This document shows positions 1-64,000 of a stretch of 64,000 nt of DNA, in pieces. Origin of the DNA: a virus. Every line of letters begins with the position of its first letter. The stretch's first letter is position 1. The notes under the pieces are model-generated. The model saw only the letters and a program-made list of their open reading frames with translations. It had not been told where the DNA came from and made no database searches. A program made the position numbers and the translations under genes. The stretch spans positions 2,631 through 66,630 of IMG/VR virus record IMGVR_UViG_3300028898_000325; one strand, written 5' to 3'.

Positions 1-2
1 CA

Positions 3-548
3 AAAGAGGCGATACAGGCCAGGATAAACGAAATAAACGAAAAGATCACCCCGGATGTATCCGATTGGATGCGGGAAGAATTGCTTTCCCGGAAATCAAA
101 GCTTTCAGGCGGCTTTGCCCTGCTTTACATTGGTGGGAAGACTGCCGGTGAGATAAAGGAATTAAAAGACCGCTGCGAAGATGCTGTTTTGGCTGTTCGC
201 TCTGCCATTGAGGCAGGATATTTGCCCGGATGTGGTAAAGCGTATCTTATGGCCTCAAAAAAATTGCCCGGAAAATCTATTTTGATCGAAGCGCTGCACT
301 CAATTACTCGGCAGGTTTGCTTTAACGGAGACATCAACGAAATACAAACCGGGGAAATCATTTTAAAAATGCTTTCATCTGGCGTTACTTTTGGCTACAA
401 CGCCCGAACCGATACAATGGAGGATTTATTTAAAGCCGGTGTTATTGATAGCGCAAAAGTTGTCATTTCAGCCCTTCAGAATGCCGTTTCCGCTGCCCTG
501 GCCTTTGTAAACACGGAATTTATCATTGCTCAGGAAAAGAAAGATTAA
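3..548 (+). CDS. groEL: Chaperonin GroEL-like protein, C-terminal part (5' truncated by window edge)
   Basis: The frame is open from nt 3: ARINEI..SDWMREELLSRKSKLSGGFALLYIGG...KDRCEDAVLAVRSAIEAGYLPGCG...GYNARTD..DLFKAGVIDSAKVVISALQNAVSAA. This follows the GroEL apical/equatorial motifs (KERxxDAxxAxxAAxxxGxxPGGG; GIIDPxKVxxxALxNAxS). Confidence 0.92.
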   Translation, partial: KEAIQARINEINEKITPDVSDWMREELLSRKSKLSGGFALLYIGGKTAGEIKELKDRCEDAVLAVRSAIEAGYLPGCGKAYLMASKKLPGKSILIEALHSITRQVCFNGDINEIQTGEIILKMLSSGVTFGYNARTDTMEDLFKAGVIDSAKVVISALQNAVSAALAFVNTEFIIAQEKKD

Positions 549-796
549 TCACCTTCCAGTATCCATGTATAGGATTTTTTGTACCGATCCTTCCATTTGT
601 GCAGGAAGTCAATGGTAACGCCGTATGTGGCAAGTTCCAGCGCTTTCAGGTGGGAAAGTTTAACATCCATGGATTCAGCAAATTCTTTTTGAGTAAGCCC
701 GGCTTGATGCCGGGTTTCTCTTAGTCTTTTGGCAATGCCTGGATCACCAACCTTTGGCTTTACAGGCTTTTTCTTTTTTGTTTTGCTGACGGACAT
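545..796 (-). CDS. XRE-family helix-turn-helix regulator
   Basis: IAKRLRETRHQAGLTQKEFAESMDVKLSHLKALE matches the HTH_3 pattern. Confidence 0.85.
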   Translation of the reverse strand: MSVSKTKKKKPVKPKVGDPGIAKRLRETRHQAGLTQKEFAESMDVKLSHLKALELATYGVTIDFLHKWKDRYKKSYTWILEGD

Positions 797-839
797 TTTT
801 TTAGTTTGTTAAGGAGCGGACGAAAATACAAAAAAAGGA

Positions 840-889
840 TTGAGTTGCGGCAATTGGGCGGAACTGCGGCAATACAAGAGTTAGCAGCA
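840..889 (+). other. Putative attI-like entry site of cassette array 1
   Basis: It ends in GA|GTTAGCAGCA (GTT at 880) and has no left hairpin arm. TTGAGTTGCGGCAATTGGG (840-858) is 17/19 identical to the reverse complement of 12531-12549. TGCGGCAAT occurs twice in direct orientation. Confidence 0.5.
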
Positions 890-1150
890 ATGCCTGACCA
901 ACACACAATCCTGCTTTGCTATATGCCGCCACATGGTTCGCTGCCCAGCATAGTCCTCCCACAATACATAGTCTTTAATGCCACCAGCATTATCAACGTC
1001 AAATTCTTCACCGATTAAGTTTCTATACCAACCCTGCTCGTATGAGCATTGGGTAATTCTGACCCGACAAGGAGCAGGCGGCAGGGCACTGCTGCTAACA
1101 TCGGTTTGCTGCAAGTCAGGCTGATTGTTTTCTAATGAACTGTTTTCCAT
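881..1150 (-). CDS. Hypothetical phage protein in cassette A (antisense to attC)
   Basis: 89-aa ORF. The stop TAA lies inside the core at 880-889 and the ATG lies inside the attC at 1090-1231. Confidence 0.65.
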   Translation of the reverse strand: MENSSLENNQPDLQQTDVSSSALPPAPCRVRITQCSYEQGWYRNLIGEEFDVDNAGGIKDYVLWEDYAGQRTMWRHIAKQDCVLVRHCC

Positions 1151-1231
1151 TTTGTAAACTTTAGTTTGTTATTAAATACTGTTGTGCTGCCAAGTCCTGC
1201 CCTGACAGCAAGCCGTCAACCGTTGTAGGCA
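1090..1231 (+). repeat. attC-like recombination site (array 1, #1)
   Basis: TGCTGCTAAC - GGTTTGCTGCAAGTCAGG ... CCTGACAGCAAGCC - GTTGTAGGCA. The arms are imperfect inverted repeats between AAC and GTT cores, with the longer spacer on the GTT side. Confidence 0.8.
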
Positions 1232-1278
1232 ATTTGGCAACCGTCTCCATAATCTAAACTTCACCTAAAAACTTTCGT

Positions 1279-2097
1279 ATGACACCAAAAACTCTTTTAA
1301 TTATGTTAATGGCACTTGTTTGCCAAAACGCATTTGCTCAAAATAAAAAATCAAATAAAGAAGCTCCTAACAAATTCGAGAACATTGATACCACTTCTTC
1401 ATCAAATCAAAAAGGAACTGAGGACATCAGTGAATATGGAGGAACACCAATAGTGACAAGAACAAGTAAATTTATTGAAATTTCTGAGGAAAAATCAGGT
1501 GAGGAAATTGCAAGTTTATATGATGAATGTGTGGTGATTATCAGTGGGTCATCCTCCACATTTTCCAGTCAAGGTAGCGGAGTAATAATATCTTCTGATG
1601 GTTATTTAATAACAAATTATCACGTGATAGCTGGAATGAACAATATAACCGCTTCCAATGCTATTATTAAAAATACTCCAGTCACAATTATATTTAAAGA
1701 CCAAACTAATGACATAGCACTTTGCAAACTTCCTAAATCAAATTATAAGACTGCTCAATTTTGGTTTGGTGATGCGCTTTTTAAGGGGTCGACAATATAT
1801 GCTATTGGAAGTCCATTAGGAACTCCAAATATGATTACAAAAGGAATTGTGTCCGGTAAGTATATCGAAGATGGTAAAGCATATATAGTTCATGACGCAG
1901 CCATGGGCAGCGGATCTAGCGGAGGAGCATTAATAAATGCAAAAGGTCTTCTTGTAGGCATCAATACAAAAGTGAAATTGCAACAAAAAGAAACTGTTGT
2001 TCAAAACTTCAATTATGCAATACCAATTCACGTAATTGAAAATATTCTTAAAGAAGCAGGTTATGAAAATGTTCTTAAAAATACTTCATCCAAATAA
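1279..2097 (+). CDS. Secreted trypsin-like serine protease (S1/HtrA-like catalytic domain, no PDZ), cassette B
   Basis: Signal peptide ending AFA|Q; GSGVIISSDGYLITNYHVI (His), NDIAL (Asp), GSSGGALIN (Ser). Confidence 0.9.
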   Translation: MTPKTLLIMLMALVCQNAFAQNKKSNKEAPNKFENIDTTSSSNQKGTEDISEYGGTPIVTRTSKFIEISEEKSGEEIASLYDECVVIISGSSSTFSSQGSGVIISSDGYLITNYHVIAGMNNITASNAIIKNTPVTIIFKDQTNDIALCKLPKSNYKTAQFWFGDALFKGSTIYAIGSPLGTPNMITKGIVSGKYIEDGKAYIVHDAAMGSGSSGGALINAKGLLVGINTKVKLQQKETVVQNFNYAIPIHVIENILKEAGYENVLKNTSSK

Positions 2098-2100
2098 AAC

Positions 2101-2303
2101 TGCCTACAACAAATGTATTACAGCAAGCGGGGCAGAAGTACAAATCATCAGCTGGAAACCGCTACTGTACTGCATTCACGCATGCAGTACAGCTATGGAA
2201 CATCGGTTGTAAACATCAAATTTTAAATCAATAATCGGCTGCAGTCCCACGCATGCGGAACATGAAAAATCCCGCCTGCTTTAATACTCGGTCGTTGGGC
2301 GCA
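2101..2303 (+). repeat. attC-like recombination site (array 1, #2; long)
   Basis: TGCCTACAAC - GTATTACAGCAAGCGGG ... CCCGCCTGCTTTAATAC - GTTGGGCGCA. It begins 3 nt after the protease stop codon. Confidence 0.8.
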
Positions 2304-2306
2304 ATA

Positions 2307-2747
2307 CTACGCTACCATTAATTCAGGATTTTCATATTTATTACCAATAACTTCTGTTTGATTCCACCATTCTATTGAGTATAATGAGCATTGGTCTTCT
2401 GACACTGTTGCATGGAAAGCGTAATCCTTCCAAACGACAACATTCCACCCTCCTTGCCAATTTTTTACAATATCTCCTTCCCATATTTCTTTACCATTTT
2501 TATCCTTCAACCCTGTATTTTGAAGGAAAATAGATTCATTCGGGAAAATGTCATATTTGTTTTCGTCTGGAACATACTGTGTTAACTCATTGTGTAACTC
2601 AAATGATTTCCCCATCTTTTTTAAAGACGGAATCCACGCCTTAAAATTTAATTTTCTTTTCATAATAAACGTACATGCGCCCAACATTTGCTTTGTGGCA
2701 ATAGTGGCAGAAGTGCCAGCTTCAACTTTTGATTTTCTATTTGACAT
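2307..2747 (-). CDS. YopX-like phage protein, cassette C (alternative start 2663)
   Basis: KLNFKAW...LQNTGLKDKNGKEIWEGDIVK...EVIGNKYENPEL is the YopX family signature. Confidence 0.88.
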   Translation of the reverse strand: MSNRKSKVEAGTSATIATKQMLGACTFIMKRKLNFKAWIPSLKKMGKSFELHNELTQYVPDENKYDIFPNESIFLQNTGLKDKNGKEIWEGDIVKNWQGGWNVVVWKDYAFHATVSEDQCSLYSIEWWNQTEVIGNKYENPELMVA

Positions 2748-2814
2748 AAGAATATATTTTGAACATTTGATTAATAAATTCCACTACTGCACAAAGCAGT
2801 TCAACGTTGGGCGT
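2676..2814 (+). repeat. attC-like recombination site (array 1, #3)
   Basis: TGCGCCCAAC - TGCTTTGTGGCAATAGTGG ... CCACTACTGCACAAAGCA - GTTGGGCGT. The left arm carries one extra base. Confidence 0.85.
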
Positions 2815-2856
2815 AAGCACTACCAGCATTTATTGCCAGTAGTGCTGCCCGACAAA

Positions 2857-3111
2857 TTAAGAACGTGGAGGCCAGTGCCAGGTTCTTGGCTCTTTAGTTT
2901 CGCTGTAAGGAACAGAAGTTGCCCATACATCTTTTTCACCATCAGCCAATACTTTTAAATTCACCTCATCGTTTTCGTATGAAGTGTTTTCCCACGTTCT
3001 TACAATAACAGCAGGTGACGTTTCGCCATTATTGTTTTCTTTTCTTGCATCTTCTGGCCACACGTAGATTACTACTCTACCAGAAGACGGCTTTACTTCG
3101 GACTTTGCCAT
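2857..3111 (-). CDS. Conserved-looking phage hypothetical protein, cassette D
   Basis: PSSGRVVIYV...PAVIVRTW...VNLKVLADG..W.TSV...WHWPPR resembles a small phage protein family recalled from memory; function unknown. Confidence 0.75.
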   Translation of the reverse strand: MAKSEVKPSSGRVVIYVWPEDARKENNNGETSPAVIVRTWENTSYENDEVNLKVLADGEKDVWATSVPYSETKEPRTWHWPPRS

Positions 3112-3172
3112 TTTATTTACGGTTTGACCAGAGCCGTTATGGTTTAATTTTCTATTAAATTACCCGTGCCTA

Positions 3173-3309
3173 ACGCCCAACAAACGGTTTGGCGGCAGTC
3201 GGGGGACAAGTGCAAATCCTCATCTTCGCTTATCTATCGGCTTCGGAAATATGGTCAGCAGCAGTTTTTCAAATACCGCCCGACCGCCAAGCCGAAACCG
3301 TTAGCGGCC
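3173..3309 (+). repeat. attC-like recombination site (array 1, #4)
   Basis: ACGCCCAAC (GCCCAAC fits RYYYAAC) - GGTTTGGCGGCAGTCGGG ... CCCGACCGCCAAGCC - GTTAGCGGCC. Confidence 0.85.
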
Positions 3310-3311
3310 AT

Positions 3312-3641
3312 TTAATATTTAAAGCGATCATACGCCTGTATATTTTTTTTCATTTTGGTTTCTACAAAAAACTTTGCCATGCTTTCCATCATTGCTTTCA
3401 GTTCTTCATTTATGTTCCCGTGGAAAATTACTTTGTTATCAAGCGGGTACCAGGTTGTTACTGCAATGTTGTATCCGGGCACTCTTTCTTCTGCCAGTGG
3501 CTTTATTTTTTCCATCTGCTGGTTAAGCAGCTGGGTATCTTTGTACATCCATACCCTGCATATCCATAAAGGAAAAACAGTGTGCAGGATGTAGGTCCCG
3601 TCTTCTATGTTTACGAAAACAAATTTTTCTACTTTAGGCAT
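3312..3641 (-). CDS. Hypothetical protein
   Basis: Likely start MPKVEKFVF (ORF is open to 3683); the stop is adjacent to the attC #4 core. Confidence 0.65.
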   Translation of the reverse strand: MPKVEKFVFVNIEDGTYILHTVFPLWICRVWMYKDTQLLNQQMEKIKPLAEERVPGYNIAVTTWYPLDNKVIFHGNINEELKAMMESMAKFFVETKMKKNIQAYDRFKY

Positions 3642-3867
3642 CTTGCTTTTTGATTTTAAACTGTATTTCCACACCGTAACCATTAACTATCTCTTCCAGT
3701 ATATCCAGGCTAATATTTCGGATTCCCCTTTCTATGTACGAAAGGTTTGAAGCAGCCTGACCGGTTTTTGCTGCAGCATCTTCTAAAGTTAAATTTTGCT
3801 TTTTCCGGAATGCTTTTAGTGCGGATCCAACTTGTGATTTTAAATCTTCTGTGGTTTTCTCTTTCAT
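3634..3867 (-). CDS. XRE-family helix-turn-helix regulator
   Basis: LKAFRKKQNLTLEDAAAKTGQAASNLSYIERGIRNISLDILEEI matches HTH_3. Confidence 0.88.
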   Translation of the reverse strand: MKEKTTEDLKSQVGSALKAFRKKQNLTLEDAAAKTGQAASNLSYIERGIRNISLDILEEIVNGYGVEIQFKIKKQDA

Positions 3868-3966
3868 TTTTGGGGAGTGTTGATGCACCGGAGCAGCCAT
3901 ATAGGATAACGCCCCGGTGGGTTGTGTTTAGTTAAGGGCAAAATTGCGGGTTTATACTTGCTTTTT

Positions 3967-4197
3967 TCACCCTACAAACATTTTTTTAAGTGCATATATC
4001 TGGGTCCATAATGTAGGGTGTTTTTGCCCATCAAAAAGGCTGTGACCTTCCAACGGGGTTTTCTGCAAATGAAATTCAACAGAGTTTAACGCCATGCTGG
4101 CGGTAAACAATAACTCCCCTATCTTTTCCCGTTTATCTTTGGGAAGTAGCTTTATATTTTGCAATAGTGCTGTGTCGGTGGTTTGTTGTGCTTTCAT
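3967..4197 (-). CDS. Hypothetical protein
   Basis: 76-aa ORF in a run of minus-strand genes. Confidence 0.55.
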   Translation of the reverse strand: MKAQQTTDTALLQNIKLLPKDKREKIGELLFTASMALNSVEFHLQKTPLEGHSLFDGQKHPTLWTQIYALKKMFVG

Positions 4198-4241
4198 GCT
4201 GCACCGCTATTTATTTAACCGGTTAGCGTTCCGGGGGTTGG

Positions 4242-4505
4242 TTAATATTTCATTGGTGATGTTAAAAGACTGTCTAACTGATCGGCGTCTAAATCCGGGT
4301 ATTCAATGTGCAAAATATCTATTTCGTAGCCGTCCGTTCCCGGTTCGCATTGGGTGTATGCCGCAACCGCTTCCGGTGCATCTGTTACCCCTTTGTACGG
4401 GCACAATTTCCAGCGGCAAGCGTGACCAGGATTTTTACACCCGGCGCAACACATGAGCAGGGCGGCAATTATTATGAGTAGTAAGTGGATGTTTTCTTTT
4501 TTCAT
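4242..4505 (-). CDS. Putative lipoprotein
   Basis: MKKENIHLLLIIIAALLMCCAGC: basic N-terminus, hydrophobic core and lipobox-like Cys. Confidence 0.55.
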   Translation of the reverse strand: MKKENIHLLLIIIAALLMCCAGCKNPGHACRWKLCPYKGVTDAPEAVAAYTQCEPGTDGYEIDILHIEYPDLDADQLDSLLTSPMKY

Positions 4506-4573
4506 TACATTAGGTTTATGTGTTAATTAAAAAGGGGTACGGATTAAAAACAAAGCGGGGTAATAGTTATTTT

Positions 4574-4753
4574 TTAATAATAAAAAAAACGAGCGGTTAA
4601 TTTATCGGCTGGCTCTAACTGGTGCTTACTCCTGTAGAACTCTTTCGCTTGTTTGCATGTTTTACTTTGATCTGTGCTACAGACATAACGTCCATTTATA
4701 AACAAGTCAATTTTATAGCATCCAGTAGAACTGTTATATTTTTTATTTTTCAT
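4574..4753 (-). CDS. Small hypothetical protein (59 aa, not in ORF track)
   Basis: Manual translation: MKNKKYNSSTGCYKIDLFINGRYVCSTDQSKTCKQAKEFYRSKHQLEPADKLTARFFYY. Confidence 0.55.
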   Translation of the reverse strand: MKNKKYNSSTGCYKIDLFINGRYVCSTDQSKTCKQAKEFYRSKHQLEPADKLTARFFYY

Positions 4754-4839
4754 TGTCTTAGCTTTTAGAAGGTTATTTTTTAGGCCGTATAATTTGCAGC
4801 CAGTAAGCGCCGGTGAATTTCATGGTGGGTAGGGTGGGG

Positions 4840-6900
4840 TTATGGTTTGTCTAATATTACAGTTACAGTACTTACTCCGGTCGGACGAAATACACTGGCG
4901 AAGCTTCCTGCTGGGTTCTCTTCAATTGTTCCGTAGCGCTCAACCATTTGTAAAAATTCCGGGCTTCTGTGTTTGTTGTTAGCCATTATTGCTACCAATC
5001 TGCCGCCGCCGTTCAATAATTGGAATGCGTGTTTTACATGTTCAACATCCTGCAGGTTTTCAAACGGCGGGTTCATAATTATTTTGTCGAACTTTAAAGA
5101 TTCAGTATCGTTAAGCATGTTTAAAAAATCGCCGTTTTGCACTAAATGCCCCTTTGCTTTTAGCGCTTCAAATAAAGAATGGTTAATTTCAACGCAAAGC
5201 AGCTCATTGCCGGGGTGATCTGCTTTTATTTGATCTGCGATGTGCCCAAGTCCGGCGGATGGTTCCAAAATGGTGTCGCCGGGTTGAATGTTTGCCAATT
5301 CAACTATCTGCGCTGCAAGTGTTTCGGGGGTAGGGAAAAAACCTGGTATTTTTGATCCTATAAATTTTCTTTCGAGCTCTTTTATTTGCAGGCTTCTTTT
5401 TTGCTCTTCGCTTAATCCTGTGCCTTTTTCAAGGTTAAGCAGCTCACGCAATGCAGCCCTTAATTCTTCAATTGTATCTATACCGATGCGCTGAAGTCTT
5501 TTCATGTGCATTAACTGTTCTTTATATCGGTCAATTTGCCAACTATCCACAACGCTACATCTCTGGCAAAATAGAGTTTCGTAGTCCTCTACCCTTTGCT
5601 GGCTGTTTATGAGTATATACTCGTAAGGTGCCAATCTTTTAAGCATGCGGGAAGCGGCTAGTTTTTTGCCGGGAACATCTTTCATTCTCTCAATCTCTCC
5701 TTTTCGGTTTGCATATAAAATAGGGTATGGTAATTCTGCAAAGTTCACCGTCTCTAAACTTGTTTGGTATTTGCTGCGGTCTAAATTCAAAGCGTTTATG
5801 TGCCGGTTTTTCGCCATACTCAAAATACTTTTAAGCTCTTCAAGGTCTCTGCTATTGCTTATTTTGTATAGATATTTTATTTCTTCAGTCTCCATCGCTT
5901 CGCCAATTTTTACAAGTGTTTTGCCAAAGCTTATTTGTGCCGCCGCCTTTCTTTCGGCGTTTTCAGCCATTGCGGCCCGGCGGTGGGTGTTGGTTTCTCT
6001 GTCCCTGTTAAGTTCCCGCTCTCCATCTTTAATGAGGTTTATCCCTTTTTCTTTTAATGCTTCAGCTCTTGTTTGTTGTTTTTGCTCGGCGGATTGTTGC
6101 TTCAGCTCGCTTGCGTCTACATTGCCGTTCTTTACTTGTGCAAATAGTTCTGCCGCTTCTTTGTTTTCAAACGTGAATCCGGGAATAGCGCCGTTGCCTT
6201 TAAAGCTGGAATAGTAGCCGCCTAATTTTTTGGCTCTATTGTTTAACTCTTCATAAACAGAGCGTTGAACCCTTGTATCGAGCACGACAACCCAAAGAGG
6301 TATTTGTTTTTTTGCATGGAAACTTTCTTTTATGTGCATTTCAGCACTTACGTTCTCAACAGATGCAACCTGTGCCTTTTGTTTTTCTTCTCTTTCTTTT
6401 ATGGCTCTTCTTAAATCTGCTGTTAATTCATCGTATTTTATCCGCTGTTCACTGGTTAGGGCCGCCTCCCCTTTACTAGCTATGAAGCTGCGAAACTCTT
6501 CAAGCGTTTCGGGGTTGTTCAGTGCCTTTTCTCTTTCCTCTCTTTTGGCTTGCAATTTTGCTTTATATGCGGCGTATGTCTCTGCGGTGTAAGAGTTTGT
6601 TATTCTCTTTAAAGCCTGCTGCCATGTTTCATCAAATGGGGAATAAGAAAAACTATCCCCCATCACGGCGCATTGCGCTATTGTAGAAAATACACTATCA
6701 ACCGCCTGTTTTTTATTGTCGGCTCTGTACGTGTATTTTTTAAGGGTTGCAACTGTTTCTTTCGCAATCAATCCTTTCAAAAAATCTTCTTCAGTCAAAA
6801 CAAACTCCTTAAATGTTTGCCAGTCTTCAAAAGAATGTCCGTTTGAATACAACGTCCTCGCTGTATTAAGTAGCTCCGTAAAATTGTTTGGCTTATTCAT
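4840..6900 (-). CDS. Large protein with C-terminal class I SAM-dependent (probable N6-adenine DNA) methyltransferase
   Basis: FFPTP..LAAQIV, ILEPSAGLG (motif I), IIMNPPF (motif IV); long helical N-terminal region. Confidence 0.85.
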   Translation of the reverse strand: MNKPNNFTELLNTARTLYSNGHSFEDWQTFKEFVLTEEDFLKGLIAKETVATLKKYTYRADNKKQAVDSVFSTIAQCAVMGDSFSYSPFDETWQQALKRITNSYTAETYAAYKAKLQAKREEREKALNNPETLEEFRSFIASKGEAALTSEQRIKYDELTADLRRAIKEREEKQKAQVASVENVSAEMHIKESFHAKKQIPLWVVVLDTRVQRSVYEELNNRAKKLGGYYSSFKGNGAIPGFTFENKEAAELFAQVKNGNVDASELKQQSAEQKQQTRAEALKEKGINLIKDGERELNRDRETNTHRRAAMAENAERKAAAQISFGKTLVKIGEAMETEEIKYLYKISNSRDLEELKSILSMAKNRHINALNLDRSKYQTSLETVNFAELPYPILYANRKGEIERMKDVPGKKLAASRMLKRLAPYEYILINSQQRVEDYETLFCQRCSVVDSWQIDRYKEQLMHMKRLQRIGIDTIEELRAALRELLNLEKGTGLSEEQKRSLQIKELERKFIGSKIPGFFPTPETLAAQIVELANIQPGDTILEPSAGLGHIADQIKADHPGNELLCVEINHSLFEALKAKGHLVQNGDFLNMLNDTESLKFDKIIMNPPFENLQDVEHVKHAFQLLNGGGRLVAIMANNKHRSPEFLQMVERYGTIEENPAGSFASVFRPTGVSTVTVILDKP

Positions 6901-6953
6901 ATTTATTCGCCTTTCGCCTGTTGGCCCGGCGGCTGTGCCGGTGGTTTATTTGA

Positions 6954-7214
6954 TTAACAATTAAAATTTAAAGAATACTGAGAAAAGCTATTTTTCATCA
7001 CATCCGCAATGGCATATATACCTGAAGCCTTAGCCGGTGGCAATTGTCCGGTAAGTTGTCGTGCTATCTCTTGCCTCAGCATGATATTGTTCGCACCGCT
7101 TAAATACTGGGCGCAATGAAAATCAAAGCATTGGGGGCTATTCATGTAACTATTTTTTAGTGCATTAATTACATCCGTTGCCCGTGTGGTTAGTGTTACT
7201 TTGTTGTTTTGCAT
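6954..7214 (-). CDS. Hypothetical protein
   Basis: 86-aa ORF that shares a leader repeat with the methyltransferase gene. Confidence 0.6.
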   Translation of the reverse strand: MQNNKVTLTTRATDVINALKNSYMNSPQCFDFHCAQYLSGANNIMLRQEIARQLTGQLPPAKASGIYAIADVMKNSFSQYSLNFNC

Positions 7215-7265
7215 AATATATTCGCCCTTTCGCTATTGCCCGGCAGGCTGAACCGGTTGTTATGG

Positions 7266-7421
7266 TTAATTGAATGGGTTTTTGCTTTTAGAATTAAAAA
7301 CCATTGCCCACGCTTTTGCGTACATTTCAGCAGCCTTGCCAACTGGCACTTTTACATGGGGAAAGCCGGCTTTGCAAGCCATTTTATAAACTTTCTTATC
7401 AAATTTGTTTGCGGTGGTCAT
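7266..7421 (-). CDS. Small hypothetical protein (51 aa, not in ORF track)
   Basis: Manual translation MTTANKFDKKVYKMACKAGFPHVKVPVGKAAEMYAKAWAMVFNSKSKNPFN; it fills a gap in the minus-strand run. Confidence 0.45.
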   Translation of the reverse strand: MTTANKFDKKVYKMACKAGFPHVKVPVGKAAEMYAKAWAMVFNSKSKNPFN

Positions 7422-7441
7422 ACTGCAGTGTTTTGTTGTCA

Positions 7442-7558
7442 TCAATCAATTAGCGTATAAAAAGGAAACAACCGGTAAAACTTCTCAGTAGCTTTTGCCT
7501 CGTTAACCTCAGTTATTGTAACGGTCCCGGCGGTAGTATTGAAAATGAATGTTTGCAT
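7442..7558 (-). CDS. Small hypothetical protein (38 aa, not in ORF track)
   Basis: Manual translation MQTFIFNTTAGTVTITEVNEAKATEKFYRLFPFYTLID; tightly packed between its neighbours. Confidence 0.4.
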   Translation of the reverse strand: MQTFIFNTTAGTVTITEVNEAKATEKFYRLFPFYTLID

Positions 7559-7568
7559 GACCTATATA

Positions 7569-7772
7569 TTAATTTACCTTAATACTGTTCTCTTCGTTTA
7601 AAAATGAAACTACCTCTGAAATTTCATCCATATATCTGCCCTTCTCGCCACCTTCCATTGAAGTACGAACAAGTTGCAACCCGTTGTCCTGTTCTATACT
7701 GTCAATTATCCAAACTATACCGGATGTAGTTTGGAACTTAGAACCTTGAAGTATGTCGTTAACTGTTATCAT
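7569..7772 (-). CDS. Hypothetical protein (first gene after a TAACTTTG promoter)
   Basis: ATG 7772 is preferred over GTG 7793 because the -7 box overlaps the latter. Confidence 0.55.
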   Translation of the reverse strand: MITVNDILQGSKFQTTSGIVWIIDSIEQDNGLQLVRTSMEGGEKGRYMDEISEVVSFLNEENSIKVN

Positions 7773-7795
7773 TGTTTCATCGTTTGTTGACACAA

Positions 7796-7812
7796 AGTTA
7801 TGCTATATAACT
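7796..7812. promoter_or_regulatory. 17-bp palindromic operator-like motif overlapping a minus-strand TAACTTTG -7 box
   Basis: AGTTATGCTATATAACT; TAACTTTG on the minus strand at 7793-7800. Confidence 0.55.
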
Positions 7813-7964
7813 ATATAAACAAGCAAAAAGTATCAAATTTGATAAATTTAGTAGCTGTTCAATAAAATGCCTATATTTTATAACATTTGATAAAATTTAA
7901 ACGTAAAATTGAATAAAATTGAAAATATTTTAGTCTCGCAAATTCCCGGCAAAACACTTTTGAA

Positions 7965-7981
7965 GGTTATAAAGCATAACC
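7965..7981. promoter_or_regulatory. 17-bp palindromic operator-like motif
   Basis: GGTTATAAAGCATAACC; its reverse complement matches the 18673 copy at 15/17. Confidence 0.45.
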
Positions 7982-8126
7982 ATGCAAATAAACATGAGAG
8001 AGAACACCGGCGCCGGCACCAGCCGCAACACCACCAAACAGTGAAAAAAGTAAAAATGAAGCCTCCGAGAATTGAATAGAGAAAAACAAATTGCGCTATT
8101 GTACAGGATAAGCCAGGCTTACAGCC

Positions 8127-8510
8127 TTATTCAGCAGCATTCGGCAGGCCCGGCAGACCACGGGCCGCCAGCTTGTGCAATATCTTTTCGTAACGAGAGA
8201 GTAACAGACGACCGGACGTGGTGATGACCAGCGGTGAACGCTGACTACCACGAGCCAAATAGCCACGTTTGAGCAAACCCTGAACAAGATCATTTACAAA
8301 ACCAAAGGAACGAGTATTCCTACAAGCCTTTAATATCTTCCCTACTTTATCGTAAGTCACAGCAACCCCATGAGCATTGCAATAAACAACATACACCAAC
8401 GCAATTAAATCAACCCTCCTAACCTCCCAACCTTCCATAGATGATAACACAGAAAGGGCAGAGCCTTCATTCAACGTTGAACAAACCAACGGAAAATCAG
8501 CTAACACCAT
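8127..8510 (-). CDS. Hypothetical protein, possible winged-helix DNA-binding protein
   Basis: YDKVGKIL...VNDLVQGLLKRGYLARG...LVITTSGRLLL resembles MarR-like wHTH; the start codon is uncertain (ORF open to 8639). Confidence 0.4.
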   Translation of the reverse strand: MVLADFPLVCSTLNEGSALSVLSSMEGWEVRRVDLIALVYVVYCNAHGVAVTYDKVGKILKACRNTRSFGFVNDLVQGLLKRGYLARGSQRSPLVITTSGRLLLSRYEKILHKLAARGLPGLPNAAE

Positions 8511-9032
8511 TACAGACGAACGCAATTGTAATTTATCGCCCAAAATTAAACAGAGTTTGTACTCAATTGAGTGATTTATGAAGGGGTTAATTGCACATTT
8601 GCAGACACATTGGCGCATTAGATCCTGACATAACGGCACAATGTGTTATAACATTATGAAAATCAGTATGAATGCAAGGCGCAAAAGCAACGCCCACAAT
8701 ATTAATTATGTTAAATAGGCCATTTTTCACCCCAAATATACACCTTATCTTTCCATTTGAACGCTGCGAGAATTGAATATTTACCCTCAACCCCTCCCCT
8801 ACCCTACCGGATGTGCTGCAAATTGGTTTATTTTCCGTGATAACCATGCGAATTGCTTTGAAATTTCCAGATTCCCCTTTTCCCGCCGACCATAAAAAAG
8901 ACCCCACCCGGTCGCAAAATTCCCGTTTCCCCAGGCAAAACGACCCCGGCTTTATAAGGTATTATCCCTCCATTCCATCCACACGTCCTATTTTAACAGG
9001 CTGTGAATGGATGTGGCGGTTAATTTTTGGGT

Positions 9033-9320
9033 TTAGTATTTGAGTGTTAATACTTTTACCACATTCATTTGGGCGTTGAGGATTTCGCCTATGGTGTGGT
9101 GGTAAAGTATTGTGGCATGCTGTGATAGTGCTTTTTGTTGGGTTACTTCTCTTTCCTGTATTTCATCATGCAGGAGGTCTGCAAGTTCTGCGCAAAGTTT
9201 TTTTGCCTTGGTTACTTTGTCATCGTTTGATGGGTTGAAGGTTAATCCTACGAGTTTTTCCCCGAAAGTCATTGGTCTTTGTGGGGCTACATCTACTGGG
9301 CTTGATTGTGTTGTACTCAT
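9033..9320 (-). CDS. Small helical phage protein, possibly Acb2/Tad1-hairpin-like
   Basis: TFGEKLVGLTFNPSND...AKKLCAELADL...IGEILNAQMNVVKVLT; family resemblance recalled from memory, not searched. Confidence 0.45.
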   Translation of the reverse strand: MSTTQSSPVDVAPQRPMTFGEKLVGLTFNPSNDDKVTKAKKLCAELADLLHDEIQEREVTQQKALSQHATILYHHTIGEILNAQMNVVKVLTLKY

Positions 9321-9548
9321 AATATTGTCGGTTTTACCGGAGCCGATACGGTTTATTTTGATTGATCGCTTGTTTTGTTTACTTCTTATCGCTTTCTTTG
9401 TTATCGTTGGGATTTGGGGAGGTGTGTGGCTTGTTTGAGTTCCTCTTCTGTGTTCCCGTAGAGCGATTTAAAGACTACGGTTTTCTGTTGTTTTTCCATT
9501 GTGTGTTTGTTTATGGTTGCGAAGGATCACCCTTTGAGTATTCTTTGA

Positions 9549-9761
9549 TTATTTGGTTGGGCATGAGGGTAGTTTTATTTTTTTAAGCAGCATTGACATT
9601 AGGTAATCATATATACTGAAAACTTGTTTAAACTTGTCTACGCCTGAAAATATCCAGTATACCCCAGCCAGTACAAGCAGTACAGAATAGAGAGAGGTTA
9701 TTAGAAACGCCGCTGGCATCCAGGGTATTATTTTAATAAAAAAAACGAGTCTGTTTGTCAT
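9549..9761 (-). CDS. Small membrane protein
   Basis: Long hydrophobic stretch; ATGA overlap with the upstream gene. Confidence 0.5.
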   Translation of the reverse strand: MTNRLVFFIKIIPWMPAAFLITSLYSVLLVLAGVYWIFSGVDKFKQVFSIYDYLMSMLLKKIKLPSCPTK

Positions 9762-10033
9762 AGTTTTGTTTCGTTGTTTGTGGAGGGGTTTTGTTTTGAC
9801 TGAAGGAACATTTGATATGCCCCATCGGATGTGACATACTTCATATCGAGACCTATCCATGTACCATTGGAAGCGGACTGAAAATCTAACTTGTGATTGC
9901 TCATGAAGTTTGCAAACTCAATCGCCTCCCGCCGGCACAGTTCCTCTATCTGCTTTGTAAAGTCCGCTTCGTCTTCTCTTGTGAGGTATTGGTATTTGTC
10001 AATCTTTTGAACTAATTCGTAGGCTTTACTCAT
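9758..10033 (-). CDS. Hypothetical protein
   Basis: 91 aa; shares EAIEF and Y..FLQ.KQ motifs with its neighbour. Confidence 0.65.
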   Translation of the reverse strand: MSKAYELVQKIDKYQYLTREDEADFTKQIEELCRREAIEFANFMSNHKLDFQSASNGTWIGLDMKYVTSDGAYQMFLQSKQNPSTNNETKL

Positions 10034-10296
10034 TGCTGCTGTTTTTGCTGCAAGAAAATTTGATAATACTGTTCCATTGATTCATAGGTGCCGTGACTAT
10101 CTACAAATACACCAAGCGAAACCTCCAGCATTCTACCTGTAGCAAATTCAAGGAACTCAATCGCCTCCTGCTTGGCGTACTCGTCCATAGCCTTTTCTAT
10201 TTCTTCGATTTGGCTATTAGGGTCGCCACCCCAACTGTAGCATTCCGTACTATCCCATCCGCTGTCTTCAAGTATTTCTTCTTTTGTTTTTGTCAT
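10030..10296 (-). CDS. Hypothetical protein
   Basis: 88 aa; MTKTKEEIL...KAMDEYAKQEAIEF. Confidence 0.65.
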   Translation of the reverse strand: MTKTKEEILEDSGWDSTECYSWGGDPNSQIEEIEKAMDEYAKQEAIEFLEFATGRMLEVSLGVFVDSHGTYESMEQYYQIFLQQKQQQ

Positions 10297-10406
10297 GCCT
10301 CAGAGTTTTTTCTTAACAAAAACCAAAGATAGGAAAAAATATTTGGTTATGTGGCATAACTTTATGTTATTTGTGGTTATATTGTATGACTTTAAAAAAC
10401 GAAAGA

Positions 10407-10655
10407 ATGAAAACATTTATTTCTGTTGCGCTTGTGCTCGCCATGTGCTTGTACGTTTCCCGGATGAACATTCAGGCAAAGCCATTCAAAGTGTCATTCG
10501 GAGATCTCCCAGCGGGGCTCGGTGTATTGTTTATTGTCCTGGCGGTTATTTGCTTTCAGCTATCAGGATATAAACGAGGGGTGAAAGATGGATATAGTGA
10601 AGCCGTTGACGATGTTATTGAACTTTCAAAAGAGAAAAAGCAGCCTGCAGAATAG
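10407..10655 (+). CDS. Membrane protein
   Basis: Two hydrophobic segments followed by GYKRGVKDGY. Confidence 0.6.
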   Translation: MKTFISVALVLAMCLYVSRMNIQAKPFKVSFGDLPAGLGVLFIVLAVICFQLSGYKRGVKDGYSEAVDDVIELSKEKKQPAE

Positions 10656-10696
10656 CGTCTCCCTCCCCTGCCTTCATGGGGTGAAAGTATGGGGGA

Positions 10697-10827
10697 GGTA
10701 ACGGCTCCGGGTGTTTGCGAAGGGATGGAATAGTAGCACTTCCGCCCAACAACAACAAATGCCCGGCTTTGCAAATGGTTGAGAACTTATTCGTCAGCCA
10801 GCCTTTTGCAAATACCAATGTTCTATG
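10697..10827 (-). repeat. attC-like recombination site (array 2, distal)
   Basis: On the + strand: GGTAAC - GGTGTTTGCGAAGGGATGG ... CCAGCCTTTTGCAAATACC - GTTCTATG; the arms are 15/19 complementary. Spacer asymmetry indicates minus orientation. Confidence 0.75.
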
Positions 10828-10877
10828 TCTGTATTTTGCGAAGCTGCGGAGCTTTACTAACAATTTAAAAAGAGGTT

Positions 10878-11156
10878 ATGACAACAGAAAATGCTTTAGA
10901 CTTAGTAAAAATGTATGCTCAACCTGCTAAATCTTCTTTTGGCGGCGAACTGGATTATAATATAATTCCTTCAAAGCAATTCTATCATTTAGCAAATGAA
11001 ATTGCTGAAAAGGTAAACATGTGGCAAGATCAGGCCATTACGCTGCATAAGATTATTTATAAAATGATGAATGAAGAAATACCTACTTATGATATGAAGG
11101 AAGGGGAGGTAATTAAAAGTATTGTTGCTGAAATTGTAAATAACACAAAAAAATAA
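10878..11156 (+). CDS. Hypothetical protein (cassette E, gene 1)
   Basis: 92-aa ORF between paired cores at 10820 and 11571. Confidence 0.6.
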   Translation: MTTENALDLVKMYAQPAKSSFGGELDYNIIPSKQFYHLANEIAEKVNMWQDQAITLHKIIYKMMNEEIPTYDMKEGEVIKSIVAEIVNNTKK

Positions 11157-11161
11157 ATTTT

Positions 11162-11575
11162 ATGGTAGATAAGAAAAAACTTGCCGAAATATTTAACCTT
11201 CCAGTGAGTGAAGTTGAAACAATTTTTGAAGCTGCATTGGTTTATCAATGTGATGCACAAAATGAAGGGTATAGAGATTGGTGTAAAATGTATGATGGCA
11301 TTCATAGGGAAATGCACGGGGAAACAGCAATAAGAAACTGGCTTGCATTTAGAAGATGGCAAAAATCAAGGGCACAGCCTTCTATTAAAGAGTTTATGAA
11401 TCTCGCAAATGAGTTGAGTAATACATCTACGGATAAACAATTTAGATATGTTCTTACTCATTCACAACTTATAAAGCTGTATGAATTTGCGCAAGCTGGT
11501 GCTATTAATGCTGAAATTCAAACGTCCAGCCCATTAAAGAACGAAAAGTGTGGCAAGGGGCAAAATATAGCATAG
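11162..11575 (+). CDS. Hypothetical protein (cassette E, gene 2)
   Basis: 137 aa; the stop TAG lies inside the core CATAGAAC. Confidence 0.65.
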   Translation: MVDKKKLAEIFNLPVSEVETIFEAALVYQCDAQNEGYRDWCKMYDGIHREMHGETAIRNWLAFRRWQKSRAQPSIKEFMNLANELSNTSTDKQFRYVLTHSQLIKLYEFAQAGAINAEIQTSSPLKNEKCGKGQNIA

Positions 11576-11683
11576 AACGTGCCGGGTGCTTACGAAGGCG
11601 GGATATTGACTTGAGGCAGTTTGGCTTTGCGATTGTTCCGGCTTTGTTCCTTCGCCCCGCTTTTGTAAGCACCATGTTATGTA
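11571..11683 (-). repeat. attC-like recombination site (array 2, middle)
   Basis: CATAGAAC - GGTGCTTACGAAGGCGGG ... CCCGCTTTTGTAAGCACC - GTTATGTA; the arms are 16/18 complementary. Confidence 0.85.
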
Positions 11684-11785
11684 TCAGTAGGGCAATGACT
11701 GTTCCTGCTGCTGAATAGAATTACTGAAGAAAAAATGCGGGGACGGCTGAAGTCACAGCCACTCCGAAACACTAAAAACAAAAGC

Positions 11786-12169
11786 ATGAAAATTTATACT
11801 GCAAGCAAAACGAAACACGCTCACAAATGGATTGAGCTAAGAAATAACGGCGTGAATGTTATTTCAACTTGGATTGATGAAGCAGGGCAAGGGCAAACAA
11901 AAGACATGGCTGATTTGTGCCGCCGTTGCATTCAGGAAAGTATTGACTGTGATGCAATGATTGTGTATGCAGAAGAAGGCGACTATTTGAAGGGTGCATT
12001 TATTGAAATGGGCATTGCTCTTAGCGTTCCCTCTAAGCCGATTGTGTTGGTTGGCGAAGTGCTGCCTTTCGGTTCAGCATTCACGTATGCGCCACAAGTT
12101 TTCAGGGCTAAAACAATAGAGGCGGCTTTGGAACTGTTAGAAACTTCCAAAACGCCGGTCACGGCGTAG
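11786..12169 (+). CDS. Nucleoside 2-deoxyribosyltransferase-like (NDT-fold) protein, cassette F
   Basis: MKIYTAS...ISTWID...CIQESIDCDAMIVY...KGAFIEMGIAL..KPIVLVG follows the NDT pattern (xIYLAG ... D ... GxxxExGxA). Confidence 0.7.
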   Translation: MKIYTASKTKHAHKWIELRNNGVNVISTWIDEAGQGQTKDMADLCRRCIQESIDCDAMIVYAEEGDYLKGAFIEMGIALSVPSKPIVLVGEVLPFGSAFTYAPQVFRAKTIEAALELLETSKTPVTA

Positions 12170-12226
12170 GGAAGCGTGGGGCATTTTTTCTAAACTGAAG
12201 TTCGGTTATGTTCAAAAGCCCTATTG

Positions 12227-12365
12227 TACATAACGTCGAGAGGCTTTGTGCCTGTTGCCGAATTTGAAATTATTCACTCTAAAATTTATACAAATGTCCA
12301 AAAGTAAAAAGAAAGTTGAGCCGACTTCCCAAAGCGGCAATAGCACAAAACCTGTGTTATATGCC
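12227..12365 (-). repeat. attC-like recombination site (array 2, proximal)
   Basis: TACATAAC - GGCTTTGTGCCTGTTGCCG ... CGGCAATAGCACAAAACC - GTTATATGCC; one extra base in one arm. Confidence 0.85.
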
Positions 12366-12527
12366 GTTGGCGATTTGGTGAAAATCATTGCTAATGTTGA
12401 TTATGTAGGTTCAGTTGGTCGGGTGATTGATTTAAACGAACCTGGCCCTCATCCGATAAAGGTTCAATTTGAGGACACTTGGTGTTGTTATGCAGCCGAT
12501 GAGATATGTCACGCCAATGGCATATAA
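12294..12527 (+). CDS. Hypothetical protein, possible SH3/KOW-like fold (cassette G)
   Basis: AVGDLVKII...GSVGRVID...PIKVQFED. The ATG lies inside the attC and the stop TAA lies inside the core GGCATATAAC. Confidence 0.6.
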   Translation: MSKSKKKVEPTSQSGNSTKPVLYAVGDLVKIIANVDYVGSVGRVIDLNEPGPHPIKVQFEDTWCCYAADEICHANGI

Positions 12528-12549
12528 CTCCCCAATTGTCACAACTCAA
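12519..12549 (-). other. Putative attI-like entry site of cassette array 2
   Basis: Minus strand TTGAGTTGTGACAATTGGGGA|GTTATATGCC; no hairpin arm; matches 840-858 at 17/19. Confidence 0.5.
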
Positions 12550-12554
12550 CACAA

Positions 12555-12824
12555 ATGATTGAACCCCAATATTATCACCAAATTAAAAAAGGCTCTACGG
12601 TAACTCTGTGGAATGGCAGTTACCGTGTGCAAGAGGATAGAGGGCATTTGTATGTTGTGATGAAAGTAAATGGGCAACGTAAAAAGAAAACAATCACACC
12701 AGAATTATTCCCGGAACCAGGCAGTTTGCAGGATTTTATTTTTCATCAATGGTTTCAGGATTATACCGAGCAGGAATTTTATTCATTCGCTTCAGCCGAA
12801 TTAAGCTGGCTGGGGATAAATTAA
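12555..12824 (+). CDS. Hypothetical protein
   Basis: 89-aa ORF in a + strand run. Confidence 0.6.
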   Translation: MIEPQYYHQIKKGSTVTLWNGSYRVQEDRGHLYVVMKVNGQRKKKTITPELFPEPGSLQDFIFHQWFQDYTEQEFYSFASAELSWLGIN

Positions 12825-12829
12825 AATAT

Positions 12830-13054
12830 ATGAGTATGGAAAAGAAAAATGAAGGGCAAATTGTCACTTGTACGTGTATGGTATGCGGCCAAAAGTTTAA
12901 AGGTGAAGAGCCGCAAATGTGTTGTGACGGAAGGGGTTGCGGATGTATGGGAAAGCCGATAGATCCAGTTGTGTGTTCTACTGAATGCTTCTATAAATTA
13001 ATGCTTTGTCAAGTCCCTTCACCCCATTCACTCACAACCCCGAAGAGGGGATAA
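12830..13054 (+). CDS. Small Cys-rich protein
   Basis: CTCMVC, CCDGRGCGC and CSTEC clusters. Confidence 0.55.
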   Translation: MSMEKKNEGQIVTCTCMVCGQKFKGEEPQMCCDGRGCGCMGKPIDPVVCSTECFYKLMLCQVPSPHSLTTPKRG

Positions 13055-13067
13055 AAAAGAAAGTATC

Positions 13068-13460
13068 ATGTTTACACAAGGATTAAGTTATCAAAAAACA
13101 ATTTCAATGGTTACAGAGGTATGCTGTAACTGCGGTATAGCTTTTGGTATGCCGTCCGATTTTAGAGACGTATTGCTCAATGACTCGAACAAGTCGTTTT
13201 ATTGTCCTAATGGTCATGGTCAGCATTTTGTAAAAAGTCGTGAACAGCAATTAAGGGAAGATGCAGAAAAAAAGTTACGTCAAAAGGAAAACGAACTTGC
13301 GAACTTAACAGCATCGAAAATTCAGTTAGAAAGCGAACTACAAAAAACGCAAAGAAAATTAAAGCGGGTCCATAACGGCACGTGCCCATGCTGTAAAAGA
13401 AGTTTTCAAAACCTGGCTAATCACATGAAATCTAAGCATCCTGAACTATTAACCAAGTAA
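13068..13460 (+). CDS. Zinc-finger/coiled-coil protein
   Basis: CCNCG..FYCPNGH, a coiled coil, then CPCCKRSF.NL.NHM...H (C2H2-like). Confidence 0.75.
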   Translation: MFTQGLSYQKTISMVTEVCCNCGIAFGMPSDFRDVLLNDSNKSFYCPNGHGQHFVKSREQQLREDAEKKLRQKENELANLTASKIQLESELQKTQRKLKRVHNGTCPCCKRSFQNLANHMKSKHPELLTK

Positions 13461-13465
13461 CCCCC

Positions 13466-13732
13466 ATGTACAACCTATCAACCGATTACGAAGAACTCTG
13501 GAGCTATGTTATCAAAGGCCATGAGCCGGTGTGCTTTGTGGATTCAATTTTATTCAATGAAAGAAAATCATCACGTGCAGTTGCAATGATAAAAAGGCAT
13601 TCTGAAAAAGACATTGATATTGGTGTAAGAGGCAGAAGCTATGGAGGTGTTACTCCATTTGACACCGCCCCCGAAAAAGAATTATTCATCTCCGAATGCA
13701 AGCGGCTTAACCTGCAATGGGTGAGGCCGTGA
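13466..13732 (+). CDS. Hypothetical protein
   Basis: 88-aa ORF, tightly packed. Confidence 0.6.
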   Translation: MYNLSTDYEELWSYVIKGHEPVCFVDSILFNERKSSRAVAMIKRHSEKDIDIGVRGRSYGGVTPFDTAPEKELFISECKRLNLQWVRP

Positions 13733-13744
13733 AAAAGAAAAATT

Positions 13745-14158
13745 ATGAACACAGAAAATAAAATACCGGTAAGAATACAAAGAAGCCGTCAACATAAGCA
13801 AGTCTCTCCAAATGGATTGCCGATTGTTTATGTAGGCCGTCCAACTATGTGGGGCAATCCTTTTAAACTTGTAGGCGATATGATTTATGTTGATGCAAGT
13901 CACAGGAGAAAGATTTTATCACCGTGGGTTTTGTTTATGGATGGCGGCGGTCATAGAGCTGAAGAAGTTGTAAAAATATTCAGGTCAATGATGATGGACT
14001 TAAACGCTTGGCCTGTTGAAGAACCAATTTATAAAAGGTTTCAATTAATGAGGGATAGGATAAAAGATTTGCAGGATAAAAACCTTTCCTGCTGGTGTCC
14101 GACAAGTTGCAAATGTCACGCTGATGTATTACTTGAACTTGCAAACCCCACCCCATGA
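13745..14158 (+). CDS. DUF4326-like protein
   Basis: VYVGRPTMWGNPF ... KNLSCWC...CHADVLLELAN. Confidence 0.85.
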   Translation: MNTENKIPVRIQRSRQHKQVSPNGLPIVYVGRPTMWGNPFKLVGDMIYVDASHRRKILSPWVLFMDGGGHRAEEVVKIFRSMMMDLNAWPVEEPIYKRFQLMRDRIKDLQDKNLSCWCPTSCKCHADVLLELANPTP

Positions 14159-14706
14159 CACCCGAAACCATAGCCACTAACCTCATTATGGAACTCCAGC
14201 AAAATTTCGCTGATAATGCAGGATGTATAGACTATGACCGTTACGAAAAAACATTGTTAAACCAGTTGAAAGAAATATTTAAAGACATGAGCAACGATAA
14301 GACAGCAGCAAAAGACGAATGGATGCATTATACCCAAATTGATTTTACAGATGAAAAGTTTAATTACTTTTCTATTGATACCCGTGATTTTCATTGCAAT
14401 GCTTGTTTTACAGAGCTGCCTAAACTGGATTTACATTGTACGGCAAAAAATCCTGATAAAGTTTACTTCACGGTTGACGAATTAAAAAAACTATTGGATA
14501 GGTATTTTACCGAAAGTGGCGGTAATGCGAAATGGAGGATGTTCAGTCTGGAAGGTTATTGCAGAGGATGGGAAATGAAGTATTTAAGAATAATCAGATT
14601 GAAAAAAGGTTTTGTTGTTTGTACAAATTTCAGAGAAGTGTATACTGTTCACAAAAAGAAAAACCTTCAATTACCAGTAGAAAGAAAACATTTAGGCGCT
14701 TACTAA
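14155..14706 (+). CDS. Hypothetical protein
   Basis: 183 aa; ATGA overlap. Confidence 0.6.
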   Translation: MTPETIATNLIMELQQNFADNAGCIDYDRYEKTLLNQLKEIFKDMSNDKTAAKDEWMHYTQIDFTDEKFNYFSIDTRDFHCNACFTELPKLDLHCTAKNPDKVYFTVDELKKLLDRYFTESGGNAKWRMFSLEGYCRGWEMKYLRIIRLKKGFVVCTNFREVYTVHKKKNLQLPVERKHLGAY

Positions 14707-14755
14707 CCGGCACCATCCACACCACACCCGAATTAATCAATCAAAATAAATAAAC

Positions 14756-15040
14756 ATGACACAGTTTAACGCAGAAAAAAAAGATGTCCTTACTTATGGC
14801 GAATGCCTTAATCCAATTTTTGAGATAACAGACAAAGCCGATGCAATGCAGTACAAGCAAGCATACATTGATTACACACAAAAAATGCTTGACAAAGAAC
14901 CACGCAAAGATGATATGACAGCCGAACAAATTGTAAACGCCAATATTGGGTACTATGCTGGTTACGGTTCTAATGATGATAGGGCAAGAATTGAAGAACT
15001 GTTTGAGTGTTTGCACCCTGTTTTTGGTAAAGCAAAATAA
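14756..15040 (+). CDS. Hypothetical protein
   Basis: 94 aa; NIGYYAGY, HPVFG. Confidence 0.65.
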   Translation: MTQFNAEKKDVLTYGECLNPIFEITDKADAMQYKQAYIDYTQKMLDKEPRKDDMTAEQIVNANIGYYAGYGSNDDRARIEELFECLHPVFGKAK

Positions 15041-15107
15041 ACCTCCGGCGAATGCTTCTACCGCAACGATAAGGGAGAGTTGTATTGATAAACAAAAATG
15101 AAATTGT

Positions 15108-15716
15108 ATGACACAGGAAAAAGTATCAATCGAAAAAATAACAATTGACGAAACAGAAATATTTCTTGATGAACTTGGAAACAACCGAGGTAAAATAACT
15201 GTGAGCAACATTTATGGACATAATTATTCTTACTTCTGGGGAGCAATGGGAGGCACTTTAAAGAACTTCATACTAAATATTGATTCTGGTTATTTCGCTT
15301 CAAAGCTTATGGGCAGTGAATCAATCTACAAAATGAGCGTGAAAAAAACATTTGCTGAAATAAGAAGATTTATTAGAGAGGAAATAGGATTGCAGTTCTA
15401 CCACGTTCCAGCGTTCCAAAAGCATATGCGAGAGGTCTTAAATGAATTTCAAAGATCAATGGAGGAACAGGAAAATAAGGATTTGTTTGTGGCCTATTTT
15501 GATAGCTGGTTTATAAATTTTCTTGACTTCTCTTTAATCGAAGATCGTTTTGAAAGAGATCGAATAGAGAAAGAGTTTAAAGGGATTTGTGAGGTTTGGA
15601 ATTTCATTCAAGATGAACCAAATGAACGATATAAATGGCTATGCAAATTGCATAAGCAGTTGCAGGCAGCAATTAAAATCTCACCCTCAACCCCAACAAC
15701 AAATGAAAATGAATAA
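15108..15716 (+). CDS. Hypothetical protein
   Basis: 202 aa; YSYFWGAMGG motif. Confidence 0.7.
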   Translation: MTQEKVSIEKITIDETEIFLDELGNNRGKITVSNIYGHNYSYFWGAMGGTLKNFILNIDSGYFASKLMGSESIYKMSVKKTFAEIRRFIREEIGLQFYHVPAFQKHMREVLNEFQRSMEEQENKDLFVAYFDSWFINFLDFSLIEDRFERDRIEKEFKGICEVWNFIQDEPNERYKWLCKLHKQLQAAIKISPSTPTTNENE

Positions 15717-16071
15717 GCAGAAAGCAGCAGAGAAAAAAGCACTATACTACAAACTATTCGCATTCTTTCATCAGGAACATAACCTGATTTTACAGAACAG
15801 CGAAATACAGGAAATAATCCACGAGGTAGAGAAATTCCAAAAAGAAAACGGGCAGGAACAGCAGGGATGGATACCGGTAGAGGAACGGTTGCCGGAAATT
15901 GATCAATCTGTTATTGCGACAACCTTTATTAACGGGAAGTACGAAGTACTGCGTGAATATGCTTTTATCGACAAGCGTAATCAGTGGTATTGGAATGATG
16001 GAATAAATAAAGTTGCAAATAAAGTCACCCACTGGCGACCTCTTCCCCCGCCACCAAACAGTAAACAATAA
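15709..16071 (+). CDS. DUF551-like protein
   Basis: GWIPVEERLPE ... VTHWRPLPPPP. Confidence 0.8.
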   Translation: MNKQKAAEKKALYYKLFAFFHQEHNLILQNSEIQEIIHEVEKFQKENGQEQQGWIPVEERLPEIDQSVIATTFINGKYEVLREYAFIDKRNQWYWNDGINKVANKVTHWRPLPPPPNSKQ

Positions 16072-16083
16072 AACCCAAGTAAA

Positions 16084-16425
16084 ATGATAGAAATAACAAA
16101 CCAAAGAGACGCATTCAGAATTGACCTTTCACAAATTGATGCCCAGGTAAAAGCAACGCAGTTAACCAAAGTGCAAAAGCTGATTTGCAAGTGGTTTAAA
16201 ATAACTCCCGAAACAAAATACCACTTTAAGTTATCGGTAAGAATCATTGGTAAGCACCACATAAAAACAGGAGACTTTGTAATGAGTGATGATGGTCACA
16301 AGTGGATTGTTTGCAGGGTGCATGAGTCCAACGGATGGATCCAAATGAACAGCGTTTTGCCTTTGATTGCATATGGCAGGATGCACATACTGTTGACTTT
16401 AGGAAGGACCGTTCCCGAAGCGTAA
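16084..16425 (+). CDS. Hypothetical protein
   Basis: 113-aa ORF. Confidence 0.55.
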   Translation: MIEITNQRDAFRIDLSQIDAQVKATQLTKVQKLICKWFKITPETKYHFKLSVRIIGKHHIKTGDFVMSDDGHKWIVCRVHESNGWIQMNSVLPLIAYGRMHILLTLGRTVPEA

Positions 16426-16458
16426 AAAATAGCCGTAACAAAAAAGTTAAACACCCCT

Positions 16459-16911
16459 ATGGATAAAGAAAAATTAAAAGCTACCAGCGAACACATTTGT
16501 AAATGGCTGGATGATCACCCTGGATTTTCATTTAACTGGCTGTGTAAAGAATTAAAAGTTGATGGAGCAAACATGCAGCGCTGCAGGCAAAAGAAGTTGT
16601 TTCCTAAAAAGCACATTCCAAAGATGGAAGCTATACTTAAAAAGCAACACTATATTCCTTTTGGAGAAATTTCTATTAAGGTAGAGAGTTTACCAAATAA
16701 GATAACTGTTACTTCAGGGGGCAGTGGCTACAAAAACCACGTCATACCAACAGTTCTAAGTCGGCAGATTACCAAAAAGCCACATCAAAATGAGACATCA
16801 CCTGAAATTGTAGTGGACGGCAACCGTGTACTGCATCCCGAACAACAAAGATTCCCCGGAAGGTATCTTGATGAAGGTATTATTGACTGGAAAATAAGAA
16901 CTGCAAAATGA
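16459..16911 (+). CDS. Hypothetical protein, possible N-terminal HTH
   Basis: WLDDHPGFSFNWLCKELKVDGANMQR resembles an HTH. Confidence 0.5.
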   Translation: MDKEKLKATSEHICKWLDDHPGFSFNWLCKELKVDGANMQRCRQKKLFPKKHIPKMEAILKKQHYIPFGEISIKVESLPNKITVTSGGSGYKNHVIPTVLSRQITKKPHQNETSPEIVVDGNRVLHPEQQRFPGRYLDEGIIDWKIRTAK

Positions 16912-16992
16912 TAAAAATAGTATTGTCCTTTTTGGCACTTCTTCTATGGTATGATTTGCCAGTGATTATTAAAATGATCAAAGAAAAAAATT

Positions 16993-17148
16993 ATGATAGA
17001 CGTTACCCTCTACCACTCACAGCTGGAAACCCTGCAAGAGAAAATAAACAGAAAGATTGACTTACGAGTTGATGTTATACTGTTGTTTGAAAAGGCTTTT
17101 GAAAACAAAAAATTGATCACCAAAAAATTACTACAAAATGAACAATGA
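16993..17148 (+). CDS. Small hypothetical protein (51 aa, not in ORF track)
   Basis: Manual translation MIDVTLYHSQLETLQEKINRKIDLRVDVILLFEKAFENKKLITKKLLQNEQ; overlaps the next start codon. Confidence 0.35.
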   Translation: MIDVTLYHSQLETLQEKINRKIDLRVDVILLFEKAFENKKLITKKLLQNEQ

Positions 17149-18103
17149 TGTTTATGTTTTACAGAAAGACCTCCCCTATGCCAAAGCCGGGGCGGAATAT
17201 CACGTTGATGACAATGGTAACTACAGAACTACTGATGTGATTCAAAATGGGAACGTGACATACGACATACTTAATAAGGCGGTAGTTGAGAATAATCCCG
17301 ACTGGTTCAAGAAAAAGGAGCAGCCTAAAGATTGGCAAGTGCAAAGTTTTTTAACAAAAGACTTGCCTACCAATACCTTGCTGACGAGAATGCCGGACGG
17401 GTTGTATGGACAATTTTTCGCAGTCGAAGAAGAGTTACTAAAGTCGCCACTGCATTTTATATACTCTGTTAAACGTTTGAGTGACGGAAAGGTATTTACC
17501 ATTGGCGATGAAGTAAACTGCGATAAGTGCCCCAAAAGTTTCAGTAAACAAAAAATAGAAAAGTTTATTGTTTCAGAGACGGGCGTAATGGTTGCCTCCT
17601 GTGCAGGAGTTGATACCTCAATAAATAATATGTCACACTTAACAGAGCAGCCCGCACAAGACTTTGTTTGGACTGATGAACTGGTAAAGGATGCTATACT
17701 TGAAGCATGGCTTACCGGAACGTTTAAAAGCGGATTAAGTCCTGCTGAACTTATAAAAAAAATAAAAACTAGCAAGGGCAAACAAAACGACATTTATCCT
17801 GAAAAATGCGAATCATGTGCAGACTTAACCGTTTGTAAAACTATTGGGCGATGTGTAAGATGGAAACCACAAACGACAGATATGGAAGCTATTCTTAAAG
17901 AGCAGATATTTAAATTAAAATTACAGTTGGATGCCTGTAAGACAGAAAAAGGTTTTTGGACTGATGAACTGGTCGAGCGTTATGCAAGAATCAGGGCTAT
18001 TGAATACCCAATGGAATTGCGGCACGTGAAGACAACTATTAGTGAATTTAAAGCAGATGTACAAGCTGAAAAAGAAAAAAGCAAACAAAAGTTATTTTCC
18101 TAA
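17138..18103 (+). CDS. Hypothetical multi-module protein
   Basis: 321 aa; internal repeat FVWTDELV / FWTDELV. Confidence 0.7.
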   Translation: MNNDVYVLQKDLPYAKAGAEYHVDDNGNYRTTDVIQNGNVTYDILNKAVVENNPDWFKKKEQPKDWQVQSFLTKDLPTNTLLTRMPDGLYGQFFAVEEELLKSPLHFIYSVKRLSDGKVFTIGDEVNCDKCPKSFSKQKIEKFIVSETGVMVASCAGVDTSINNMSHLTEQPAQDFVWTDELVKDAILEAWLTGTFKSGLSPAELIKKIKTSKGKQNDIYPEKCESCADLTVCKTIGRCVRWKPQTTDMEAILKEQIFKLKLQLDACKTEKGFWTDELVERYARIRAIEYPMELRHVKTTISEFKADVQAEKEKSKQKLFS

Positions 18104-18219
18104 AAGAGTTTTCCGACAAGTCCTGTGACTACCAATTGCATATTACAAAGCGGATACCTACGGATAAAATTCCTGAAATCAAACAAGCAGTAGAAGCAAT
18201 ACTCAATAAATAAACCACA

Positions 18220-18411
18220 ATGGACGCAAAACAAAAGGCAGAACAAATTTACTGGAAGTATGTAAAGAAGATTGATCCAAACTTTGGCATATTGGTTAAA
18301 AGGCGGGTTCATGATGAAGCGGTGAAATTGGCGCTTGCAGATGAAAAATTGAAGGCAATGAAGAACCCAAATTACATTGCAAAAGTTAAAGCTGAAATCG
18401 AAAAAATATAG
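18220..18411 (+). CDS. Hypothetical protein
   Basis: MDAKQKAEQIYWKY...KAEIEKI. Confidence 0.55.
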   Translation: MDAKQKAEQIYWKYVKKIDPNFGILVKRRVHDEAVKLALADEKLKAMKNPNYIAKVKAEIEKI

Positions 18412-18419
18412 CACAAAAA

Positions 18420-18665
18420 TTAAAGCACCGCCTTCAAGTGTTCAGCCTGCAGGACACAGTTACCATCAATAACTTTTTCCTGCCATTTTAAATAGGCAAC
18501 TCTATCCCCTTCTTTTACTGGGCAATCTTTAATGTCTTTGCTGATTGAAGTAACGATACCGGTTCCAATGAAAGGGTTTTCCTCCAATGCAAGTTTGAGG
18601 CCGGTTGCTGACCGGTCTTTTATTTTTTCGGGCTGTATGATTATATGCTGGGCTATTGGGAGCAT
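18420..18665 (-). CDS. GroES-like co-chaperonin
   Basis: MLPIAQHIIIQP...SATGLKL...GTGIVTSI...VKEGDRVAY follows the GroES pattern. Confidence 0.75.
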   Translation of the reverse strand: MLPIAQHIIIQPEKIKDRSATGLKLALEENPFIGTGIVTSISKDIKDCPVKEGDRVAYLKWQEKVIDGNCVLQAEHLKAVL

Positions 18666-18672
18666 GTTGCAA

Positions 18673-18689
18673 AGTTATGCTTTATAACT
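18673..18689. promoter_or_regulatory. 17-bp palindromic operator-like motif overlapping the minus-strand TAACTTTG box of the GroES-like gene
   Basis: AGTTATGCTTTATAACT; -7 box at 18670-18677. Confidence 0.55.
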
Positions 18690-18738
18690 ACCTAAAAAAT
18701 TTTATCGGTTATTTTGTCATGACAATATAAATATTACT

Positions 18739-18764
18739 TAGCTTTGAGGTTATATAGTATGACT
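18739..18764 (+). promoter_or_regulatory. Bacteroidota -7 box plus degenerate 17-bp palindrome over the start codon
   Basis: TAGCTTTG (18739-18746) followed by GGTTATATAGTATGACT (18748-18764), 14/17 to the reverse complement of the 7796 copy. Confidence 0.5.
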
Positions 18765-19364
18765 TTAAAATGTCCTTTCAACAAGATACTGGTAACGATT
18801 GAAAAAAAGTACCAAGACAAAGAAAAAGGGCTGTTCATTGACACAACGTACCATCCGGAAGAATATGCCACACTGAAAGGCGTAGTGCACAGCGTTCCTG
18901 CCCGGCTGAAAAATGAACACTGGCGGGAAGAAACACAGCAGATCATTCAACCGGGTGATGAAATATGGTTCAGCTTTTACGTGGTGTACAGCTTTACCAG
19001 GTACGAAAACAACGAAACCCCTTCATACAAGAACTTGATTGTATTTGAAGGACAAGAATACTGGCAAGTTGATTACAGTGAGGTGTTTTGCGTGAAGCGT
19101 GGAGACGAAATAATAATGCCCTATCAATACGTGCTGCTGGAACCGATGAAAGACGACAGGAACCTGAAAAGCAAAAGCGGATTGATTATTACCCATAATG
19201 AAACATTTCAAGACCGGGCAAAAGTAAAGGCGCTCCCCAAAATAAATGTTGACTGCACCATTGGAGACATTATACCAATAGAGCAGCAATACGTGCAGAA
19301 ATACCGGCTTTTTGATTCCCTTCATTACATTCTCCCTGTAAGACGGCTGATTGCGAAGTTTTAA
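18759..19364 (+). CDS. Tandem double GroES-like domain protein
   Basis: CPFNKILVT...KGLFI...KGVVHSVP...QPGDEIWF, followed by a second unit PYQYVLLEP...SKSGLII...AKVKALP...IGDII. Confidence 0.7.
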   Translation: MTLKCPFNKILVTIEKKYQDKEKGLFIDTTYHPEEYATLKGVVHSVPARLKNEHWREETQQIIQPGDEIWFSFYVVYSFTRYENNETPSYKNLIVFEGQEYWQVDYSEVFCVKRGDEIIMPYQYVLLEPMKDDRNLKSKSGLIITHNETFQDRAKVKALPKINVDCTIGDIIPIEQQYVQKYRLFDSLHYILPVRRLIAKF

Positions 19365-19388
19365 AATAGTTTTTAACCGTACCCTATT

Positions 19389-20063
19389 TTGGATTTATTC
19401 GACATTCATAACGATGTGTATTTCCTTGCCAACAAGGAAATGAACTACTGGACAAGGGCTGAAATAGACTCGGCTCTGCACACATCGTCACAGGCATACT
19501 TCCGAAAATACTACAACCTGTACTTCGCAAAAGATCAGGATGCCATTGATGCGCTCTCTCCTTTCAAAAAGAAATATTCTTTTACCGAAGCAGACACTCC
19601 AAAAGGCTTGATTGATATTTCAGATGAGAAATACAACTACTGCCACCTTTTAAGCATATACCTGCCTGTTTATGACAGCAAATTAAAGAGAGTGGTACCG
19701 CAAGAAGTAATTCCGGTAAACGAAGATGAACTTCCCCGCAGGCTTCGCAGTCAAATGGAGCCGGTAACTAAAACTACTCCAACAGCAACAGAACCTGGAC
19801 TTGGCCTGATTCAGCTGTACCCGGAAGTGCCAAACACAGGGCATATTTTCTATCTCAAAAACCCCGATGCACCAGTGTTTAAGGCTTCATACGATGACGA
19901 CACCCGTGAGGAACGATACAATAAAAACAACAGCACACAGCTTGAATGGGCAGACACATATGTGAGGCAGATCATTGTCGGCGCTGCAGAAATACTGGCA
20001 ACAAACATTCAAAGCCAAAGGCTGCAACAATATTTAGAAGCAAAACAGCAAACATCAAAATAA
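19389..20063 (+). CDS. Putative tail ring/head-tail connector protein (crAss-like)
   Basis: IHNDVYFLANK...EIDSALH.SS..YF...DALSPF resembles crAss-like ring proteins; position in the virion operon. Confidence 0.55.
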   Translation: MDLFDIHNDVYFLANKEMNYWTRAEIDSALHTSSQAYFRKYYNLYFAKDQDAIDALSPFKKKYSFTEADTPKGLIDISDEKYNYCHLLSIYLPVYDSKLKRVVPQEVIPVNEDELPRRLRSQMEPVTKTTPTATEPGLGLIQLYPEVPNTGHIFYLKNPDAPVFKASYDDDTREERYNKNNSTQLEWADTYVRQIIVGAAEILATNIQSQRLQQYLEAKQQTSK

Positions 20064-20064
20064 A

Positions 20065-21285
20065 ATGGCAACCGTAGTACCCAATCTTAAAGCATCCATT
20101 TCTTTATCCGTAAAGCTGGGTGACTTTACACTGGAAAAAACTTTCTCCGCCGCAAATATCAATGAATATGACAGCAGAAAATTTACTGTGTCATCCACTG
20201 CGGAAACCGTTATTATGCAGTTGGCCGCTACTGCAGCAGCGGGAACCTATGCGATTAACACGCTGAAACTGGCTGCCATTTTTAACAACGATGATACCAA
20301 TGCTGTTCGTGTAAGATTAAAAACAATCACTTCCGGCAAATTGAAGGCATTCGGAAGTTATGCCCCTGGCAACTACTATAAAAATGGGATTTATACCAAC
20401 ATCCCCTTTACCGGTGGTACCGGTTCCGGGGCGACCGGCGCTTTTTCTGTAAACGGTTCAAATATTTTCTCGCTGGGGAACCTTGTTGGTGGTTCCGGAT
20501 ACACCGTTGGTGTATATACCAATGTGGCGCTTACCGGCGGCAGCGGTTCCGGGGCAACAGCCAATGTTACTGTTGGTGCAACAAACGGCATATCAAGCGT
20601 ATTGATTTCAGTTGGCGGCAGCGGGTATATAAATGGTACCTACACTAACGTGCCCATCACTCAAACATCGCCAGCAGGCGGCAGCGGGGCTGAAGCTACT
20701 GTTATTGTTTCCGGCGGGGCTGTTACCAGTATCACCATCACCAAAGCGGGTTCAGGGTATACCAATACCGCTTTCGCAATTATTGACGCCGTTTACCTGG
20801 GCGGCAGCGGTTCCGGGTTTTTTGGCGGAATACTGACTACCAGTTCCGGGGCAATCACTTCCGTACAGGTAAGCAACCGGGGAACCGGGTATGTGGTAGG
20901 CGACACGCTTTCCGTTTCAAATGCAAGTGTTGGCGGAACCGGCTCTGGCTTTTCAATCAAAGTGGATGCTTTATGCGGCGCTATTCAAAACTTAGCCATT
21001 GTCGATAAGGGGAAAGGCTATTCAATAGCCGACACGTTATCTGTTAACCCTGCAAATCTTGGCGGCGCTGGTTCCGGCTTTGCGGCCACCGTATCGGACA
21101 TAGAAACGGCTTCCGATATTCTGGATATGAAACTGGAACCCAAAAGATTCTTTGTGTTCACAAACAGCTCGTTCAGCACAGATAATTCCGGCGGCTCATT
21201 CTTATCATTTAAAAACATTGAATCCGTATCTGTACAGGCAGACATTGCGCCTGCTGACATTGAAATATTAACTCTTTCCGAATAA
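20065..21285 (+). CDS. Gly-rich repeat virion protein (fibre/decoration-like)
   Basis: About six GSGY...GG(S/T)GSG repeats. Confidence 0.65.
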   Translation: MATVVPNLKASISLSVKLGDFTLEKTFSAANINEYDSRKFTVSSTAETVIMQLAATAAAGTYAINTLKLAAIFNNDDTNAVRVRLKTITSGKLKAFGSYAPGNYYKNGIYTNIPFTGGTGSGATGAFSVNGSNIFSLGNLVGGSGYTVGVYTNVALTGGSGSGATANVTVGATNGISSVLISVGGSGYINGTYTNVPITQTSPAGGSGAEATVIVSGGAVTSITITKAGSGYTNTAFAIIDAVYLGGSGSGFFGGILTTSSGAITSVQVSNRGTGYVVGDTLSVSNASVGGTGSGFSIKVDALCGAIQNLAIVDKGKGYSIADTLSVNPANLGGAGSGFAATVSDIETASDILDMKLEPKRFFVFTNSSFSTDNSGGSFLSFKNIESVSVQADIAPADIEILTLSE

Positions 21286-22211
21286 TGCCAGTAACAACAA
21301 AATATACCATGATGGAACAGGTGATGAACCGCTTAAACGGCGGCAATTCATCCGCACCGTCACGTACGCAGCCGGCATATGTCATGAAGTTGATTGAACA
21401 AGTGATCAACAGAAAACTAAAACTCACCCATTTCAACACGCAAATGGCTGCCGGCGAAACTATTCCCGATGGCTGCATGATCGCTACCTATGAAAAAGTT
21501 CCGGTAGAAAGATACCAGGGAAATAGGGCAAGGGCATTTCTGCCAGCTATTCCTATTTCATTGCCACGAAATATGGGAATATTCGCAGTACGGCCGCACA
21601 TTTCAAATGAGTACCTGAAAAAAAATCAACTCAGCGCAAATCCGTACAGCAGCACTGTTATCAACTGTTCATGGACAGGGATTGAATTTGCGTCAGGTTA
21701 TATTTTGGAGAGAGCAAAGGACTTGGGCTTTACTCAAAACCTTACACAGATGTACAGCGGCCCGGACTTGTTTTTTACCGACAACGGCGCTTCTCCATCT
21801 ACGACATATTTCTACCGGGTAAAAGGCTTCAATGCTGATTATATCGACAGCGATTGGGTTGTTGCAACAGCTACTACGCTGCAGGATATTCAGGCGGTTA
21901 AACTTGGTAAGCCGGTAATTAAAACACAGAGAGTAGATAATTATTTCATTTCGTTGTCCTGGTCGACAATACCAAACGCTCAAAATTATATTGTAGAACG
22001 CTCGACCGATTCAAATTTCCCGGCACCAGAAATAGTCTATTACGGGCCAAACGCATACTATACAGACAATGGGTTAACAGCAGATACCATGTATTACTAC
22101 AGGATAACTGCTGTTGCATCTGGCTACATAAATAGCGACAGTGGCTACCACTCCCAAAAAACCAATCCTGCAGGCATTTTTGATAACTCTTTTGATGAAA
22201 CATTTAATTAA
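21285..22211 (+). CDS. Virion protein: ring-like N-terminal part fused to two fibronectin type III domains
   Basis: SWTGIEFASGYILER...FTDNG.SP.TTY.YRVKG and LSWSTIPNAQNYIVER...YTDNGL..DT.YYYRITA; C-terminal IFDNSFDETFN. Confidence 0.75.
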   Translation: MPVTTKYTMMEQVMNRLNGGNSSAPSRTQPAYVMKLIEQVINRKLKLTHFNTQMAAGETIPDGCMIATYEKVPVERYQGNRARAFLPAIPISLPRNMGIFAVRPHISNEYLKKNQLSANPYSSTVINCSWTGIEFASGYILERAKDLGFTQNLTQMYSGPDLFFTDNGASPSTTYFYRVKGFNADYIDSDWVVATATTLQDIQAVKLGKPVIKTQRVDNYFISLSWSTIPNAQNYIVERSTDSNFPAPEIVYYGPNAYYTDNGLTADTMYYYRITAVASGYINSDSGYHSQKTNPAGIFDNSFDETFN

Positions 22212-22216
22212 TCCGT

Positions 22217-23200
22217 ATGGCAACTTTAACAGACTCGCAATTAATAGTACAGGCGCAGCAGATCAAAACAGAGCAAGATCCGCTTGACAATACGGCCGTA
22301 AGGGTTGGGACGATGTTTGAAGAACTGGTAAACAACAAGGTAAACAACGACAAGATAGAGACGTCCTCTTTGTCAAGCAGCACCTCAAAGATACCAAGCT
22401 CGGCCACCGTAAAGGCATACGTGGACAACGCCACAACCGGATTGCTGGATGACAGGGGAAACTATAACGCCGGAGGGAACACCTTCCCGGCTTCCGGCGG
22501 CAGCGGTACGGCCGGGGCCATTAAAAAGGGTGACATATGGTTTATTTCTACTGCCGGCATATTGGGCGGCAACTCTGTTTCGGTGGGAGCTTCAGTGAGG
22601 GCACTGGTAGACTCACCGGGGCAAACAGCGGCAAACTGGTCCATCCTGAGTAATGGCGTGGGGTATACGCCCGAAAACGTGGCAAACAAGTCAACCGATA
22701 TGGCAGCAGATGCCGGTAGCACCATTAAATACCCAACGGTAGCAGCGGTAGAGACGCATCTAGCCGGCATCGTTGGTTCGGCGCCGGTAACAGTGAAAAC
22801 GTCCATTACATCCGCCGAGTTAAAATCATTGGCTTTCCCATTTAAAACCCTGGCAGCTTCACCCGGCACCGGCAAGGCAAGGATTCCCGTTGCGTTTTTG
22901 TTCAAGTATAATGCCGGCACCAGCAGCTATATCATTCCAGGGAACAGCACCTTTTTCGTATATGTGTGCTATACTAGGCCCGGAGGACAAACGATGGCGA
23001 TGGGCGGCACCGCAATTTTATCGCAAAACGTTGCCGACACGGCAAACTTTCGGCCATTTGAGATATTCCAGCCAACCGGCAATACTGGGCTGTTTGGGGT
23101 GACGGATGCAGCAATAACATTGGCAAATTTCAGCGCCAACATGATAACCGGGGATGGAACGCTTGATGTTTATACAACCTATTACGACATAGCATTATGA
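22217..23200 (+). CDS. Putative virion fibre/decoration protein
   Basis: N-terminal IKTE..PLDNTAVRVG; GNYNA....FP..GGSG..GAIKKGD.W motif. Confidence 0.55.
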   Translation: MATLTDSQLIVQAQQIKTEQDPLDNTAVRVGTMFEELVNNKVNNDKIETSSLSSSTSKIPSSATVKAYVDNATTGLLDDRGNYNAGGNTFPASGGSGTAGAIKKGDIWFISTAGILGGNSVSVGASVRALVDSPGQTAANWSILSNGVGYTPENVANKSTDMAADAGSTIKYPTVAAVETHLAGIVGSAPVTVKTSITSAELKSLAFPFKTLAASPGTGKARIPVAFLFKYNAGTSSYIIPGNSTFFVYVCYTRPGGQTMAMGGTAILSQNVADTANFRPFEIFQPTGNTGLFGVTDAAITLANFSANMITGDGTLDVYTTYYDIAL

Positions 23201-23538
23201 TAGCACCACAACAGTACATACCGTTGAGGACAAACGAAAGTTTCATGGTGGCCGGGCAAAACCGGCTGCTCAATACACTAATGGGACTTGTGGGATATGA
23301 GCCGCATGAAAACTACGTGGTGTTTACCGAAGATGTTACCCAAACACGGGCAACAAAATTTGTTGACTTTCAGTTGGTCGTGCAGGACTTCAACAAATAC
23401 GGCGACTATGATCCGTTGCCGTTGCCGCCGGATATGGCTGCAGATGTGATTGAAGAGGTCGTAAAAATGTTGATACCTGAATTGCCACCAGATAAAAAAG
23501 TTGATCCTGTAAGTGTACAAAACATTGAACAACGATGA
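23197..23538 (+). CDS. Putative C-terminal half of a ring-like virion protein
   Basis: YIPLR...LMGLVGYE...DPLPLPPDM..DVIEEVVKML. Confidence 0.5.
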   Translation: MIAPQQYIPLRTNESFMVAGQNRLLNTLMGLVGYEPHENYVVFTEDVTQTRATKFVDFQLVVQDFNKYGDYDPLPLPPDMAADVIEEVVKMLIPELPPDKKVDPVSVQNIEQR

Positions 23539-24287
23539 GATTTACTTCTTTACATACCATTGTTACCGGGCTTCTTATAAGAAAGCAATACCCTATTCAC
23601 TGGTACCTGCAACTTCTTTTTGAAGCTACAAGATGTTTTGAAGAAATGCACTTTGACAGCCTGCAGAACATTCAAACGGTAAGATTAAAAGCGGACGAGC
23701 TTGGGTCGGTGTATTTACCCTGCAATGCCATGGACTTAATCAAAGTTGGTGTACCGCACGGGCAGTATGTACGCCCAATGTTTGAGCGTGACGGCATCAA
23801 CAGCTTGTTTAATTATGATGCAAACGACAACAAGGTATTGTACCCTGATGAAGATTTTGACCTGGCAACAATCGACCGGCTTTTTTTTAATGGCGCCGCT
23901 ATTCATCCGTTTGATAACCGTGGCCTCAGATTTTTTGGCATGGGAGCAAATGACAATACCCAGTCATTCAAATACATCTCAAAAGAAAACAGGATTCAAT
24001 TAAACCAGCATTCAGGACGGAGCGAAGTTATTGTGCAGTTTATTGATGACGGAACCAATGCCGACAATGCAACAATGGTAGACCCAAAAGCAAAAGCAAC
24101 CATTGAAGCATACGCAGATTGGCAGATGAAAGAAAATGGAAGGCAGTATTCCCAGGGAGACAGAGAGAGGGCAAAAAGCAAATACGAATACGAGCACAAA
24201 AAATACAGAGCAAGGAAAAACAGTATGACGAAAGCTGAAATCATGGCAATGTTCCGTGATGCAGCCAAAGGCTCCCCTAAAATATAA
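23535..24287 (+). CDS. Putative tail ring/connector protein
   Basis: 250 aa between ring-like and muzzle-like genes; YLQLL..A.RC.EE.HFD, VYLPC...LIKVG. Confidence 0.55.
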   Translation: MRFTSLHTIVTGLLIRKQYPIHWYLQLLFEATRCFEEMHFDSLQNIQTVRLKADELGSVYLPCNAMDLIKVGVPHGQYVRPMFERDGINSLFNYDANDNKVLYPDEDFDLATIDRLFFNGAAIHPFDNRGLRFFGMGANDNTQSFKYISKENRIQLNQHSGRSEVIVQFIDDGTNADNATMVDPKAKATIEAYADWQMKENGRQYSQGDRERAKSKYEYEHKKYRARKNSMTKAEIMAMFRDAAKGSPKI

Positions 24288-24288
24288 A

Positions 24289-24308
24289 AACCCCGTAGAA
24301 ACGGGGTT
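24289..24308. terminator. Hairpin AACCCCGT-AGAA-ACGGGGTT
   Basis: 8-bp stem directly after a stop codon. Confidence 0.5.
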
Positions 24309-24372
24309 CGTTTAATAGGATAAAATTTAAATAACTATAGAATCGTTGTAAAGTTATATAATCTGACCTTAA

Positions 24373-27300
24373 TTGCAAAACGAAAAACGATATTTTAATA
24401 AAGGGCTAAACGCTGACGTTAGTTTTGAGCAGATAGAAAACGGGCAGTACGTTAACGGCCACAACATGCGGTATGGATCTACCGATAATGGGGTTATTGA
24501 CTTTATTCAAACCATTTGCGGAACGGACGAGATCAACAACATTTTTCTTCCGGACGGCAAAAATATTGGCTGGGGCGGCTGTGAAGATTCAGAAAGAAAT
24601 CGCATTCTATTTTTCAACTACAACATTGAGGGCGCCCACGGCATTTATTGCTTTGATAGAAAAGCAGGGCAGGTTTACAAGGTGCTGCTTAATGACCAGG
24701 TAGAGGGCGGATTGAATTTTAAAAAATACATCCACAGCTGCGGAGTAAATGCCGGCTGCCTATACTGGACAGAGGAAGACGCCAACCAGCCAAGGAGAAT
24801 CCATATTGATGCCTGCATTAAAACAAACCATCCTTCGTACACAACAACAGCCAAAGCATACCACTTCCCTATTAAGCAGTCAATGATAATGCTGATCAGA
24901 AGGCCGCCTTCTATGCCTCCTGTTATTTCAAAGCATATTTATGATGTGGTGTTCAGCCCTGTCTTTGTTTCTGCTCCGCCATCTTACGCAACAAAACCAG
25001 TGTTTAACAACATAGCTGACAAAGCGTTTTATTTTGCATGGAGGTTTAATTACCACACAAATGAAACAAGCGTTCTTTCCGGATTCAGCCGGCTTTCTCC
25101 CAAGAATGCCAAAACAGAAACCTACGACACAATTAAAGTAGAACTTCCGGTATCAGAAATCACAGAGGATGTAAAAACAGTTGACATTGTTGCAAAAGAT
25201 GCAGATACCGAAAAATGCTATATCGTTTATACCTGGGATATAACAAAGCCGTTATTTGATGGAGTTACTATTTACCCGTCATATTCAAATGCCTACTTTT
25301 TCACCAATCACCAAACCGGCGAATTTATTGATGCTGCCAGTTCTGTAAAGCAGTACGATTCAGTTCCCCGTTTTGCCTGGGGCATGGACTTTGGGAGGAA
25401 CAGGTTGTTCCTTGGTAGGTTTATTTCGGGATACAGCGTTCCTGATACAAATTCATTAAAATGCGTTTTCAGTAAAACCGCCGCCGGGTTGTCTACGATA
25501 ACTGCTTCTTACAAAAACTTTAATTTAAGCGGGTATTATTATTCAAGTACAAGCGGGGCCCTGCCTACTATCTCATACACGTTTGTTCTGCTTGAACTTT
25601 TAAATGTGTCTCAATCCGGGTATTACAAAAAAGGAACTGGAGACATCCCAACTACTCCCGGCCCGATCAATGATTCCTTTTCAAATTTCACGTTTGTGGA
25701 TTCCGGGCCGGGTAGCGCACAGGTTATAGCGGGCCAGCAGGTTGTATTTGGCGTGTTTCATAAAATAGTTCAACAGTTGAATGCAGCGGCACCAAGCGGA
25801 TATTCGTTTGTTATTGATCCTGCTTCTGCCATGGTTACGGACAATGTTGACATTACGCTTACGGATGCAGTGCTTAATAATACGGTAGTAAGTTCTGATG
25901 CCCAATACAAGTCCGGTGGAATATATCAAACCGGGATTGTATTTGCTGATGACTACGGAAGGAAATGGGGTGTTTATTCAAAAAACAGGATAGTCATTCC
26001 GGAAAGAGGGTTTGCTGATTCTACAGTGGGCGGGACGAATATTTTATGGAGCCTTTCAAACATAAACAATACCGAAATTCCGGTTGAAGCCACAAACTAT
26101 CACATAGTAAGAACAAAGTGCCTCACCACAACTCAATTTGTAGAGGGGAAGCCTGCAGCAAACGAAGCTACAGGAGCAAAGACAAGAGTTATTTATGTAA
26201 AGAAGGATGCTTCCGGCAACATCACATACACTGATTCGTACCCTGCGTACGATGACAGGGACAGCTATATTGCTATTGATATTTCATGCCTCAGTAGCTA
26301 CGGCATGGGGTATGCTTACCAACCCAACGATAAAATAAAGCTATTCACGGATACTACAGCGGCGCCGCTGATAATGGACATTGTGAACCAAGACGACAAA
26401 TATGTTTGGTGCCCAATACGAAGACTTGAAGTTGCAGCGTCTTTGTCCGTTGTGACCGGAGGTTCTGGATATACAAACGGAACCTATACAGGGCTGCAGG
26501 CAAAAAATGTAATAGGAGAAGGTACCGGTTTGCTTGTAAATGTTACCGTATCCGGCAATGCGGTAACGGCTGTTTCAATAAATAAAGCGGGAATAGGCTA
26601 TGCTCCTGACGATACATTTTATGTAGAGGGCATTGGCGGCGGAAGCGGGTTATCCCTTAAAGTAAACACCGTTACGCTGGTTACAAATACCCTTTTTGAA
26701 TTATACAGCCCTCACAAAGAGCAATTGAATGAGCCTTTTTATGAAGTGTCCGAATGCTACAAAATACTCAACCCCGGCACCGCCAGCCGGGCATACAGCG
26801 TTCTTTCCGGAACCATACCGGGGGATGTTTACATAGTAACGAGAAAAGGAGAGAACGCAAACTTTTTGGCAGAATCTATGTCCCCCAATGATCTTTATTG
26901 GAAGGTATGGAATACCTCTGCCAGCAGGCCAAATTTCATTGACAAAATCGGAGAGCGGGAAGTTCACGAAATAGCATTCAGTAACATTTACGTCAAAGGT
27001 TCCCTGGTTAACGGGCTATCATCATTTGAAGCCTTGAATGTTGTTCCGCTGCCCGGAGAATATGGCAATTTAAGAAAGTTAAAATCCGCATCAAAGGTTC
27101 AGGCCAATGGCAATGTTATGCTGGTACTTTGCTCCAATCAAACCGGAAGTATTTACATGGGCGAAGCAGAACTTTTCGATACCAAAGGAAGCGCCTTTGT
27201 TATCAAAACAGAAAATGTACTTGGAAATATTAATGCACTCAATGGAAGTCTTGGCTGCTCACATCCGGAAAGTGTATTTGAACACAACGGATTTGTTTCG

Positions 27301-28092
27301 TGGTTTGACAAAAGAAATGCCTGCTTTGTAAGGTACTCAAACAACGGGCTGTTTCCTATTAGCCAGTACGGCATAACAAGGGTTGCCAACCAGTTAGCCA
27401 AAGATATTTCTGATGAACAGCTGATTATTGGCGGCTGCGACCCGTATCACAAAGACTGGTTATTCTCTATTCCAAAAACGCAGGATGTGCCGCCAAAGGG
27501 ATATTTGGAAGACTACAAAAGCATGGTATTTCCATATGATGTTTACGATGGCCAGGCAAAAACGCTTGTATACAAAAACAATGATGATTACTGGGGTACT
27601 CCATTTCATTTTTCAGCTGAAGTGTTTATTCGTCTTGGAAAAGACTTGTACAGCATTTACGAAGGGAAGCTGTACCTGCACAATACATCTTCCAATAAAA
27701 TTTATGGAAAGCCATACACCAGTGGAATAGCATACACATGCGGAACCTTTCAAGGGCCAAAGCATTACAGAGGGATTGCATTGGAAGCGGATATTATTCC
27801 GGCTTTTACGCATTTAAGAACAGAAGACCCGGAAAAACAAATTTATCAAAGCAGTGATTTGGTGTCGGAAAATTATTCCAACAAAGAAGGTGTGTTATAT
27901 GCCCCATTTTTCAGAGACAGACTTGATGTAAACGCCGGAAGCAGCTACTTCGAGAGAATGAAAAAGGGCAAAAAATTAAACGGGAAGTACCTGCTCATTT
28001 CGTTGACTTTCGACAAAAAAGTGCAGATGAAAGCGAGCAATGTGAATTACTCAATAAACGAAGGACATTTTATTAATCAACCACAAAGTTAA
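24373..28092 (+). CDS. Tail muzzle/stabilization-like protein
   Basis: 1239 aa starting F.KGLNAD.S...I.NGQY..G.N.R; beta-propeller-like repeats; position before the ejection genes. Confidence 0.7.
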   Translation: MQNEKRYFNKGLNADVSFEQIENGQYVNGHNMRYGSTDNGVIDFIQTICGTDEINNIFLPDGKNIGWGGCEDSERNRILFFNYNIEGAHGIYCFDRKAGQVYKVLLNDQVEGGLNFKKYIHSCGVNAGCLYWTEEDANQPRRIHIDACIKTNHPSYTTTAKAYHFPIKQSMIMLIRRPPSMPPVISKHIYDVVFSPVFVSAPPSYATKPVFNNIADKAFYFAWRFNYHTNETSVLSGFSRLSPKNAKTETYDTIKVELPVSEITEDVKTVDIVAKDADTEKCYIVYTWDITKPLFDGVTIYPSYSNAYFFTNHQTGEFIDAASSVKQYDSVPRFAWGMDFGRNRLFLGRFISGYSVPDTNSLKCVFSKTAAGLSTITASYKNFNLSGYYYSSTSGALPTISYTFVLLELLNVSQSGYYKKGTGDIPTTPGPINDSFSNFTFVDSGPGSAQVIAGQQVVFGVFHKIVQQLNAAAPSGYSFVIDPASAMVTDNVDITLTDAVLNNTVVSSDAQYKSGGIYQTGIVFADDYGRKWGVYSKNRIVIPERGFADSTVGGTNILWSLSNINNTEIPVEATNYHIVRTKCLTTTQFVEGKPAANEATGAKTRVIYVKKDASGNITYTDSYPAYDDRDSYIAIDISCLSSYGMGYAYQPNDKIKLFTDTTAAPLIMDIVNQDDKYVWCPIRRLEVAASLSVVTGGSGYTNGTYTGLQAKNVIGEGTGLLVNVTVSGNAVTAVSINKAGIGYAPDDTFYVEGIGGGSGLSLKVNTVTLVTNTLFELYSPHKEQLNEPFYEVSECYKILNPGTASRAYSVLSGTIPGDVYIVTRKGENANFLAESMSPNDLYWKVWNTSASRPNFIDKIGEREVHEIAFSNIYVKGSLVNGLSSFEALNVVPLPGEYGNLRKLKSASKVQANGNVMLVLCSNQTGSIYMGEAELFDTKGSAFVIKTENVLGNINALNGSLGCSHPESVFEHNGFVSWFDKRNACFVRYSNNGLFPISQYGITRVANQLAKDISDEQLIIGGCDPYHKDWLFSIPKTQDVPPKGYLEDYKSMVFPYDVYDGQAKTLVYKNNDDYWGTPFHFSAEVFIRLGKDLYSIYEGKLYLHNTSSNKIYGKPYTSGIAYTCGTFQGPKHYRGIALEADIIPAFTHLRTEDPEKQIYQSSDLVSENYSNKEGVLYAPFFRDRLDVNAGSSYFERMKKGKKLNGKYLLISLTFDKKVQMKASNVNYSINEGHFINQPQS

Positions 28093-28096
28093 AAAT

Positions 28097-28648
28097 ATGG
28101 ATCCGTTAACAATAGCTGGTGGGGTAATAGGGCTGGGTAAAGTGCTTTTTGGCATAGGCCAAAACAGCAAAGCCAGCAGCGTTGTTGTGCCAAATGTAGA
28201 CTACAAAGATTCGCCTTACGCAACCTCAAAGCTTAATCTTGCCAAAGTATTATACGGCGGACGTATGCCCGGTGCTGCAGCAGCGGAGCAAAATTTACTG
28301 CAAAACAATTCAAACACATCTTCTGCAGTTCAAAGAAACGCTTCCAGTGGCGCACAGGCCTTATCCATGCTTTCGGCTATACAAGGGCAAACAGATTCCT
28401 CTTTGCTTGACCTAAGAAATCAGGAGGCGGGCTACTCTTTGAATATGCTGAATAATTTAAATCAGGCAAACGATACAATGTCTGATCAGTGGTATAAAAA
28501 TTATTTGGATGAAGTGCGGACGCAGGAACAAAAAATGGCTGAGAAAAGCGGACTGAGAAATGCGGCATGGCAGAACATCGGCGGCGGGGCAAACGAAATA
28601 CAGCAGGTTATTGGCAATCAGCAATTATTAAAAGCTTTGAAAAAATAA
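28097..28648 (+). CDS. Putative small DNA ejection/pilot protein
   Basis: Hydrophobic Gly-rich N-terminus (MDPLTIAGGVIGLGKVLFG) and Ala/Gln/Asn-rich helices. Confidence 0.65.
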   Translation: MDPLTIAGGVIGLGKVLFGIGQNSKASSVVVPNVDYKDSPYATSKLNLAKVLYGGRMPGAAAAEQNLLQNNSNTSSAVQRNASSGAQALSMLSAIQGQTDSSLLDLRNQEAGYSLNMLNNLNQANDTMSDQWYKNYLDEVRTQEQKMAEKSGLRNAAWQNIGGGANEIQQVIGNQQLLKALKK

Positions 28649-28650
28649 AT

Positions 28651-30348
28651 ATGGCGTACCAACAAGATTGGGCTGTGGTTCTGCCCGACAACAGCAAGAA
28701 TAATTTATACATAGGACAGCAGCTTATGGAAATAAGCCGCCAGAAAGAGGCTGCCCGTATAAAGCAGCAGGAGGACGATGCCAAACGGCAGGAGAACCTA
28801 TTAAAACTTGTCGGTGATATTGACCCTACAAAAATCAACAAAGAGGATTACTACGCACCATATGCCGTTGAACGAATGGGAGAGCTGCAAAAGAACATGC
28901 TGAATTATTTGTCTGAAAAAAGGAATAAGGGAGAAAGGCCTGATGAAATTGCTTTGCGTCAAAATATCAATGACGGCATGGCAAAAATTGCATCCGACCA
29001 TTTACGGGCAAAAAATGCTGAAGCCGGCATAAAAGAAATAGTGAAACAATACAAAGGGCCGGGCATTGATGATGCAGCGTTGCTAGACTTAGCGCTTGAA
29101 GAGTATTTTAAATACACCGACCCTGAAACCGGTAAAAAATCTGTTGATCCAAACAAATGGCGTGATGTGTCACCGCAGGAATTAGTAAAAGATGTGTTGG
29201 AAAAACACTACGATGTTATAGGAAACAATAAGGGAGTAGATGAAGCCATTCAAAAAGCGTTTAGAAATGACAAGCCGTATAAAATGAAATTGCCCCCGCT
29301 GTTTGATAGAAACGGCAACATCATTCCCGGCAGCTATGAAGTGTCGATTCCTGGTTCAAAGGAATTGGTGTATGATGAAAATAACAATCCTACCGGCGAA
29401 ATGAGAATTAAAAGAGCGCCGGTTCTCAAACCAGATGGAACGCCAATTTATAATATGGATGGCTCCATAAAAACAAGCATTGACCCCGGAATTGAAAAGG
29501 CAATGTTTGATACGGTACCTGGGCTTCAATTAACTATTAAAAATCAGCTTGCTGAAAAAATAAAAGAGGAAAACAAAACAAGAGAGCGATTGAGAAATAT
29601 GGTCGGCCCACACAATCAATCTATCATGCCGGTATCGGAAGACGAAGCCGAAATAATGAAGCGTGATCTGGTACTTGATTTTGCCGAAAGAAATTCACAG
29701 GGCGGAGAGTTTAAAGACAGGACGCTTGACGATTATAAAGCCATGAAGGCGATACAAGCAAGGGAAAGATCGCTTGAATTGCAGTCCGAAAGGAACGGAT
29801 TGTTTAAAGCGTATTTGAATGAAAAAAAGCAAAGGCTTGCTGCAGGGGATAATTCAGAGGTGGATTACTTTAAAGGTATTGTTGATCAGCAAACCAATAC
29901 TTACGAAATCGAAACAAAGCCGTTCAAAAAGGGAGAGTGGAGATTATTTAAGAAGAATGATCCTGATCAGCAGGCCGAACACACTCCAACTGAAATTTTT
30001 CGTACCGACAATTTAGATCAAAGAGAGTTGGAAACTGTAGTGGGAACAAAAGATGGGAAAGCAGCTATAAATTCCTACGAGTTCAAGTTAAAAAGCGGAG
30101 AAAAAATTAAAGGGCTTTTACTTGAAAGAAATTCATCCGGAGAAGTTGTTGCGGTAAGAGGGAAAGACGGTGTTGCTAAAAAAGAAACTGTTAATGACTT
30201 CTTTAATAACAAATTATTCCGAAAATCAGCACAGGGGCAAGTTGGAAAAAGAGGACAAGAGTATGTGCCGGTAGAAGATAAAAATAAACCAGCAGCGCAA
30301 CAGCCAGCAACAAAAATAAAGGGTACCAAAAAAAGTGTTTTTGATTAA
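28651..30348 (+). CDS. Putative DNA ejection (internal virion) protein
   Basis: 565 aa, charged and helical; position. Confidence 0.55.
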   Translation: MAYQQDWAVVLPDNSKNNLYIGQQLMEISRQKEAARIKQQEDDAKRQENLLKLVGDIDPTKINKEDYYAPYAVERMGELQKNMLNYLSEKRNKGERPDEIALRQNINDGMAKIASDHLRAKNAEAGIKEIVKQYKGPGIDDAALLDLALEEYFKYTDPETGKKSVDPNKWRDVSPQELVKDVLEKHYDVIGNNKGVDEAIQKAFRNDKPYKMKLPPLFDRNGNIIPGSYEVSIPGSKELVYDENNNPTGEMRIKRAPVLKPDGTPIYNMDGSIKTSIDPGIEKAMFDTVPGLQLTIKNQLAEKIKEENKTRERLRNMVGPHNQSIMPVSEDEAEIMKRDLVLDFAERNSQGGEFKDRTLDDYKAMKAIQARERSLELQSERNGLFKAYLNEKKQRLAAGDNSEVDYFKGIVDQQTNTYEIETKPFKKGEWRLFKKNDPDQQAEHTPTEIFRTDNLDQRELETVVGTKDGKAAINSYEFKLKSGEKIKGLLLERNSSGEVVAVRGKDGVAKKETVNDFFNNKLFRKSAQGQVGKRGQEYVPVEDKNKPAAQQPATKIKGTKKSVFD

Positions 30349-33218
30349 TGGAATTAAGACAAGATATACAAGAGCAGCAGCAGCAAACGCCCGACCCATC
30401 GCCAAAGTCTCAAAAACTTTACGATAACTTAATTAAAGACGGGTACACCGCTGAAAATTTGGGAACGCCCGAAGCGTTTCAATCTATGCTTTCGGATAGC
30501 GCCAAAGCAAAAAAACTTTATTCAAACCTTATTAATGATGGATATACCCAAGACAATTTAGGCAGCGAATCCGACTTCCTGAAAAATGTTATGCCAGAGG
30601 TAAAAGAAACACCCATAGACCTTGCGTTTAAATCTGCTGAATTAAAAAAAAAGGGTACATGGGTAGGCGGTGGTGGTACCGGTGGTGGAGGTGGATATTT
30701 TCAGCCTGATCTCGAAGCAAGAAAACAGGCCGAAGAAATTGAAAAGGGTTTGCAGGAAAAAGGCATAGACCCTAATCTTGCTACAAGTCTTTTTTCAAAC
30801 AAAAATCTTTCGCCTGAATTAAAAGAACATTACAGCCAACAACTGGCAGAAAACCCAAATGCCGTTATTCGTGAGGTAAATCATGTTGACTGGAAAAGCG
30901 CTTTGGAGGCAGAGGCAAATGTTCAAAAAGAAGGAGCAGAAGAATGGAGGAAACTGCAAATAGATAAAGCGTTATCTGCCGCCCAAAAATCGGGACAAGC
31001 GGGAAACTATCAGTATCAAAGACAGAATTTTCAAGAGGTAGCAAAGGCCATTAGGACTATCATGCCCGAGCCGGAAAAGTATCTTGAAAAATTTGGGCAA
31101 GAAGCCGCCTTTGCGTATGGTGCAAATCTTCTACCAGCTTATGAAAATGGTGGAATAACAAAGCGTGTGCATGGACAAGATTTTATTACAGATGAAGCAT
31201 GGAAAGCCGGCTTGAATGACCTGCAAATTTCAGCGCTTAATTATCTGCAAGACATAAAGCCGGAGTTATTTGAATCGTTCAAAGGAGTACTCATACCTGA
31301 AAAAGATTTTGATAAAAATGATACCGACCTGATGGTGGGCCGTGATGAAAAATTGAAACGCCTGGAAGAAATCGGCATTAAATTAAAAGCTGATGCGGCG
31401 AGAGAAATTAGAGACACGCTGCTTCAAAAGGGTGACGTTACTGCAGCGTCAATTTATCAGGATGAACTTGCAAACGCCTTGAATTATTCAAGTGCACTGA
31501 TGAATAATTACCCCCGCTTGAAAACTCTTGAAGCATCAAAACTTGCAGATGAACTGGCTGGAGAGAAAGACAACCCTGTTGACAGATGGGTAAAGGTTAC
31601 AGGAAAAGGAACCGGAAGTTTTGTAAAAGGCATTTGGGATATTGTATCGGAACCGTTCCGTAGCGAAAAAAACAGTCAAATGCACCTTATGGCTGTATTG
31701 GGTGACGAGAAAATATCCGGCACAATAACGAATAGTGCTCAAAGCAATGAATTAACTCAATCCATGGAGGTGTCTGCTGATAAAGGATTGCAGGCCGGCA
31801 TTGATGTAATACAAAATTCAACGCTTGATGATAAAGAAAAAAGAAGGTTAACTGAAGACCTTATTTATGAAAACATTGACAAGGTAAAAGTAAAGGGCAT
31901 TGATCCAAAAACAAACCTTTCAATAAAGTCGCTCGCCCGTGGAGTGACAGATATGTTTGCCGGCTTGATCCCCTTCATTGCGGCAGAAATGACAACCGGA
32001 GGGATTGCAACCACAGGATTAGGAGCACTCAACAAAGAGGCTGCAATCGCTGGACTTACAGTGTACCATGACGAATTAGCCAGGGCGGTAGACGAAGGCG
32101 TTGCCAATCCTAACGCAACCGCTTTCCGTAGAACGCTTGTCAATGGTTACACCATGGCCGGTGTGGGCACTGCAGAAAAACTGAAGGCCATTGCCAAGGG
32201 ATTCAAAAATCCTGCAATGAGAGAGGTAGTCGAAAAAATGAGTAATAAGGAGCTGCAGGCAATGATTGACGGTGCCGTTAAAAAAGAAAGTATTGGTTCT
32301 CAAATGTGGCAAAAAGTTGTTGAGTCGGCAAAGTCATCGGCAAAAATATCAGCTGCAATTTCCGCAGGCAATGCGGCAAATCAAATTATAGACAACAAAG
32401 ACATTTCCGGCGAAGAATTAGCCAGGACAACAATGACTGAGGCCGGGAAAATGTTTTTGATGACTACAGCAATGGGGATGCTGGGGTTGCCATTTAAAAA
32501 GGCATCCGACATTAATAAGTTGTCTCTGTATGAAGCAGGAAGAACGCCAGATGTTTTTCTAAAAGAAATTGACATAATGAAGCAGGAAGGAAAACTTTCT
32601 GATGATCAATACAACGAATATAAAAACAACATTGCCCTTGCAAAAAAAGTGTATGAAAATACACCAATGGTTGATGCAGATGGTAAGCCGCTGAAAGATC
32701 AAGCAGCAAGGGACTTAATGGTTGAAAAATTCAAAATTGCAAAACTTGAAGAACTTTCAAAGAAAGATATTCCAGTGCCTTTACAGGAAAAAGTGCAGGC
32801 ACAATTGGCAGAAGCTAAAGTGCAAGCTGAAACTTTGCAACAACCCGAAATAGCCAAACCTGAAAGTGATATTATACAGCAGGAGAGTGTTAAGCCTGTT
32901 GAAGAAACACCGGTAACCAATGAACCCACTACAGCAAAAGTTGACGAACCTGTACAACCTGATGTTGCAGAACCCAAAATGCAGGAACCAGAAGCATCTG
33001 TAAAATCAAAAACTCAGGAAATATTTCAAAAGGGCGTTGACTTGTTTCAGAGCATATCCGAAACAGAGGGTGGCACAAAAAAAAGAAGGTTGGCTGAAGA
33101 GCGCAGAAAGCTATTTGAAAACGAACCCTCACTACAACGCATAGACGCAAATATTTCAGAGATATACCGGCAGATGGAAGAAAACAAATTGATTACCAAA
33201 AAAGGCAATTGCCCATAA
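30348..33218 (+). CDS. Putative large DNA ejection protein
   Basis: 956 aa; duplicated N-terminal LYDNL..DGYT..NLG motif; central Ala/Gly hydrophobic stretch. Confidence 0.6.
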   Translation: MELRQDIQEQQQQTPDPSPKSQKLYDNLIKDGYTAENLGTPEAFQSMLSDSAKAKKLYSNLINDGYTQDNLGSESDFLKNVMPEVKETPIDLAFKSAELKKKGTWVGGGGTGGGGGYFQPDLEARKQAEEIEKGLQEKGIDPNLATSLFSNKNLSPELKEHYSQQLAENPNAVIREVNHVDWKSALEAEANVQKEGAEEWRKLQIDKALSAAQKSGQAGNYQYQRQNFQEVAKAIRTIMPEPEKYLEKFGQEAAFAYGANLLPAYENGGITKRVHGQDFITDEAWKAGLNDLQISALNYLQDIKPELFESFKGVLIPEKDFDKNDTDLMVGRDEKLKRLEEIGIKLKADAAREIRDTLLQKGDVTAASIYQDELANALNYSSALMNNYPRLKTLEASKLADELAGEKDNPVDRWVKVTGKGTGSFVKGIWDIVSEPFRSEKNSQMHLMAVLGDEKISGTITNSAQSNELTQSMEVSADKGLQAGIDVIQNSTLDDKEKRRLTEDLIYENIDKVKVKGIDPKTNLSIKSLARGVTDMFAGLIPFIAAEMTTGGIATTGLGALNKEAAIAGLTVYHDELARAVDEGVANPNATAFRRTLVNGYTMAGVGTAEKLKAIAKGFKNPAMREVVEKMSNKELQAMIDGAVKKESIGSQMWQKVVESAKSSAKISAAISAGNAANQIIDNKDISGEELARTTMTEAGKMFLMTTAMGMLGLPFKKASDINKLSLYEAGRTPDVFLKEIDIMKQEGKLSDDQYNEYKNNIALAKKVYENTPMVDADGKPLKDQAARDLMVEKFKIAKLEELSKKDIPVPLQEKVQAQLAEAKVQAETLQQPEIAKPESDIIQQESVKPVEETPVTNEPTTAKVDEPVQPDVAEPKMQEPEASVKSKTQEIFQKGVDLFQSISETEGGTKKRRLAEERRKLFENEPSLQRIDANISEIYRQMEENKLITKKGNCP

Positions 33219-33221
33219 AAT

Positions 33222-33716
33222 ATGAAACTTGAAACATTACCTGCAGAAGTAGCAACGCTGTTAAACCAGCTTATTCCCTTTGAATATTCAGCCATGTATT
33301 TATACCAAAACGCAACTAATTGGTGTAAAAATAATGGCTTCAAAATAGCTGCTGCATATTTTGAAAAAGAATCGCTCAGCGAAATAGAGCATGCTAAAAA
33401 GTTACAAGACTTCCTTATTAAATGGAATGTAATGCCGGAGCTTCCACCAATACAAAAACCTGTTTCTTTTACCGGACTATTCGACATTATTCAAAAGGCA
33501 TACAAAATAGAGCACGATTTATATGAAAAACACGAAGACGTAAGCAACAAGATTTTAAAAATGGGTGACACCTGCGTTTTTGACTTCTTAATGTTTTTCC
33601 GGCAGGTACAAACAGAAAGCGTTGCGGAGTACAGCGACATGATAAACATACTTCAGGGAGTTGACACAAACGACAAGTTCAAATTATTAATGTTAGAAGA
33701 AAATCTTTTTGAATGA
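33222..33716 (+). CDS. Ferritin-like protein
   Basis: LLNQ...EYSA..LY...GF..AA.YF..ES..E.EHA.KL..FL...E..LY...FL..F...Q.E...E..D; ferroxidase-type residues present. Confidence 0.88.
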   Translation: MKLETLPAEVATLLNQLIPFEYSAMYLYQNATNWCKNNGFKIAAAYFEKESLSEIEHAKKLQDFLIKWNVMPELPPIQKPVSFTGLFDIIQKAYKIEHDLYEKHEDVSNKILKMGDTCVFDFLMFFRQVQTESVAEYSDMINILQGVDTNDKFKLLMLEENLFE

Positions 33717-36700
33717 GCGAACCTTGCATCATAACGTTTAAAGGGAAGGACTACAACCATGCGGAATTTATGACAATGCTGCATGATGGACTATTGAAGG
33801 AAATGGAAGATTCCGGTAGTGTTTTATTGAAAGATTCTTTATCGGCCAGGGAAACTGTTTATCAGGATAAAACGGGCAATCGCATTGTAGAATTTGGCGG
33901 CGCAAAAGTTGTGGTAAATAAAAAGGGCGAACGAGCATCGGCGCCAACTACCAGAAAAGCGATCAATGAATATGCAGATACCGTTGATTTTACAGTTGGG
34001 GAAAAAGCACCGGAACCGGAAGGAAGATTAAATGAGCGTGAATATTCTTCCCACGTAGCCAAAACGTCAAACAATCCTGCAGAACTTGTGGAGGTTTACG
34101 AAAACAACCATGAGCCAGAAGGTTTGTCCGCTACAGAAAGCGCTATTGCAAACTACGGCATTGGTAAAATAACCGAAAGCAGTTTCAATCGTTTCGGAGA
34201 CAGGAACACAAAAGGCATGAGCATTGCCAAAACTTATTTTGATAATAAGAACGGGCAGGGAATTGACCAAGTGGCAAAAGAAATTTCCGACAAAACAGGG
34301 GTTCCAGTTGAGCCGCAGGATATTGTTGAGTTCATCAATCGGTTTCCGAATGGCTTAAATCCCGATACGGTAAGACCTAATGAAACAGCCAAAGAAGCAG
34401 CAGCAAGGTTTGAGCAAATAACAGGGCTGAAACTCACTGACTCAATGGCTGAAAGGGTGCTGAAACAACTTGAAAACAAAAAAGCGGAAGAAGAGGTATT
34501 GACCAACGAAAAACTTTTGCTTGAAAAAGACAAAATAAATTCCGAATTTGCTGATCAGATTATTGCTGATGAAGGTATAACAACCCTTGAACAGCTTGAA
34601 GGTTTGAAATCCCTGTTTGAAGGATTCCCTTATAACAAAGAGGATTTTGATGCCATCAAAACCAAAATAAATGAAAGACAAAATTCTACAGAATCAGGAG
34701 AAGCAGGACAAGAAAGTATTGGCCCTGATCAAAATAAACCAGCAGGTGAGACAGAACCGCCTGCAACAGAAACTGCGCCGCAGGAAAAGAGCCCTGGATT
34801 AGAAGAACAGGCCAAGAAGGAAAGATTTTTTGAAGAAATTGCCGGCGCAAAACCGAATAATGCTACAGGAAGAATTTCTATTGACCCAATTTTAGGGGAG
34901 CAGCCAAAGAAACTTTCCAAGATTTTACGGGACTTCACCAAAAAAACAAATCAAAAGATTTTTTACTTAAAGGTTAGCAAGGGAGCCGCTGGAACATACA
35001 ACTCTGCTAACGCTGGAATAAAGCTAAGGTACTCAGGAGACTTAGACACTACAGCCCACGAATATGGGCACAAGATTGATGATGTATATAAAATCATTGA
35101 TGCTATTGATGCCGACCCTGCAGCAACAAGAGAACTTCCGTACTTCATGGCTTCACCGGCAGCAAGTAAGCCGCCACAGGGGCATCCCAATCCATTAAAA
35201 TACAAAAAATCAGAAGGCTTTGCAGAATGGTTAAGGGCATTCATAGTCAACCCAAACAAGGCAATCTCTGAAGCACCAGCAATTCACAAAATTTACGAAG
35301 CTACCGTTGAAGAGTCGGCTAAAAAAGCTGTCAAAGAACTGTCAAACGACATTCGTGTTTGGGCTGGTTCAACCGGAAGAGACATTACTTTGGCCAACAT
35401 TGAAATAAAGCCCGAAGACAAAAGCATATGGAGTAAAATTTTTGGCAAAGACGAAGCGGGAAAATATTACTTAAACTGGACAGACAAGTTTGCCGCTCAA
35501 TTCCTGCAGCCAATGCAGGCCTTTAATAAGGCTTTTGAATTTGCAAAAGGAATAAAAGGAGTTGACGAAGTGCTTCCCGAAAACGACCCTGTTATTTTAT
35601 CCAGATTGCTATTAGGATTCAATGGGAAATTTGAGGACATAGTGACCAATGGAATGGTCGATGGTAAACTCAATCGACTTTTGGATAGCAAAGGCAATCC
35701 TAAAAACATCAAATGGTTATTGGAGCCTCTTGACAATACGGATAGGGGTACCATTCAGAAAGACATGGAAGACGTTTTGGCTTACATGATTTCAGAAAGG
35801 ACGGTTGAACTGTCAAAAAAGTTTAACAGAGACAATGTATTGTCGGGAGTTGGCGGCGGGATATTTAAAGACCTTGATGTGGCGGTAAAAACTCTTGATG
35901 AATTTAGCAATGGAGACCAACAAAAACTTGCAAGGATTAAAGACGCCGCTGAAAGATACAGGGAGTTGGCTGATGATGTATTGAAGTACATGGTAGATAA
36001 GGGAAGGCTGGCAGACGAAACCTTTGACAAAGACGGCAATCTTGTAGGCGGGTATAAATTCATCAAGCAAAACAATCTACAGTATGTAGCAATGAACAGG
36101 ATATTTGAAAGTGAACCTAGCGTAGAGTTGCAAACTGGTTTAAAAATTTCCGGAGGCAAAGCAATAGGCTCTGCTAAAGAAACCTTGTTCAAGATAAAGG
36201 GTTCATCAAAGCAAATAGCTAACCCTTATAGCGTACTGATTGAAAACATTTACAAAAGCATAAAAGAGTCTGACAGAAATGAAGTGATGAAGGCTTTTCG
36301 TGATATAGTTTACGATCAAAGAAGCATGCACCAAGGTGACGTTAAGGCCTACAGTGATATTGGAGTTTTAGGAAAAGAGGGAGATAAGAACGGCGTCAAA
36401 ATTTTTGTAAATGGCAAACCGGAGACATGGGTGTTTCATCCTGAAATATTTCGGGCAATTAAAAACCTTGACGGAGACCTTTATCAGCTGCCGAAACTGA
36501 TGCGCTTGCCAGGAAAAGTATTGCAATTTACAGTTACGCATTTCCCAACGTTTGCAGCAAGAAACGTTGTTCGTGATACTCAGGACCGGCTTATAAAGTC
36601 AACAACAGGTAGTGGCTTTAAAGATATGATAGGAGACAAAGCCCATTGGGAAGAGGTTGCCAAAGCTGGCGGTTTAAATGCAGGCATGTACTACAAAGAC

Positions 36701-37924
36701 AGAAGTCACTACTATGGACTCCTTGAAACCACGATGAACAAAATGGCTAAAGATAAAAAGTTCATTTTGGCGGATCCGGAAAGATTTAAGAAAGCCATGG
36801 GTGACGCATGGAAAAGCTATGAAGGCTTATTGTATAAGTCGGAAACTGTAAACAGGGTTGCCGAGTATAGGGGTGGTGTAAGAGAGGCAAAATCAAAAGG
36901 CATGGATGACTACAATGCTATGCTTTATGGGGCATACAAAGCAAGGGATTTAATTGACTTTGCTGTTGCCGGGCACACTATGCGAATGGTAAACCAATTG
37001 ATCCCTTTTACAAATGCTGCGGTCCAGGGAATGCGGTCGTCTATAGTAAGCCTGAAAAAAAATCCCGCAGGCTTCGCTGTAAGGACTGCATTATATTCAA
37101 TCATTCCAACTGCAGCGCTTTGGTATCTAAATCATCAAGACGAAGAAACAGCAAAAGAGTACGAAGAAGTTCCTTCATACCAAAGGGATATGTACTATAA
37201 CTACAAAATAGGTGACAACAAATGGTTGGCAATACCAAAGCCATATGAGCTAAGTCTAACTGGCGCAGCCGTAGACAGGATGCTTAGTGATATGGCCTAT
37301 GGAAAAAAAGATTCTTATAAAGGCTATGCAGGAACAGTGGCAAAATCGTTTTTCCCGTTCGATGAAGCTGCAGCTGCCGGTTTTTTGCGTCCAGTTATAG
37401 AGGGTATAGCCAACTATGACTTTTATCGAGAAAAAACGGTTATTCCTGCACACGAAGATAAGCTCGCATTGGAACTAAGACATACCGAATCGGCAAGTTC
37501 CATAGGGAAACTTGTGCAAAGTGTAGCAGGCGTAGACGCCAGAAAAGTTGACCATTTTATACGGGGCCAGTTCTCATATTTCGGGAATGCAGCAATGAAA
37601 ACTTCTGACATGGCTTTCAGTGACAACACGCAAGAGAATTGGGATATAATTGACCTGGGATTTTTCAAAAGGTCGCCGGCATATAATTCCGTAAGCGTTC
37701 AGGAGCTATTGAAATTTGCAAAAGAATGGGATTTAGAGAAAAGCAAGGATTATAGAGAGTTTGCCGATCAAGCAACCGAATATTTCAAATTAAAAGACGA
37801 CTCAGAAAAAGAAAAAGCTGGCATGGAGCTTATTGATCATGCAAAAGCTCTGATGCTTAAATGGCAATCAGAAAACGTAAAAGAGCAAAAAATCACAGAC
37901 AAGAAAGAAAAAGAGCAGCAATAA
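33713..37924 (+). CDS. Large polyvalent ejection protein with zincin-like metallopeptidase and C-terminal LPD38-like domain
   Basis: TTAHEYGHKID (HExxH) followed by EGFAEW; KKNP...R...IP...LW.LN..DE...Y.EVP.YQRD.YY..KIG..W.AIPKPYE. Confidence 0.75.
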   Translation: MSEPCIITFKGKDYNHAEFMTMLHDGLLKEMEDSGSVLLKDSLSARETVYQDKTGNRIVEFGGAKVVVNKKGERASAPTTRKAINEYADTVDFTVGEKAPEPEGRLNEREYSSHVAKTSNNPAELVEVYENNHEPEGLSATESAIANYGIGKITESSFNRFGDRNTKGMSIAKTYFDNKNGQGIDQVAKEISDKTGVPVEPQDIVEFINRFPNGLNPDTVRPNETAKEAAARFEQITGLKLTDSMAERVLKQLENKKAEEEVLTNEKLLLEKDKINSEFADQIIADEGITTLEQLEGLKSLFEGFPYNKEDFDAIKTKINERQNSTESGEAGQESIGPDQNKPAGETEPPATETAPQEKSPGLEEQAKKERFFEEIAGAKPNNATGRISIDPILGEQPKKLSKILRDFTKKTNQKIFYLKVSKGAAGTYNSANAGIKLRYSGDLDTTAHEYGHKIDDVYKIIDAIDADPAATRELPYFMASPAASKPPQGHPNPLKYKKSEGFAEWLRAFIVNPNKAISEAPAIHKIYEATVEESAKKAVKELSNDIRVWAGSTGRDITLANIEIKPEDKSIWSKIFGKDEAGKYYLNWTDKFAAQFLQPMQAFNKAFEFAKGIKGVDEVLPENDPVILSRLLLGFNGKFEDIVTNGMVDGKLNRLLDSKGNPKNIKWLLEPLDNTDRGTIQKDMEDVLAYMISERTVELSKKFNRDNVLSGVGGGIFKDLDVAVKTLDEFSNGDQQKLARIKDAAERYRELADDVLKYMVDKGRLADETFDKDGNLVGGYKFIKQNNLQYVAMNRIFESEPSVELQTGLKISGGKAIGSAKETLFKIKGSSKQIANPYSVLIENIYKSIKESDRNEVMKAFRDIVYDQRSMHQGDVKAYSDIGVLGKEGDKNGVKIFVNGKPETWVFHPEIFRAIKNLDGDLYQLPKLMRLPGKVLQFTVTHFPTFAARNVVRDTQDRLIKSTTGSGFKDMIGDKAHWEEVAKAGGLNAGMYYKDRSHYYGLLETTMNKMAKDKKFILADPERFKKAMGDAWKSYEGLLYKSETVNRVAEYRGGVREAKSKGMDDYNAMLYGAYKARDLIDFAVAGHTMRMVNQLIPFTNAAVQGMRSSIVSLKKNPAGFAVRTALYSIIPTAALWYLNHQDEETAKEYEEVPSYQRDMYYNYKIGDNKWLAIPKPYELSLTGAAVDRMLSDMAYGKKDSYKGYAGTVAKSFFPFDEAAAAGFLRPVIEGIANYDFYREKTVIPAHEDKLALELRHTESASSIGKLVQSVAGVDARKVDHFIRGQFSYFGNAAMKTSDMAFSDNTQENWDIIDLGFFKRSPAYNSVSVQELLKFAKEWDLEKSKDYREFADQATEYFKLKDDSEKEKAGMELIDHAKALMLKWQSENVKEQKITDKKEKEQQ

Positions 37925-37930
37925 TTTTTT

Positions 37931-37958
37931 TATTTTTGAATAGTTATACCATATAACT
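37931..37958 (+). promoter_or_regulatory. Bacteroidota -7 box plus 17-bp palindrome
   Basis: TATTTTTG (37931-37938) followed by AGTTATACCATATAACT (37942-37958), upstream of the packaging genes. Confidence 0.55.
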
Positions 37959-37974
37959 TTTTATATCCGTACTC

Positions 37975-38568
37975 ATGAACTATAAAGAAGCAAGCTTTAA
38001 TGCTTGCGTATTCAATCCGTTGGTAAAAGGTAAACTGCTTTCGCAGTACCCACGCATTAGTGAAATTATCGACCCTGTTTGGGCTGTTGATCCTCACTTG
38101 GACAACCTTCTACGATATATAATCTTGATGTACGATGTCAACAGCCCGCTAATCAAAGACGAAAAAGATTTGAACTACAGAAAAGGGATTGCGGCAAACA
38201 TTGCTGGGTTTGACATGGAAGACCAAGGGTTTCTTGATGCGGTGTATTCTTTCACGCATCCATTCTTGGTTGAATTGACAATAAAGTTTTTGATCCGGTT
38301 TATAAAATCAAAAGAGTTTACGGCAATAGTTGTAGTTGAGAACTGTTTTTGGGAAAGCGTTAGCAAACTGATGGAACCCATAAAAGGAACAAGTAGCAAC
38401 GAAATATTGCAGGCTGTTCAGAAGAAGGCTGCAATCAAAACAGAAATTGACAATGACATGGCAAGGCTTGAAAAATATTACAGATCATTTTATGGAGAAG
38501 ATGAAGTGTTAGAGGAAAAAGGGAAAAGAAGAATTACAGCAGAAAGTGTTGCTGGAATAAAAAAATAA
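37975..38568 (+). CDS. Hypothetical protein, possible terminase small subunit
   Basis: Helical 197-aa protein immediately upstream of TerL; assignment by position only. Confidence 0.45.
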   Translation: MNYKEASFNACVFNPLVKGKLLSQYPRISEIIDPVWAVDPHLDNLLRYIILMYDVNSPLIKDEKDLNYRKGIAANIAGFDMEDQGFLDAVYSFTHPFLVELTIKFLIRFIKSKEFTAIVVVENCFWESVSKLMEPIKGTSSNEILQAVQKKAAIKTEIDNDMARLEKYYRSFYGEDEVLEEKGKRRITAESVAGIKK

Positions 38569-38570
38569 TA

Positions 38571-40607
38571 ATGTACGCACCAATCCCAAATGGGGAAAAA
38601 GAATTGATTTATGATTTGTACGAGTGTCACATACCACCCGTAGGTTATGGTATTGATTCAACTACCGGCAGTCTTGAAAAGACCGATGTAATAATGCGGT
38701 CGACAAAAATAAAAGAGCAAAAATGGGAAAGAACTCCGCTTCCATATGATTGGGTAAAAAAAAGAAAAATTGAGTCGGTACTTCAGCAAAATGATGAAAA
38801 TTATTTTGATCCCAAACTTGAAGAGTTTAGGCAGCAGGAATGGAAAAGACGTCTTCGTGGGGTTTGGTTTTATAATAATGGCAAGCCTACATACATAACA
38901 GGAGAACATTACATGTACCTTAATTGGTGGCACTTAGATGATGGCTACCCCGAATATAGAGAACCAGACAGAAAAAGGTATTATGTACTTCAATATTGTA
39001 TTGAAGACCCAAGGTGCGCTGGGATGATTGAAGCGGCAAATAGGCGTAGCGGCAAAAGCTATAGAGGTGGGCTATTTGTTTACGAATATACATCCAGAAC
39101 TGCGGATGCAAATAGCGGCATTCAAAGCAAAACCGATTCAGATGCTAAAAACTTATTCAAAGGAAAAGTAGTAACTCCATTTAGGAGGCTACCCGATTTT
39201 TTCAGGCCCACAATAGATACTTCTGCTGGAGCCAATCCAGAAAAGGAAATAAAATTTACACCCACAACAAAAAGAGGCAAACAGGCGCTTTCAAGTTTTG
39301 ATGACTTAGGGCTTAATTCTTATATAAACTTTCTTTCGTCCGAGCAATTTGCATATGATGGATGGAAACTACACAGGTACCTTGGAGATGAGGTTGGCAA
39401 AACCCTTAAAGTAAATGTTTATGATCGCCACCAAGTGATTAAGTATTGTTTACGTGTTGGTGGGAAATGGATTGGCAAGGCGCTTTATACTACAACCGTA
39501 GAGAAGTTAAAAAAAGAAGAGGAAAGTAAATTAAATGGACAAGAAGCCAAAGCATTCAAAATGCTGTGGGATGAAAGCAATCCATTAGAAAGAGATGCTA
39601 ATGGTCATACAAAAAGCGGGCTGTACAAATACTTTACTCCTGCATATGAAATGTATGATTTTGATGAATATGGATTCCCAAAAATAGAAGAAGGCAAAGA
39701 GTTTTATTTAAATACAAGAGCAGGACTTCTGCATAATCCTCGTGGCCTTGCAAGTGAAATATGCAAAAATCCGTTTTCCGAAAAGGAAATGTTTAAGCCA
39801 GACGGAGACAAGTCAATTTTTGATCCGATAGTTCTTGGGGATAGGCTTGACGACTTGTACATAATGAAAAACGTATTTACAAAGGGAGATTTCATTTGGG
39901 AAAATGGAGTGCAAGACTCAAAGGTAATTTTTAAGCCAAATAAAAATGGCAGGTTTGATGTTACATATCTTTTTGAAGAAGAAGGGAGATCAAACAACAG
40001 GTCAAACAAAGGTGGCATATGGTACCCTAATAATTCCTCTGAATTTGTAATTGGAGCCGACCCGTTTAGTCACGGGAAAACAGTAGATAAGCGAAGGTCA
40101 AATGGCGCTGGATTATGCTACATGAAATTTAATGCTGCCGGTAATAGTCCGTATAGAGAATCCTTTGTTGCTAAATACAATTTCAGGACAGCAACCCCAT
40201 CTGAATTTTATGAAGATATGCTAAAGATGGCCGTTTATTACGGGTGTCACATTTTATGGGAAAATAACAAGAACAACTGGGATATATATTTTAAACAAAG
40301 AGGATATGAAGGTTTTTTGATGAAGCTGGACGACTATCCAGATTACGGCATACCAGGAAACGAAAATACCCATAAACAAATCACAGAAATCACAATTGAG
40401 TATATCCACAAAAATATAAACAAAGTATTCTTTCCCGATTTAATTGAACAGTGGTTAGAATTTGATCCAGCAGACACTACAAAGTCGGATTTGGTTATGG
40501 CTGCTGGATATACATTGATAGCGGATTTAAGGAAGACTTATAAAAAAACTATTACAACTCTTAGACCAATGACCGAGTATGGTTTCAGAAAACATAAAAT
40601 AGCATAA
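38571..40607 (+). CDS. terL: Terminase large subunit
   Basis: YITGEHYMYLNW; Walker A-like NRRSGKSY; LGDEVGK; nuclease IGADPF; SDLVMAAG. Confidence 0.9.
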   Translation: MYAPIPNGEKELIYDLYECHIPPVGYGIDSTTGSLEKTDVIMRSTKIKEQKWERTPLPYDWVKKRKIESVLQQNDENYFDPKLEEFRQQEWKRRLRGVWFYNNGKPTYITGEHYMYLNWWHLDDGYPEYREPDRKRYYVLQYCIEDPRCAGMIEAANRRSGKSYRGGLFVYEYTSRTADANSGIQSKTDSDAKNLFKGKVVTPFRRLPDFFRPTIDTSAGANPEKEIKFTPTTKRGKQALSSFDDLGLNSYINFLSSEQFAYDGWKLHRYLGDEVGKTLKVNVYDRHQVIKYCLRVGGKWIGKALYTTTVEKLKKEEESKLNGQEAKAFKMLWDESNPLERDANGHTKSGLYKYFTPAYEMYDFDEYGFPKIEEGKEFYLNTRAGLLHNPRGLASEICKNPFSEKEMFKPDGDKSIFDPIVLGDRLDDLYIMKNVFTKGDFIWENGVQDSKVIFKPNKNGRFDVTYLFEEEGRSNNRSNKGGIWYPNNSSEFVIGADPFSHGKTVDKRRSNGAGLCYMKFNAAGNSPYRESFVAKYNFRTATPSEFYEDMLKMAVYYGCHILWENNKNNWDIYFKQRGYEGFLMKLDDYPDYGIPGNENTHKQITEITIEYIHKNINKVFFPDLIEQWLEFDPADTTKSDLVMAAGYTLIADLRKTYKKTITTLRPMTEYGFRKHKIA

Positions 40608-40609
40608 CC

Positions 40610-42970
40610 ATGAACGAAGCAGTATCATTTCCAAAGCATAACATCAACCCTCAATTAAAGGGAAGAGAATGGTGCCTTCAGGCAGCAAAAGCCATTGCCC
40701 ATAACTGGTCGAACTCCATGAAGGAGGGAAGTATTTTTTATGCCAAGCGTAAAAGATATGACGAGATAGATGACTACTACATGGGGTTGCAAACAACGCT
40801 TCGCTACATGGAATGGCAGACAGGAGAAAAAAATCCTGCAGCCACATGGATCAATATTGACCAAAGTATTGATCCGACAATGAAAAACCATATTCAAAAG
40901 GTTGCTGGGCGTCTCAAAAAAATTGGCTACAATATTTGCGCTACGCCGCTGGACAGCACAGCAAAAAGTAAGCTGGATTCATGGTATGACCAAATGAAAG
41001 TTAAAATACTCATGCGTGAAGCAGCAATGCAAGCCAATCCTCAATATGCACAAACAGCGCAGCTGATGAATGCCGGTGACGAACCGGAGGATGTCGAAGA
41101 ATTAAACATTGCGGTTAAGTTCAGCCCAAAAGTTATTCGTGCAAAAGATGTTGAGCAGGCCGTGTCAATGATTTTTTATGAGAATGATTTTGATGCGCTG
41201 AAAGACAAAATGGACGAAGACATTATCAAGTATGGCGTAACCGTACCGAGAGAGTATCTTGATGAAAATGGAAAGGTTTGCATTAGGGTGTACAATCCAG
41301 GAAACTTTGTTTGCTCATGGTCGGAAGATGGAGACTTCAAAGATTTGACCTACGCAGGCGTTTACGATTATGTAACGCTTACTTCATTGGCTCCGTATTT
41401 TTCTCCAGAAGAGTTGGAAAAAATTGCCAACGCAGTAAGAGGGCAACACGGCAATCCAGCATATTTAAGTAGCAATGCACAAAATGCACTTGATTCATTC
41501 AGGGTAGCAATTTTTGATTTTGAATACAAGTCTTATGACAGCGTTGCCTATGAAGAAAAAACACGCAGGAACGGAACAAAAACTTTTGGCAAGGCTCCAT
41601 ACAGCGTTCTTTCAAAAGATGAAAACACCTATACCGGAGAAGGTGCGGTGAGAAAATACTTTGGAAAAACTAAAGAGGAAATTTACAAAGGGAAGTGGGT
41701 TGTGGGTACTGATTTTATTTACGCATATGGTAAAGAAACCAACTCAAAAAGAACAATGAACCGTAAATGGGTTCACAAAACTTCTCTTAGCTTTTTGCCG
41801 CAGGCTGCATCCTTCAGTAAAATGAGAGCGGTTAGCCTTGTTGAAGATTTGATGTCGATTGCAAACGATGTTCAAATGGTGGTGAATAAAATGAGGACGC
41901 TAAGAAACACCATGATTGTAAATGCTGTTGCAATAGATTTTTCCGCACTGGAAAATGTTGCAATCGGAGACGGTGGAGAAAACATGAAGCCGAAAGAAGT
42001 GCTGGAAATGTTTTTGCAAAACGGCGTACTGGCCTACCGGAGCGAAGACTTGATTGTTGAAGGGAAGCTGGTGCAAAGAAAACCGGTTGAACCGCTTCAG
42101 ATGAACGGAGCGATTGAACTTGCAAATATGTGGATTGACCTCAACAATCTTCACAACAAAATGTATGAGGTAAGCGGGCTGAATAAAACCACCGACAGCG
42201 CAACGGTTAACCCTAAAACATTGGTAGGTATTGCTAACGCTCAAAACATGGGCACCAACAATGCGTTGTACTCACTGGAAAATGCAAGGCGTAAAGCGAT
42301 GTTGAAGATTGCAAAAAACATTGTTCCAAGATTTCAAACTGCTTTATTGAACGGAGACTACGAAAGCGAATATGCGGACGTGTTAGGAGACAATACTATT
42401 CAGTATTTCAAATTTGCAGCAGCAAATATGCCATGCGATTACTCATTGGTTTTGGAAGACAAGATTGATGACGATTTGAGAAAAATGATTGTAGAGGTAA
42501 TGGCCGAAGACATAAAGAAAGAACTTATTACAAGTGCAGATGTCCTCATGGTAATGGACAACTACAACCTGAAAGATGCCTGCATGATTTTGGAAAAAAG
42601 AGTTGCCAAAGCCAAAAAGCAAAGAGAAGATTTTGCCATGAAGCAACAGCAGATGAACGGAGAGGTACAAGTTAAATCCGCTAAAGAAGCCGAAGCAGCC
42701 AAACGAGAAACAATGAAAGAGCAAAGCAGGCTGAAATTAAAAGAAATAGCTCTCACCAAAAGCTGGGATTACAAAATCGAACAACTAAGGCTCAGAAACT
42801 CTGCAGCAGCTACCATACATAACAATGCAACATCATTAACCAAAGAGGCTATGAAAAACAGCGGTATGCCAATGGCTGCACCAGCAGAACCAATGATGCC
42901 GCAGGAGGAACCAGGCGAAGATGCTGAAATGGAAATGCCGGAAATGGAAGAGCCGGAAGAAGTGCAATAG
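40610..42970 (+). CDS. Portal protein
   Basis: 786 aa directly after TerL, with a crAss-like gene order and an acidic C-terminal tail. Confidence 0.8.
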   Translation: MNEAVSFPKHNINPQLKGREWCLQAAKAIAHNWSNSMKEGSIFYAKRKRYDEIDDYYMGLQTTLRYMEWQTGEKNPAATWINIDQSIDPTMKNHIQKVAGRLKKIGYNICATPLDSTAKSKLDSWYDQMKVKILMREAAMQANPQYAQTAQLMNAGDEPEDVEELNIAVKFSPKVIRAKDVEQAVSMIFYENDFDALKDKMDEDIIKYGVTVPREYLDENGKVCIRVYNPGNFVCSWSEDGDFKDLTYAGVYDYVTLTSLAPYFSPEELEKIANAVRGQHGNPAYLSSNAQNALDSFRVAIFDFEYKSYDSVAYEEKTRRNGTKTFGKAPYSVLSKDENTYTGEGAVRKYFGKTKEEIYKGKWVVGTDFIYAYGKETNSKRTMNRKWVHKTSLSFLPQAASFSKMRAVSLVEDLMSIANDVQMVVNKMRTLRNTMIVNAVAIDFSALENVAIGDGGENMKPKEVLEMFLQNGVLAYRSEDLIVEGKLVQRKPVEPLQMNGAIELANMWIDLNNLHNKMYEVSGLNKTTDSATVNPKTLVGIANAQNMGTNNALYSLENARRKAMLKIAKNIVPRFQTALLNGDYESEYADVLGDNTIQYFKFAAANMPCDYSLVLEDKIDDDLRKMIVEVMAEDIKKELITSADVLMVMDNYNLKDACMILEKRVAKAKKQREDFAMKQQQMNGEVQVKSAKEAEAAKRETMKEQSRLKLKEIALTKSWDYKIEQLRLRNSAAATIHNNATSLTKEAMKNSGMPMAAPAEPMMPQEEPGEDAEMEMPEMEEPEEVQ

Positions 42971-43031
42971 CGGTTAGCACAATGTCATGAAAAAATGTCC
43001 GAAATATTTTTTGTGAAATAAAAACTATGCT

Positions 43032-43056
43032 TACTTTTGGGTTATACTATATAACT
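43032..43056 (+). promoter_or_regulatory. Bacteroidota -7 box plus 17-bp palindrome
   Basis: TACTTTTG (43032-43039) followed by GGTTATACTATATAACT (43040-43056), upstream of the head genes. Confidence 0.55.
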
Positions 43057-43071
43057 TTTTAAAATGAAAAG

Positions 43072-43605
43072 ATGAAACAATATCGCTCACTGCTTGTTGT
43101 GTCCGCCGCTCAATTTTTAGCCGCTGACGTAAAAAAAGAAATTGATGCACGTGCTGAAGAAGACAAAAGACTTCCGGTGCTGTTCAGCGACTTTGAAGTA
43201 AAGGTTGGCTCAGAAATGCTGGTAAACGTTCCATCCGGCGATGGCACAACAGTTACCCTGTATGACGGCGACTGGCTGGTGAACGAAAATGGCCTTTTCA
43301 AAAAGTACAGCACGGGCGAATTTGAAAAAGCGTTTGAAGAAGTCCCCGTTTACAATCCAGAATTTAACCAAGAGGTTTTACCTGCCGCCTCGGAATTGCA
43401 GGAGGAAGATCAGTCCGTTGTTTCGCATGTTGTTACGGAGCAAACCTTAGCCTTAAATCCGGAATTGGCTGATGCAGGCGTAAAAGAAGGGGACACTGTT
43501 ACATTCTCTGTTGAGCCGACAGAAGAAGAAAAGGCGGACGCTGTTAAAGAAACTGAGAATCAGGCGCCCAAAAAAGAAAGCAAAAAAAACGCAGCAGGCA
43601 AATAG
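43072..43605 (+). CDS. Hypothetical protein
   Basis: 177 aa; VTEQTLALNPELADAGVKEGD motif and a charged tail. Confidence 0.65.
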   Translation: MKQYRSLLVVSAAQFLAADVKKEIDARAEEDKRLPVLFSDFEVKVGSEMLVNVPSGDGTTVTLYDGDWLVNENGLFKKYSTGEFEKAFEEVPVYNPEFNQEVLPAASELQEEDQSVVSHVVTEQTLALNPELADAGVKEGDTVTFSVEPTEEEKADAVKETENQAPKKESKKNAAGK

Positions 43606-43659
43606 GCTGCGCTGTTTTTGATAAGCATTTACTAATCCACTCCCTACAAAGAAAACAAA

Positions 43660-44784
43660 ATGAGAACAGGACAATTCGTACCCTATTTTTATGACCCTAC
43701 GCCCGGAGAAGGCGGCGGCATCTTGTCTTACGAACAAGTTCAGGCAATGATGGCCGAACCGGCACCGCAACCACCATCCGAACCCGAAAGTCCTGCCCCT
43801 CAAAACGAAACCCCTGCAGCACCCGTTGACAGTCCAAATCCACCAGCTGCCTCCGAAACTACTCCCCCGCCACCCCCACCGGTTACAAGTTGGAAAGAAT
43901 CAGTGACCGATGAAGAATTGTTGGGACACGTGGCGGAAAAATTCCAAAAGCCGGCACTGCTCAAAACATTGGGAGTGCCGGAACATTTAATCGGAGCGTT
44001 TGACAAGATTACCCCGGAGATAGCAAAATATGCCGAATATGTTGCTTCCGGCGGGAATCCAACAGAGTACCTCCGCATTGTAAACACCGACTACAAAGCA
44101 ATGTCGGAGCTTCAATTGATCGAGCTTGATTTAAGAGAGCGTCATCCTGACCTGGATCAAAACAAGTTCCAAATACTCTTAAAAAGCGAACTGAAGAAAT
44201 ACAACCTTGACCGTGACGATTACGCAGAGAACAGTGATGAAGCGGTTGTAGGTGAAATTGCACTCAAAAAAGACGCAGATAAGGTTAGAGAAAGATACCT
44301 GCAAAAGCAGAGCGAACTGAAAGCACCAGCGCTACAGCCTGATACCAGAGCGCAGGAACAGGCTGAAAAGGTGAAACAAATAACCGACACAGTACGCAAT
44401 AGCGTAGCGGTTAAGGAACTACAAGCCAACAAAAAACTACTCTTCGGCGTAGGCGCTGATGCCTTCCCGTTAGAGATACAGGATTTTGACGGTATCGTAA
44501 ATTCCATTATCAGTGCCTCTATTGAAGCAGGTAAACCCCTGGCCGATGCTGATGCCATACGACTCGCAAAAACAGTAACCTTCCATAACAACATGGATGC
44601 TATTGAAAAAGCATGGTCTGCACACATGAAAGCCGTTGTTGAGGCTGCGATAAGAAAAGAAGATCGCAACGCAGCACCTCCCGGCACCACTCCCGCCCCA
44701 ACGAATCCCCAAAACAAATCTGCCGGAAATCTACTTGCCACAGAAGGGCAAATTATGAGTTACGAGCAGCTTTTTGGAGGCTAA
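43660..44784 (+). CDS. Putative capsid scaffold protein
   Basis: Pro-rich acidic N-terminus and helical body; immediately upstream of the MCP. Confidence 0.65.
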   Translation: MRTGQFVPYFYDPTPGEGGGILSYEQVQAMMAEPAPQPPSEPESPAPQNETPAAPVDSPNPPAASETTPPPPPPVTSWKESVTDEELLGHVAEKFQKPALLKTLGVPEHLIGAFDKITPEIAKYAEYVASGGNPTEYLRIVNTDYKAMSELQLIELDLRERHPDLDQNKFQILLKSELKKYNLDRDDYAENSDEAVVGEIALKKDADKVRERYLQKQSELKAPALQPDTRAQEQAEKVKQITDTVRNSVAVKELQANKKLLFGVGADAFPLEIQDFDGIVNSIISASIEAGKPLADADAIRLAKTVTFHNNMDAIEKAWSAHMKAVVEAAIRKEDRNAAPPGTTPAPTNPQNKSAGNLLATEGQIMSYEQLFGG

Positions 44785-44816
44785 ACATTCGTAAACCTAT
44801 TTAAACTTTTTTAAAA

Positions 44817-46154
44817 ATGCAAAGGCAAGACATACTCAATAAACAGTACGTCACATCTACCGCATTGCTTGATGAAAGAGACATCAGGCCGGAGATTGTT
44901 GACAATGAAAATACAATGGACTGGGCATCACTTATGGTGTTCGCCGGTTTGAAAGAAGAGTGTAAAGTTTCCAAATATTACCAGTGGGAAGACGAACCAA
45001 ACCACAAGGTGTTGGTGATCGACACGGGCGGCGTAACAGGCTCTCCCGGAACGTCACTGGATATTACAACCACAACCGGAACTGCTGGTTGGGCAAGAAA
45101 AAACATGGTACTGAAGTTCAATGATGATAAGGTGGGTGTAATCACCAGCGCCATTACCCCAAGCGGTGGTAAAGACACGTTCACCGTGACAAGCACAGAC
45201 GGTACCAACCTTACCGCAGCAGCCGGTCAAAAAATCATCGACCTGGGCACAAGTGCCGGTGAAGGTTCTGCAGGCGTAGACAACATCGTTTACAAGCCCA
45301 CCAGCGACTTCAACCTGCTCACAAGGTTGAGAACTGTTGATCGTATCACAGACGTGCAGAAGCAAACTTTCATCACCGCAAAAGCGCCTGATGGAACCAT
45401 GCTGATTGCCAGTTACGAAAAGTACAAAAAAGCAAAAGCATTCCAGCTGGATATTTCATGCGCATTGTTCGGCCAGCGTAAATCCGCAAAAGAATATGGA
45501 GACGCTTCTCCATTGGTGGATGGACAAGGAAAGCCAACGCAGTTTACCGGAGGTATCGACCAGGAAATTTCTACAAAAGGTATTGCATCCAACTTTACAA
45601 CCAACGGTACTTATGTACTGGCTGACCTGGATAATGAGTGCGATGCAATCACGGCGCAGAAAGGCCCACGGGATTACTTTAAGGTTGGTCCAAACAAAGC
45701 AATCAGAACCATAAGCACGTTTGCTAAAAACCTTGGAAGTTCTGGTGTCACAGGAGCAAGGCTAAATTTCAACAGCAATGAAATTACCGCTTTCAACTAC
45801 AATGTTTCAAAAATTTCACATGGTGGTTTTGAGTTTGAATATGGCATGTTGCCAATGTTCGACCACACTGAAAAGTTTGGCGCAGGCGTAGGTACCATCG
45901 GTAAATCCATTTATGGTATTCCTAAAGATAAGGTTCAAACCGTAGGTAATGGTATCATGCCACGTGTAAGAATGAGGTACATGAAACACGGTATCAAGTC
46001 CGCAGGTAACGCCTGGATCGCTGAATGGGAAGAAGGTGCAATGGCTGACGTTGCTACCAACGACAAAGCCGAGCTGACTGTTCACTGGCTTTGCAATTTC
46101 GGGAATGAAATTCACGGTGGTAAACACTTCTCAAAACAAAGGGCACTGGCCTAA
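44817..46154 (+). CDS. Major capsid protein
   Basis: 445 aa after the scaffold and followed by a strong terminator; YQWEDE and FTGGIDQEI resemble HK97-fold capsid proteins. Confidence 0.8.
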   Translation: MQRQDILNKQYVTSTALLDERDIRPEIVDNENTMDWASLMVFAGLKEECKVSKYYQWEDEPNHKVLVIDTGGVTGSPGTSLDITTTTGTAGWARKNMVLKFNDDKVGVITSAITPSGGKDTFTVTSTDGTNLTAAAGQKIIDLGTSAGEGSAGVDNIVYKPTSDFNLLTRLRTVDRITDVQKQTFITAKAPDGTMLIASYEKYKKAKAFQLDISCALFGQRKSAKEYGDASPLVDGQGKPTQFTGGIDQEISTKGIASNFTTNGTYVLADLDNECDAITAQKGPRDYFKVGPNKAIRTISTFAKNLGSSGVTGARLNFNSNEITAFNYNVSKISHGGFEFEYGMLPMFDHTEKFGAGVGTIGKSIYGIPKDKVQTVGNGIMPRVRMRYMKHGIKSAGNAWIAEWEEGAMADVATNDKAELTVHWLCNFGNEIHGGKHFSKQRALA

Positions 46155-46167
46155 TAAATAATCATCG

Positions 46168-46198
46168 GCAAGGCGGCTAAATAACCGCCTTGCTTTTT
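46168..46198 (+). terminator. Rho-independent terminator after MCP
   Basis: GCAAGGCGG-ctaaataa-CCGCCTTGC followed by TTTTT. Confidence 0.8.
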
Positions 46199-46219
46199 GT
46201 ATAACTAAAATTTGCTTTT

Positions 46220-47110
46220 ATGCAGCTCCAAAAATTCCCTGAAATCAACATCAACAAAATTTCAGAAAAAGGTAAAGTTCAGGACTACTTGAACAAATAC
46301 ACCCCAAAGCCTGGCGGGTATGTAAAATTCCGGATGTTGAACGGAACCAAAAACCCCAACCCGGACGCAATCAAAGGCAAGAATGACATTCGCTATCCAT
46401 ATGTGCAGCTGCCGTTGAGGGCAAAAATAAAAGACCCGGAAACCAGCTATCCTGTTGAAATCGGCCATGTGCTTGAAGTAGAGGCAAGTGGTAAGGCAGT
46501 AAAACGCCATGGCGTTCTTGAAGTTCCCCAAGAAAACAGAGGCTTCTTTGTGATACATGAAAACATCATTGAAGAAATCGAAAAACTGCCGGCAATCCTG
46601 TTAATGAATGAATGCGCCGACAATCCCTTCAGGGATGAAAGCGTAACGCCGCTTTATGAGATTGTTGATGAAGTTGCAAACGCCAAACTGAGAACGTCAA
46701 AACGCAACCTGAAAAATGACATGATGGAATACATCGCACTCATGGATCAGGAAGAAAGGCGTGAATTGTATGCGGCCATGGGTGGGGATTATGATGCCGA
46801 TCCGTTTGTGATTGAAGATGCTTTGCAGGAATCATGCGAAGCGGATCCTGAAAAGTTCAAAGCCCTGGTGTATAACAAAGAAAAATCCATTCGTGCAATT
46901 GTAAAAAGAGCGCTTGACAAAAACGTGATCACTTACAATCCGCAGACCTGCCAATACTCTTTCACAAAATCAAAGGAGAACATTTTTACCCACGAAAGAA
47001 AAGAAGGAGTAGAGCCGATACAGCTTTTTGCACAGTTCATTAATTCTGCAGCTAACGGCGGCCACATTATGAAGCAATTGAAACTGCTTGTTGCCGGCGA
47101 TAAAAAATAA
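46220..47110 (+). CDS. Conserved head-module protein downstream of MCP
   Basis: 296 aa; position and A..DP.KF...IVKRALD..VI..N resemble the crAss-like post-MCP gene. Confidence 0.55.
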   Translation: MQLQKFPEININKISEKGKVQDYLNKYTPKPGGYVKFRMLNGTKNPNPDAIKGKNDIRYPYVQLPLRAKIKDPETSYPVEIGHVLEVEASGKAVKRHGVLEVPQENRGFFVIHENIIEEIEKLPAILLMNECADNPFRDESVTPLYEIVDEVANAKLRTSKRNLKNDMMEYIALMDQEERRELYAAMGGDYDADPFVIEDALQESCEADPEKFKALVYNKEKSIRAIVKRALDKNVITYNPQTCQYSFTKSKENIFTHERKEGVEPIQLFAQFINSAANGGHIMKQLKLLVAGDKK

Positions 47111-47155
47111 TTGGCCTTGAACCGATGTCTCACAGGGGACTCGTTTGAAGGGAGC

Positions 47156-47185
47156 GCCCACCCTTTTTTAAGGGTGGGCAATTTT
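47156..47185 (+). terminator. Hairpin, probable terminator
   Basis: GCCCACCCTT-TTTT-AAGGGTGGGC followed by AATTTT. Confidence 0.6.
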
Positions 47186-47207
47186 AAAAACCATTAAACT
47201 TTTAGAA

Positions 47208-48371
47208 TTGCCGTCCCTAAATACTTACATATCGTTTGATGCAAAGTTTGTTTTGAGCAGCGAGCCGGTGCTGGTGCTTACTGCAAAAACAACATTGACT
47301 TCAGTACAACAGCAGCAGGTAAAAGGATACTTTACCGTTACCATGCCGGACGGCATTACTACCACAGGTAGCTTTACAAATCCTCACATCAATTTTGAAT
47401 CAGGGAAAATAACCTACGAAATACCGGTAAGAAAAGATACTCTGGGGAGCTATCAGCAGGGAGGTTATGATATAACCTTTTCAGCCAGGCACCCGGACTA
47501 TACAGACGGGGCTTTCAACAGGTACTTCGGGATGGAGGTTACACCGGTAAAACAAACCATCCGTGTAACGGCAGACTACTTTACCCCACTGATTAAATAC
47601 GAAGATCTCACCAGTTATATCATCAACGATTACACGATTGCAGATCAAATTGCATCATGGGTTACTGTTGTTGACGGAATAAATTCGGTTACGTCATCAA
47701 CTACGGAAGTCAACCCGGCAATCAACGGCAAGTATTATGCTACAGCCTACATCACAAGGTATATCAAATCTGTTCTTTACCAAAGCATAGACAATCCATG
47801 GCTTTCAGCGCTGGTTGTTTTTGAATACACCGCAACAGCAGAGGCTTACGCCCCGCTGCAAATGAGTGCACTGGTAGTGTATTTAGAGCAGCTGAAAAAC
47901 AAAACACAGAAACAGTGCGGCGACCCGCAACTGCAGGCTTTGTTTGAAAAAGCATCTTCTCTGTACACATTGATCCGTGGAAAGGTTTGTGCAAGAGATA
48001 CGGCAAACCTGAAAACGCTTTTTGAAGAATATTACGCATTGACACATGACGGAGCCCCGCTTGCTTACCCAGCAAATAAAGCAGAGATACCTCCATACGA
48101 TTTTGTTACAGGCTGTTCAGGTAGCAACACTGGTACCGCATACAGAAACTATCCAGCTGTTCTTACGGCCACGTTTGACGGACAAACTGTATTGCCAATG
48201 ACGCTGCCGGCATACGCCAGGATAATTTCAGCGGTAAAAGGTATTGTTCATCTGGAGCCTTCCGATTACAGCTACACTTCAACGCAGTTCACTTTGTTAA
48301 ATGGCCTTTCAATGAGTTTTTCTGACGACAGCGCAGAAAAGATTTTCATTACATACGAAACAAGAGCATGA
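47208..48371 (+). CDS. Putative virion structural protein
   Basis: 387 aa, beta-rich N-terminus; TTG start. Confidence 0.55.
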   Translation: MPSLNTYISFDAKFVLSSEPVLVLTAKTTLTSVQQQQVKGYFTVTMPDGITTTGSFTNPHINFESGKITYEIPVRKDTLGSYQQGGYDITFSARHPDYTDGAFNRYFGMEVTPVKQTIRVTADYFTPLIKYEDLTSYIINDYTIADQIASWVTVVDGINSVTSSTTEVNPAINGKYYATAYITRYIKSVLYQSIDNPWLSALVVFEYTATAEAYAPLQMSALVVYLEQLKNKTQKQCGDPQLQALFEKASSLYTLIRGKVCARDTANLKTLFEEYYALTHDGAPLAYPANKAEIPPYDFVTGCSGSNTGTAYRNYPAVLTATFDGQTVLPMTLPAYARIISAVKGIVHLEPSDYSYTSTQFTLLNGLSMSFSDDSAEKIFITYETRA

Positions 48372-51300
48372 AGAATATCTTAACCATATTGTTTTTATTA
48401 CCGGCACTTGCCTTTGCCCAACCAAAATGGAATGCAGCTACCGGTAATACTGATTTTAAAGACAGCATAAAGTTTTCAAAGTACAGAAACGGTGACACAT
48501 CGGCTATAGGAATAGATGCTAATGGCAAATTAATGCGCTTGGCTGCTATTCCCTTAAACATCACCGGCACCAACGGTATCACCGTAACCGGCACATCTAC
48601 AGATAAGACTATTGGCCTGACAGATACACTACAGGAGGGGCCTGGAATATCCATCACAAAAACAGGTGGCAGAGTTATCATCAGCGGATCAGCTGCTGGT
48701 AATTCACTTGTAAGCGCACCAAACCCTGATTTAACCGATAGCACTGTAACGGTTGTCCCGAATGTTATCTATTGGATGAACGGAGTGAAAGACACTATAC
48801 CTGATAGCGAAAGTTGGGTGATTAACTCCGTTCCAGACGGACAAAAACAATCAATCCTTATATACATCAACAGCAGCGGTGCTTTGGACACAGCGCAGGG
48901 GCAGATTGGAACGTTGAAGGTTAATCCGCCCGTTCCGCCCGGTGGTATTGCTGTAAGCTATGTGGACGTGTACGGGAGCGAAATACAGCCACCCCTAACC
49001 GTTAGCGGCTATCAGCGTACCGGCTTCCAGTATATCAACAGCGAAGGTGCAAGCGCAACAGACAGCGCCTATGCGTCCTATGATGACGTGACAAAGACAG
49101 CATCTTTCTTTAAGCTAAAATTAAATGGTGTTGACCGGGTAAGCTCTGCAGATAGTGCGTTGACGTTAGTAAACGGAGAGATAAAATACGGAGCAGTAAC
49201 CGGAGGTGGTGGAGGCGCTACCACATTCGAACAGTCGATCATTAACGGCAATACACTTACCCAAAACAGAACAGTCAATCAAGCTACAAAAACAATGTCC
49301 TTTTCAAACGGGAAGGTAGGCATTGATTCGCTTTTATTAAACCATGTTGCGGTGTGGAATACGCCTGACAGCTTGCTTGGATTTGGTGATTCTTATGGAG
49401 TTGGTACAGGTGCTTCAGTAATTGATTCGGCTTATTTAAACAGGCTTAAGACTTACTACGGATTACCATTGTCAAACTATGCTGTAGGTGGCGCTGGCGC
49501 TACAGGAACCGCTTTAAATCACTATGCCAATACTTATCCCGGACACAAACATTTGTCCGTTGTAATGACCGGATTTAATGACGTGTACAGATCACAGGCG
49601 AACAGAAAGACGCAGAATAAAATTATCAACGGCCTTTCGTCTGTTTTCGCAAGCCAGTTTATGAAGTCTTACCAACCTGCCGGAACCGGCGCAAATGTTA
49701 CGAGGTACGGAACATGGAGCGATTACACCGCAAATGCAGTAGGCGGTAAATCTTCAGCAGGTAAACAAACATCAAATGTAAATGACAGTATTGTTTATAC
49801 CTTCACAGATACTACCCTGATAGTTGCAATGATGGGTTCTGACGGAGTTACAAACACCTATAGCAACTCTGTTGAGATATACCTTGATAATGTCTTGGTT
49901 AAAACAGTAAACACCAATACTCAAACAAACGGTGTAACAGATGGAGCAATTGCCCCCAATACCAATCCCGGAACAATAACGCCACTGCCTTTCTTCTTTA
50001 CTGGACTGACAAACACTTCTCACAAGGTGAAGTTGGTAAATAAAAATGCCAATCCGATGGTAGTGGATTATTTCGGCCACTTTGTAGACAAGAGCGAAGC
50101 GATACCAATGCTGTTATTTAAAATACAGCGCATGGCAGTTACCATTTTAGCAAGCAATCCCGGAGGCTCGACACTTGCTGATCTTGATACTTTAAATGCA
50201 AAAATTGACAGCCTTGTAACTAACTGGCCTGTTGGCTACCCGGTATTCCTTGCACAGACAGGAAATTACTTTACAGCTATCCCGGCGCAAATGAGTTCTG
50301 ACAGCATACACCCAAACAATGTCGGCTACAGAGCATTGTATAACGCTGGTATTGCTGCGTTGTCAAGCATCAACGATAATTCAGTTTCTGATAATGTTTT
50401 GTACAACGATGAAAGGCTGTATTTCGTTGACGGGCATATTCACAACAAACTTGCTTACGTTTCTGAAATTCCTAACTCATGGAACAAAGGGGGGAATAAT
50501 GTTTTGGCTGCAGAAACTTCATCCATCGGAACAACAAATAACAGGGCGCTAAGAATTATTACCAGGGATTCGACACGAATGATAGTTGACAGTACCGGTT
50601 CAAGACTTGGTATAGGTTTAACAAATCCTCAATATAATATTGACGCATACGAGAGTATCAGGGCGCTGGCTTCCACCTCTGGTGTTGCTTTGTGGGTTGG
50701 TAGTTCCGCTGCTATTCGTGGGGATGCTGCAAGTAACGGCACAATGTATATTGATGCTTCAAGGAACACAACAGGTACAATTTCTATTCGCTCAACCACA
50801 ACAAATGTTTCAGGAGCATTAAACGCACAATCAACCGCAACAGTAGCACAGTCCCTGGATGTACAGGGAAGTACCTCCACCAATGGTTATATGCTAAATG
50901 GTGTATCTGTTGCAACCTCTACAACCGGAGATAGCTTGTTAAGAATTAACGATAACAGCAGGTATAAGCGTATTGGTATCCGTGGTGATAAATACCAGTT
51001 CAATGATGACGGTACAGGTGCAGCGTCTTGGACTTGGAATCAATCGGCTTTGGTTGAAATGAGAAGCACAACTAAAGGTTTGTTGATTCCTAAAATGACA
51101 ACAACCAACAGGAATGCAATCGGTAGCCCTGCAACCGGACTGTTAGTATACAATACCTCTGTTGATAGCTTTCAATATTACGCAGGTTCATGGAAGAATT
51201 TAGGTGGCAGTACGATTGACACCGCTGCAATGCTTTCGGCTTACAAAACAAGGCTTGATAAAATATCCTCTGGAACATACCAGCCAACGATTACCTCTAT

Positions 51301-51622
51301 TGCTAATCTTGATGCAATAAGTATATCCAGATGTATTTATGAACGGGTAGATTCGGCGTGTACAATAGCTGGTGAAATAACACTTGATCCAACGTCTGCA
51401 TCTGGTACACTTGCAAGGGCAAGGTTTACATTTCCTTTTACCACTGATTTAAACGCAAGCTGGCAATGTGATGGTATAATTTATACAGGGATTGCGGCAT
51501 CTACTGCGATTGGGGGTGCTATAACTGCAGATCAGGTAAACGATCAGGCAGAAATCAACTTCCCGGCAAACTTCACATCATCACAAACGGCAAAATTTAA
51601 ACTAACATTTTACATACGATGA
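48368..51622 (+). CDS. Fibre/spike-like protein with SGNH/GDSL hydrolase domain and signal peptide
   Basis: LLGFGDSYG, NYAVGG, GFNDV, DSIHPNNVGY; SPATGLLVYNT..SFQYY; N-terminal ...ALAFA|Q. Confidence 0.8.
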   Translation: MKNILTILFLLPALAFAQPKWNAATGNTDFKDSIKFSKYRNGDTSAIGIDANGKLMRLAAIPLNITGTNGITVTGTSTDKTIGLTDTLQEGPGISITKTGGRVIISGSAAGNSLVSAPNPDLTDSTVTVVPNVIYWMNGVKDTIPDSESWVINSVPDGQKQSILIYINSSGALDTAQGQIGTLKVNPPVPPGGIAVSYVDVYGSEIQPPLTVSGYQRTGFQYINSEGASATDSAYASYDDVTKTASFFKLKLNGVDRVSSADSALTLVNGEIKYGAVTGGGGGATTFEQSIINGNTLTQNRTVNQATKTMSFSNGKVGIDSLLLNHVAVWNTPDSLLGFGDSYGVGTGASVIDSAYLNRLKTYYGLPLSNYAVGGAGATGTALNHYANTYPGHKHLSVVMTGFNDVYRSQANRKTQNKIINGLSSVFASQFMKSYQPAGTGANVTRYGTWSDYTANAVGGKSSAGKQTSNVNDSIVYTFTDTTLIVAMMGSDGVTNTYSNSVEIYLDNVLVKTVNTNTQTNGVTDGAIAPNTNPGTITPLPFFFTGLTNTSHKVKLVNKNANPMVVDYFGHFVDKSEAIPMLLFKIQRMAVTILASNPGGSTLADLDTLNAKIDSLVTNWPVGYPVFLAQTGNYFTAIPAQMSSDSIHPNNVGYRALYNAGIAALSSINDNSVSDNVLYNDERLYFVDGHIHNKLAYVSEIPNSWNKGGNNVLAAETSSIGTTNNRALRIITRDSTRMIVDSTGSRLGIGLTNPQYNIDAYESIRALASTSGVALWVGSSAAIRGDAASNGTMYIDASRNTTGTISIRSTTTNVSGALNAQSTATVAQSLDVQGSTSTNGYMLNGVSVATSTTGDSLLRINDNSRYKRIGIRGDKYQFNDDGTGAASWTWNQSALVEMRSTTKGLLIPKMTTTNRNAIGSPATGLLVYNTSVDSFQYYAGSWKNLGGSTIDTAAMLSAYKTRLDKISSGTYQPTITSIANLDAISISRCIYERVDSACTIAGEITLDPTSASGTLARARFTFPFTTDLNASWQCDGIIYTGIAASTAIGGAITADQVNDQAEINFPANFTSSQTAKFKLTFYIR

Positions 51623-52104
51623 AACTCCTCCTCCCACTTCTCCTGATAACCGTAACGGCTTTTAGTCAGCCGACATTATCAGGCTTCACCGTCACACAGC
51701 AAAACCAGCTACGTGCATACATGCAGTGGCAGGGAAAGCAGTCAGCAGACAGCGTGAAGAAAGTAATTACGAACGATTATAAGCTAGCCATACAGGCGGT
51801 GACCGGGACAATATTCGCAGTGAGAAAGTCCCTGGCGGATACGCTCAATAACCTGCAGTATCATTTAGGCAGGTCGGATAGTTTGGCAAGGGTTACGACC
51901 GGTTTAAACACCGCTGTGTGGAACAACATGAACGGGTTTAAGCGGATACAGGACAGCGCCAATGCACAGGACGCAACCAATTTCGGCGTGATTGTAAAGG
52001 AAATCAACAACATAAAAGCAACCTATTTCACCAAAGAAGAAGCCGCCGCAATCAATGCAGCGTTGCAGGTTTTTAAAGAGTGGATGGATAGGGTGCGGAA
52101 ATAA
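51619..52104 (+). CDS. Signal-peptide-bearing coiled-coil protein
   Basis: MKLLLPLLLITVTAFS|Q, followed by helical sequence. Confidence 0.6.
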   Translation: MKLLLPLLLITVTAFSQPTLSGFTVTQQNQLRAYMQWQGKQSADSVKKVITNDYKLAIQAVTGTIFAVRKSLADTLNNLQYHLGRSDSLARVTTGLNTAVWNNMNGFKRIQDSANAQDATNFGVIVKEINNIKATYFTKEEAAAINAALQVFKEWMDRVRK

Positions 52105-52109
52105 AAATT

Positions 52110-52532
52110 ATGGACATAGTAATTGACTTTGACGGCACAGTTGTAACACACGACTTCCCAAAAGTGGGGGTTGATATAGGCGCTGTGCCTGTATTGAAAA
52201 ACATTGTAGAAAAAGGGCATAACCTGATATTGTTTACAATGAGATCAGACGTTAGCGAACCTTATTCTAAAAGCCCTGAAATAATCACAAAAAGCGGCAA
52301 CTACTTAACTGATGCAATTAACTGGTTTGCTGATAACGGCATACCCTTGTACGGCATACAAAAAAATCCAACGCAGCACACTTGGACAACTTCTCCAAAA
52401 GCATACGGCCAAATTATTATTGACGATGCAGCATTGGGATGCCCGTTAAAGTTTGATAAGCATTTTCACTCACGCCCTTATGTTGATTGGGATGCGGTAG
52501 AAAAAATACTGACAAACATCGGTGTAATATGA
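52110..52532 (+). CDS. HAD-superfamily phosphatase-like protein (BT0820-like)
   Basis: IVIDFDGTVV (motif I), LILFTMR, IIIDD. Confidence 0.85.
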   Translation: MDIVIDFDGTVVTHDFPKVGVDIGAVPVLKNIVEKGHNLILFTMRSDVSEPYSKSPEIITKSGNYLTDAINWFADNGIPLYGIQKNPTQHTWTTSPKAYGQIIIDDAALGCPLKFDKHFHSRPYVDWDAVEKILTNIGVI

Positions 52533-54541
52533 AATTTTTAGCAACCATACTACTTTTAACGCTTACCGGCAACCTATTCGCTACAACTTACTACGTGAGC
52601 GCAACGGGTAGTGACAGCAACCCCGGCACACAGGCGCAACCGTGGCAGACAATTGCAAAGGTGAACAGCGCAACGTATCTGGCAAATGATTCTGTTCTGT
52701 TCAACCGGGGCGACATATTCTTTGGCTCGGTGATAGCGAAGCGTAACAACATGACGTTTGGCGCTTATGGCACAGGATCAGCACCAGTAATTACCGGCTT
52801 TGTAACCCTGTCAAGCTGGGTGGAGGAATCGTCCGGCTTTTACAAGACTTCTCTCACCGCCAAAGGAAACCTGCGTGTAGTCGCAATGAACGGCATCCCA
52901 CAGGAAATGGGCAGAACACCCAACAGCGGTTTAGGCCGCAACTCATGGTTATATTACGAAGCCTGCACCGGTTCTACGGTTATCAAAGATTACCAGTTGA
53001 CTAACACTCCCTCACGTCTTGGTAGAACAATCATTGTACGGCATTCTGGCTGGGCTACAGGGCAATTCCGGGTAACCAATCACACGGACAGTTCTTTAAC
53101 CATCACCCCAAACAGGCACCAAAGAAACGCCAATGCAATCAGTGTGAACAGCCTCACCAAAGATCACGGGTATTTTTTCGAGAATGACAAATCTGATTGC
53201 GACCTTCCCGGCGAGTGGGCGAACGACACCGCTAACGGTTACCTGTACATGAACTTCGGCGGTTTGAATCCTTTAACAAACCCGGTGAAATATGCAGCGG
53301 TTGACACGCTCTTTAACTGCGGTGCATTTACCAACATCACTATATCAAACATCACCTTTGACGGCGGCGGGTTGTTCGGTGTTTACTCCCGTAACGGTAG
53401 TTATATATCAGTCACCAATTGCACGTTTACCAACATTGGTGTAACGGGATTTCATTCACGGACAACAAGTAACGTGACGGTGGCAGATTGTTCATTCGAT
53501 TACTGCCTGTCAACAGCGATACAAGTGATTGGCGCCAATTCTACCACCGGGTTAATCACTCGTAACACCATCGGGCAGGTAGCGCCGTTTGAGGGCATGT
53601 ATCAGAACTTTGATGCCAGTGACGGGGTTGCTATTGCCAACGATATAAGCAACTGCGAAGCGAGTAACAATACAATCGCATCATCCGCTTATCACGGGCT
53701 GGCTTTTAACGGCAACAACGCTTTTGTCTACCGGAACAAAGTTCAATCCTTTTCTAAATGGTTGACAGATGACGGCGGTATTTATTCGTTTTCCAGCAAC
53801 ACCACCACACCGACAACTTACACCAATCGTGTTGTAAAAGAAAATCTGATCTTAAACGGTATCGGTAACACCAACGGAATGCCGGTAAATGCTCTTCCGT
53901 CTACAAAGGGAATTTATGCCGACGACTGGACAATGAACGTGACTTATGAAGGTAATGTAATTGATTCGTGCAGTGTGGGAATATCCTGTAACTCCAATGA
54001 AAACCTGACTTTCAGGAATAACTTTTTCAGGTCATGGTATGGGTTAAGGGTTACCCGGAAATTATACAACGATGCAGAGAATATTTTCATCCGTAATAAC
54101 ATCAACATCGTAACAGATCCCAAAGGCGACCTGATCGAATTTAACGACTGGGATTTAAACCTACCAACACCGCACACCATTGCAAGCACGCTGGCCGCTG
54201 TTCAATCGGATAGTAATTATCACTACGGAGCAGACTTCTATGTTCAATACAAAAACGTTCGCCAGTTCGCCAGCACCTACAGTTTACCAGCATGGCAAGC
54301 ATTAACCGGGGTAAGCGCCAACGATGTTATTATTCCCTGGGATATGAGCAAAGCGCAATTGGTTTATAACTGGACTGCATCACCTGTTACCGTTACATCC
54401 GCAGGGATCAATTCAACCCTAAACGGAACATTTACTAACGCTTATTCCTTGCCGGCATACTCGTTTGTATTTTTTGTAAGATCAGAAGATACTACCGGGC
54501 TGCCGAAGGATATGATTTATTTACCGTTAAAATTTGAATGA
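52529..54541 (+). CDS. Right-handed parallel beta-helix (pectin lyase-like) protein with signal peptide
   Basis: ATTYYVSATGSDSNPGTQAQPWQTIAKVN; NCTF/NITFD repeats; DDGGIY, GIYAD. Confidence 0.85.
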   Translation: MKFLATILLLTLTGNLFATTYYVSATGSDSNPGTQAQPWQTIAKVNSATYLANDSVLFNRGDIFFGSVIAKRNNMTFGAYGTGSAPVITGFVTLSSWVEESSGFYKTSLTAKGNLRVVAMNGIPQEMGRTPNSGLGRNSWLYYEACTGSTVIKDYQLTNTPSRLGRTIIVRHSGWATGQFRVTNHTDSSLTITPNRHQRNANAISVNSLTKDHGYFFENDKSDCDLPGEWANDTANGYLYMNFGGLNPLTNPVKYAAVDTLFNCGAFTNITISNITFDGGGLFGVYSRNGSYISVTNCTFTNIGVTGFHSRTTSNVTVADCSFDYCLSTAIQVIGANSTTGLITRNTIGQVAPFEGMYQNFDASDGVAIANDISNCEASNNTIASSAYHGLAFNGNNAFVYRNKVQSFSKWLTDDGGIYSFSSNTTTPTTYTNRVVKENLILNGIGNTNGMPVNALPSTKGIYADDWTMNVTYEGNVIDSCSVGISCNSNENLTFRNNFFRSWYGLRVTRKLYNDAENIFIRNNINIVTDPKGDLIEFNDWDLNLPTPHTIASTLAAVQSDSNYHYGADFYVQYKNVRQFASTYSLPAWQALTGVSANDVIIPWDMSKAQLVYNWTASPVTVTSAGINSTLNGTFTNAYSLPAYSFVFFVRSEDTTGLPKDMIYLPLKFE

Positions 54542-54743
54542 CATGTCAAGGGTTATTTATGACAGCTCAAAAGCAGAATGGGTTAAAACAATTGATGAAG
54601 AAACCGGCGAAGTGACGGGATGGACCACCGACCAGGGGGAGGCGCTTACCTGGGAGTGTCCGCTTTCTTACATGGAGTGGCAGATATGGCTCAATTCAAC
54701 TGAGGCAAAATTCGTAGGACAAAGACCCCGTAAACCGCATTAA
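54534..54743 (+). CDS. Hypothetical protein
   Basis: 69 aa ending FVGQRPRKPH. Confidence 0.6.
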   Translation: MNDMSRVIYDSSKAEWVKTIDEETGEVTGWTTDQGEALTWECPLSYMEWQIWLNSTEAKFVGQRPRKPH

Positions 54744-55099
54744 TGAGTAAGATCAAAGAAATACTGTGTTTGGCAAGCTGTTGGGCTTTTCTGGCCGGGA
54801 ATATCATTTACGACCTGCTGGAAAGCACACAGGAAAATTTGCGCTGTACGGATAGTACCGTTGATTATTCCGGATGGTATTTTATCCCCTTGTCTTTTAT
54901 GATCACCATGTTGATCGGGGCCATGCTGGAAAATTCCGTGGGCAAATGGGTAAAAACGCAGTGGCTTTTCTTTTATGTTTTGTCCTGGTCCATGGTTTTT
55001 AAATATACCCTGTTGGATGCAATACATTTTCACATAAACGATTACTGGTTTCTGCTTACTGCAGCAGCCGCAACCTTAATAAGATGCCGAAAATTTTAG
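54743..55099 (+). CDS. Multi-pass membrane protein
   Basis: Three to four hydrophobic segments. Confidence 0.65.
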   Translation: MSKIKEILCLASCWAFLAGNIIYDLLESTQENLRCTDSTVDYSGWYFIPLSFMITMLIGAMLENSVGKWVKTQWLFFYVLSWSMVFKYTLLDAIHFHINDYWFLLTAAAATLIRCRKF

Positions 55100-55413
55100 A
55101 CGAAGTAATTGACTACATCAGTAAAAATTTTGTGCTTATGGCAAGTTTAACCGTGGGAGCGATTTTGAAAGCAAGCGTTGACTACAAGACCAAACAATTG
55201 AAGTTGTGGGAGCGGATTATCAATGTGCTTTTGTCTATTTGTGTGGGGTGGATTTCATGGAGATTTCTCAGGGCTGTTAACTTGGAAAAATATATCGGCG
55301 TTGTTGTTCCATTGTGTACGCTGCTTGGCGAAACTTTCACCCTGTGGATCATTACAAAGGCAACTGATTTTTTTAACAGCATGTACGAAAAATATATACC
55401 CAAAAAGAAATGA
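55084..55413 (+). CDS. Putative holin-like membrane protein
   Basis: Three hydrophobic segments and a basic C-terminus; lysis cluster. Confidence 0.55.
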   Translation: MPKILDEVIDYISKNFVLMASLTVGAILKASVDYKTKQLKLWERIINVLLSICVGWISWRFLRAVNLEKYIGVVVPLCTLLGETFTLWIITKATDFFNSMYEKYIPKKK

Positions 55414-55706
55414 AAAATTGGATCAACAACTGGAAAGCGCCCACGCCTGAAGCATGGAAAAAGGTAATACGCTGGTCCCTTTCTTTATCTGCCGGCTCCG
55501 TAGCATTGTTAACCGCTGACACCCTGGGTAAAGCGGTGATGCCCGATTTTAGTTTTAAGCTATTGCCATGGGTTGTTACGGTCGCAAAAAATGTATTTGT
55601 AGCGGGGCTGTTTTTGGCTGCCGTTGCGAAGTTTCAAAAAGAAGATACGGACAACCAGCGGCCAGCGGCGCCAAAGGATGACGAACTACAAAATAAGCAA
55701 CCATGA
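55410..55706 (+). CDS. Putative holin
   Basis: WKAPTP..WKKV, two TM segments, charged tail. Confidence 0.6.
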   Translation: MKNWINNWKAPTPEAWKKVIRWSLSLSAGSVALLTADTLGKAVMPDFSFKLLPWVVTVAKNVFVAGLFLAAVAKFQKEDTDNQRPAAPKDDELQNKQP

Positions 55707-56353
55707 ACATAAGAGAAAGATTATACAGTGGCGTCAATCCCTTTCTATTGATTTATTTGGCTGGAATTATCCTGCTGATTTCTTTGAATGCCTGCTACAC
55801 GCCGGGGAAAGCAATAGGCCAGGCAGAAAAAGCCATGAACAAATATCCTGAAAAGGTATTGCCGGTATTCCGGGGCAAGTTCCCGTGTATAACAACATCA
55901 ACAAAAACAACCGTTGACAGCTCCGATTACAAAGCATGGAAAGCGCATACTGATAGCATTATCGAGTTTTACAAAACCCTGCTCGATAATGTTGAGCCGG
56001 AAATTATTCACGACACTGTACCGGTTCCTGATAGCACAAAATGCAATGAAGTTTTGTCCCAGTACCGGGCTTCCGATAAAAAGCATAAGGAAAGAGAAAG
56101 TTTGCTGCAGTCTACCATCAAAGATTTGCAACAGAAACTCGCAAGTATTCCGCCGGTAAAAGAAAGTACCGTCAACAATATTAAAGACGATTCAGAGGTA
56201 AAAGAATGCGAGCTAAAAGCAGACAGGTATAAACAGATGGCAGAGAAAAGTGATCGTGAAAACGAAAAGAAGGCCACATTAATCAAGTGGATTTTGATTT
56301 TACTGGCAGGTTCAATCGTTGGTAACATTCTTCAATTCAAAAAAATATTTTAA
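55703..56353 (+). CDS. Putative unimolecular spanin
   Basis: N-terminal lipobox-like LNA|C, coiled-coil body and a C-terminal TM segment. Confidence 0.6.
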   Translation: MNIRERLYSGVNPFLLIYLAGIILLISLNACYTPGKAIGQAEKAMNKYPEKVLPVFRGKFPCITTSTKTTVDSSDYKAWKAHTDSIIEFYKTLLDNVEPEIIHDTVPVPDSTKCNEVLSQYRASDKKHKERESLLQSTIKDLQQKLASIPPVKESTVNNIKDDSEVKECELKADRYKQMAEKSDRENEKKATLIKWILILLAGSIVGNILQFKKIF

Positions 56354-56355
56354 TC

Positions 56356-56829
56356 ATGACAACCAAACCGCAACAGTGCCTTAAAAAATACGGCAATCCA
56401 AACTTATTGGCTACTCAACAAAAATGGTTCACCTTATGGATTGTACCTGAAAAATTATTGAAGGCATTTTCGCATGTTTACTTCACTCAGGTCGGAACGG
56501 TTGGTTTCCCTAAGAAAATTTTTGTCAACAAAGACTTTCTGCCATTACTCGAAAAGGGTTTAAACAATGTTGTTGACCGTGGGCTTTCAAAATTGCTTGA
56601 ATCCTGGGACGGATGTTTCATCATCCGTAAGCAGCGGGGTTCAGATGAAATGTCCATACACAGCTGGGCAGCGGCCTGCGATGTTAATGCAGAGAAAAAC
56701 CCGATAGGGAAAAAGCCTACAATGCCGCCGGAACTGGTAAAATGCTTCACTGATGCCGGTTGTATCTGGGGAGGAACATTCAAAGGCAAAAGGGTTGATG
56801 GTATGCACTTTGAAATTGCAAGTATTTAG
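56356..56829 (+). CDS. Endolysin, M15-family peptidase
   Basis: R.QRGS...SIHSWAAACDVN; WGG.F....DGMHFE. Confidence 0.9.
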   Translation: MTTKPQQCLKKYGNPNLLATQQKWFTLWIVPEKLLKAFSHVYFTQVGTVGFPKKIFVNKDFLPLLEKGLNNVVDRGLSKLLESWDGCFIIRKQRGSDEMSIHSWAAACDVNAEKNPIGKKPTMPPELVKCFTDAGCIWGGTFKGKRVDGMHFEIASI

Positions 56830-56863
56830 GATTTTCTCATAAGCAGTATTGTTTTGGTAAACG

Positions 56864-56883
56864 GCCCCTGTTTCTACAGGGGC
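56864..56883. terminator. Hairpin between convergent operons, probable bidirectional terminator
   Basis: GCCCCTGT-TTCT-ACAGGGGC. Confidence 0.7.
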
Positions 56884-56890
56884 TTAATTT

Positions 56891-58330
56891 TTACAACATT
56901 TCCACCGCCTGTTTTATTGCGTCATAGTCTGTTTTTCTTCCATCAATAATTATGGACACCAAAGATGCCCTTGTAATTGCGGTGTACATTGATTGCATCT
57001 TTTCTTTATTGGTGATCATGGTGACGCTTGTAATATCTGTTTCGTCAACTACAACGGCTTTGTATGTAGATCCCTGTGATTTGTGACTTGTAATTGCATA
57101 GGCATATTCCAGCGGGGCGTATTTTCTTTTGAATGCCCAGGCTTCTTTTAATGCTGCTTTTCTTTCATCAGAACCTTTTACCATTGTTTTTGCATGAGCA
57201 AACTTTACAGCCACATCAGCATTAAAACGAGCAATATCCCTTTTGTCTAGTGTAAGCGCTGATTGTTCTTTTCCTTCATACAAAAACGAAATATCATAAC
57301 ACCGGTAGCCGCTGTCTTTTAATGGGCTTGATTTGATTACCTGAACCTCATAACTGTTGCTTATTGGATCGTCCAGGCCAATATCGTAGTTGTCGCTGAA
57401 CATCAATAAATCCCCAGGTAAAAACTGCTGCTGTGATTTTTCATAACCAAAAAGATACTCTCTTGCAATGTTGTTTATTTGGGTTCTTGTTTCCCTTCGG
57501 TAAGACACAAATTTTATTAAATTCATATCTTTTGTGTCGATTGCTTTTTTGAAAACAGGGAGTATTGATTCCATAATATCATCGGCGTGTTTTGCAAAAA
57601 CTAAAGCTCCGACACCACTAACAATACTCGTTCTATTATCATCTGGAACAGGGTTTACCGGTGGGTACTGCAGTCTTGATGCGTCACCAAAATAATCAGC
57701 AAATGGAAGTATTGGTGATTCTTCTCCTTGCCTTACTCGTTCATGTAAAACAACCCGGTTTTCTGTGTAGAAGACTGGCGAAGGTTTACCCCTGTGTTCA
57801 CTGTTGGATTCCCGTATTGGAGGCAACTGCCTTACGTCTCCGAAGTAAATCACAATGGCGTTTTTCCGCTTCTCACTCATTATAAGATCGTGCGCTTTTT
57901 CATTAATCATACTCCCTTCATCAACAATAATTATTTTGGCTCTTTGTATTGGCCGAAACGATTCGCCCTCCATTGTAAAATCGCCTGTTTCTTCGTCCAT
58001 TTTCATAGCCAAAGCTCCTGCAACAGTCTTTGATACAAAGTTGATGTTTTCGCCAAAAGCCTCTTTTATTTTATTCTCTAAAACCAACTTTGCTTTATGG
58101 CTTAATGCACAGATAAGAACCGACATTCTTTTAATGAACGGCTCTAAAATCCCTATTGCAACAGTAGTTTTCCCGGTACCAGCCTTACCTACTATTGTCA
58201 TCCATTCATCAGGGTTGCCGTTTAGAATAAAATCCCTGCCTGCTTTTATCGCAAGCTCCTGCTCCGCATTTTTAGGCTGGATTTTATTGTATTGCTTCTT
58301 TGCTTTTTTCTTTGCCTTTGCTTGTGACAT
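56891..58330 (-). CDS. SF1B RecD/Dda-like DNA helicase
   Basis: GKAGTGKTT, IIVDEGSM, GDVRQLPP, YAITSHKSQGSTY, YTAITRA. Confidence 0.92.
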   Translation of the reverse strand: MSQAKAKKKAKKQYNKIQPKNAEQELAIKAGRDFILNGNPDEWMTIVGKAGTGKTTVAIGILEPFIKRMSVLICALSHKAKLVLENKIKEAFGENINFVSKTVAGALAMKMDEETGDFTMEGESFRPIQRAKIIIVDEGSMINEKAHDLIMSEKRKNAIVIYFGDVRQLPPIRESNSEHRGKPSPVFYTENRVVLHERVRQGEESPILPFADYFGDASRLQYPPVNPVPDDNRTSIVSGVGALVFAKHADDIMESILPVFKKAIDTKDMNLIKFVSYRRETRTQINNIAREYLFGYEKSQQQFLPGDLLMFSDNYDIGLDDPISNSYEVQVIKSSPLKDSGYRCYDISFLYEGKEQSALTLDKRDIARFNADVAVKFAHAKTMVKGSDERKAALKEAWAFKRKYAPLEYAYAITSHKSQGSTYKAVVVDETDITSVTMITNKEKMQSMYTAITRASLVSIIIDGRKTDYDAIKQAVEML

Positions 58331-58341
58331 TTATAGGTGTT

Positions 58342-58785
58342 TTAAAGTCCGAATACCAACATAGCCGAATCCCTGGAATGTTTTGATGTTGTGCCGGTAT
58401 ACCCTGTGATTTTAGAAAATGTTTGCTGATCAAGTTTTGTTTTATTGTTCTTCGGTGCTGTCATTTCAAAGGGTATCTTTTTATCCTTCAAAAAATCTTC
58501 CCAAGCAACGGCATCACGTTTTACATATCCAGCACCTTCACGGCGGCCACGTTCTGCTGATTCCGTTTTTTGTTTTGGGATCCACTTTCTTAAACGAGCA
58601 TCTTCAATGCGAACAAAAACATTTTCCTTATGCTCATTAAAGTAGCCTTCAACCAACTCAAATGCTTTGTGTATTTGCGTTGTGGCTAAAAACAAAATCT
58701 TTTTCTTCTCTCTTGAATAAAGGCAGATTCCTGTGTTTACGCCAGTGTCTATTCCGATAAGGTATTTGCAGTTTTTGGGTATCAT
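58342..58785 (-). CDS. RuvC-like (RNase H fold) Holliday junction resolvase
   Basis: LIGIDTGVNTG, VRIEDAR, HSRDSAML. Confidence 0.75.
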   Translation of the reverse strand: MIPKNCKYLIGIDTGVNTGICLYSREKKKILFLATTQIHKAFELVEGYFNEHKENVFVRIEDARLRKWIPKQKTESAERGRREGAGYVKRDAVAWEDFLKDKKIPFEMTAPKNNKTKLDQQTFSKITGYTGTTSKHSRDSAMLVFGL

Positions 58786-59606
58786 TTTCTTCGGTCGTTT
58801 CCTTTGTAAATAATATAATTCATCATTTCCCTGAGCCTGCTTCTTACAGCTTCATCATATCTCGCCTCTAACTCTTTAGGGGTTCTATTTGTGGTAATAT
58901 GCAGGCTGCTGAAGGGAATTTTTTTAAAGTACCTTGTTTGAAAAATTTTACTGATTGCGTCAGTCTTGTTACCAAAATCAAAGACAACGCTCTCTCTGCC
59001 AACATCATCAAATGCCCACCCTATTTCCGGCTGGTAAAAGAATTTTTCATGGTGTCCCCACCCTGGCACCGGGCCGATAAAGTTTTGATAAGCGTCCGTA
59101 CCGTCTTTTTGTAGCATTGATTCAATGTCAAAAACGGTGATCATGTGAAAACACTGGCGCTTGTTAAACCTGAAAATATTTAGGATTTCGGTTTTGCCAA
59201 CTCCCACTGGACCAACAAGACAAATACCTTTTGTCAGCGAATAGTTGTTGCCGTTTAAATCCTTGTAGCTTTCAAACCTTTTATCATTGCTGAAATACAA
59301 ACACAGCAGCTCAAAAACCGGCAAAGCCTGCTCGTCAAGCTGAAACCATGGGTTTGTTTTTAAAACAAATTCCCTGAGTTCGTTTACAGTAAACGGAAGT
59401 CGGGCCGCTGTCATTTGGCTTGCCTTTTCCTTAAGTTTTTTCTTCCGCTGCAGCTCCCAGTATTTTTCGCACCGGGCATCAAAAATTGCAAGTTCCGTTT
59501 CTTCTTTAGTCAGCTGCACTTCGTCAAAATCCGGTGGCATAGTCACTATCCCCGGCTTTTTTATCTGCGCCTTTTGTAAAATTTCCGTTATGGGTTTTGG
59601 TTCCAT
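58782..59606 (-). CDS. DnaC/IstB-like ATPase (helicase loader)
   Basis: GICLVGPVGVGKT, WAFDDVGRE, HITTN, RSRLREM. Confidence 0.85.
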   Translation of the reverse strand: MEPKPITEILQKAQIKKPGIVTMPPDFDEVQLTKEETELAIFDARCEKYWELQRKKKLKEKASQMTAARLPFTVNELREFVLKTNPWFQLDEQALPVFELLCLYFSNDKRFESYKDLNGNNYSLTKGICLVGPVGVGKTEILNIFRFNKRQCFHMITVFDIESMLQKDGTDAYQNFIGPVPGWGHHEKFFYQPEIGWAFDDVGRESVVFDFGNKTDAISKIFQTRYFKKIPFSSLHITTNRTPKELEARYDEAVRSRLREMMNYIIYKGNDRRK

Positions 59607-60252
59607 TAGCTGTATGCTTGTTTTTTAAATAGTTTGGCATCCAAAAAAGAAAATGCTTTCTGGCTTCAATAAAGTTTGAATATTCCTTTGTGTGGTTTTG
59701 CTGGAACCAAATTTTTACGCCGTCATCAAATTCCGCCGAGGGCATTCCTTTGAAAGTCCAACTTTCTTTAAGCCCTGGATCAGAACTAAAAGCATCGACA
59801 ATCTGATTCAGCAATTTTTTTTCGGCACCTGTTACTATGAATAGTTCAGTTTGGTTTAATATAGTTTTATTAAGGTGTTCCCTGTGTGTGCCATTCTGTG
59901 TTTCCACCTGTGTTCCTGTGTGTGTTCTTTTCTGTGTTTCTACAGGAAACACAGAGTCTTCGTTTTCGTAGAGTACAGTAAGCTCATAAGTAGGCGATCC
60001 GCTGGCTTGCCGGCTGGGATAGTATTTTATTAGCCCCCGCTGGATTAAGGTATTACGTGCTACCGATAATCGTTTCCGGGTCATCCCACATTGGTTTTCC
60101 AAAGTTTGTGTGCGTACAACTAATTTCCTCTGTCTCCAACGGTCTGCGTTAAAACACTGCATCAGGTTATACCAAAATACCTGTGCATCCGGTGGCATGG
60201 GATTGATTGAGTTCTGCACTCCAAACTCTCGAAATTGCTTCGCAAGATTCAT
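59524..60252 (-). CDS. Replication initiator protein (lambda O-like, winged HTH)
   Basis: LENQCGMTRKRLSVARNTLIQRGLIKY; repetitive linker; lies upstream of the DnaC-like gene. Confidence 0.75.
   Translation of the reverse strand: MNLAKQFREFGVQNSINPMPPDAQVFWYNLMQCFNADRWRQRKLVVRTQTLENQCGMTRKRLSVARNTLIQRGLIKYYPSRQASGSPTYELTVLYENEDSVFPVETQKRTHTGTQVETQNGTHREHLNKTILNQTELFIVTGAEKKLLNQIVDAFSSDPGLKESWTFKGMPSAEFDDGVKIWFQQNHTKEYSNFIEARKHFLFWMPNYLKNKHTANGTKTHNGNFTKGADKKAGDSDYATGF
59881..59954. repeat. Iteron-like repeats inside the initiator gene (candidate origin)
   Basis: CCTGTGTGTG x2 (59881, 59915); TTCTGTGTTTCYAC x2 (59894, 59930); inverted repeat CTGTGTTTC/GAAACACAG. Confidence 0.55.
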
Positions 60253-60764
60253 TGCTTAAAAAGCTTTAAAAATTCAACATCTTCTAAGGATAATGCGAAC
60301 CACTCGCCTCTTAGCCTTTTTTCAGAAAAACATTTATGCAGGTTTTTTTCTAATGATTTTTCGCAATGGAAATAATGTATTAGTTGTATATCTGGCTCCT
60401 GCGCCTGAAGTGTTCTTTCTCTTACAGCTACATTGTTTGATCTTCCAATTTTATAATATCCATTTTGCTTATTAAGCATAACGTAAATATTGGTTACGTT
60501 ATCTGTATTTAACTTCCAGAGTCCAGAATTGTGCTCGTTAAGTAGATTGTGACGTCTAATTGTTTCATCATCAATGTGACTTAAATAGCTTTTACAAAAT
60601 CCTAATAATAATTCTATCATGTACTTGGATTGTAAATAACCATTCAAGTTGGATATCAAAATTCTTCCTTTCTCATCTTTTGATATGTAAAAATCACTTT
60701 CAACTAATTCACTATTTTTTACAATGTTTATAGTCTGTGTTGCCGTTAATTTTTCTTCTTCCAT
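60249..60764 (-). CDS. GIY-YIG (T5orf172/MUG113-like) domain protein
   Basis: IYVM..KQNGYYKIGRS....RERTLQ...EKNLH..F..KRLRGEWFAL. Confidence 0.88.
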   Translation of the reverse strand: MEEEKLTATQTINIVKNSELVESDFYISKDEKGRILISNLNGYLQSKYMIELLLGFCKSYLSHIDDETIRRHNLLNEHNSGLWKLNTDNVTNIYVMLNKQNGYYKIGRSNNVAVRERTLQAQEPDIQLIHYFHCEKSLEKNLHKCFSEKRLRGEWFALSLEDVEFLKLFKQ

Positions 60765-60766
60765 TT

Positions 60767-61378
60767 CTAAATATTTCTATGTTCAGGAATAAAGTACTGC
60801 ACCCCCAGCCAGCGGAAAAAATCTTGTTCGCTTTGCCATGCTGGTGGTAGTTTAGGGTTGGCTAAATCCTTTTTTACAGCCCAGGAATATTCGCCGGTTT
60901 GATAGCACTCTTTTGCCAGGCGAAGACCGTCATCGGTTCCTACCCAGCCTCTTCGCCGCCAAACACCAGAGATAAAACGTTTGACAAAATCACTGCTGCC
61001 TGTCCTTATCGTGAAAATCCTCCAATAGTCATGCAGCTGGGGCATAAAAATGTCAACATTAATTCGGTGCTCTATACTTTCAATGTTGTGCACCACTTCC
61101 AGTTTTATATACCTGCCCGAAAATTGGCCTTTCAAAACCCTCCCTGTATTACGGATGGTTTTTTCAAACATTGGATCAACAATAACTTCTTTGCGAATTA
61201 CTTCGCCAAACAGGTTTTTTATCTCATGTATGGTTCTTTTAGGGATTAATACCAGTTCAATATCTTTTACTTCCGGCACCCGCCTGCGGACACTGCCAGC
61301 CACATTGATTATTTCACAATGCGGCTGCAGTGATTCCTTCATGGTGTTTGCAATAATGTCGGCGTAGTATAGGTGCAT
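60767..61378 (-). CDS. Minimal DNA polymerase X-family protein (palm/thumb only)
   Basis: VAGSVRRRVPEVKDIELV, NVDIF, IRTGS. Confidence 0.82.
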   Translation of the reverse strand: MHLYYADIIANTMKESLQPHCEIINVAGSVRRRVPEVKDIELVLIPKRTIHEIKNLFGEVIRKEVIVDPMFEKTIRNTGRVLKGQFSGRYIKLEVVHNIESIEHRINVDIFMPQLHDYWRIFTIRTGSSDFVKRFISGVWRRRGWVGTDDGLRLAKECYQTGEYSWAVKKDLANPKLPPAWQSEQDFFRWLGVQYFIPEHRNI

Positions 61379-61599
61379 TATTGAATTTTACTTTTTATCA
61401 CAAGGATTGTTTCATAGTTGTACTGTACTTTAACGATCTGCCTTGCATAAAGGCTTTTAATTTCTTTTTTCTTTTGATCGACAAATATTTTTCTCAACTC
61501 CACACGCTCTTTAAATGGAAGTCTGCCATACTCTGGAATTTCTATTTCCATTTCTTGAAAGAAATCGTTGTGCAGGTATAATTGAAGATGGGCTATCAA
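61378..61599 (-). CDS. Hypothetical protein
   Basis: 73 aa with overlapping stop/start codons. Confidence 0.55.
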   Translation of the reverse strand: MIAHLQLYLHNDFFQEMEIEIPEYGRLPFKERVELRKIFVDQKKKEIKSLYARQIVKVQYNYETILVIKSKIQ

Positions 61600-62015
61600 G
61601 CCATTTCCTCCTTTAATTTTTTAACCTCTTCATTTGGCAGATACTCCACTTTAAGCGTTTCTCCTTTAAGGATATGTTCGATAACCTCTACCAACGCCGT
61701 TCTTGCTTCAGGTGTTACATGAGAAATCATTGCGTACAACTCTACGATACCCAAAACATCGCTGTGCCACTCTCTTCTTATTCCTTCGGATATATCCGGG
61801 GCGTCAATAAACGCAGGTTGTGCAGCCAAGTCTCGGTAAACAAAAGAGAGTTTTTCAGAGTAATTTTTAAAAAGCCTTGCACCTGTTGATCCCTGGTGCT
61901 CACGAATAAAATCATCAAAGTATTCTTTTGCTATACGCAAATGGTGTACTGCTGATACTATTGAGGTTTTGCCTTTCATTTCGGATTGATAGATTTTTAA
62001 AGGAGCAACCACCAA
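61596..62015 (-). CDS. Hypothetical protein
   Basis: 139 aa, helical. Confidence 0.6.
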   Translation of the reverse strand: MVVAPLKIYQSEMKGKTSIVSAVHHLRIAKEYFDDFIREHQGSTGARLFKNYSEKLSFVYRDLAAQPAFIDAPDISEGIRREWHSDVLGIVELYAMISHVTPEARTALVEVIEHILKGETLKVEYLPNEEVKKLKEEMA

Positions 62016-62055
62016 TGAATGATGGTTGCTTTTGTATATGGGAATTAAAAACGGG

Positions 62056-62619
62056 TTAGGTTAGTGCAAAATCAATAACTGCTTCCTCCTCTGTAATTTT
62101 CATTGGCATGATACCAATATATCCTTTCGCTTCGCCGGATGGGAAAAACACCATCATTTCGTGGTTATCATAAAACCGGCAAATAAGATTTTCGGAGGGG
62201 AATATTTTTGCTGCAATCTTTATCCATTCAGGGTTAAAGCAAACAAAGGCTTTTTTATCGAACAAAGAATTTGCTACAGAGTTAACAATCGCAATGTAGT
62301 CTGGGAACTTTAAATCGCAGTGAATGTTGTACTCGCAATCAAAACCGCCTTTTTTACAATGCAGCTTTTCACCTTCCAAAACCTCGATGTTTTCTGCGTC
62401 CAAAATTTCCTCCCAAATATCCCGGTGAATAAGTTTGCCATCGAGTTGCTTTATTGTTTCATCTGGTAGTGTAGAGTATTTGCTGAGGTTCAGTTGGGCA
62501 ATGATATTTCCGTTTGTTGCTGTGGCTATGCCATTAGCAATTTCAATGTGTTGTAATGCAGGCCGCAATTCGTCATCTGAGCAAGCCAAGTGTATTGGCG
62601 GCAATAATTTTTTAGCCAT
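62056..62619 (-). CDS. DNA polymerase III beta sliding clamp-like protein (short)
   Basis: ACSDDELRPALQHI....ATATNG..IA; FPDY; FNPEW; GIMPM. Confidence 0.7.
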   Translation of the reverse strand: MAKKLLPPIHLACSDDELRPALQHIEIANGIATATNGNIIAQLNLSKYSTLPDETIKQLDGKLIHRDIWEEILDAENIEVLEGEKLHCKKGGFDCEYNIHCDLKFPDYIAIVNSVANSLFDKKAFVCFNPEWIKIAAKIFPSENLICRFYDNHEMMVFFPSGEAKGYIGIMPMKITEEEAVIDFALT

Positions 62620-62896
62620 TTTTATTTTGTGTTTTTGGTGATTGATTTTTCCTTGTGGTCATATCATATAACCTTATATTCAAAGATTGAAGCTCTTCAT
62701 TATTAAGGCTATCCAGGTTCTTCTTACAGTTGTCGTTATGGGTGGAAACAGTAAGGATGTAACTGTTGTTTACCTTGCTCATGTCATCAATCCAAATAGG
62801 CTGTGAATGAGGCGTAGGCTTTATTTTAATGGCTGGGTTGAAGACTACTTTGTATGTCCCCAGCGATTCAAAAAGATCAATTATTTTCTTCTTCAT
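62612..62896 (-). CDS. Hypothetical protein
   Basis: 94 aa in a packed operon. Confidence 0.55.
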   Translation of the reverse strand: MKKKIIDLFESLGTYKVVFNPAIKIKPTPHSQPIWIDDMSKVNNSYILTVSTHNDNCKKNLDSLNNEELQSLNIRLYDMTTRKNQSPKTQNKNG

Positions 62897-63059
62897 TTGG
62901 CATATCGGTTAAGGTTCGTAATTCCATCCACATTTGGTAGCGTTTGTATTTACGCTCTACCTTTTTTCTTAAAAGATCAGGGAATAATTCATAAAACAAG
63001 TTCATAAACAGGCTGCACGAACCCAACTCATAATTGCAGGCATCAGCAAAAGTTATCAT
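62877..63059 (-). CDS. Hypothetical protein
   Basis: 60 aa in a packed operon. Confidence 0.45.
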   Translation of the reverse strand: MITFADACNYELGSCSLFMNLFYELFPDLLRKKVERKYKRYQMWMELRTLTDMPNEEENN

Positions 63060-63580
63060 ACCGTATTTTTTAAAGCGTTAATAAATACATCAGGAATAGG
63101 TGTTGCATCTTTTATGTCATCCTTAATAAGCAAAAAACGTTCAACAACCTTCGGCCATACTTGCATTTTACTGGCATCATCCCAGCTGCGATCATACTCA
63201 GAATGACAGCCGCAACCAGCGCCAAGTATCAAATAGTTTTCGGGATGCGTAGCAACGGAAGGAAACATATTCTTTCTCTTTGGAAGGATGTGCGCTGTTG
63301 CTGCCCTGGCAAAAGCCACATGTATAAACTCCCCGCAATTCCAGCAATGGGCGCCACCGTTTTTAAACTCCTTTGCTTCTACTTCTGCAAACCATTCGTT
63401 TTGCTTGTCACGGTTGGGCTTTTCTTCTTTAAGTTGCTTTTTTCTTTTTTCGCTGATTGGTGCAATGCCTACCTTTTCTTTTGCAGGCTTCGGCCCCGCA
63501 TAGTGCTTTGCATGATGTATGCAAAACCCATCACGGACAGCATGGCCTTTACAAAGAGGAAATGTGCAGTTGTCGCTCAT
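63056..63580 (-). CDS. HNH/NinG-like zinc-binding nuclease
   Basis: CWNCG...AHILPKR.....HPEN...L...CGCH..YD. Confidence 0.7.
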   Translation of the reverse strand: MSDNCTFPLCKGHAVRDGFCIHHAKHYAGPKPAKEKVGIAPISEKRKKQLKEEKPNRDKQNEWFAEVEAKEFKNGGAHCWNCGEFIHVAFARAATAHILPKRKNMFPSVATHPENYLILGAGCGCHSEYDRSWDDASKMQVWPKVVERFLLIKDDIKDATPIPDVFINALKNTV

Positions 63581-63966
63581 AGGCTGTTCTTTAAAAAGTT
63601 TTCGCTCTCGCTGTCATCAATTAATTCATCAAGCCTTACAAAATATTCAGAGTTGTACTCTCCGTCCGGATAGCCCGCTAATTGATAATAAACAACTCCG
63701 CCATCACCAGTGTACAAATCAGTTACAAGACATAGTTCATTGTATTGTGGCCCGTGGCATTGTACCTTTTCTACAACAACATGAGTGCGCTTTATAAAGC
63801 CAAAAAAACTCCAAACAGGCGCAAGCCTTGCAGGCAGGGTTCTCTCCCAATTCCCACGACCCTTGCAAACAACTTTGAATAAGTACATAATTGAACTACA
63901 CTTTTTGATTGTTAACCATCCCGCATTTTGTGCACTTCCATCCTGCAGTTGTTTCGCCTTCTTCAA
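63577..63966 (-). CDS. Hypothetical protein
   Basis: 129 aa (start uncertain); YYQLAGY....YNSEYF. Confidence 0.5.
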   Translation of the reverse strand: MKKAKQLQDGSAQNAGWLTIKKCSSIMYLFKVVCKGRGNWERTLPARLAPVWSFFGFIKRTHVVVEKVQCHGPQYNELCLVTDLYTGDGGVVYYQLAGYPDGEYNSEYFVRLDELIDDSESENFLKNSL

Positions 63967-64000
63967 GCGTTACTCTTTGAGCCTGACGACAGCTGCCACA

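Follow-up and report, generated by a model that had tools for sequence, protein, structure and literature searches.

The question raised by positions 10697-12549 of the 64,000-nucleotide stretch analysed here (the window) is why a temperate Bacteroidota phage carries a row of three hairpins, each accompanied by one or two small genes. The initial annotation regarded this segment as a second integron-like cassette array, and our analysis points the same way: the segment is very probably an array of three mobile cassettes of the integron type, from which a recombinase supplied in trans would swap accessory genes. All three hairpin sites and all three cassettes (E, F and G) lie on the + strand.

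The three attC-like hairpins are found at the coordinates and with the motifs that had been described for them, and they share a single plan, AAC-G-(5-6 nt)-arm...arm-(1-2 nt)-T-GTT. Each is an imperfect hairpin of roughly 105-130 nt with arms of about 18-19 bp, bounded, as attC sites are, by an inverse core whose last letters are AAC and a core that begins with GTT; the spacers are asymmetric, AAC plus 6-7 nt preceding the arm and 2-3 nt preceding GTT. Hairpin site 1 (10697-10829, + strand) has arms of about 19 bp, an outer AAC core at 10704-10706 and a GTT core at 10820, with the + strand as its folding strand, and matches our covariance model of the sites (model R1) at 94.8 bits. It is the terminal site, and a search for a partner of its outer core found none. 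Hairpin site 2 (11571-11685, + strand; 76.1 bits) has 18-bp arms with two G.T pairs on the + strand. Hairpin site 3 (12227-12365, + strand; 104.6 bits) is homologous to site b of array 1, the first array of the window, and its loop contains the ATG of ORF 12294-12527. The side of the bulge varies, being the 5' arm in site 3 and the 3' arm in site b.

Every GTT core finds a perfect partner, over 8, 8 and 10 bp, in the AAC core that closes its cassette, and this bears out the cross-cassette pairs of the initial annotation: GTTCTATG at 10820 with CATAGAAC at 11571, GTTATGTA at 11676 with TACATAAC at 12227, and GTTATATGCC at 12356 with GGCATATAAC at 12519. Site 2 accordingly takes part in two pairs, the first through its AAC core CATAGAAC and the GTT core of site 1 (10820), the second through its GTT core at 11676. 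Such complementarity between the start of a cassette and the inverse core at its end is characteristic of integrons, where it is the footprint of a crossover within the core stem. Two stop codons lie inside AAC cores, namely the TAG of ORF 11162-11575 and the TAA of ORF 12294-12527, again as the initial annotation had it.

Cassette E (10706-11577, + strand), whose limits are placed at the predicted AA|C cleavage on the + strand, comprises hairpin 1 and two + strand ORFs, 10878-11156 (92 aa) and 11162-11575 (137 aa). Cassette F (11578-12233, + strand) comprises hairpin 2 and ORF 11786-12169 (127 aa) and is closed by the pair GTTATGTA/TACATAAC, and cassette G (12234-12527, + strand) comprises hairpin 3 and ORF 12294-12527 (77 aa) and is closed by the 10-bp pair GTTATATGCC/GGCATATAAC. 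We place ORF 12294-12527 and its hairpin in one cassette because of the boundaries seen in a second phage and of the arrangement of bacterial arrays, both described below. We also considered whether the loops could supply leader peptides to the adjacent cassette and rejected the idea, since with this polarity each such ORF and the hairpin in which it starts form part of a single cassette.

The array ends at an armless, attI-like site (12519-12549, + strand) composed of the AAC core, TC and a 19-nt motif. The motif is identical at 17 of 19 positions to one at 858-840 on the - strand, at the end of array 1, giving two copies where 0.10 would be expected. Its likeness to the armless sites of bacteria is partial and modest, with a block C.CAACTC at the same offset from AAC. 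Two matches to the motif in viral contigs lie inside coding regions of unrelated GC-rich phages and are attributable to chance.

Array 1 (840-3309, - strand) contains four hairpin sites, of which the covariance model misses site c, and four cassettes with core pairs of 10, 10, 10 and 9 bp. There the - strand folds. Its cassettes include YopX and one trypsin-like protease gene, the latter in the bacterial (canonical) orientation. The second array is mirrored relative to the first, so that in both arrays phage genes are read on the folding strand.

Folding statistics are consistent with this strand assignment in the second array. The + strand folds better than the - strand in site 2 (z = -3.34 vs -1.10), site 3 (-3.02 vs -1.75) and site 1 (-1.16 vs -0.90). 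The arms also covary: 13 pairs are changed on both sides, compared with 6.8 +/- 1.6 in shuffled sequences, and none of 500 shuffles reaches 13. No match to curated Rfam models was obtained at E <= 1 for positions 1-13500 of the window.

The chance origin of such a chain was evaluated by scanning the complete 71-kb record for paired cores with hairpins, a scan that the initial annotation had called for. The record contains 7 sites of this architecture and 6 chained core pairs; 200 dinucleotide shuffles give a mean of 0.285 sites (largest 3) and 0 links, which sustains the earlier argument against chance. Bare 8-bp GTT/AAC inverted pairs are not rare, with 68 seen and 58.5 expected, and we therefore reject them as significant by themselves. 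A 17-nt arm motif yields about 130 matches in viral and genome contigs, nearly all of them due to chance; the exception, in contig L053, is a true homologue.

Evidence for mobility comes from cassette E. Positions 10707-11580 of the window, that is, hairpin 1 and cassette E, are 99.4% identical to a block of another phage contig (L230) that is cut at the AAC cores. Beyond this block the two phages show no other similarity, L230 having an otherwise unrelated backbone. The shared cassette documents one exchange between two phage backbones, cassette E moving together with its hairpin as a unit. The interior of cassette E recurs at about 99.5% identity with other flanks in three further metagenome studies, and viral, wastewater and riverine metagenome contigs carry it with different hairpins on both sides. 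For cassette E, then, L230 and the metagenome contigs display the discrete units cut at cores that are expected of an integron. Some relatives (L232, L233 and run X7) have cassette E in common with the window only from a point within the 3' arm of hairpin 1 (10795-10815) onwards, and the shared part does not begin at the AAC core. Since these breakpoints fall inside the arm, either homologous exchange in the arms also occurs or those hairpins have diverged. Neither an excision circle nor an empty site was seen.

To place the phage sites among cellular relatives, model R1 was applied to 151 Chitinophagaceae genomes and to 151 genomes of the whole phylum. Sites are present in 96 of the former and 38 of the latter, both counts being lower bounds, as the filters-off model search lost sites with long loops (~200 nt). 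In Chitinophagaceae the same hairpin family forms recombinase-linked arrays, which supports the reading of the phage segment as integron-like. These arrays lie directly downstream of an Xer-like tyrosine recombinase without the ~40-residue IntI insertion; at 58 recombinase loci there are 60 site matches, 56 of them downstream of the recombinase gene and on the opposite strand. Within the Chitinophagaceae sample, 57 genomes have both recombinase and sites, 6 the recombinase only, 39 sites only and 49 neither. Of 44 bacterial sites, 38 have a partner core that matches perfectly over 9-10 bp. Beyond the last partner comes a conserved armless site, some 100-300 nt downstream of the recombinase gene. 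Phages provide the same association: in contigs L248 and L257 arrays of these sites, and in L247 just one, lie upstream of the gene for a small recombinase of the Xer-like family. The link between our phage and Chitinophagaceae consists of this site homology and two distant structural-protein matches.

The bacterial arrays also define the canonical polarity. In 38 of 39 bacterial cassettes it is the non-folding strand that carries the gene; the strand antisense to the genes gives the more stable fold in 39 of 53 sites (Wilcoxon p = 2e-4), and a G.T apposition beside the cores occurs on the folding strand in 51 of 53. Because the phage genes lie on the folding strand, they are antisense to this canonical polarity, as had been proposed from the phage sequence alone. 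The opposite assignment, with the gene-sense strand as the 'top' strand, is suggested by the longer spacer on the AAC side; it is rejected on account of the bacterial gene orientation and the L230 boundaries.

Which enzyme would act on the phage sites? No cassette recombinase of the Xer-like family was found in the phage record, which is about 71% complete, so that its absence from the phage is not proven. The sole tyrosine recombinase of the record, encoded ~2.3 kb beyond array 1, is an integrase of the ordinary prophage type. We reject it as the cassette enzyme because it belongs to a different family (22% identity). The arrangement is that of a CALIN in having at least two sites in a row (three here, four in array 1) and no integron integrase nearby, with the qualification that the sites are non-canonical.

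This similarity makes it reasonable to ask whether the hairpins are simply canonical attC sites, forming an ordinary CALIN that was acquired from a classical integron and is served by a true IntI. The cassette logic is identical to that of integrons, CALINs have been reported in 17 phages, including a Polaribacter phage, and IntI1 tolerates a variety of attC sites (Qi et al. 2023, PMC9892861). Nevertheless, we regard this explanation as improbable. A canonical IntI (TIGR02249 above its cut-off) occurs in only 1 of the 151 Chitinophagaceae genomes, as against 96 with sites, and IntegronFinder surveys recover almost no integrons from Bacteroidetes (PMC9024848). With 181 bits on TIGR02249, the array-associated recombinase falls short of the cut-off of 265. 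It lacks the IntI insertion, a single recombinase having 11 residues where IntI4 (2a3v) has 56 and the family profile 24 positions where IntI4 has 64 residues. Thus, neither in the phage nor in the recombinase beside the homologous arrays do we find an IntI with the additional domain that passes the curated model. The sites themselves also depart from canonical attC. Beyond AAC/GTT the cores do not follow RYYYAAC/GTTRRRY, GTTCTATG, GTTATGTA and GTTATATGCC misfitting RRRY. The spacers of 6-7 vs 2-3 nt differ from the nearly symmetric unpaired spacer of canonical sites, and the shifting side of the bulge from their L boxes, in which extrahelical bases occupy one side. The term 'integron-like' fits the array; a strict 'integron' goes beyond the evidence, given the non-canonical recombinase and the departures from attC geometry.

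Two explanations dispense with an integron-type enzyme altogether. The hairpins could be conserved intergenic linkers, such as terminators or regulatory stem-loops of the kind found in the promoter-stem-loop modules of T4-type phages, shuffled by homologous recombination with no site-specific enzyme. The breakpoints within an arm (10795-10815) would be in accord with this, as would the sense-strand position of the phage hairpins, which would let them fold in mRNA, and the high copy number of cassette ends beyond the hairpin, which metagenome contigs show linked to different interiors. Homologous exchange, however, leaves unexplained why each cassette should be spanned by a unique pair of complementary 8-10-bp cores, the limits of the L230 block coincide with AAC cores, and the sites consistently adjoin a tyrosine recombinase gene and a conserved armless site. 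In addition, the better-folding strand of the bacterial sites is antisense to the genes, and no T-run was found after the stems. We consider linkers a very improbable account. It is hardly conceivable that the hairpins are REP- or MITE-like repeats moved by an HUH (RAYT or IS200-type) transposase, or a product of chance. Some genomes do have sites scattered over many chromosomal places, and one site in L053 has, ~0.5 kb away, a RAYT-like gene that comes with REP repeats of its own, but the repeat flanking that gene is a different one, the arrays have no HUH gene beside them, and chained core complementarity and attI-type ends are foreign to REP elements; chance is excluded by the shuffles.

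For the integron-like array, we propose the following course of events. The + strand, which corresponds to the folding or 'bottom' strand, would be extruded as single-stranded DNA. A recombinase of the Xer-like family, supplied in trans by the host chromosome or by another phage, would then cleave at AA|C within the stem formed by two cores, the position and strand of cleavage being predicted ones. Cassettes could thereby be exchanged between hairpin sites and the armless, attI-like end of the array (12519-12549), and as an outcome the phage would swap early accessory genes. More broadly, we lean towards the view that Bacteroidota and their phages share an integron-like form of gene capture, in which an Xer-like recombinase acting on folded hairpins without the I2 domain represents an independent or ancestral solution; the phages would exchange early genes by running it with the gene polarity reversed and from several attI-like platforms, and the prophage would be an orphan carrier in need of a recombinase from its host or from a co-infecting phage. 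Our literature search found no description of this family of Xer-like recombinase and sites.

Comparison with known systems helps to delimit what is shared. Like integrons and CALINs, the arrays consist of cassettes of one or a few genes, each with a folding, imperfect-hairpin site; AAC/GTT is conserved at the crossover, the start core of a cassette is complementary to its end inverse core, and an armless primary site stands at one end of the array, adjoined in bacteria by a tyrosine recombinase gene. The phage arrays, with no recombinase beside them, resemble CALINs in particular. Unlike in integrons, the recombinase is Xer-like, lacks the IntI insertion (the I2 helix region) and falls below the NCBIfam IntI cut-off; the cores are 8-10 bp long without an RRRY rule, the internal loop is asymmetric (6-7 vs 2-3 nt) and has a G.T apposition that is conserved, in bacteria the cassette genes point the same way as the recombinase gene, and the phage cassette genes are on the folding strand.

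Recombination of a single folded strand by Xer enzymes has a precedent in the CTX-type filamentous phages (IMEX), where host XerCD recombines the folded single-strand attP(+), a stem with an imperfect central region, and the whole phage genome integrates at the chromosomal dif site. An Xer-type tyrosine recombinase would likewise act here on a stem formed from one folded strand, whereas arrays of gene-sized cassettes with their own hairpins, a dedicated recombinase and an armless site distinguish the present system. The pdif modules of Acinetobacter plasmids are also gene-sized and are thought to be moved by Xer-type recombination. Their sites are 28-bp double-stranded XerC-spacer-XerD sequences in alternating orientation, in contrast to the 100-200-nt hairpins with cassette-specific cores described here.

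The extra domain of IntI is considered necessary for folded attC sites to recombine. Should the enzyme work as we propose, that domain would be dispensable for recombination of hairpin sites, or the Xer-like family would solve the problem otherwise, which bears on the origin of integron integrases from Xer-like enzymes. With sites in about two-thirds of the Chitinophagaceae genomes sampled, current integron finders may be missing a large pool of mobile cassettes. For phage mosaicism, the arrays would offer a site-specific route by which early genes are exchanged between unrelated phages, and also between phage and host.

The cassette E and G proteins have no Pfam or PHROG match; a protein atlas search gave no usable lead for those of cassette E, and the 137-aa protein has no relatives in viral contigs. 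Viral contigs yielded only remote homologues of a 686-aa methyltransferase-like protein, and the homology search with the protease returned solely the window's own contigs and generic Do/HtrA proteases. For YopX, we read the downstream ATG at 2661 as the probable, family-typical start. The 127-aa protein of cassette F has no Pfam match, and its atlas feature matches of 0.93-0.96 to Nuc_deoxyrib_tr families suggest, as a lead only, that it may be nucleoside 2-deoxyribosyltransferase-like.

The three intergenic imperfect hairpins of array 2, at 10697-10827 (site 1), 11571-11683 (site 2) and 12227-12365 (site 3), have a common plan when read on the + strand. After a core that ends in AAC come an invariant G, 5-6 more unpaired bases and an arm of ~18-19 bp; beyond the loop, the second arm is separated by 1-2 bases and an invariant T from a core beginning with GTT. 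Each GTT core pairs not with the AAC core of its own hairpin but with the one that closes the next gene block, whose reverse complement it matches exactly over 8, 8 and 10 bp. The final AAC core (12519-12528) has no hairpin beyond it. ORFs 11162-11575 and 12294-12527 both have their stop codon within a core, and the + strand is the better-folding one at all three sites. Array 1 (840-3309) contains four more sites with the identical plan on the - strand, with core pairs of 10, 10, 10 and 9 bp. The initial annotation is confirmed in its coordinates and motifs, its perfect core pairs across cassettes, its placement of both stop codons and the opposite orientation of the two arrays, and its reading as a second, inverted integron-like array is supported.

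On their own, 8-bp GTT/AAC inverted pairs occur often in this DNA (68 observed vs 58.5 expected) and prove nothing. Once the hairpin architecture is made a condition, the real record yields 7 sites with 6 chained core pairs, whereas the mean over 200 dinucleotide shuffles is 0.285 sites (maximum 3), and no shuffle contains a chained core pair; the shuffled controls named beforehand as a possible refutation thus produced no comparable chains. The arms also covary, with 13 pairs altered on both sides vs 6.8 +/- 1.6 in shuffles.

Movement of a cassette is seen for cassette E, whose two proteins recur letter for letter on L230, a contig of another JGI metagenome carrying genes for RecT, a YopX-like protein and an N6/N4 methyltransferase. 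By BLAST, this contig shares only one block with the window, 10707-11580 at 99.4%. Its left limit lies just past the hairpin 1 AAC and its right limit at the hairpin 2 AAC (+GT); cutting of the + strand at AA|C would be expected to yield such a unit, with the hairpin belonging to the following + strand cassette. L230 itself bears an array, whose five sites are on the gene-sense strand and whose core pairs are of 10 bp. Contigs of three further studies (viral, wastewater and riverine) carry cassette E at ~99.5% with other hairpins on both sides. In some of those contigs the identity starts within the 3' arm of hairpin 1 (10795-10815); either the hairpins have diverged or exchange occurs within the arms too. 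The ends of cassette E (10811-10891 and 11521-11577) and cassette F (11672-11759 and 12166-12237), i.e. the first 30-90 and last 50-70 nt past the hairpins, occur at very high copy among metagenome contigs (depth 300-700 vs 18-64 in the interior) and are joined there to differing interiors; in one contig, 525 different letters replace 406 of cassette F. This may reflect conserved end modules, divergent alleles or internal exchange.

Homologous sites occur in Bacteroidota. A pattern search identified a true homologue of site 1, L053, on contig C13 of a 4.4-Mb MAG labelled Bacteroidetes bacterium OH_CBlB_28 (G001). About 0.5 kb from this hairpin lies a RAYT / IS200-like HUH transposase gene (L053:600-1400), flanked by its own ~100-nt direct repeats with small palindromes, which are unlike the hairpin sites. 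A covariance model, R1, built from six phage sites and the L053 homologue, finds 12 sites in G001, most at contig ends. On contig C35 (locus L166), a gene for a 370-aa tyrosine recombinase is followed by an armless site and then by cassettes up to the contig break, bounded by hairpins and perfect core pairs (10, 9 and ~9 bp). At the contig end (L166:11600-11749), the end core of the third cassette reads AAT rather than AAC and is followed by unrelated GC-richer sequence; the site may have received an insertion or have decayed.

Relatives of the L166 recombinase were found at 59 loci of species-representative genomes, nearly all Chitinophagaceae, including Lacibacter, Ferruginibacter, Terrimonas, Flavisolibacter and Niastella. 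R1 gives 60 matches at the 58 recombinase loci searched, 56 of them downstream of, and on the strand opposite to, the recombinase gene, and a perfect 9-10-bp partner core is present for 38 of 44 refined bacterial sites. After the last partner core of an array stands a conserved armless sequence, in which AAC precedes an approximate AC-N-TAAAT-W-TA-Y-G; another motif lies ~45 nt further. On the gene strand (for example L166:6940-7005, G001: GTGGCGCATAA-TTTAGT-GTTGTCAGCAA), it may resemble an 11-6-11 Xer/dif-type core site. Among 151 Chitinophagaceae genomes, sites are present in 96 and the recombinase in 63: both in 57, the recombinase only in 6, sites only in 39 and neither in 49 (odds ratio ~12, uncorrected for phylogeny). 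A whole-phylum sample has sites in 38 of 151 genomes.

The recombinase beside these arrays is Xer-like, not an integron integrase of the canonical type. Among NCBIfam models, it scores best against XerA (203 bits, cut-off 220) and IntI TIGR02249 (181 bits, cut-off 265). A profile built from 13 members of the family aligns over its full length with archaeal XerA structures, whereas the alignment with Vibrio IntI4 (2a3v) splits; since 24 profile positions stand opposite 64 IntI4 residues there, the IntI-specific insertion of ~40 residues is absent. An SPLD-type C-terminal tail is common to the family and IntI4. Pfam recognizes SAM_4 and an uninterrupted catalytic domain, with an additional N-terminal region of ~90 residues, and canonical IntI exceeds its cut-off in only 1 of 151 genomes. 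In a Lacibacter MAG (L208), a small GIY-YIG-type nuclease ORF (6500-6763) lies within the expected recombinase gene stretch, and the recombinase match extends over more sequence than usual (6001-7395).

The longest ORF of bacterial cassettes lies opposite the better-folding strand in 38 of 39 cases and is co-oriented with the recombinase. The better-folding strand is more stable at 39 of 53 sites (p = 2e-4), and at 51 of 53 the cores are adjoined by a G and a T that would pair (G.T) only on that strand. This makes the folding strand the counterpart of the integron 'bottom' strand. Unlike in bacterial cassettes, it is the gene-sense strand in the phage (+ in array 2, - in array 1), so the earlier reading of the phage genes as antisense to the sites was right.

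Some other phage contigs do encode an enzyme of the family. In L248 and L257, a small family recombinase follows just after an R1-positive array and armless core on the same strand, and in L247 a single site lies upstream of one. A family-profile search of our phage record, a single IMG/VR provirus of 71,442 bases of which the window spans 2631-66630, matched only the unrelated prophage integrase (22% identity), and the position of the small recombinase is occupied by an 89-aa ORF without a match (12555-12824, +) that begins 6 nt past the armless motif. The arrays in the window are therefore orphan and CALIN-like. Since the record is incomplete (estimated at ~71%), a family recombinase could lie elsewhere in the phage. 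We infer the AA|C cleavage position, the recombined strand and an enzyme acting in trans.

AttC clusters without an integrase have been published for 17 phages, and IntI1 recombined 5 of 6 tested sites (PMC9892861); the present arrays are alike in having no accompanying recombinase. IntegronFinder surveys of Bacteroidetes reported only In0 elements and one complete integron (PMC9024848). Recombinases beside attC but without the IntI C-terminal domain were judged not to be IntI (PMC4889954), and a tyrosine-recombinase survey noted that the IntI insertion 'is not fully conserved' in an integron-like subgroup (PMC8138268). Our literature search for this site and recombinase family found no description. 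The arrays work like integron cassette arrays, but the system falls outside the strict integron as regards both IntI and the canonical detail of attC; compared with published systems, it is an integron-type cassette array, variant in recombinase and site detail.

As for gene setting, a 386-aa prophage integrase of SAM_5 type at the left end of the record is directly followed by GroES- and GroEL-like chaperonin genes (window 3-548 and record bases 1359-3178). The remainder is phage-like, with YopX, a 686-aa DNA methyltransferase-like protein and an SF1 helicase, and the large structural genes have no Pfam matches. Array 2 sits within an early region transcribed on the + strand. Neither of the two + strand ORFs of cassette E, one of them 11162-11575, has a family match. 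The 127-aa protein of cassette F (11786-12169) carries a nucleoside 2-deoxyribosyltransferase-like signature, which is only a lead to its function, and the 77-aa ORF of cassette G (12294-12527) starts inside the loop of its own hairpin. Across both arrays, only one cassette gene is oriented as in bacteria, that of a trypsin-like serine protease in array 1 (1279-2097, +; Trypsin_2, 2.7e-26), whose nearest relative apart from its own copies has 38% identity.
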